A stretch of 64,000 nucleotides of DNA, from positions 4,768 through 68,767 of the forward strand of contig DATHZQ010000007.1 in NCBI GenBank assembly GCA_035458525.1. The letters are read 5' to 3'. The translations under genes and the position numbers were made by a program. The DNA comes from Acidimicrobiia bacterium (GTDB taxonomy: Bacteria > Actinomycetota > Acidimicrobiia > Spongiisociales > UBA5794). This document shows, one piece after another, positions 1-64,000 of the stretch. A model generated the notes under the pieces. It saw nothing but the letters and a program-made list of their open reading frames with translations. It made no database searches and was not told the DNA's origin. Each line of letters begins with the position of its first letter. Positions within the stretch are counted from its first letter, which is position 1.

Positions 1-833
<833 letters not shown>

Positions 834-876
834 TTGCGGCTGATAGTGTCGGCCAGCGGGCAGGGAGGTCGACGCC

Positions 877-2082
877 ATGGCCGTATTGGGCAAGTCGGAT
901 GTCACACGCACGGCGAGCTGGCTGCGGTCGGGACTGCGGGCGGCGGAGGCCGTCGGGCGCATCGAGACGGCCCGCGATGAACCGCTGGCCACAGGCTTTC
1001 TGATCGCCGGGGATCAGCTCGGCGAGCAATTCGCCGGGCAGCCGATCTTCCTCACGGTCGATTACGCGTTCAACGAAATCGCCGGACGCACCGCCGATCA
1101 TGTCGTCTTCGAAGGCCTCTATGACGACCCGACTGCCGCTGCCGATGTTGGCATTCGAGACGTCCTGTGGTCGTCCCAGGAGCTGCACGCCGCCGTCTGC
1201 CTGCTCGATGGCCGGCCCGGTGCGATCGATGGTCTTCGTGCGGCGCCATTGCGGCCGACGCCAGGTGCCGAGGGGTACACGCGGGCCTGGGTCGTCGGGT
1301 ATCCAAAGGGCTTGAGCCTGGCGATGGGGCTCGAGGACAACGAGGTCATCGCGCTCGAGGGGCCGATGATGCACTACCGGACGGCCACGGAGCCGGGCTC
1401 TGGCGGAAGCCCGGTGTTCAACGATTACTGGGAGGTCGTGGCGATCCATGTGCTCGGTCGAGTAGACAAGGGATACAACGCCGGCACTCTGCTCGACGTG
1501 GTGCTCGAGGAAGCGCAAGATGCGCTGCGCCTCAAGAAGTTCGTTGCGTCCTCGGACCCCGCTGCAAGTCCTGTGACCCCGAGTGAGCGACGCGGGACGC
1601 TGTCGGCCTTCATCTCGTACAACAGCAACGACGTGCAGTTCGCCGAGCGCCTCTACACCGCGTTGCAGGGCCGCGGTGTGCGCTGCTGGTGGGACAAGCG
1701 TGACATGGCGCCGGGCGACATCATCGACGCCGGAATCCAAGCCGGCATCAAGGAGTCAGACCGAATACTGCTGTGCTGCTCGAAGAACTCACTCGGCGAC
1801 AGCGCGTGGGTGGATGCCGAGCTGGAGTTTGCGTTCGAACGGGAACGGAAGCTTCACAAAGCGTCCGGCAGCGCCAAGTCCGTCGTGATACCGCTCAACC
1901 TCGATGGCTATCTGTTCGACGGCTTCGAAGGGCCCAAAGGACCACAACTCAGGAAGCGATCCGCCGCCGACTTCACCCAATGGCGTCAACCCGAGGCCTT
2001 CGAGGGCGCAGTCGTTGATCTGCTGAGGGCGCTCACAACGGACGAGGAGACGAGCGACGCGGGTGACGACGGCACCGATTGA
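877..2082 (+). CDS. trypsin-fold domain (catalytic triad uncertain) fused to C-terminal TIR domain
   Basis: N-terminal half has V8/trypsin_2-like strings ATGFLIAG, VVGYPKG, TEPGSGGSPVFND, VVAIHV. C-terminal half is TIR-like: AFISYNSNDVQFAERLYTALQGRGVRCWWDKRDMAPGD and RILLCCSKNSLGDSAWVDAELEFAF (W-x3-E). RBS GGGAGG at 862-867. Confidence 0.8.
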   Translation: MAVLGKSDVTRTASWLRSGLRAAEAVGRIETARDEPLATGFLIAGDQLGEQFAGQPIFLTVDYAFNEIAGRTADHVVFEGLYDDPTAAADVGIRDVLWSSQELHAAVCLLDGRPGAIDGLRAAPLRPTPGAEGYTRAWVVGYPKGLSLAMGLEDNEVIALEGPMMHYRTATEPGSGGSPVFNDYWEVVAIHVLGRVDKGYNAGTLLDVVLEEAQDALRLKKFVASSDPAASPVTPSERRGTLSAFISYNSNDVQFAERLYTALQGRGVRCWWDKRDMAPGDIIDAGIQAGIKESDRILLCCSKNSLGDSAWVDAELEFAFERERKLHKASGSAKSVVIPLNLDGYLFDGFEGPKGPQLRKRSAADFTQWRQPEAFEGAVVDLLRALTTDEETSDAGDDGTD

Positions 2083-2094
2083 GCGACGGCACGC

Positions 2095-3816
2095 CTACTC
2101 CGCTTGGCCGGTGCGGACGTCGGCGGCGCCCATGCGGGCGGCGTCTGCGGTGTGGTCGTCGGGCATCGACTGAGAGTCGAGCTCCGCGGCCACCCGAGCG
2201 TCGTAATGCTCCAGCTCCCGCGCTCGGACGGCGTCGCTCCAGCCGAGCACTTCGCCCATCAGCTGTGCGGCGTCCCGCGCAGCAGCCAGGCCCCGGTCGT
2301 CCGTCTCGATGGAGATCCGCGTACGCCGGGTGAGCACGTCGTCGAGGTGGAGCGCACCCTCGTGGCTGGCGGCGTATCGAATCTCCGCACGGAGATATCC
2401 GGGGGCGCCGATGACGGGATCTGCCAGCGCAGGCTCCTCACGCATGAGGTGGAGGAGCTCCGTGGTCCTTGACCCGTACCGGCCAACGAGACGCTGCACC
2501 TCGGACGCTGCGATTCCTGCGTCATTACCCAATCGGCGGGCTGCCGCATTGACCTGCTCGAAACCCTCGGCACCGATGAGCGGCGTCGTCGCGGTCTGTG
2601 ACGATCGCACACGCACGCCCATCTGCTCGGCCGCAACGTCGACGGTGTCCTCGGCCATCACTCGGTAGGTGGTGTACTTGCCGCCGGCCACGGTCACGAG
2701 ACCCGGTGCGCGCACGACAACCGCATGCTCCCGGCTCAGCTTGCTGGTCGCATCGGTCTCGCCGGTGAGCAGCGGCCGCAACCCGGCGTACACCCCGATG
2801 ATGTCGTCCGTGCCGATGGGGTCCGTCAGCACGCTGTTCACGTGTTCGAGGATGTACGAGATGTCGGTCTGGGACGCGGCCGGATGGGCGAGTCCGAGGT
2901 CCCATGGGGTATCCGTCGTGCCGATGATCCAGAACGTCCCCCACGGGATCATGAACAGGACGGACTTCTCGGTTCGAATGATCATGCCGGTGCCCGATTC
3001 GATGCGGCTGCGGGGCACCACGAGGTGGATGCCCTTCGACGCCGTGACCTGGCGCCCGTGCTCGCCGACCATGTCTTCGATGAAGTCGGTCCACACGCCC
3101 GTTGCGTTGACGACCGCCTTCGCCCGGATCGTCAGATCGCGGCCCGACTCGAGATCGACGGCTTCCACAGCGTCGACCTTGGTCTCGGTGCGGTGGAGGC
3201 CGGTGGCCCTGACACTCGTCGCCACGGCGGCGCCCAGGCCGGCGGCGGTCCGGGCCACGCTCATGGTGTGGCGGGCGTCGTCGACCTGCGCGTCCCAGTA
3301 GCGCAGACCACCGACCAGGGAATCTTTGCGCAACGCCGGCATGAGCTCGAGTGCGCTGGTTCGCGACAGATGGCGGTGCCAGGGGAGCACGTTGGTGCGC
3401 GAAACGGTGGCCATGACGTCGTAGAGCCCAACGCCTGCTCCCACGTAGAAGCGTTCCCAGAAGCGGTGCTGCAGCGGATAGAGGAAGGACACGGGGTTGA
3501 CGAGGTGGGGAGCGAGGGTCGACAGCAGCAGACCACGTTCATGGAGGGCCTCGAAGACCAGCCTGAACTCGAATTGCTCGAGGTAGCGCAACCCTCCGTG
3601 GATGAGCTTGGAGGATCGGCTCGAGGTGCCGGACGCCAGGTCCCGCTGCTCGATGAGCGCCACGGACAGTCCGCGCGTCGCAGCATCCAGCGCGGTGCCT
3701 GCGCCGGTGACCCCCGCACCGATCACGACGAGGTCGAACGCCTCGTCGGCGAGGCGATCAAGCGTCGTGATCCGCTCGTTTGGACCGAGAACTGAGGCGG
3801 CGCGATCAAGGCTCAT
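2095..3816 (-). CDS. glpD: FAD-dependent glycerol-3-phosphate dehydrogenase
   Basis: DLVVIGAGVTGAGTALDAATRG FAD fold and SSRSSKLIHGGLRYLEQ. Start placed at ATG 3816 (MSLDRAAS) inside ORF 2095..3867. Confidence 0.93.
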   Translation of the reverse strand: MSLDRAASVLGPNERITTLDRLADEAFDLVVIGAGVTGAGTALDAATRGLSVALIEQRDLASGTSSRSSKLIHGGLRYLEQFEFRLVFEALHERGLLLSTLAPHLVNPVSFLYPLQHRFWERFYVGAGVGLYDVMATVSRTNVLPWHRHLSRTSALELMPALRKDSLVGGLRYWDAQVDDARHTMSVARTAAGLGAAVATSVRATGLHRTETKVDAVEAVDLESGRDLTIRAKAVVNATGVWTDFIEDMVGEHGRQVTASKGIHLVVPRSRIESGTGMIIRTEKSVLFMIPWGTFWIIGTTDTPWDLGLAHPAASQTDISYILEHVNSVLTDPIGTDDIIGVYAGLRPLLTGETDATSKLSREHAVVVRAPGLVTVAGGKYTTYRVMAEDTVDVAAEQMGVRVRSSQTATTPLIGAEGFEQVNAAARRLGNDAGIAASEVQRLVGRYGSRTTELLHLMREEPALADPVIGAPGYLRAEIRYAASHEGALHLDDVLTRRTRISIETDDRGLAAARDAAQLMGEVLGWSDAVRARELEHYDARVAAELDSQSMPDDHTADAARMGAADVRTGQAE

Positions 3817-3884
3817 ATGCTGATTCTGGCGCGGGATCGGTGCAGAGGAGAATCGGCCGGAGGGCACTTGTAGGCTCGCCCCCT

Positions 3885-5600
3885 ATGAGCACCATCCCTG
3901 AAGATCTCGCCGCACGCACCCGAGCCTGGATCGACGGTGACCCGGATCCTGAGACTCGCACCGAACTGGAACAGCTCCTCGACGACGGAAACGCAGAAGA
4001 GCTGGCGGAGCGCATGGCCGGCTCCCTCGCATTCGGCACCGCCGGGCTGCGTGGCCGCGTCGAGGCTGGCTCGAATCGCATGAATCGTGCGGTCGTGATC
4101 CGGACGACTGCCGGCCTGGCGGACTACCTGTTGCGCCGCGGCGGCGAAGGCCCGGTCGTGGTGGGTTTCGACGCTCGGCTGTCGAGCCGAGTCTTCATGG
4201 AGGACACGGTCGGTGTGCTCGTCGCCGCAGGCATCCCCGTGCGGTACTTCGATGAGCCGGTGCCCACCCCCATCGTGGCGTACGCAGCGCTTGCGGCGGA
4301 CGCCCGGGCGGCGATCGTGATCACGGCCAGCCACAACCCGCCGAAGGACAACGGATACAAGGTCTACGACGCCAACGGGGCGCAGATCATTCCCCCCGTC
4401 GATCGCGACATCGCGGCGGCCATCGACAACGTGGGCGCCGCAAGCGACGTGCCGCTGGTCGACTCCCCGCTGTCGCATTCCATGGTGGCGCCGGTCGACG
4501 CCGCCGTCTTCGACCGCTACCTCACCGACCTCGCTGCCGCTCGCAACATCGATCCCGCCGGCAAAGCGATCCGGATCGTCTACTCGCCGATGCACGGGGT
4601 GGGCGGCCGCTACGTCGTCTCCGCATTGGCGCACTTCGGCTACGGCAACGTGAGCCCCGTTGTGGAGCAGTTCGCCCCCGACGGGCACTTTCCAACCGTC
4701 GCGTTCCCCAACCCGGAGGAGCCCGGCGCTCTCGACCTGGCGCTCGCCCAAGCCGAGAGGGAGAACGCCGACCTCATCATTGCCAACGACCCCGACACCG
4801 ATCGCCTCGCCGTGAGCGTCGTCGGTCACGACGGGGCTTGGACCCCGCTCACCGGCAATCAGATCGGCGTGTTGCTCGCCGACTACATCCTGAGCACCAC
4901 GTCGGAGCGGCGACCCATCGTGATCAGCTCGATCGTCTCCTCGCCGATGTTGGAGTCGATCGCCGAGGCCCACGGCGCCTTCTTCACCCAGACGCTCACG
5001 GGGTTCAAGTGGATCTGGAACGCAGCGCTCGACTTGCAGGAGGCCGGGCAAGGCCGCTTCGTGTTTGGCTACGAGGAAGCTCTCGGCTACTCGGTCGCTC
5101 CGGGCGTCCGGGACAAGGACGGTATCAGTGCCTCGGTGTTGTTCGCCGACCTGACTGCCCACGCCGGGGACGCAGGCACCGATGTGATGGGCCGCCTCGA
5201 AGCGCTCTACCGGCGGCACGGTCTGTGGGTCTCGACCCAGCGGAGCGTGGTACGCCCTGGGACCGAAGGCGCCGCGGAGATCGCCGCGGCGATGCAACGG
5301 CTGGGGGCCGGCCCACCCGAGGCGCTCGGCGAAATACCCGTCGTGAACGTGACCGACTTCCGAGTCGGTGCCGGGGCCCGTCCTCGATATCTGGCCGCCA
5401 CGCCGCTCGTGGCCCTCGACCTCGGGCAGAAGGGTCGCGTGCTGGTCCGTCCTTCCGGGACCGAGCCGAAGTTGAAGATCTACGTCGACCTCACCGCACC
5501 CTTGGCGGACGGTGCCATCGTCGCCGATGCTGAGCGTGTGTTGCTCGACGAAGCCGCGGCGCTTGCCGAGCTGGTCGTCGGTCATCTCGGATTGGGCTGA
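3885..5600 (+). CDS. phospho-sugar mutase (phosphoglucomutase/phosphomannomutase family)
   Basis: Active-site loop [15 protein letters not shown]. Four-domain length. Start at ATG 3885 (MSTIPEDL) inside ORF 3780..5600. Confidence 0.9.
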
Positions 5601-5670
5601 TTGGCCTGGTTCGTCCGGCGAAACATCGGCCATAATTGGCCCGACACCACCCTGCTCGAGGAGATTTGAC

Positions 5671-6720
5671 ATGGACCTGGCCGCGCTGCTCGGTGACGAT
5701 GCCGACGCCCTGCTCTCATACGAATCCAAAGGGATTCCAAAAGAAGACCTGTCACTGCCCGGTCCCGACATCGTGGACCGTGTGTATGCGCAGAGCGATC
5801 GTTCCCCGCAGGTGCTGCGGAACCTGCAGTCCCTGTTCGGAAACGGGCGGCTCGGCGGCACGGGCTACGTGTCGATTCTCCCCGTCGACCAAGGTATCGA
5901 GCACTCGGCCGCAGCGTCCTTCGCCCCCAATCCCGCATATTTCGACCCGGCCAACATCGTCGAGCTGGCCATCGAGGCCGGCTGCAACGCTGTGGCATCG
6001 ACGTTCGGCGTGCTCGGCATCGTGTCGCGCACCTACGCACACAAGATTCCCTTCATCGTCAAGATCAACCACAACGAGTTGCTGACGTACCCGGCGACGC
6101 ACGACCAGATCATGTTCGGCTCCGTCGATCGGGCATTCGATCTGGGCGCAGCCGGCGTCGGCGCCACGATCTACTTCGGTGCGGACAACTCGATGCGGCA
6201 GCTACAGGAAGTGTCGGATGCGTTTGAGCGTGCTCACCAACTCGGCATGTTCACGGTCCTCTGGTGCTACGTGCGCAACTCGGCCTTCAAGGTCGATGGA
6301 GTGAACCACGAGGGTTCCGCCGACCTCACCGGGCAGGCCAACCACATCGGGGCGACGATCCACGCCGACATCGTCAAGCAGAAGCAGCCTGAGTCGAACA
6401 ACGGCTACGGAGCCGTTGGGTTCGGGCGTACGCACCCGCGGGTGTACGAGGAGCTCACGACCGACAATCCGATCGATTTGACCCGCTGGCAGGTCGCCAA
6501 CTGCTACATGGGCCGCATTGGCCTCATCAACTCGGGCGGCGCTTCCTCGGGAGCCGGCGATCTCGAGCAGGCGGTACGCACTGCCGTCATCAACAAGCGC
6601 GCCGGTGGCACAGGGCTCATCAGCGGACGCAAGGCCTTCCAGCGCCCCATGGCTGAAGGGATCCAGCTTCTGAATGCCATCCAGGACGTCTACCTCGATG
6701 ACGAGGTGACGGTGGCGTGA
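5671..6720 (+). CDS. fbaB: class I fructose-bisphosphate aldolase, FbaB/DhnA type
   Basis: Colinear with E. coli FbaB as I recall it: [71 protein letters not shown]. Start at ATG 5671. Confidence 0.93.
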
Positions 6721-6786
6721 GTCAGAATTCATCAGTCGGCGGGCGCCGCTGGGGGGCCGCCCGCCCCTCGAAGTGAGGAGGGTCGT

Positions 6787-8313
6787 GTGGCTTTCGAACT
6801 GCCTCGCGCAAAATCGGTAGCTGTCAATCCGAGCCAGGCGGAATTGCGAGCCTGGACGCTCGAATTCATGCCGCGGGTCACCGAGACGACCTTCGGAAAC
6901 CTGAACTACCAGGCGGAGGTCACGGCTCGCCTCGCCCGGTCCACGTTCTTCATCGCCGAAGATGAGATCCATCAGAACCGCATCAGCCGTGCCGAGGCCG
7001 ATGCGTGGGCGGCGAAGCAAGACGCCTACATCGCCGACAAGGACATGATCGTCATCGAGGGCTACATCGGCCCGGACCCGGAGTTCCGGACGGGTGGCCG
7101 GCTGTTCATGGAGAAGACCCAAGCCAACATCCCGGCGATGCAACGCCAGCTCTACTTCGATCCGGACGAGGCGTGGACGCCCGAGTTCACGGTCGTCTAC
7201 ACGCCTGGGCTGCGGGCCCCGGGCAAGCCCGACGACCGCTTGATCATCGTCGACCTGGAGAACTACGTCACGCGTGTGCTCGGCTCTGACTACTTCGGCG
7301 AGTCGAAGATGGGTGGGCTGCGTATGTGGAACCACCTCGTGTATCAACGCGGCGGCTTGGCGCTCCACTCCGGGCTGAAGACCTTCCCCGACGTGGATGG
7401 CGAGGAGAAGGTGGCACTGATCCTCGGCCTGTCCGGGACGGGCAAGACCACGACGACCTTCCGGCAGCAGCTCGGGTCGCTCCCGGTGCAGGACGACTTC
7501 GTCGGTCTCATGCCGGGAGGCAAGGTTTACACCACCGAGAACGGTTGTTTCGCCAAGACCTACGGCCTCGACCCCGACGACGAGCCCACGATCTACGGAG
7601 GGACCACCCGGCCGGACGCCTGGCTCGAGAACACGGCGGTCACCGAGGCCGGAGTCGTCGATTTCTTCGACGACTCCTACACACGCAACGGGCGGTCGAC
7701 GTTCCCGCTGGCCAACATCCGCCACCGGGATCCGCGGAATCTGCCGAAGGCGAACTATCTGCTGCTGCTCAACCGCAACGAGACCATCATCCCGGCGGTC
7801 GCCAGGCTCAAGCGTGAGCAGGCGGCGGCGTACTTCATGTTGGGGGAGACCAAGGGCACGTCGGCCGGCGGCGCCGCCGAAGCCGGCAAGAACCTGCGGG
7901 TTCCCGGTACCAACCCGTTCTTCTTCGACAACGACGCACTGCAGGGGAATCGCTTCCTCGAACTGCTCGAATCGATGCCCGATCTCGAGGTGTACCTGAT
8001 GAACACGGGCCGGGTGGGTGGTCCAGAGTCCGACGAGCGTTCGAAGAAGGTCAAGATTCGCCACAGTTCCGCCGTCGTGCAGGGCATCGTCGCGCAAACG
8101 ATCGAGTGGGAAGAAGACCCGGACTTCGGGTACTTCGTCGCTACGAGGCTGCCTGAGTTCGACGATGCAGACCTGCTGCAGCCGCGGCTGATGTACGAGC
8201 GTCAGGACCGTACGACCGAATACAAGGAGCTGGTCGAGGAGCTGAATGCCGCCCGGCGGGAATACCTGTCCGGTTTCGTCGGATTGGCGCCTACCATCGT
8301 GACTGCTATCTAA
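6787..8313 (+). CDS. pckA: phosphoenolpyruvate carboxykinase (ATP)
   Basis: Kinase-1a loop GLSGTGKTTTT, DDFVGL, NTGRVGG. GTG 6787 is preceded by GAGGAGG. Confidence 0.93.
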   Translation: MAFELPRAKSVAVNPSQAELRAWTLEFMPRVTETTFGNLNYQAEVTARLARSTFFIAEDEIHQNRISRAEADAWAAKQDAYIADKDMIVIEGYIGPDPEFRTGGRLFMEKTQANIPAMQRQLYFDPDEAWTPEFTVVYTPGLRAPGKPDDRLIIVDLENYVTRVLGSDYFGESKMGGLRMWNHLVYQRGGLALHSGLKTFPDVDGEEKVALILGLSGTGKTTTTFRQQLGSLPVQDDFVGLMPGGKVYTTENGCFAKTYGLDPDDEPTIYGGTTRPDAWLENTAVTEAGVVDFFDDSYTRNGRSTFPLANIRHRDPRNLPKANYLLLLNRNETIIPAVARLKREQAAAYFMLGETKGTSAGGAAEAGKNLRVPGTNPFFFDNDALQGNRFLELLESMPDLEVYLMNTGRVGGPESDERSKKVKIRHSSAVVQGIVAQTIEWEEDPDFGYFVATRLPEFDDADLLQPRLMYERQDRTTEYKELVEELNAARREYLSGFVGLAPTIVTAI

Positions 8314-8350
8314 TTCCTGGTTCGCACACTGGGGTAGAGGGGACGACGAC

Positions 8351-11300
8351 GTGGTTGACGCACGTCCGGCCGACGACCGCTGGGTTTCGGACCCGCGATT
8401 CGAATACAACGAATTGCGGCGTCCGGAGTTTGGCATGCTCCGAAAAGGTGGCCTCGATCCCGCCCCCGTCGAGGCCTACGTCACCCGCTTGGAGCGGCTC
8501 GCCAAAGACTTCGTGAGCTTCACACGGGAACTCGAATCCCGCATCGCCCATGCCAAGGCCGAGACCCGGGACGCAAGAGAAGCAGAACGCCGCGCCGTCG
8601 ATGAGGCCATGCTCGCTGCGTTCGAGGCCAAGGAGCGCATCCTCCTCCAAGCGGAGGAGCGTGCGTGGGAGATCGAAGAAGAGGCTCGCAAGCGAGCGGC
8701 TGCGCTGGCTGATGGCGGCGCAACCCAAGTGGCGCCGGACGAAGAGATGCTCGAACTTCGCAAGCGGGTCGCCGAGTTCGAACGCACCGTTGAGGATCTG
8801 GAGATCCAGGTCGACCGCTGGAAGTTGCGGGCGTCCAAGCTCGAGAGCGAGGCGCAGAAGCAAATCGAGATTGCTTCGGAAGCAACCGCCAAGCGCGAAG
8901 AGGCCGAGGCGGCGAGTGCCAAGGCCTCCACGGTGCTGCAGTCCGCCGAGCGCCGCTCGCAGGCCCTGATGGCCGCCGCCCGGGCGGAGGCGGCGCAGAT
9001 CGCTGCCGATGCCGAGGGCGAAGCGGATCGCCTGCGTGCCGAATTGGAAGCGATGCGTGCGGCAGCCTCCGGTGCGGAGCCCAGTGAGGCCTCCCTGACC
9101 GAAGTGCGGCGCCAAGCAGATGCGATTCGTGCGAATGCGGAGAGTGAAGCGCAGCGCATCGTCGCACAGGCCCGCGCCGAAGCCGAAGGCATCACTGCGG
9201 CGGCAACCGAGGACGCCGAGGGTCTGCTTGCGGTCGCCACGACTCGGGCGGATGCTCGGAATCAGAAGGCCACCGCATCGGCAGCGAAGGAGCTCGAGCG
9301 AGCCCAGCGCCAAGCCGCGTCGATGATCGACAAGGCCAAGAAGGAGGCGGATCGCCTCAACGCCGAGTCGGAGACGATGCATGCCGACTTGAGGGAGGCG
9401 CTTGCGTCGTCCGAGGAGAAGGCTGCAGGGCTCGTGGCGGAGGCCGAGGCCAGTGCGGCCGCGCGCATCGACGAAGCTGAGGCACAAGCCGCCGCCAGGC
9501 TCGCAAACGCAGACGATGAGTTGGCGTCCTTGCGCCGGGAGGCGGAAGCGCAGCGCACGGCTGCCAATGCACACGCCGAGAGCATCGCCCAGCAGGCCGA
9601 GGCAACACTGCAATCCGCCCACGAACGAGCCGCCAACCTGTTGACCGAGGCCGAAGCAGATCTTGCCATCGCCGAAGCCGAGGCGCAGACGGCCGTGGCC
9701 GAGGCAGAGCAAGCGGCGGCGGCTCGTATCGCCGAAGCGCAAGCCGAGACAGCAGAGATACGCGAGGCCGCCGAAGCGTCCGCGAACCAGTTGTTGCTCG
9801 CCGCACAGGCCCAGGCGGACGAGGCCGAGAAAGAGGCGTCGGCGTTGGTGGCCGCCGCCCACGTCGATGTGGCCAACATCATCGCCGGCGCCGAGCAAAC
9901 ACGCGCTGCCGCGGTGGCGGAGGCCGAGAAGATTCGCGCTGCTGCCCACAAGGACGCCGAAGCTGCAGCCATCGCTGCCGAAGCCGAAGTGGCGAGCATC
10001 AAGGCGGAGGCGGAGCAAGCGGTCGTCGCTGCCCGCGAAGCAGCCGCCGCTGAGGTCGCCGAAGCCGAGGTGGAGGCGAAGGCACTCGTGGCGAAGGCCG
10101 AGGAATCTGCTGCGGCGATCGACGCTGAGGTGGCCAACGTGCGCAAGACCGCCGAAGAGGCGGCCGCCGCCAAGCTCGCCGAAGCCGAGGAGCGTGCTCA
10201 GGCCAAGCTCGCCGCAGCCGAGCAGGCGGTGGGGGAGGCAGAAGCCGCTGCTGAAGAGGTGCGCCGCGCTGCTGAGGAAGAGGCCGCAGCGATGCTGGCC
10301 GATGCCGACGCCCGCGCAAAAGAACGGCTTGCCGAGGCAGAGAAGGCCGTGAGCGACGCAGAGGCTGCGGCGGAAACGGTGTGGGTCACCACGGAGAAGA
10401 ACGCCGCCGCGGCGCTGGCCGAAGCCGAAAAGTCGGCGCGCGTCAAGCTCGCAGCGGCCGAGCAGGCGGTAGCAGAGAGCGAGCAGGCGGCGGCGCACAT
10501 CCGCCAGAAGGCAGAGGCAGCTGCAGCGACCATGATCGCCGAGTCCGAGGAGCAGGCACAGGCCAAGCTCGCTGCCGCGGAGACGGCCATCGCTGAGAGC
10601 GAGGCCGCGGCGGTTGCAATGCGGAAAGCCGCTGAAGACGCTGCTGCACAGAAGCTCTCCGAGGCCGAGGAGCAAGCCCAGACGAAGCTGGCGATGGCCC
10701 AGCAGGCTGCCGCAGAGGCGGAGACAGCCGCAGCCGACGTCCGCAAGGTCGCCGAGCAAGCCGCAGTTGCGAAACTCGCGGAGGTTGAAGAGCAGGCGGC
10801 GGCCCGTCTCGCCACCGTTGCGGAGGAAGCCGCCGGCCAAGAAGCGGCACTTGCCAAGACCCGCGCCGACGCCGATGCCGCCGCCAACGAGGTGCGGGCG
10901 GGGGCCGAGCAGATCCTGGCCTCGGCGAAAGAGATCGATCGCGAGACCGCCAAGAAGACCAAAGAGGCGCTCAAGGACGCACAGGCCGAAGCTGAGCGGA
11001 TCCGTAAGGAGGCGGCGCTCGAGGCCGAGTCCCTCCGTGGTGATGCGCAAGAGATTCTCGATGCGGCTCGGGCGGAGCACGAACGGCTCCGGCGCCGAGC
11101 CCAAGAGCTCCACGCCGCCGCGGCGCGCGCCGAGGAGGCCGCCGAGAAGGCTCGTTTCGCCGCCGAGCGGACGCGACAAGATGCGAAGGCTGACGCAGCG
11201 GCCTTGCTCGCCGAAGCGGCAGGGACGCTCGAACGTGCCCGTGGCGTCGATCCGAGCGAACGGGTCGAGCGCGAGGTCAAGCAACGCGCCGCTGCGTCGG

Positions 11301-39303: not shown

Positions 39304-39738
39304 ATGGCTACCAACATCGAACGCACCATCACGGTTCCCGGTTCCGCCGACAAGGTCTTTGCGTACGTCGCCGACTTCAGCAACACCGCGGAGTGGGACC
39401 CCGGCATCGTCTCCGCCGAGCGGACGGGCAGCGGACCAGTCGGGGAGGGCTCGGCGTTCGACCTCGTAGCCCGCTTCAAAGGGCGCGACCTCGCCACCAC
39501 GTACCGCATCACCGAATTCGATCCACCGTCACGGGTGGTGCTCGTGGGGGGAACCAACAACTTCACGAGCACGGACATCATCACCGTCACCCCGGCGACC
39601 GAAGGAGTCCAGATCGGCTACCGAGCGATTTTCGAGCTGAGCGGCATCATGCGCCTCTCCGAACCGTTTCTGAAAGGGACCTTCAATCGACTGGCGGACG
39701 ATGCGGTCGCCGGGCTGAAAGTGGTTCTTTCCCGATGA
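39304..39738 (+). CDS. SRPBCC (polyketide cyclase/START-like) family protein
   Basis: IERTITVPGSADKVFAYVADFSNTAEWDPG is a typical SRPBCC N-terminus. ATG 39304. Confidence 0.7.
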   Translation: MATNIERTITVPGSADKVFAYVADFSNTAEWDPGIVSAERTGSGPVGEGSAFDLVARFKGRDLATTYRITEFDPPSRVVLVGGTNNFTSTDIITVTPATEGVQIGYRAIFELSGIMRLSEPFLKGTFNRLADDAVAGLKVVLSR

Positions 39739-40199
39739 CCGAGTCGGTGTGGGATTACCCACGCCCACCCCGCGTGGAGTCGTCGTCTCACCGGATCAGG
39801 ATCGTGCTCGGTGGCGAGACGATCGTTGATACGAGTGGGGCGTTGCGGGTGCTCGAAACCAGCCACCCGCCCGTGTACTACGTGCCGATGTCAGCGGTGG
39901 ACGACGGAGTGCTGCATTCGCACCCTCGGACGACATTCTGCGAGTTCAAGGGTCGAGCGATCTACTGGTCCGTTGCTGCCGGGGAACGAACGGTCTCTGC
40001 CGCGGCGTGGTCCTACCCCCAGCCGGCACACGGATACGAGGCGCTCCTGGACCATGTCGCGTTCTACCCGGCGCTGATGGATGCCTGTTACGTCGACGAT
40101 GAGCAGGTGGACGCCCAGGCCGGGGATTTCTACGGCGGATGGATCACCAGCGGCATCACCGGCCCCTTCAAAGGCGCGTCGGGCACCTGGGGCTGGTAG
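39735..40199 (+). CDS. DUF427 domain protein
   Basis: VWDYPRPPRVE...HPPVYYVP...TFCEFKGRAIYW pattern. ATGA overlap with the upstream gene. Confidence 0.7.
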   Translation: MTESVWDYPRPPRVESSSHRIRIVLGGETIVDTSGALRVLETSHPPVYYVPMSAVDDGVLHSHPRTTFCEFKGRAIYWSVAAGERTVSAAAWSYPQPAHGYEALLDHVAFYPALMDACYVDDEQVDAQAGDFYGGWITSGITGPFKGASGTWGW

Positions 40200-40201
40200 C
40201 G

Positions 40202-40513
40202 CTACCTCGCCACGAAGGCCTTGCCCTCCTCGAGCAGCGCGAGCCACAGCTCCTCGTCCTGTTCGACGACCGCGACCCATTCCCTGAAGACTCGACTGGC
40301 AGGCGCAAACGCAGCGCCGATGTCCGCCTCGATCAGCTCGGCGACCCGCTGGGCCGGCAGCTTCACGACGAGTGCTCCGGTGCGATGGTCCGGCATCCCC
40401 AAGAATTGCCCTCCGATGCGAACGCACCGCGAGCCCATGATGGTGCCTTCCGTGACCGACGGATCCGCCGCCTGCATCTCGCCGGCCAGATCCCAGAACA
40501 ACGCTTCACTCAC
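40202..40513 (-). CDS. TfoX/Sxy N-terminal-domain-like small protein
   Basis: GTIMGSRCVRIGGQFLGM...ALVVKLP pattern. Weak recognition. Confidence 0.4.
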   Translation of the reverse strand: MSEALFWDLAGEMQAADPSVTEGTIMGSRCVRIGGQFLGMPDHRTGALVVKLPAQRVAELIEADIGAAFAPASRVFREWVAVVEQDEELWLALLEEGKAFVAR

Positions 40514-40651
40514 TCGGCCTCCTCCTCCGTGTCACCCTACGACGATCGTGGCTTCGCCCACTCGACGTCACCCGATGCCGGGGCCCTTCTGGGGTTGCGT
40601 CATGCCCCTCGGCCAGCAACCCTGGCGCCAGCGACACGGCCGGAGGGGCTG

Positions 40652-41218
40652 ATGCTCAAAACGATGGCAAGGCTCTTCCTGAGAATCATCCGTTGGGACG
40701 TGGCCGGTGAGGTCCCTGCCGGAAGCTACGTCATGATCGCAGCGCCCCACACGTCGAACTGGGATCTCCCCATCATGCTGGCCGTGGCGGCGATGCTCGG
40801 TGCCCGAATCTCGTGGATGGGAAAAGAGCAGATCTTTCGCTGGCCGTTTGGTGAGCTGATGCGCCGGCTCGGGGGCGTTCCCGTTCGCCGCGACCGGTCC
40901 CACAACATGGTCGATCAGATGATCGACCTCTTCGGACGGTCTGGCCAGCTCATCCTCACGGTCCCTCCCGAGGGCACCCGCGGCCGCGCCGAGCATTGGC
41001 GGTCGGGTTTCTACTACATCGCACTCGGTGCCGGCGTGCCGGTGATCCCCGGCTACCTGGACTACTCGAGTCGGATCGGTGGCGTGGGCGCACCGATCGA
41101 ACTGTCGGGAGACGTCACCGCAGACATGGACGCATTTCGTGCGTTCTACACGCCAATCGCCGGGAAGCGCCCGGAGAAGCAGGGACGTATCGAGCTTCGC
41201 GAGGAGATCGACCGCTGA
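40652..41218 (+). CDS. 1-acyl-sn-glycerol-3-phosphate acyltransferase family protein
   Basis: H-x4-D box APHTSNWD and TVPPEGTRG box. ATG 40652 inside ORF 40139..41218. Confidence 0.75.
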   Translation: MLKTMARLFLRIIRWDVAGEVPAGSYVMIAAPHTSNWDLPIMLAVAAMLGARISWMGKEQIFRWPFGELMRRLGGVPVRRDRSHNMVDQMIDLFGRSGQLILTVPPEGTRGRAEHWRSGFYYIALGAGVPVIPGYLDYSSRIGGVGAPIELSGDVTADMDAFRAFYTPIAGKRPEKQGRIELREEIDR

Positions 41219-41240
41219 CGCAGCGGTACGCTCTCGGCAT

Positions 41241-42395
41241 ATGAAGCCGTCTGCGCGCTCAGAGGTCGCTCCGTTCTATGTGATGGAAGTGATGAAGGCT
41301 GCGGCGGAGCGGGAGGCGGCCGGCGGCGAGGTCCTGCATCTCGAGGTCGGCCAGCCAGTGACACCCGCTCCGCAGGGTGCCATCGGCGCCGCACAGGCTG
41401 CGTTGAGCGCCGACCGCCTGGGCTACACCCCGGCGCTCGGCGTCGACCAACTGCGGCGCCGCATCGTGCGCCACTACGCAGACGCCTACGGTGTCGTCGT
41501 GCCGGTCGGTCGTGTAGCCGTGACGATCGGTGCCTCGGGCGGCATGATCCTCGCATTGCTCGCGGCCTTGGATCCAGGTGCGCGCGTCGGCATCACCGAG
41601 CCGGGCTATGCCGCCTATCGCAACATGATCACGGCGTTGGATCTCGAGCTCGTGGGGATTCGCATCGGACCGGAGAGTCGCTGGGTTGCGACGCCGGGAG
41701 CCATCGAGGCGGCCGGACCGCTGGATGCGCTCGTGGTCGCAAGTCCGTCGAATCCGACCGGGACGACGATGACGGGACCCGAGCTCGAAGCGGTTGCCCA
41801 CTACTGCGAGGCCGCCGACGTGCGCCTGCTCTCCGACGAGATCTACCACGGCATCACGTTCGAGCGACCGGCGAGCACCGCGGCCGAGTTCTCGGATTCT
41901 GCAGTCGTGGTCCAGTCGTTCTCCAAGTATTACTCGATGACGGGATGGCGGCTGGGCTGGCTCGTCTTGCCCGAGGACCTGGTGCGCCCGGTCGAGGTAC
42001 TGGCGCAGAACCTGTTCATCTCGCCTCCGGCGCTCTCGCAGCTGGCCGGACTCGCCGCGCTCGACTGCACGGAGGAGCTCGACCACAACGTCGCCCGATA
42101 CGCCGAGCGTCGCAGGGTCGTCGTCGCCGGCCTGGTCGCTGCAGGGATCACGCAGATTGCGCCGCCGGATGGTGGGTTCTACGTCTGGGCCGACGTGTCC
42201 CACCTCACCGACGACAGCCAGGCGCTGTGTGCACAGTGGCTCGACGAGCTGAGGGTCGCCGCAACCCCCGGAGTCGATTTCGATCCGGAAGCCGGCCATC
42301 GGTTCGTGCGCTTCTCGTACTCGGAGTCGACCGAGGCCATGGAAGAGGCGATGCGACGGCTCGCAGCATGGGTGGAACGCCGCCCACCACGCTGA
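41241..42395 (+). CDS. pyridoxal-phosphate-dependent aminotransferase (class I/II)
   Basis: PNPTGT, and SFSKYYSMTGWRLGW with the PLP-lysine region. ATG 41241. Confidence 0.9.
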   Translation: MKPSARSEVAPFYVMEVMKAAAEREAAGGEVLHLEVGQPVTPAPQGAIGAAQAALSADRLGYTPALGVDQLRRRIVRHYADAYGVVVPVGRVAVTIGASGGMILALLAALDPGARVGITEPGYAAYRNMITALDLELVGIRIGPESRWVATPGAIEAAGPLDALVVASPSNPTGTTMTGPELEAVAHYCEAADVRLLSDEIYHGITFERPASTAAEFSDSAVVVQSFSKYYSMTGWRLGWLVLPEDLVRPVEVLAQNLFISPPALSQLAGLAALDCTEELDHNVARYAERRRVVVAGLVAAGITQIAPPDGGFYVWADVSHLTDDSQALCAQWLDELRVAATPGVDFDPEAGHRFVRFSYSESTEAMEEAMRRLAAWVERRPPR

Positions 42396-42442
42396 CGGAG
42401 CGCGTACGGTTGACGCAGGGACCGCTCGAGTGAGGTTGTGCT

Positions 42443-43033
42443 GTGGCCGACTACGACTGGCGTGCGTGGGACGAGGAGCCGTGGCAGCTGCGTTACCCCG
42501 GCACCGCAATCGGTGCTGAGACTTGGGTGGAGGTCTTCTCCCCGGACCCCGACAGCGGGGAGATGCGCCGCTGGATCGCAGCGGCACAGCGACTGCAGAC
42601 GGCGGAACGTCCCACCGCCAGGCGGGTCTTCATCTCGCACCGTCGGGCCGATGCCGTCATGGCACAACAGGCCGCCGACGCCGCTCACCGGTTGGGGGTC
42701 GAGTACTGGCTCGATGTCGAGGACCCGACGCTGCAGTGGCTCACGCAGCACACGGCCGTAGACGCTGCCACCCGGTCGACGGCGATTGCGTCGGCGATCG
42801 AGATGGCGTTGCTGAACTGTACGCATGTGCTGGCGATCATCACCCCACGCACCAGCGGTTCTCAATGGGTGCCGTACGAGTACGGCCGGGTCAAGGACGA
42901 CGGCTTGACCGATCGAGCTACGGCCTGCTGGACCACGGTCCATCCGGCCGACACCACGCGGTTTGCCGAGTACCTCCACCTCGGGGTGGTCGCGCGAGGC
43001 ATCGAGGAAGTGAGGACCTGGCTGGTGGCTTGA
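42443..43033 (+). CDS. small TIR-like domain protein
   Basis: RRVFISHRRADAVMAQQAADAAHRLGVEYWLD and THVLAIITPRTSGSQWVPYEYGRV (S-x-W-x3-E pattern). GTG start with a weak RBS. Confidence 0.62.
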   Translation: MADYDWRAWDEEPWQLRYPGTAIGAETWVEVFSPDPDSGEMRRWIAAAQRLQTAERPTARRVFISHRRADAVMAQQAADAAHRLGVEYWLDVEDPTLQWLTQHTAVDAATRSTAIASAIEMALLNCTHVLAIITPRTSGSQWVPYEYGRVKDDGLTDRATACWTTVHPADTTRFAEYLHLGVVARGIEEVRTWLVA

Positions 43034-43042
43034 GTCGGGCGC

Positions 43043-43687
43043 TCAGTCCAACGCGACGATCATGTCGGCCCGATGTTTCGTTCCCGCGACCAGTCGTGCG
43101 TTGGGAAGGTCCGTGCCGGCCACCTTTGCCGCAGCCTCCGCCGGCGACCGGTTGCATTCATGGCGGGCCTGCAGCCGTGGCACCAATACATCGTCCGGCA
43201 CATCCAGATACCAGACGGCATCCAGGAGCCGGCGCACGCGGTCCCACGGCGGTTCGTCGAGCAGCAAATAGTTGCCCTCGACCACGATGAGGGAGGCCTC
43301 GGGCGAGATGGTTGCGCCGCCCGGCACCACGGACTCGGTGCTGCGGTCGTACGTCGGCCACGCTATCGGTTCGAGGGGTTCGCCGCGCAGCGCTTCGAGG
43401 TGGGCGACGAAGGTCGGTGCGTCGAAGGTCGCGGGTACCCCTTTCAGTGGCAGCAAGCCCGCCGCGACGAGGTCGTCGTTACTGCGATGGAACCCGTCCA
43501 TGGGTACCGCGAAAGCGGACACGATGTGCGAGGCGCGAGCCACGATCTGTGCGGCCGCAGTGCTCTTGCCGGCCCCGGGCGGACCGGCCACTCCGAGCAT
43601 GAATCGCACTCCGGAGTGCTGCACCTCAGCAGCGAGCTCGTCGACCAGCCCGTCGAGATCGGCAAAGGTGCGGCGTCGCTGGCTCAC
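43043..43687 (-). CDS. P-loop nucleoside/nucleotide kinase family protein (uridine/pantothenate-kinase-like)
   Basis: Walker A GVAGPPGAGKST and LIVVEGNYLL. Confidence 0.7.
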   Translation of the reverse strand: MSQRRRTFADLDGLVDELAAEVQHSGVRFMLGVAGPPGAGKSTAAAQIVARASHIVSAFAVPMDGFHRSNDDLVAAGLLPLKGVPATFDAPTFVAHLEALRGEPLEPIAWPTYDRSTESVVPGGATISPEASLIVVEGNYLLLDEPPWDRVRRLLDAVWYLDVPDDVLVPRLQARHECNRSPAEAAAKVAGTDLPNARLVAGTKHRADMIVALD

Positions 43688-43770
43688 CCCGTCACGCTAC
43701 AAGCTGCCGATGTGGAACAATCGCCCGCTGCGTCGCGTTTGGGCCAGGAACCGATTGAGGAGTGTTGCGC

Positions 43771-44178
43771 ATGTCGGATTGGAACGCATCCATCATCGAG
43801 GAGTTCCGCGCCAACGGTGGCCGGGTCGGTGGCACGTTCGAGGGTCGTCCGCTGCTTCTCCTCCACACGAAGGGCGCAAAGACCGGCCGGTCGCGCGTGC
43901 ACCCGCTCATGTACCAGGCGTTCGACGGCGGCTACGCGATCTTCGCCTCCAAGGCCGGAGCACCGAGCAACCCGGCCTGGTTCCACAACCTCATGGCCAA
44001 TCCAGAGGCCGAGATCGAGGTCGGGATGGAGAAGCTGGCGGTGTCGGCGCGCATCGTCAACGGAGCCGAGCGAGACCGCATCTGGTCGCAGCAGAAGCAG
44101 GACTACCCATTCTTCGCCGAATACGAACAGAGGACCGATCGTGACATCCCGGTCATCGTGCTGGACCCGGCCTCCTGA
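43771..44178 (+). CDS. nitroreductase-family deazaflavin (F420)-dependent oxidoreductase, DDN-like
   Basis: NASIIEEFRANGGRVGG, LLLLHTKGAKTGRSRVHPL, NPAWFHNLMANP. Confidence 0.8.
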   Translation: MSDWNASIIEEFRANGGRVGGTFEGRPLLLLHTKGAKTGRSRVHPLMYQAFDGGYAIFASKAGAPSNPAWFHNLMANPEAEIEVGMEKLAVSARIVNGAERDRIWSQQKQDYPFFAEYEQRTDRDIPVIVLDPAS

Positions 44179-44214
44179 AGACGGCATGGTTGGCTCGGTA
44201 GCATCGGCGCCGCC

Positions 44215-45075
44215 GTGGACCTTCCCGCATCGACCAACGCCGAAGGCGTTCGAGAGAATCTCGCCGCAACTCGATGGCTGATCGCCCCGTTCGTGGTGCT
44301 CGCCGGGGCAGGCGCATTCGTCCTGTATCTGTTTCCACGAGACACGGATGCGTTGTTCGCATGGACACTGCGACCGCCCCTCTCGGCGATGTTCATGGGC
44401 GCCGGATATGCGGCAGGAGTGCTGCTGACCGTGCTGTCGTACCGCCGCCAACCTTGGGCGGTCACTCGTACTGCGACGTTGACCATTCTCGTGTTCGTCG
44501 CGGTGATGACGGCCGCCACCTTCCTGCATCTCGACAAGATGCACTTCGACGCTGCGGAGGTGACGGCCCAGTTCGCCGCCTGGGCTTGGCTCGTCGTGTA
44601 CGTCGTTGTCCCGCCCCTCCTGCTGGCCATCATCGTGGCGCAATCCCGCCAACCCGGAGTCGATCCGCCTCGACTCCACCCGCTTCCCGTTGCCGTGAGG
44701 GCCGCGCTCGCTCTCCAGGGGCTCGCTTTGCTGTCGCTCGGTGTGGCGTTGTTCGGTTGGCCGGAGTCCATGGATGGTGTGTGGCCGTGGGCCATCACCG
44801 AGCTCTCCGGCCGCGCCTTGTCGGCATGGATCGTTGCGATCGGGTTCGCCAGCCTGTGGGTGACGTACGAGAACGATCTGCGCCGCACCCGTCCTGCCGC
44901 CATGACCTCTGTGGCGCTTGGTGCGTTGTGGCTGCTGGCCGCAATTCGTGATGCTGACTCGATGCGCTGGGAGCGAGCCTCGGCTTGGATCTATGTGGTT
45001 GGTGCAGCGCTTGCGGTGTCCGTGGGGTTGTGGGGCTGGTCGCTGAGTCGTGGGGCGGTAGGGTCGGAGGGGTGA
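44215..45075 (+). CDS. hypothetical polytopic membrane protein
   Basis: About 8 hydrophobic helices with GC3-rich codons. No motif recognised. Confidence 0.5.
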   Translation: MDLPASTNAEGVRENLAATRWLIAPFVVLAGAGAFVLYLFPRDTDALFAWTLRPPLSAMFMGAGYAAGVLLTVLSYRRQPWAVTRTATLTILVFVAVMTAATFLHLDKMHFDAAEVTAQFAAWAWLVVYVVVPPLLLAIIVAQSRQPGVDPPRLHPLPVAVRAALALQGLALLSLGVALFGWPESMDGVWPWAITELSGRALSAWIVAIGFASLWVTYENDLRRTRPAAMTSVALGALWLLAAIRDADSMRWERASAWIYVVGAALAVSVGLWGWSLSRGAVGSEG

Positions 45076-46340
45076 GCCATGTCTCCGGCGGAACCTTCGC
45101 CCTGCGTTCCCGCTTCCCGGCGCCCGGTCAGGAAGTACGTCGTGGCGGAGCCACGATTCTTGAGCGTGATGGTGCCGCGCCGTTCCAACTCGTAGTGCTC
45201 AGGCAGCATGCCGGCGAAGAGGCCCGAGACCTGGATGCGCCCCGGCACACCCGTTGATTCGAGGCGGCTGGCCACGTTGACGGCATCGCCCCACAGGTCA
45301 TACGCAAGCTTGCGCTTGCCGATCACGCCGGCGACCACCGATCCGGTGTGAACGCCGATGCGCAGGTCCCACTCGATGCCGTTTTTCGCGGCGAACTGGT
45401 CGGTAGCGTCGATCATCTGGAGTGCGAGATCGGCGATCAGTGGCGCATGATCCGGGTGCGCAACGGGCACGCCGCCGGCGACCATGTAGCCGTCGCCCAG
45501 CGTCTTGATCTTCTCCACGCCACTTGCGCTCACGAGGTCGTCGAACTCCGAGAACAGCCCATTGAGCAAGTTGACGACTTCGTCGGGCTCGTGCGATTGC
45601 GCGAACGAGGTGAACCCGACGATGTCGGCAAAGAGCACCGTCACCACGTCGAATCGTTCCGCCACGGTTGCGTCCGATGCCTTCAGCCGCTCGGCGATCT
45701 CCTGCGGCAGCATGTTGGCGAGCAGACGATCAGCCCGTGCTCGCTGATCCAGCGCATCCTCTTCGGCGAGGAAGAGACGGCGGTTCACAGCATCGAACAC
45801 AAACCAGAACGACAGCGCCAACGCCGCTGCGAACGCCATCCACGTGTTGACGTTCACCCACGTGAGCCTGGATGCGGTTGTGTCGGCGAGGTACAGGTTC
45901 GGGATCACAACGGCAATGGCGCACAGCAGCACCATCGAGCGCAACGTGATCGCCAGCAGCGGCAGCAGCGCGATCGACAGGGCGAGCCCGGCAGCGCCGA
46001 CGAGAAACCCCTCTGGCAACTCGGTGAGTACCCAGGAGAAGCCTCCCACGATGACCGCGGTCGACACCGCCTGGAGGAGGCCGTGATACCTGGCGAGCGG
46101 GGTGAGGGTCAGCAGGAACAGTGCAAGCAGAATGCCTGCGAGCGCCAGTCGAATCGCAACCGTGTCCCCGAGGAACCCTCCGTTGACCTCGCGATCCCAG
46201 ATCATGAAGACGAGCACTGAGGCGGCGCCGGCGACGGCGGACAACCGTTCGAACGGCGTCACCTGTGCCGTGCGGAAGTCAACGTACCGTTCGAGTTGAT
46301 CGGCGGTGAGCGTCGGCCGTGCCAGGTCTGGAGCGTGCAC
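44991..46340 (-). CDS. membrane-anchored class III adenylate/guanylate cyclase
   Basis: Six N-terminal helices, then VTVLFADIVGFTSF, KIKTLGDGYMVAGG, IGVHTGSVVAGVIG, YDLWGDAVNVASRLES. Confidence 0.9.
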   Translation of the reverse strand: MHAPDLARPTLTADQLERYVDFRTAQVTPFERLSAVAGAASVLVFMIWDREVNGGFLGDTVAIRLALAGILLALFLLTLTPLARYHGLLQAVSTAVIVGGFSWVLTELPEGFLVGAAGLALSIALLPLLAITLRSMVLLCAIAVVIPNLYLADTTASRLTWVNVNTWMAFAAALALSFWFVFDAVNRRLFLAEEDALDQRARADRLLANMLPQEIAERLKASDATVAERFDVVTVLFADIVGFTSFAQSHEPDEVVNLLNGLFSEFDDLVSASGVEKIKTLGDGYMVAGGVPVAHPDHAPLIADLALQMIDATDQFAAKNGIEWDLRIGVHTGSVVAGVIGKRKLAYDLWGDAVNVASRLESTGVPGRIQVSGLFAGMLPEHYELERRGTITLKNRGSATTYFLTGRREAGTQGEGSAGDMAHPSDPTAPRLSDQPHNPTDTASAAPTT

Positions 46341-46520
46341 GTGCCAAGCGTACGCATCAGGCGAGCTGCCAGAAGGCGCCGGTGAGGCCGGCGTTCCTGA
46401 GCATGCGCTGCAGCGCTTCGAGAGGCGCGGGCCGGTACTTCGGGTCGAGCCGATCTCCGTACCAGTGCCGGCTCAGCGGCCACATTGCAGCAAGTGGCGC
46501 AGCAACTCCGGTAGCCGGTG

Positions 46521-46545
46521 CGTTCTCCTCCGACCGGAGGAAACG
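46521..46545 (-). other. SECIS-like hairpin downstream of the in-frame UGA
   Basis: mRNA CGUUUCCUCC-GGUC-GGAGGAGAACG: 10 bp with one bulged G. The GGUC loop sits at +23..+26 from the U of UGA. Confidence 0.4.
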
Positions 46546-46554
46546 GATGGTGCG

Positions 46555-47103
46555 TCACGTTTCACCGATGTCGTCCCACCAGTGGCGTGCGGGCACGGCA
46601 AAATGGACGAAGCCGTCCACCGACGACAGGTTGCCGTCCCTCACTTCGAGTTCGACCGGCTCGCCCGTGTCGAGCCAGTTTGCATCGATGGCTGCGTCGA
46701 TCCCGAGTGCGGCCGGAATGGCGAGAGCATCCCACGCACAGTTCGCCCACCACGCCCGACCTCCGTGGCGCACCAGGTGCTCGGTCGGGACTGCGGAGAA
46801 GGGCAGCGCCATCCTGATCTGGCCGGCGGCGTCCAAGACGATGGCGTGGGCGTCGTGGAGGCGGCGCAATGCGTCTCGGGCCGCGGCCTCTCCGCCCACC
46901 CATGCTGCGACCTCGGCGATCTGCGGACTCACGCCGACCGCTGCGAAGGAGGCGTAGATGCGGCGGCGAAGTTCCCAGTCGTCCACCCCGCCAGGATGGC
47001 ACGACCCGTCTCGGGGCGTCTTCGCTCTCCGCAACGGTCCTGTGTCGTGGAATGGATCATCCGTCGTCGGCGTTTCCCTCGTACAGATTGTGAAGTCATT
47101 CAC
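46555..47103 (-). CDS. alkylmercury lyase (MerB)-like protein, terminated by a TGA that may be a recoded or mutated Cys codon
   Basis: WWANCAWDALAIPAAL matches the MerB Cys96-x2-Asp99 box. The frame continues open for 65 codons past the TGA, to 46357. The true start may be GTG 46986. Confidence 0.72.
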   Translation of the reverse strand: MNDFTICTRETPTTDDPFHDTGPLRRAKTPRDGSCHPGGVDDWELRRRIYASFAAVGVSPQIAEVAAWVGGEAAARDALRRLHDAHAIVLDAAGQIRMALPFSAVPTEHLVRHGGRAWWANCAWDALAIPAALGIDAAIDANWLDTGEPVELEVRDGNLSSVDGFVHFAVPARHWWDDIGET

Positions 47104-47120
47104 AAAACACGGAGTTCGCG

Positions 47121-48047
47121 ATGGCGCAACGCATGAGCACTACAGACCTCGCTCCCGACTCGGTGACCGCGTACCTCGAGGAGATCGGCCGGACACCGCT
47201 GCTGACCGCCGCCGAGGAGATCGAGCTGGGGAGAACGATCGATGCGGGACGTGAGGCTGCCGAGCGGCTCGCAACCGCGACCTCCGCCCTCGAGCGCCGT
47301 CGCCTGCAACGCCTGGTCGAGGAAGGGCAGCGAGCTCGTGATCACTTCGTCCAGGCCAACCTCCGGCTCGTCGTCTCGATTGCGAACCGGTACCGCACCG
47401 GTCTGACCGCTATCGACCTGGTCGACCTGTTCCAGGAAGGCAACATCGGCTTGATCCGGGCCGTCGAGAAGTTCGATTGGCGCAAGGGCTTCAAGTTCTC
47501 GACGTACGCCACGTGGTGGATCCGGCAGGCTATACAGCGCGCACTGCTCGAGAAAGGGCGGCCGTTGCGCGTCTCCTCCCGAATCCACGATGCCGCCATC
47601 ACCGTGAATCGCATCGACGGCGAGCTGCAGGCTGAGCTCGGTAGGCGGCCCTCCGTGGCCGAGCTCGCCGACAGGTCGGGTGTGGCCGCGGACGTGGTTC
47701 GCGAGGTGCACTCAGTTGCCAACGTCACCTCGCTCGAGCACCCAATCGGCGAGGACGGTGCCGTGATCGGCGACTTCATCGAGCTCGACGATGCCGAAGG
47801 GCCCGAGGACGTTGCGGTCCGCGTCGACGGCTCGGCGGCCCTCCAACGTGCGATTGCGCGTCTCGGCGAGCGTGAGCAGCTGATCCTGCGACGACGCTAC
47901 GGATTCCATGACGAGGTGCCTCGCACGCTGGCGGAGATCGGCGAGCTGCTGCAGCTCACACCGGAGCGGGTGCACCAATTGGAGAAAGCGGCGCTGTGCC
48001 GGTTGCGTCACCCATCGTTCGGGCTTCGCGAGAAGGACCTGATGTAG
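47121..48047 (+). CDS. RNA polymerase sigma-70 family factor (RpoD/SigB-like)
   Basis: Regions 2.1-2.4 NLRLVVSIANRY and DLFQEGNIGLIRAVEKFDWRKGFKFSTYATWWIRQAI. Region 4.2 TLAEIGELLQLTPERVHQLEKAAL. Confidence 0.92.
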   Translation: MAQRMSTTDLAPDSVTAYLEEIGRTPLLTAAEEIELGRTIDAGREAAERLATATSALERRRLQRLVEEGQRARDHFVQANLRLVVSIANRYRTGLTAIDLVDLFQEGNIGLIRAVEKFDWRKGFKFSTYATWWIRQAIQRALLEKGRPLRVSSRIHDAAITVNRIDGELQAELGRRPSVAELADRSGVAADVVREVHSVANVTSLEHPIGEDGAVIGDFIELDDAEGPEDVAVRVDGSAALQRAIARLGEREQLILRRRYGFHDEVPRTLAEIGELLQLTPERVHQLEKAALCRLRHPSFGLREKDLM

Positions 48048-48158
48048 CGAGACGCGAGGAGGAATCTGAAGGAAGTGGGTTCTGGCGGTGCACCTGTGAG
48101 GATGCACCGAAGACGGAGCGTGTGCGACGGTATTTGTCGAACCACTGCCGGTGCTTTC

Positions 48159-57578: not shown

Positions 57579-58603
57579 GGAGAAGAACGATGCAAACGAT
57601 GCGCGACACCATGAGCGGCTATGTGCGAACCGCCTACGGCTTGCCACATGAGAACCTCGAGCTGGCCGAGCTCGAGATCCCGCCCGTTGACGCGGGCCAG
57701 GTGCTCATCGCCGTGCGGGCGACGTCGGTGAACGCAGCCGACTGGCACATGCTCACCGGCACCCCATATCTGCTGCGGCTCGACCAGGGTCTGCGGCGGC
57801 CCAAGCATCCTCCGTTCGGGCTCGACGTCGCCGGCACCGTCGTCACCGTTGGAGCCGACGTCACGAACCTCGAGGTCGGTGATGAGGTGTTCGGGGAGGT
57901 GAACGGCTCGTACGCCGAGTATGCGATTGCGCGGGCGCGCAACGTGGTCCGCAAGCCGCGCAACGTGACGTTCGAGCAGGCGGCGGCGGTGCCCGTTGCT
58001 GGGCTGACCGCGCTGCAGGGGCTGCGAGATCATGGAAGGCTCGAGCCGGGGCAACACGTGCTCATCAACGGTGCGTCGGGTGGCGTCGGCACGTTCGCCG
58101 TCCAGATCGCCAAAGCGCTGGGCGCTGAGGTGACGGCGGTCGTGAGTACCGGGAATGCCGCAACCGCCACATCGCTTGGTGCGGACGACGTGGTCGACTA
58201 CACCCAGGCAGATTTCGCCGACACGGCGCAGCGGTACGACCTGATCCTCGACAACGTCGGCAACCGGCCACTGGCGACCATGCGGCGCCTCCTCACCGAC
58301 AGTGGCACGTACGTCATGGTCAGCGGGCCGAAGGGTCGCTGGCTGGGCCCGGTGCCGCGGATGCTGCGGGGAATGGTGACGTTCCTGCTGTCGAAGCGCA
58401 CGTTCGGTTGGTTCGTGGCAAGGGCAGATCGAGATGACTTGGTCTTCCTCGGCGAGCTGCTCGAGACAGGTCAGGTGACGCCGGTCATCGAGAGGACCTA
58501 TCCGTTTGCGGAGCTGCCTGCGGCGCTCGCCCACCTCGGCGAGGGCCACTCCCGCGGCAAGTCCGTCGTCAGCTTCGCTGCGCCAATCGACGAGGAGGTC
58601 TGA
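57575..58603 (+). CDS. MDR-family NAD(P)-dependent oxidoreductase (paralogue of 51751..52719)
   Basis: VLINGASGGVGTFAVQIAK. Colinear with the other MDR gene through the C-terminal HSRGK box. Alternative starts at 57590/57608. Confidence 0.9.
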   Translation: MRRRTMQTMRDTMSGYVRTAYGLPHENLELAELEIPPVDAGQVLIAVRATSVNAADWHMLTGTPYLLRLDQGLRRPKHPPFGLDVAGTVVTVGADVTNLEVGDEVFGEVNGSYAEYAIARARNVVRKPRNVTFEQAAAVPVAGLTALQGLRDHGRLEPGQHVLINGASGGVGTFAVQIAKALGAEVTAVVSTGNAATATSLGADDVVDYTQADFADTAQRYDLILDNVGNRPLATMRRLLTDSGTYVMVSGPKGRWLGPVPRMLRGMVTFLLSKRTFGWFVARADRDDLVFLGELLETGQVTPVIERTYPFAELPAALAHLGEGHSRGKSVVSFAAPIDEEV

Positions 58604-58604
58604 C

Positions 58605-58976
58605 GTGCCGGTTCCGAAGTGGGTCGCCGGGATCAACAAGCGATTCTTCAACAAACTCGAGCTGAAGCGAGGGGTCCGGCCCGTGCTCACGCACGTGGGA
58701 CGTACGTCGGGCGAGGTGTTTCACACGCCGCTCGACGCCCACCCCGTCGACGGCGGCTTCATCTTCATCTGCATGTACGGCCCCGATTCGGACTGGGTGA
58801 AGAACATTCTCGCCTCAGGAACGGCGCACCTCACCGTCGAGGATCAAGAGCTCGACCTGGATTCTCCGCGACTCATGACCATGGACGAGGCGCTGGAGCA
58901 GTTGCCCGACAGCGTCAAAATGCCGCCGTCATGGCTGAACGTCTCGGACTTCCTCCGAATGAGCGTCGCGGCCTGA
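58605..58976 (+). CDS. nitroreductase-family deazaflavin-dependent oxidoreductase (DUF385/DDN-like)
   Basis: VLTHVGRTSGEVFHTPL and DSDWVKNILASG. GTG 58605 is preceded by GAGGAGG. Confidence 0.72.
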   Translation: MPVPKWVAGINKRFFNKLELKRGVRPVLTHVGRTSGEVFHTPLDAHPVDGGFIFICMYGPDSDWVKNILASGTAHLTVEDQELDLDSPRLMTMDEALEQLPDSVKMPPSWLNVSDFLRMSVAA

Positions 58977-58994
58977 TCGAGCGGGCGAGGCGCG

Positions 58995-60503
58995 TCAGGG
59001 GCTGAATCGTGCTGCTTCCTCGGCGAGGAAGGCGGTCACGTCGTCGTAGCGGAACTGCGCATCCTCTGCTGAGTTGCCGACGCAGGTGACCCCGAGGAAG
59101 CCGTGCGTGGGCATCGCCGAGAGCATGTGGAACACCGGTCCGACGAGTCGCACCTCGTCGAAGTGTTTGTCGTGGAGCAACGCCAACTCGATGAGGTCTT
59201 GGGGTGTCAGTGCTTCGAGCCCATCCACGGAGACGTGGTCGGCTGCTACGTAGTGCTTCTCCGTGCCATCCGGTGCGACGAAGACCGCGCCCTCGTCGTC
59301 GTAGATACCGTCGGTGAGGAATTGCAGCGTGAGGAACGGGTGCGTCGTGCCACCCTTGCGGAGGTTGAGCTCGATGGCGTAGTCATCCCAGCCTCCGTCG
59401 GGTCGCTGCACGACGATGTAGTCGATGGCGAAGCGCCCGATCACGCCACGTTCTGCGAGATGGATGCCGACTTTTTCCGCGCTCGCCGAGATCTGTCTGG
59501 CGTAGGCCGGGTCGGCCGGGAAACGCGATCCCATGAACACCTGTCCGCTCGGGCCGCCCAGGATCTGGTCGTGGGTGGACAGCAGCTCGACATTGCCGAG
59601 TGGTGTGATCCGCAGTTGCACCGATGGACTGGCCGTGATGGTGCCCTCGATCATCTCCTCGACGATGCCACCCTCACGTTCGAGCGTGGCGAGGTAACCG
59701 TCGAGGCCCCCAGCGTGGGGGTCGATCGGGAGCCGGTCGAGGAGGCGGTCGATGTCCTTGAGTGCCGCATCCGGTGGTAGGGGGGCAAGATCGATGACGG
59801 CGTTGCCGTATCCCGACACGCCCTCGTTGTGCTTCAGCACCGCACGCCGCAGACCCGGCACGGCGCCACGGAGCGCTCGCAGCGCTTTGACGACGTCGTG
59901 GCGCCTGTGGAGGTCCTCGAATCCGTGCGGATGGGGCACGCCCGCTTCGGCGAAGAGGCGCCGGCCTTCGGTCTTCGTGCCGTACTCGGCGTGGGCGGGG
60001 TCGGCGCCGTACATGGGGATGCCGAGTTGCATCGCAAGCTCGCGGTCGTCCAACGTCGTCATGAACGGCACCAGATGGGCCCGGTCGCGATCCGGTATCA
60101 GCCGACGGATTCGCTCGATGAGCCGGGGGCGGTCGAGCAGTTTGCGCGATAGGGGCCGGAAGCGCGCCTCCATGGGGGACACGAGGAACAGCCGCTTGCG
60201 TGCGTTGGACTGGATGACTCCCGGCAACAAATCCAAGTAGTAGTCGACGATGTCAGGGTGGATTGGTTGTCCTGTGACGTAGATCATCCGGGCGCGGGGC
60301 TGTCGCAACAGGAACAGCAGGAAGAGAAACCGTTCCTCGTACGCCTGTAGCTCGCTGGCCGACAGCTCGACGTTCACGTCTGCGGAGGGCACCACCACGA
60401 TCGTTTGCTCATCCGTGTTGAGATGATCGATCGACGACCACAGTGGGACCAGCTTGGCCTGCAGTGCGTCGTACGCAGCCTGGTCGTGGGGATCAATTGC
60501 CAT
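58995..60503 (-). CDS. ATP-grasp-type protein, peptide ligase PGM1-related (recollection-based)
   Basis: About 500 aa. Contains QTIVVVPSADV, RMIYVTGQPIHPDIVDYYL, AVLKHNEGVSGYGNAV, ELNLRKGGTTHPF. Confidence 0.6.
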   Translation of the reverse strand: MAIDPHDQAAYDALQAKLVPLWSSIDHLNTDEQTIVVVPSADVNVELSASELQAYEERFLFLLFLLRQPRARMIYVTGQPIHPDIVDYYLDLLPGVIQSNARKRLFLVSPMEARFRPLSRKLLDRPRLIERIRRLIPDRDRAHLVPFMTTLDDRELAMQLGIPMYGADPAHAEYGTKTEGRRLFAEAGVPHPHGFEDLHRRHDVVKALRALRGAVPGLRRAVLKHNEGVSGYGNAVIDLAPLPPDAALKDIDRLLDRLPIDPHAGGLDGYLATLEREGGIVEEMIEGTITASPSVQLRITPLGNVELLSTHDQILGGPSGQVFMGSRFPADPAYARQISASAEKVGIHLAERGVIGRFAIDYIVVQRPDGGWDDYAIELNLRKGGTTHPFLTLQFLTDGIYDDEGAVFVAPDGTEKHYVAADHVSVDGLEALTPQDLIELALLHDKHFDEVRLVGPVFHMLSAMPTHGFLGVTCVGNSAEDAQFRYDDVTAFLAEEAARFSP

Positions 60504-60554
60504 CGACGCGCAGGCTACGCCCTTCAGAACCCCTGCGCGGCGGATCGCGAGTGA

Positions 60555-60833
60555 TCAGGCGGCGTTCTTGACACCCCGGTAGGCATCGATCGCAAATGCC
60601 GTGTTCATCACGAGCACGGAGGCGAACATCAGCCAGTACAGGCCCGGTTCGCTGTCCCGGATGCCGAACTCGACAATCGTGAGGCCGACCGCTCCTGCGA
60701 GCCACAGAAAGCCGAGGGGGTTGCGCTGCCCCGAGACCAGGTAGCCGACGCCGGGCAAGAAGAAATTGAGAATTGCAGCACAATGGGTCCTTTCGTCGTC
60801 CGCCGAGGGTGCGGTCGTGGACAGATTCCGCAT
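60555..60833 (-). CDS. small membrane protein (92 aa)
   Basis: AAILNFFLPGVGYLVSG and two further hydrophobic helices. The only canonical start is ATG 60833. Confidence 0.45.
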   Translation of the reverse strand: MRNLSTTAPSADDERTHCAAILNFFLPGVGYLVSGQRNPLGFLWLAGAVGLTIVEFGIRDSEPGLYWLMFASVLVMNTAFAIDAYRGVKNAA

Positions 60834-60869
60834 ATGACGTCCGGAATCTCTTCGCATTCGTCCGATTCG

Positions 60870-61763
60870 ATGGGCCAAGTGCTGGCGACGCTCCGCGTCG
60901 AGGGTGCCGTGCTCTCGATTGCACACGTGGAGGCGCCCTTCGCCGTCACGAGCGGTCGTCCGGGCACCGGCGTGTTCCACGCCGTATTGCGAGGTGAGGC
61001 GTGGGCCGCAACCGCAAGCGGGCCCGCGGTGAGGCTCGAGCCGGGGCGCGTGGCCGTCCTTCCTTCCGGAGCCGAGCATGTGATCTCGAGCGCCGTCGAG
61101 CCCGACGTGAAGCCGGTTCCGGTCACCGTCGACGACGCAGGTGCTCTGCCTGCGATGCGAGTCGCCAACGGAGGCGCGCTGACCGAGGTGCTCTGTGGAA
61201 CGATCACGTTCGAGGAGTCGCCGGCGATGTCCATCACAGCCGCCTTGCCCGAGATGGTCGTCACCGGAAGCGACACCTCGGCGGGCTGGGTGCAGTCGAC
61301 CGTGGCCCTGGTGGCCGATGAGCTCGGCCAGGCGCTTTCGGCATCCGAGGTGGTCGCCGCCCGTCTCGCCGACGTCCTCGTGGTACGAGCGCTGCGGGAG
61401 ATGGTGTGGGACGGAGTCGGGCACGGTTGGGCGGCCGGCGTGCGCGATCCGGCCATCGGGCGATCGCTGGCGCTCATTCACGGGGACCCGGCCGGCGTCG
61501 GATCGGTCGCCGACCTGGCGCGTGCCGCCTCGATGTCGCGGTCGTTGTTCTACGAGCGCTTCTCCAGGGTCGTGGGCGTCTCTTCAGGCGAGTACGCGGC
61601 ACGCTGGCGGATTCACGTTGCCTGCGGTCTGTTGCGCAAGACGAGCCAACCCGTGTCCTCGATCGCTCGCGGCGTCGGGTTCCGTGCTGAAGCCGGGTTC
61701 AGCACTGCGTTCAAGCGCCTGGTCGGTGTGCCGCCGAGCGCGTACCGCCGCCAGGTCCGCTGA
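60870..61763 (+). CDS. AraC family transcriptional regulator (cupin-like N-domain + HTH)
   Basis: N-terminus GQVLATLRVEGAVLSIAHVEAPF. C-terminus ARAASMSRSLFYERFSRVVGVSSGEYAARWR...GFRAEAGFSTAFKRLVGVPPSAYR. Alternative starts at 60783/60834. Confidence 0.85.
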   Translation: MGQVLATLRVEGAVLSIAHVEAPFAVTSGRPGTGVFHAVLRGEAWAATASGPAVRLEPGRVAVLPSGAEHVISSAVEPDVKPVPVTVDDAGALPAMRVANGGALTEVLCGTITFEESPAMSITAALPEMVVTGSDTSAGWVQSTVALVADELGQALSASEVVAARLADVLVVRALREMVWDGVGHGWAAGVRDPAIGRSLALIHGDPAGVGSVADLARAASMSRSLFYERFSRVVGVSSGEYAARWRIHVACGLLRKTSQPVSSIARGVGFRAEAGFSTAFKRLVGVPPSAYRRQVR

Positions 61764-61793
61764 GCTGCGCGGCTCCTGTCCTACGATCGGCGA

Positions 61794-62477
61794 GTGTCGG
61801 AGCCTCACATTGGAACGCTGCGGGAGAAGCCGCTGCATGCAGCGCTCAAGCGGTGGTATGCCCGCGACGGCGACCTGGTCGAGCAGCCCGTCGACCGGTT
61901 CGTCATCGATCTCGTGCGGGACGATCTGCTGATCGAGGTGCAGACCAGAGGCTTCTCCTCGATGAAGCGCAAGGTCGTGGCGCTCCTCGAACTCGGCCAT
62001 CGGCTCCGAATCGTTCATCCGATCGCGGTGGATCGCTGGATCGTGAAGATCGACGACAACGGCGAAGTGCTGAGCCGGCGGCGCTCGCCGCGGCACGGCA
62101 CCGCGATCGATGTGTTCGGCGAGCTGGTGAGCTTCCCCGGGCTCATGGCCACCAACCGGCTCGAAGTCCACGTGGTGCTGACGGCAGAAGAAGAGCTGCG
62201 TCGGCACACGCCGGGGCGCTCGTGGCGACGCAAAGGCTGGTCGGTCGTCGAGCGGCGGCTCGTCGAAGTGCGCGCCGCCCAGCTCCTGCGAACCGTCGAC
62301 GATCTCGCCGCGTTGTTGCCGGAAGGTCTGCCCGGGACCTTCACCACCGCCGACCTCGCGGAGCAGCTGGCGCAGCCGCGTCGCAGCGCCCAGCAGATGG
62401 CCTACTGCCTGCGCCACGTCGGCGCCATCCACGCCGTCGGCAAGCGGGGCCATGCCGTCGAGTACCGGGCCGGTTAG
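61794..62477 (+). CDS. hypothetical protein with PD-(D/E)xK-nuclease-like N-domain and wHTH-like C-terminus
   Basis: GTLREKPLHAALKRWY...VDRFVIDLVRDDLLIEVQTRGF (E...D...E-x-Q arrangement). C-terminus FTTADLAEQLAQPRRSAQQMAYCLRHVG. Confidence 0.5.
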   Translation: MSEPHIGTLREKPLHAALKRWYARDGDLVEQPVDRFVIDLVRDDLLIEVQTRGFSSMKRKVVALLELGHRLRIVHPIAVDRWIVKIDDNGEVLSRRRSPRHGTAIDVFGELVSFPGLMATNRLEVHVVLTAEEELRRHTPGRSWRRKGWSVVERRLVEVRAAQLLRTVDDLAALLPEGLPGTFTTADLAEQLAQPRRSAQQMAYCLRHVGAIHAVGKRGHAVEYRAG

Positions 62478-62549
62478 CCGCGAGCTCGGACCACCTTCCC
62501 CCTGGTGCGGCCGGCTCGCATCGGGTACGACAGGGCAAGGAGGTGCGCA

Positions 62550-62984
62550 ATGGGGATCTTCTGGGGCGTCGTGCTCGTGATCCTCGGTCTCATCGGCTGG
62601 GGCGGTCAGCTGCTCAGCTGGCTGCGCCCGGCGACGGCGGTGCGGCTGGGGGTCATGGAGGCGGAGGAGGATGTCGAGCCTGTGTTCTGGGTCGACATCC
62701 GAGCCGAAGCGGCCTGGGATTCGCTCGTCCTGTGGACCCTGCCAGTGGCCGGTGCCCTGCTGTTGCTGGACGAGCCCGCGTGGGCCTACTTCGGTCTGGT
62801 CGGAGGCGGGATGTATCTGTATTTCGCAGGTCGCGGAATCTTCGCCAGGCGAACGATGCAACGGCGCGGCATGAGGATCGGAGATGAACAGAGCGTGCCG
62901 ATGAACGTCGGTTTCCTCGCGCTGTGGGGTGCCGTGGCGGCAGTCACGATCGTGGCGGCGCTGGTTGCGCTGCCGGTGCCATGA
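62550..62984 (+). CDS. hypothetical membrane protein
   Basis: Four hydrophobic helices. ATG 62550 is preceded by AAGGAGG. Confidence 0.5.
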   Translation: MGIFWGVVLVILGLIGWGGQLLSWLRPATAVRLGVMEAEEDVEPVFWVDIRAEAAWDSLVLWTLPVAGALLLLDEPAWAYFGLVGGGMYLYFAGRGIFARRTMQRRGMRIGDEQSVPMNVGFLALWGAVAAVTIVAALVALPVP

Positions 62985-63021
62985 GGGCCGATCACGCCGA
63001 GCCCGACTGAAGGAGGCGGAT

Positions 63022-63462
63022 ATGGACGTCACCGCAATGACCTGGGTCGTTGCCGTTCTGGGGCTGCTGATCATCGGATTGCTCGGCGCTCTGCAGCTGG
63101 TCGCCGTGCTGCGGCCTCGGGCTGAGTGGACCATCGGGAACGTCTACGGCGGCAGCCCGGAAGGAACCGACCCGAAGGCCTACTTCGCCTTCAACCAAGG
63201 ATGGGCCTGGGCGGACGTGTGCTTCTGGGCGCCGCTGCAGATCGCCGCCAGCGTCGGCATGCTCCTGGGGGAGCGGTGGGGTTTCCTGCTTGCGCTCGCG
63301 GCGTCCGTGCCGTTCTGGTACACGGCGGTCGTGTTCTTCATCTGGGACCGCGACCTCGGGTTTCGCCAGAACACGGCGTACTACTGGATCGTCGTCTGGG
63401 GCATGTTCCCCGTCTACGGGATCCTCGAAGGGGTGTACGCCTTCGTCCGGCTTCTGGAGTGA
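63022..63462 (+). CDS. hypothetical membrane protein
   Basis: Four hydrophobic helices, Trp/Phe-rich. ATG 63022 is preceded by GAAGGAGG. Confidence 0.5.
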   Translation: MDVTAMTWVVAVLGLLIIGLLGALQLVAVLRPRAEWTIGNVYGGSPEGTDPKAYFAFNQGWAWADVCFWAPLQIAASVGMLLGERWGFLLALAASVPFWYTAVVFFIWDRDLGFRQNTAYYWIVVWGMFPVYGILEGVYAFVRLLE

Positions 63463-63603
63463 CGGCGCGGCGGAGGCCTCGACGGGTCGGGCAGTCCGGC
63501 TCTGGCTCGACGATGTGCGGCGGCGACGATGGGGAGATGACCAACGACCCTCACCTGCCACCCGTTGCACCCCTTTGCGCTCGATGTCGACGTTCTCGAT
63601 CGC

Positions 63604-64000
63604 ATGCTGAACTTCGAGATCGCCGACGATCCTCACTACGCGGGATTCGAGTTTCAGGGCTTCTCGGACCCCGAGCACGGCGACGGCATCCTGGTGTTCC
63701 TCAACCGGCGCCGTGACGGCAAGATCGACCTCTACCTGGAGCGCGGGCTGCGAATAGACCCAGGCAACTACACCGTCGGCAACGGCATCGGCGAGTGGGT
63801 TGAAACCGACTTCGAGGTTGCCGCGCTCGACGTGAGCGACCGAGGCGTGACGGCGCAGGTGCGGTTCACCGACCTCGCCGGGCGGGCGGTCGAGGTGTCT
63901 GCCGGCGACGAGACTCGCGGCTGGAGCCCGCAAGGGTTGCCGCCGCTGATGACCATGGTGACTCGAGTCGCTTCGGTGTTCCGTACCTGGCCGACGACCT
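63604..64000 (+). CDS. hypothetical protein, 3' end cut by window edge; start uncertain
   Basis: Frame 63541.. is open to the window end, with GC3-rich protein-like translation MLNFEIADDPHYAGFEFQGFSDPEHGDGILVFLNRRRDGKIDLY. It is absent from the ORF track because no stop lies in the window. Confidence 0.4.
   Translation, partial: MLNFEIADDPHYAGFEFQGFSDPEHGDGILVFLNRRRDGKIDLYLERGLRIDPGNYTVGNGIGEWVETDFEVAALDVSDRGVTAQVRFTDLAGRAVEVSAGDETRGWSPQGLPPLMTMVTRVASVFRTWPTT

Follow-up and report, generated by a model that had tools for sequence, protein, structure and literature searches.

A trypsin-fold pseudoprotease fused to a TIR domain in an uncultured acidimicrobial lineage: a candidate single-protein conflict system

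Introduction

What might a protein do that joins a degenerate protease to a TIR domain and is encoded amid genes of central metabolism? The question is raised by a gene in a 64-kb stretch of DNA (hereafter the window) from an uncultured Acidimicrobiia MAG. An earlier note, made from the letters of the sequence, described an open reading frame of 401 aa at positions 877..2082 of the plus strand; it is present as described, with an ATG start and the stop codon included in these coordinates. An identical protein is held at NCBI as HSF84138.1, under the name 'TIR domain-containing protein [Acidimicrobiia bacterium]'. The N-terminus of the 401-aa protein contains neither a signal peptide nor a hydrophobic segment, and the fusion protein is therefore predicted to be cytoplasmic. 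As detailed below, the protein is plausibly a self-contained antiviral switch and not a housekeeping enzyme.

A trypsin fold without its triad

The N-terminal domain (aa 8-215; 898..1521, plus strand) consists of two beta-barrels with a conserved helix (aa 13-23) in front of them. Its proposed trypsin/V8 fold is borne out by a match to Pfam Trypsin_2 over aa 38-190 (E=3.5e-11; 44.5 bits, cut-off 27.6). In the full-length AlphaFold (AF2) model (pLDDT 80.8), this part scores mostly 80-96, and Foldseek matches the model to DegS, HtrA, Spl and V8 proteases at E~1e-11. Two hallmarks of PA-clan (S1/S1B-like) serine proteases, the HMM match and the double beta-barrel fold, are thus found in the protein, and the third, the His-Asp-Ser triad, is missing. 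In family alignments, Tyr63 (TAC, 1063..1065, plus strand), His104 (CAC, 1186..1188, plus strand) and Gly176 (GGC, 1402..1404, plus strand) appear to occupy the His, Asp and Ser positions, in agreement with the triad loss suspected previously. Where the family has LTN-x-H-V, (E/Q)LD(A/V)(T/S) and GS-S-GSP, the clade of the query reads LTVDYAF and ELHAAV and the query itself GS-G-GSP, and the catalytic Ser of V8, Esp and SplB aligns gaplessly with Gly176. The triad positions, like that of Glu315 in the TIR domain, were placed by sequence alignment rather than by structural superposition. His, Asp and Ser occupy the triad positions in 77 of the 80 genome-derived relatives listed and in 135 of 163 representative relatives. 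Judged from these alignments, none of the three triad residues survives in the N-terminal domain, which makes it a trypsin-fold pseudoenzyme, a member of the fold and not an active protease.

The substrate-binding side of the domain is better preserved, with the oxyanion-loop glycines and the S1-pocket Thr and His retained in the query. Across a 163-member alignment, Thr171, His191, Gly174, Gly177, Ser178, Pro179, Tyr167 and Trp185 are invariant or nearly so, degenerate members included. Thr171 (1387..1389, plus strand), near-invariant at 159 of 163 members, aligns with Thr164 in the S1 pocket of V8-type glutamyl endopeptidases, and the invariant His191 (1447..1449, plus strand; 163/163) aligns with His184 of the same pocket; we take these two V8 residues to have a role in Glu recognition. 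The query thus shares its fold, the architecture of its GxSGxP region and the two aligned S1 residues with V8/Esp/Spl glutamyl-type endopeptidases and with HtrA/DegS. However, those enzymes are active and are secreted or periplasmic, whereas the query is predicted to be cytoplasmic, lacks the triad and is fused to a TIR domain.

The TIR domain

The C-terminal part (aa 243-385; 1603..2031, plus strand) consists of a TIR domain and a C-terminal helical extension. The TIR domain claimed by the earlier note is recognized by Pfam TIR_2 (PF13676) at aa 245-375 (E=2.7e-22; 80 bits, cut-off 28) and also by PF01582 (29.4 bits, cut-off 21.3). For an AF2 model of the TIR part only (pLDDT 76), the top 50 Foldseek matches in the PDB are all TIR domains, with TM scores up to 0.68, in keeping with the flavodoxin-like TIR fold; they include those of TLR15, RUN1, PdTIR, AbTir, SARM1 and SPARTA, the last resembling the query at TM 0.68. 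A WxxxE motif, in TIR domains an element of helix alphaC, lies at 1807..1821 (plus strand), from Trp311 (1807-1809) to Glu315 (GAG, 1819-1821). Glu315 had been singled out as the catalytic glutamate of this motif and appears to be correctly placed, given that Trp311 and Glu315 align with W204 and E208 in 'dWtnyE' of AbTir, as well as with WCLDE of RPV1 and WPQKE of PdTIR. The role of the WxxxE motif in TIR domains has been described, and the E208A substitution in AbTir abolishes activity (PMC10641520). In alignment, non-enzymatic TLR TIR domains also keep the catalytic Glu, so NADase activity requires the residue but does not follow from its presence alone. The query TIR domain apparently belongs to the intact, NADase-competent subclass.

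A protease family with links to TIR

The family of the N-terminal domain is very large, with 17,818 protein clusters, and its members typically combine TPR-S with an active trypsin domain. By tblastn, aa 2-197 of the query are 30-38 % identical to at least 79 loci, the N-terminal helix being included in the homology. The protease domain by itself brought up just 6 proteins in a word-indexed search, so an exhaustive profile search was needed; at E<=1e-30 it recovered 2,717 representative clusters. The query carries the TEPGS(S/G)GSPVF motif of the family and lacks the TPR-S domain (PF20308) present in 61 of 85 typical members.

This family is genomically linked to TIR. In an HMM-based count with a control locus set, TIR ORFs occurred within 4 kb of TPR-S-trypsin genes at 18 or more of 80 loci, compared to none of 80 control loci. 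This link suggests a candidate Thoeris-like type with a trypsin-fold effector. Triad loss was found in 19 of 23 members fused to TIR, DUF4062 or nSTAND1 and in 9 of 218 others (Fisher p=7e-18, with kinship ignored and degenerate members included in the profile used for sampling). Fusions have occurred independently and in both domain orders, and they do not require triad loss, since four TIR fusions of the family retain an intact triad. Given that TIR genes adjoin the parent protease genes and that triad loss tracks fusion, the gene resembles a Rosetta-stone fusion, in which a TIR domain has been joined to a degenerate copy of the protease that is its partner.

Part of a 2020 work by Burroughs and Aravind reportedly predicts a TIR/TPR conflict system to which the TPR-S plus trypsin family belongs. 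This bears on the suggestion that the architecture was one not recognized from any described system. It holds insofar as no PADLOC or NCBIfam model matches the protein over its full length, all matches being confined to the TIR part; the pairing itself is not unprecedented, and because the protease family is already coupled to TIR in the predicted system, the fusion would be a rearrangement of known partners. Relative to the TPR-S and Trypsin_2 proteins (PF20308 plus PF13365), the query has a homologous protease module, but it is without TPR-S, its triad is destroyed and its TIR domain is provided in cis rather than by a neighbouring gene.

Comparison with other conflict proteins

TIR or TIR-like domains are combined with the same protease family in several other arrangements, including reverse-order proteins (P0023, P0024 and P0048), a TIR-TPR-S-pseudoprotease (P0077) and DUF4062-pseudoproteases (P0028/29/51/81), in which DUF4062 is the TIR-like domain. 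As in the query, the triads of these relatives are degenerate (YNG, YGG, YDG, HDG and FVG) and the cleft residues are kept. Some pseudoprotease relatives are fused to nSTAND1, whereas a STAND NTPase domain was not detected in the query. The TIR domain of the reverse-order proteins is of ThsB type (PADLOC PDLC00420, E~1e-55), while that of the query is nearest to pentapeptide-repeat-TIR proteins; with domain order opposite and TIR subfamily different, the two represent independent fusion events. The pentapeptide-repeat-TIR proteins (P0006-P0022) provide the closest TIR cassette: about 50 % of residues are identical across aa ~243-390, a span that takes in the C-terminal helical extension. Their TIR domain is C-terminal, as in the query, but their N-terminal module consists of pentapeptide repeats instead of a trypsin fold. 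The same TIR cassette therefore carries a different N-terminal domain in other bacteria, which suggests a modular design of variable N-terminal module and TIR effector. The best PADLOC match of the pentapeptide-repeat-TIR proteins is PDC-S66, in the TIR part only. The query also matches this 282-position model (E=1e-10), though only at positions 141-235, again the TIR part.

Inactive trypsin domains have precedent in vWA-MoxR ternary conflict systems; for these domains, peptide binding or dominant-negative regulation has been put forward as a role (Kaur, Burroughs, Iyer and Aravind 2020, eLife; PMC7159879). Those domains have likewise lost their catalytic residues and occur in conflict proteins, but they are fused to the vWA components of systems that comprise three genes and depend on MoxR, and not to TIR. 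The idea of dead trypsin domains as peptide-binding conflict modules is thus already noted and is not new here.

Several TIR-based systems provide functional parallels. Like Thoeris ThsB, the query is small and predicted to be cytoplasmic, and combines a catalytic-Glu TIR domain with a variable non-TIR region of the kind thought to sense phage; it differs from Thoeris in having pirin and glpD as neighbours and no adjacent effector of ThsA type, be it SIR2-SLOG, TM-Macro, caspase-like or similar. The NCBIfam model of Thoeris type III ThcB4 scores 22 bits on the query, far below its cut-off of 220. In TIR-SAVED, TIR-STING, SPARTA TIR-APAZ, Cat1 TIR-CARF and Pycsar/Pucsar TIR proteins, a ligand-binding domain steers oligomerization of the TIR NADase, and an analogous arrangement is proposed here. 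However, the sensors of those systems bind nucleotides or a guide/target duplex and need an upstream signal generator, whereas the putative sensor of the query is a dead protease. No cyclase, CD-NTase or Argonaute gene adjoins the fusion gene, and the sole cyclase in the window lies 43 kb away. The SAVED_TIR model is matched by the TIR part only (positions 11-95 of 404), and the protein has no cyclic-nucleotide-binding Pfam domain (SAVED, STING or cNMP-binding) of the kind fused to TIR in CBASS and Pycsar effectors. The previously reported absence of the usual partners is confirmed at the level of models, with no ThsA, SAVED, STING or Argonaute model matching any of the 54 other window ORFs. 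A PADLOC screen of these 54 ORFs gave generic matches only, in addition to a second, weak TIR 40 kb off. This is a second orphan TIR gene, at 42443-43033, likewise situated amid metabolic genes.

Proposed mechanism and alternatives

The account that we favour, tentatively and at a little short of even probability, is that the product is a TIR-based conflict protein of the antiviral or abortive-infection type, cytoplasmic and made up of a single polypeptide, a putative NADase gated by a peptide-binding pseudoprotease. The dead protease cleft would still bind a peptide or protein ligand, probably by accepting an acidic side chain in its Glu-type S1 pocket, and this ligand may be a protein of the phage or one of the host that infection has altered. 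Binding would lift autoinhibition or drive self-association, the latter assembling the TIR domains into a composite NADase site at which NAD+ is consumed. Because no partner effector is encoded nearby, the infected cell would most likely just be depleted of NAD+ and stop growing; alternatively, a cADPR-type signal might be produced. That the pseudoprotease acts as the sensor is entirely our inference.

The main competitor keeps the sensing step and changes what follows. The protein may be a ThsB-like signal generator, in which the pseudoprotease senses infection and a messenger made by the TIR domain (cADPR-type or ADPR-derived) activates an effector encoded elsewhere, for example one containing TPR-S, SLOG or Macro domains; the query would then be an orphan Thoeris-type sensor and not a self-contained killer. 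The ThsB-type TIR domains of the reverse-order proteins P0023 and P0048 fit this proposal, as do Pfam ThsB_TIR matches in the closest TIR relatives and the TIR gene neighbours of TPR-S-trypsin genes. TPR-S, carried by the parent protease family, is itself a predicted receptor of signals made by TIR proteins and occurs in ThsI, the cADPR-responsive effector of type VIII Thoeris (10.64898/2025.12.03.692087; BcTir/Tpr preprint). Against this, the ThsB matches of the query itself are weak and partial, the best in PADLOC covering part of the TIR domain only (E=1.3e-5, 22.8 bits), and no ThsA-like, SLOG, Macro, SAVED or TPR-S protein was detected in the 64-kb window. Thoeris genes, moreover, usually adjoin one another. 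We consider a ThsB-like role unlikely, though the most probable of the alternatives.

Distinctly less probable is a role as the substrate or regulator of a true protease. An active TPR-S-trypsin paralogue encoded elsewhere might recognize the pseudoprotease, by heterodimerization or substrate mimicry, and cut the linker to free the TIR domain of a pro-enzyme; alternatively, the dead domain might damp the protease as a dominant-negative regulator. The linker (aa 216-242; 1522..1602, plus strand) is variable, predicted to be disordered (pLDDT <50 at aa 228-239) and fast-evolving (dN/dS 0.2-0.5), as such a cleavage site might be. At locus L004, the only same-order relative among the species-representative matches listed, the Trypsin-TIR gene clusters with an active TPR-S-trypsin gene. 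Dominant-negative regulation was among the roles suggested for the inactive trypsin domains of vWA-MoxR systems (PMC7159879), and in other systems trypsin-like domains have been shown to activate immune effectors by proteolysis (PMC12799240). However, no paralogue of either domain was detected in the window at the phmmer/HMM level, and the four close homologues have dissimilar neighbourhoods, none of them with an adjacent TPR-S-trypsin gene.

A broader form of the favoured account, that of a self-contained NADase switch, can be considered for the family. Dead trypsin folds might be recurrent, hitherto unrecognized pattern-recognition modules of bacterial immunity, the protease of this family having turned repeatedly into a non-catalytic peptide sensor in direct control of TIR, TIR-like DUF4062 or STAND NTPase modules, with the query as a minimal single-chain version; we regard this generalization as possible but rather doubtful. 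The pseudoprotease would serve as bait for a phage protein, a phage protease inhibitor or a substrate mimic, and the TIR NADase would be switched on without a second messenger or partner gene. Should the favoured reading be right, a single gene would supply a compact immune switch whose receptor has been recycled from what was once an effector enzyme. Eukaryotic pseudoenzymes and the 'integrated decoys' of plant NLRs show the same idea of recycling. A simple rule for the >17,000-cluster family would also follow, by which an intact triad denotes a protease effector under a TPR-S sensor, and a lost triad combined with a TIR, DUF4062 or STAND fusion denotes a protease-derived sensor. In either form, the gene adds a candidate to the TIR-based defence architectures, from a poorly sampled, uncultured actinobacterial lineage.

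Genomic context and distribution

The local context of the gene in the window is central metabolism (pirin, glpD, PMM, aldolase and PEPCK) and not a defence island. As reported earlier, the gene begins 43 bp after the pirin stop (833) and ends 12 bp from the convergent glpD stop (2095), such that it fills the 1.25-kb gap between pirin and glpD but for these two spacers. A Shine-Dalgarno-like GGGAGG, read from the sequence, precedes the ATG by 8 nt; the motif is as first described, at 863..868 (plus strand) instead of 862-867, a shift of 1 nt. The GC3 of the gene (0.79) is near that of its neighbours (0.82-0.85), and its GC content is also slightly lower.

Such surroundings allow for a non-immune role, in which the protein, co-transcribed with pirin, would regulate stress responses or metabolism in a manner linked to NAD+, and its TIR domain would act in normal physiology as an NAD+ hydrolase or scaffold. 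The gene had been described as having no operon partners, which is accurate for linkage elsewhere but too strict locally: pirin lies on the same strand, 43 bp 5', with no terminator-like site in between, making co-transcription possible. A promoter and terminator scan of the spacer found nothing, using a sigma-70 consensus ill-suited to a high-GC actinobacterium. Compatible with the non-immune role are also the housekeeping neighbours, the identical locus in a sister strain, the near-native GC3 and the metabolic setting of the second orphan TIR gene. Conservation, however, speaks against it. None of the homologues whose neighbourhoods were inspected shows linkage to pirin, and the fusion gene is absent beside glpD in 80 of 80 related loci; the closest glpD loci, at most 69 % identical, lack both pirin and the fusion gene, a pattern that denotes non-conservation rather than a clean insertion site. 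Nor was a close orthologue found among the matches listed from a genome collection of 185,579 species. A conserved, syntenic housekeeping orthologue, the search for which the earlier note had proposed, was not found; neighbourhoods differ and the distribution is patchy. Close homologues (72-78 % identity) adjoin a resolvase, a NACHT NTPase or a giant alpha/beta-hydrolase-CHAT-TPR-S protein, and homologue neighbours also include a DUF4062/CAP12-TIR/TPR-S-trypsin island. At locus L164, a partial upstream gene carries TPR-S at its C-terminus, unlike the arrangement of the TPR-S-trypsin family. Considering in addition that the Trypsin_2 and TIR families are both typical of conflict systems, we hold a non-immune function to be improbable, and slightly more so than activation by a protease.

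A mobile-element origin was also considered and rejected, with no phage match and no plasmid match covering at least 80 % of the protein. IMG/VR contains only two matches to the protease family, both weak.

Selection and allelic variation

The ORF is intact in four lineages 72-78 % identical, in which dN/dS is 0.12-0.15 for the whole ORF, 0.14-0.19 for the pseudoprotease and 0.05-0.06 for the TIR domain, indicative of purifying selection on both domains. A sister contig (L002) is 99.5 % identical and has the same locus layout, but lacks one base at 1629..1629 (plus strand), the third base of codon Asn251, which frameshifts the gene at the start of the TIR domain; gene calling there gives two ORFs, of 336 aa and 90 aa. 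The majority of SNPs relative to this contig cluster in the inter-domain linker. Unless it is an artefact of assembly, this TIR frameshift in a near-identical strain would show the gene to be dispensable. The intact allele occurs on at least seven contigs and the frameshifted allele on one. The fusion gene is also very rare: 5.8 billion proteins contain approximately four clusters of it at 90 % identity. If the favoured reading of a pseudoprotease-gated TIR protein is wrong, the gene would be a rare, dispensable domain shuffle.

Loss of all three catalytic residues, the frameshifted sister contig and this rarity could together indicate a decaying remnant, in which a protease gene is pseudogenizing and the fusion lacks function. 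The maintenance of the ORF under selection in four lineages, the strict conservation of binding-cleft residues and the preponderance of the intact allele make this very unlikely. Hardly credible, finally, is a non-canonical active protease in which Ser175, one residue before the usual nucleophile, acts with another base: Ser175 is kept in 153 of 163 family members and several relatives of the HDG class combine His and Asp with Gly at the nucleophile position, but in the query His and Asp are replaced too (Tyr63 and His104), position 104 is H, N, G or D among TIR-fused relatives and hence not under catalytic constraint, and the gapless alignment with V8, Esp and SplB sets the nucleophile at Gly176.

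Gene and protein architecture

The 401-aa open reading frame reported in the earlier note is present at 877-2082 (+) with an ATG start, as are its spacers, 43 bp from the stop of the same-strand pirin gene to its start and 12 bp between its end and the stop of the convergent glpD. The GGGAGG box read as its ribosome-binding site is also real, and lies one base from where it had been placed (862-867), at 863-868 (+), 8 nt 5' of the ATG. The protein contains a Trypsin_2 domain (aa 38-190; E=3.5e-11, 44.5 bits; Pfam cut-off 27.6) and a TIR_2 domain (aa 245-375; E=2.7e-22, 80 bits; Pfam cut-off 28), and in its AlphaFold2 model (mean pLDDT 80.8) a disordered linker (aa 228-239) connects two folded halves. 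The N-terminal half resembles DegS/HtrA, SplB and V8-type proteases (Foldseek, E~1e-11). All top 50 matches of a TIR-only model (pLDDT 76) are TIR domains, among them the NADases RUN1, SPARTA TIR-APAZ, AbTir and SARM1. Since no signal peptide or hydrophobic stretch can be read from the sequence at the N-terminus, the protein is predicted to be cytoplasmic, in which it differs from V8/Spl proteases. An identical protein from a metagenome-assembled genome is deposited in NCBI as HSF84138.1 ('TIR domain-containing protein [Acidimicrobiia bacterium]').

Catalytic positions of the two halves

The protease half had been described as carrying degenerate His, Asp and Ser boxes, and alignments with relatives from a 5.8-billion-protein collection, 80 listed genome loci and 150 representatives of an exhaustive profile search bear this out. 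Tyr63 occupies the catalytic His position (LTVD-Y-AF versus LTN-x-H-V in relatives), His104 the Asp position (EL-H-AAV versus EL-D-ATL) and Gly176 the Ser position (GS-G-GSP versus GS-S-GSP); in PDB alignments, the nucleophile Ser of Esp, V8 and SplB likewise falls opposite Gly176. The triad is intact in 77/80 genome-derived members among the listed loci and in 135 of the 163 aligned representatives. As judged from its sequence, the protein belongs to both the TIR superfamily and the trypsin fold, yet it is not an active protease, because the triad is lost. Tyr167, Thr171, Gly174, Gly177, Ser178, Pro179, Trp185 and His191 vary little or not at all in the whole family, degenerate members included. 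Thr171 and His191 align with Thr164 and His184 of V8-type glutamyl endopeptidase, which line the Glu-binding S1 pocket.

The placing of Glu315 in a W-x3-E context also holds: Trp311 and Glu315 align with W204 and E208 of AbTir ('D-W-TNY-E'), and match the equivalent WxxxE of RPV1 and PdTIR. This motif has been described in AbTir, where W204 is important for cADPR production and E208A serves as an inactive control (PMC10641520).

A separate sub-class of the family (P0026, P0028, P0029, P0033, P0034, P0051 and P0066) keeps His and Asp with Gly at the nucleophile (GS-G-GSP), and a conserved Ser175 adjoins that position; these proteins are either inactive or work through the shifted Ser.

Triad loss and fusion partner

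All three positions could be aligned in 241 family members. Where TIR, the TIR-like domain DUF4062 or the nSTAND1 NTPase is the fusion partner, 19/23 have a degenerate triad, versus 9/218 of the others (Fisher p=7e-18, ignoring phylogeny, in a sample that includes four non-independent proteins of the clade studied here and was drawn with a profile containing degenerate members). Four TIR fusions retain H/D/S. The degenerate triads, written as residues at the His/Asp/Ser positions, occur in same-order Trypsin-TIR proteins (YHG in the present clade, HNS in a Vicinamibacteraceae relative), in reverse-order TIR-Trypsin proteins (P0023, YNG; P0024, YGG; P0048, YDG), in the TIR-TPR-S-Trypsin protein P0077 (YDG), in DUF4062-Trypsin proteins (HDG, FVG) and in nSTAND1-(TPR-S)-Trypsin proteins (YDG, HDG, YDS), with His-to-Tyr recurring across several of them. 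In the nSTAND1 fusions the dead protease is C-terminal, the usual place of the sensor in STAND proteins. That triad loss goes with the fusion partner offers a hypothesis of general reach that can be tested across a very large family. In ternary conflict systems, the trypsin domains attached to vWA components have almost all been found inactive, and have been suggested to be peptide binders or dominant-negative regulators (Kaur et al. 2020, PMC7159879).

The parent protease family

A profile search with the N-terminal domain reaches 17,818 representative clusters at a threshold of E<=1e-3, of which 2,717 pass E<=1e-30. The typical member, ~540 aa long, combines TPR-S (PF20308, 'TPR-Sensor'; 61/85 sampled members) at its N-terminus with an active protease at its C-terminus; the TPR-S domain has been lost in the fusion. 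A TIR-domain ORF lies within 4 kb of the parent-family gene in at least 18 of the 80 listed loci, versus 0/80 controls run through the same pipeline (Fisher p=2.6e-6). Most of these TIR ORFs have a WxxxE motif, and one extra neighbour, missed by the TIR HMM, combines an AbTIR-like TIR with TPR. The fusion is thus, from its domain content, apparently of the Rosetta-stone type, joining a TIR domain to a degenerate copy of a protease that is normally encoded separately near TIR genes. Burroughs and Aravind (in J Bacteriol, 2020) reportedly predicted that the TPR scaffold perceives NAD+-derived signals made by TIR domains. The same domain forms the TPR part of ThsI, an effector of type VIII Thoeris that responds to cADPR (Sorek-lab preprint 10.64898/2025.12.03.692087), and a Tir/Tpr pair from B. 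cereus has anti-phage activity (preprint 10.1101/2023.05.26.542521). Directly upstream of the protease, 30/80 listed loci encode a ~316-aa putative alpha/beta-hydrolase (GxSxG 'HSMG'; a weak identification). ORFs for SIR2-like, SLOG-like and GH108 lysozyme proteins also recur around these loci (L005-L083, within the 80 listed). Taken with the TIR and hydrolase ORFs, they resemble a candidate Thoeris-like type whose effector has a trypsin fold.

Distribution and genomic context

The fusion is patchily distributed and has conflict-type neighbours. Its architecture is very rare: the clade comprises four clusters at 90 % identity, with one further same-order relative (35 %), among the matches listed, in a Vicinamibacteraceae MAG. 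A sister contig (L002, JGI 3300041024; 99.5 % identical) retains the pirin/glpD/PMM/aldolase/PEPCK surroundings and carries the equivalent of 877-2082 at 8001-9205, where the loss of one nucleotide (window position 1629, codon Asn251), outside any homopolymer, frameshifts and truncates the TIR domain. The two copies also differ by six SNPs, grouped in the linker and where the TIR domain begins, and the intact allele is found on at least seven contigs; the deletion is either a true population-level inactivation or an assembly error.

More distant homologues have other surroundings. The 78 % homologue lies in a different neighbourhood, adjoining a serine recombinase (resolvase). The 74 % homologue has a TPR-S protein on one side and, on the other, a protein of >1,748 aa (L164 1948-7191) with two alpha/beta-hydrolase domains (DUF7379), a caspase-like CHAT domain and TPR-S; after the 72 % homologue comes a STAND NTPase of NACHT type (L165 2588-3346). 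In the Vicinamibacteraceae MAG, the four genes of a compact conflict island (L004, JAHDVQ010000075.1, 7346-12106) encode, in order, a DUF4062 protein, the Trypsin(H-N-S)-TIR protein, a CAP12-Pycsar-type TIR protein and an active TPR-S-trypsin, bringing three TIR-like and two trypsin-family genes together. In 80 metagenomic loci that carry a relative of glpD (55-69 % identity), neither the fusion gene nor pirin adjoins glpD, even in the five that retain the glpD-PMM pair. These differing neighbourhoods argue against a conserved syntenic housekeeping orthologue, which the earlier note had held would count against its reading. No phage record matches the protein, no plasmid record matches >=80 % of it, and viral contigs give just two weak matches to the protease family. 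In the window the gene stands outside any defence island; its GC3 of 0.79, versus 0.82-0.85 in its neighbours, gives a faint hint of foreign origin.

Comparison with known systems and proposed mechanism

Membership of Thoeris, a role as CBASS/Pycsar TIR effector, a STAND receptor and PADLOC PDC-S66 were each considered and rejected; the protein is placed outside all four because it lacks defining features of each. Full-text literature searches turned up no account of a fusion of trypsin and TIR acting in defence. The sensor-gates-TIR logic, both building blocks and inactive trypsin domains in conflict systems are already known. The gene is rare, of putative function, from an uncultured host and built from a known toolkit.

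At sequence level, the protein has an intact-looking TIR catalytic motif and a conserved, non-catalytic protease cleft, with purifying selection on both halves. Its TIR cassette is modular, with ~50 % identity to the TIR of pentapeptide-repeat-TIR proteins. In the mechanism proposed here, the pseudoprotease would bind a peptide or protein ligand, and binding would control self-association of the protein, assembling a composite TIR active site. Such sites form by self-association in AbTir, SARM1, SPARTA and plant TIRs. NAD+ would then be depleted or turned into a signal, and the infected cell would stop growing. That the protein is a self-contained NADase version of this mechanism is tentatively preferred.

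It is rather unlikely that the protein generates a signal, as ThsB does, for an effector encoded far away. Its reverse-order relatives match the ThsB model strongly (P0023 and P0048 against PADLOC PDLC00420, E~1e-55, model positions 3-170 of 319; L003 7559-8809), whereas its own ThsB matches are weak and the 64-kb window holds no partner; none of the genes annotated around P0023 is an obvious ThsA. A pro-enzyme or regulator acting with an active family protease is quite improbable, and a non-immune role tied to pirin more doubtful again. A non-functional relic is very unlikely: Nei-Gojobori comparisons of the window with the three full-length homologues for which DNA is available (L001, 78 %; L164, 74 %; L165, 72 %) give dN/dS values of 0.14-0.19 in the pseudoprotease, 0.05-0.06 in the TIR domain and 0.2-0.5 in the linker. 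These values are rough, with dS near saturation, yet they show the pseudoprotease to be clearly constrained and not a decaying relic. A non-canonical active protease is hardly credible.

Other loci in the window

A 1,044-aa ORF at 8351-11482 (+), common to the sister contig, has a weak DivIVA-like N-terminal match, otherwise no Pfam domain, and no PADLOC match. When 54 window ORFs were compared with PADLOC, single matches to MzaA (E=1.4e-35), mad3 (8.5e-24), mad8 and AriA were obtained, which may be generic ATPase or kinase similarities. A second stand-alone TIR protein (196 aa; 42443-43033 (+); TIR_2 32.5 bits, Pfam cut-off 28) has weak ThsB/SAVED_TIR PADLOC matches and its own WxxxE motif (SQWVPYEYG). 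Its gene, too, has metabolic surroundings, with an aminotransferase gene on one side and a P-loop kinase-like one on the other, ~40 kb from the trypsin-TIR fusion, and a partnership between the two is without support. About 2 kb from it, with three genes intervening, a membrane-associated nucleotidyl cyclase of class III (MASE8 + Guanylate_cyc; 44994-46340 (-)) matches PycC, the PADLOC model for Pycsar cyclases, at E=3e-18, and may be a generic signalling cyclase or form a loose Pycsar/Pucsar-like pairing with the second TIR protein.
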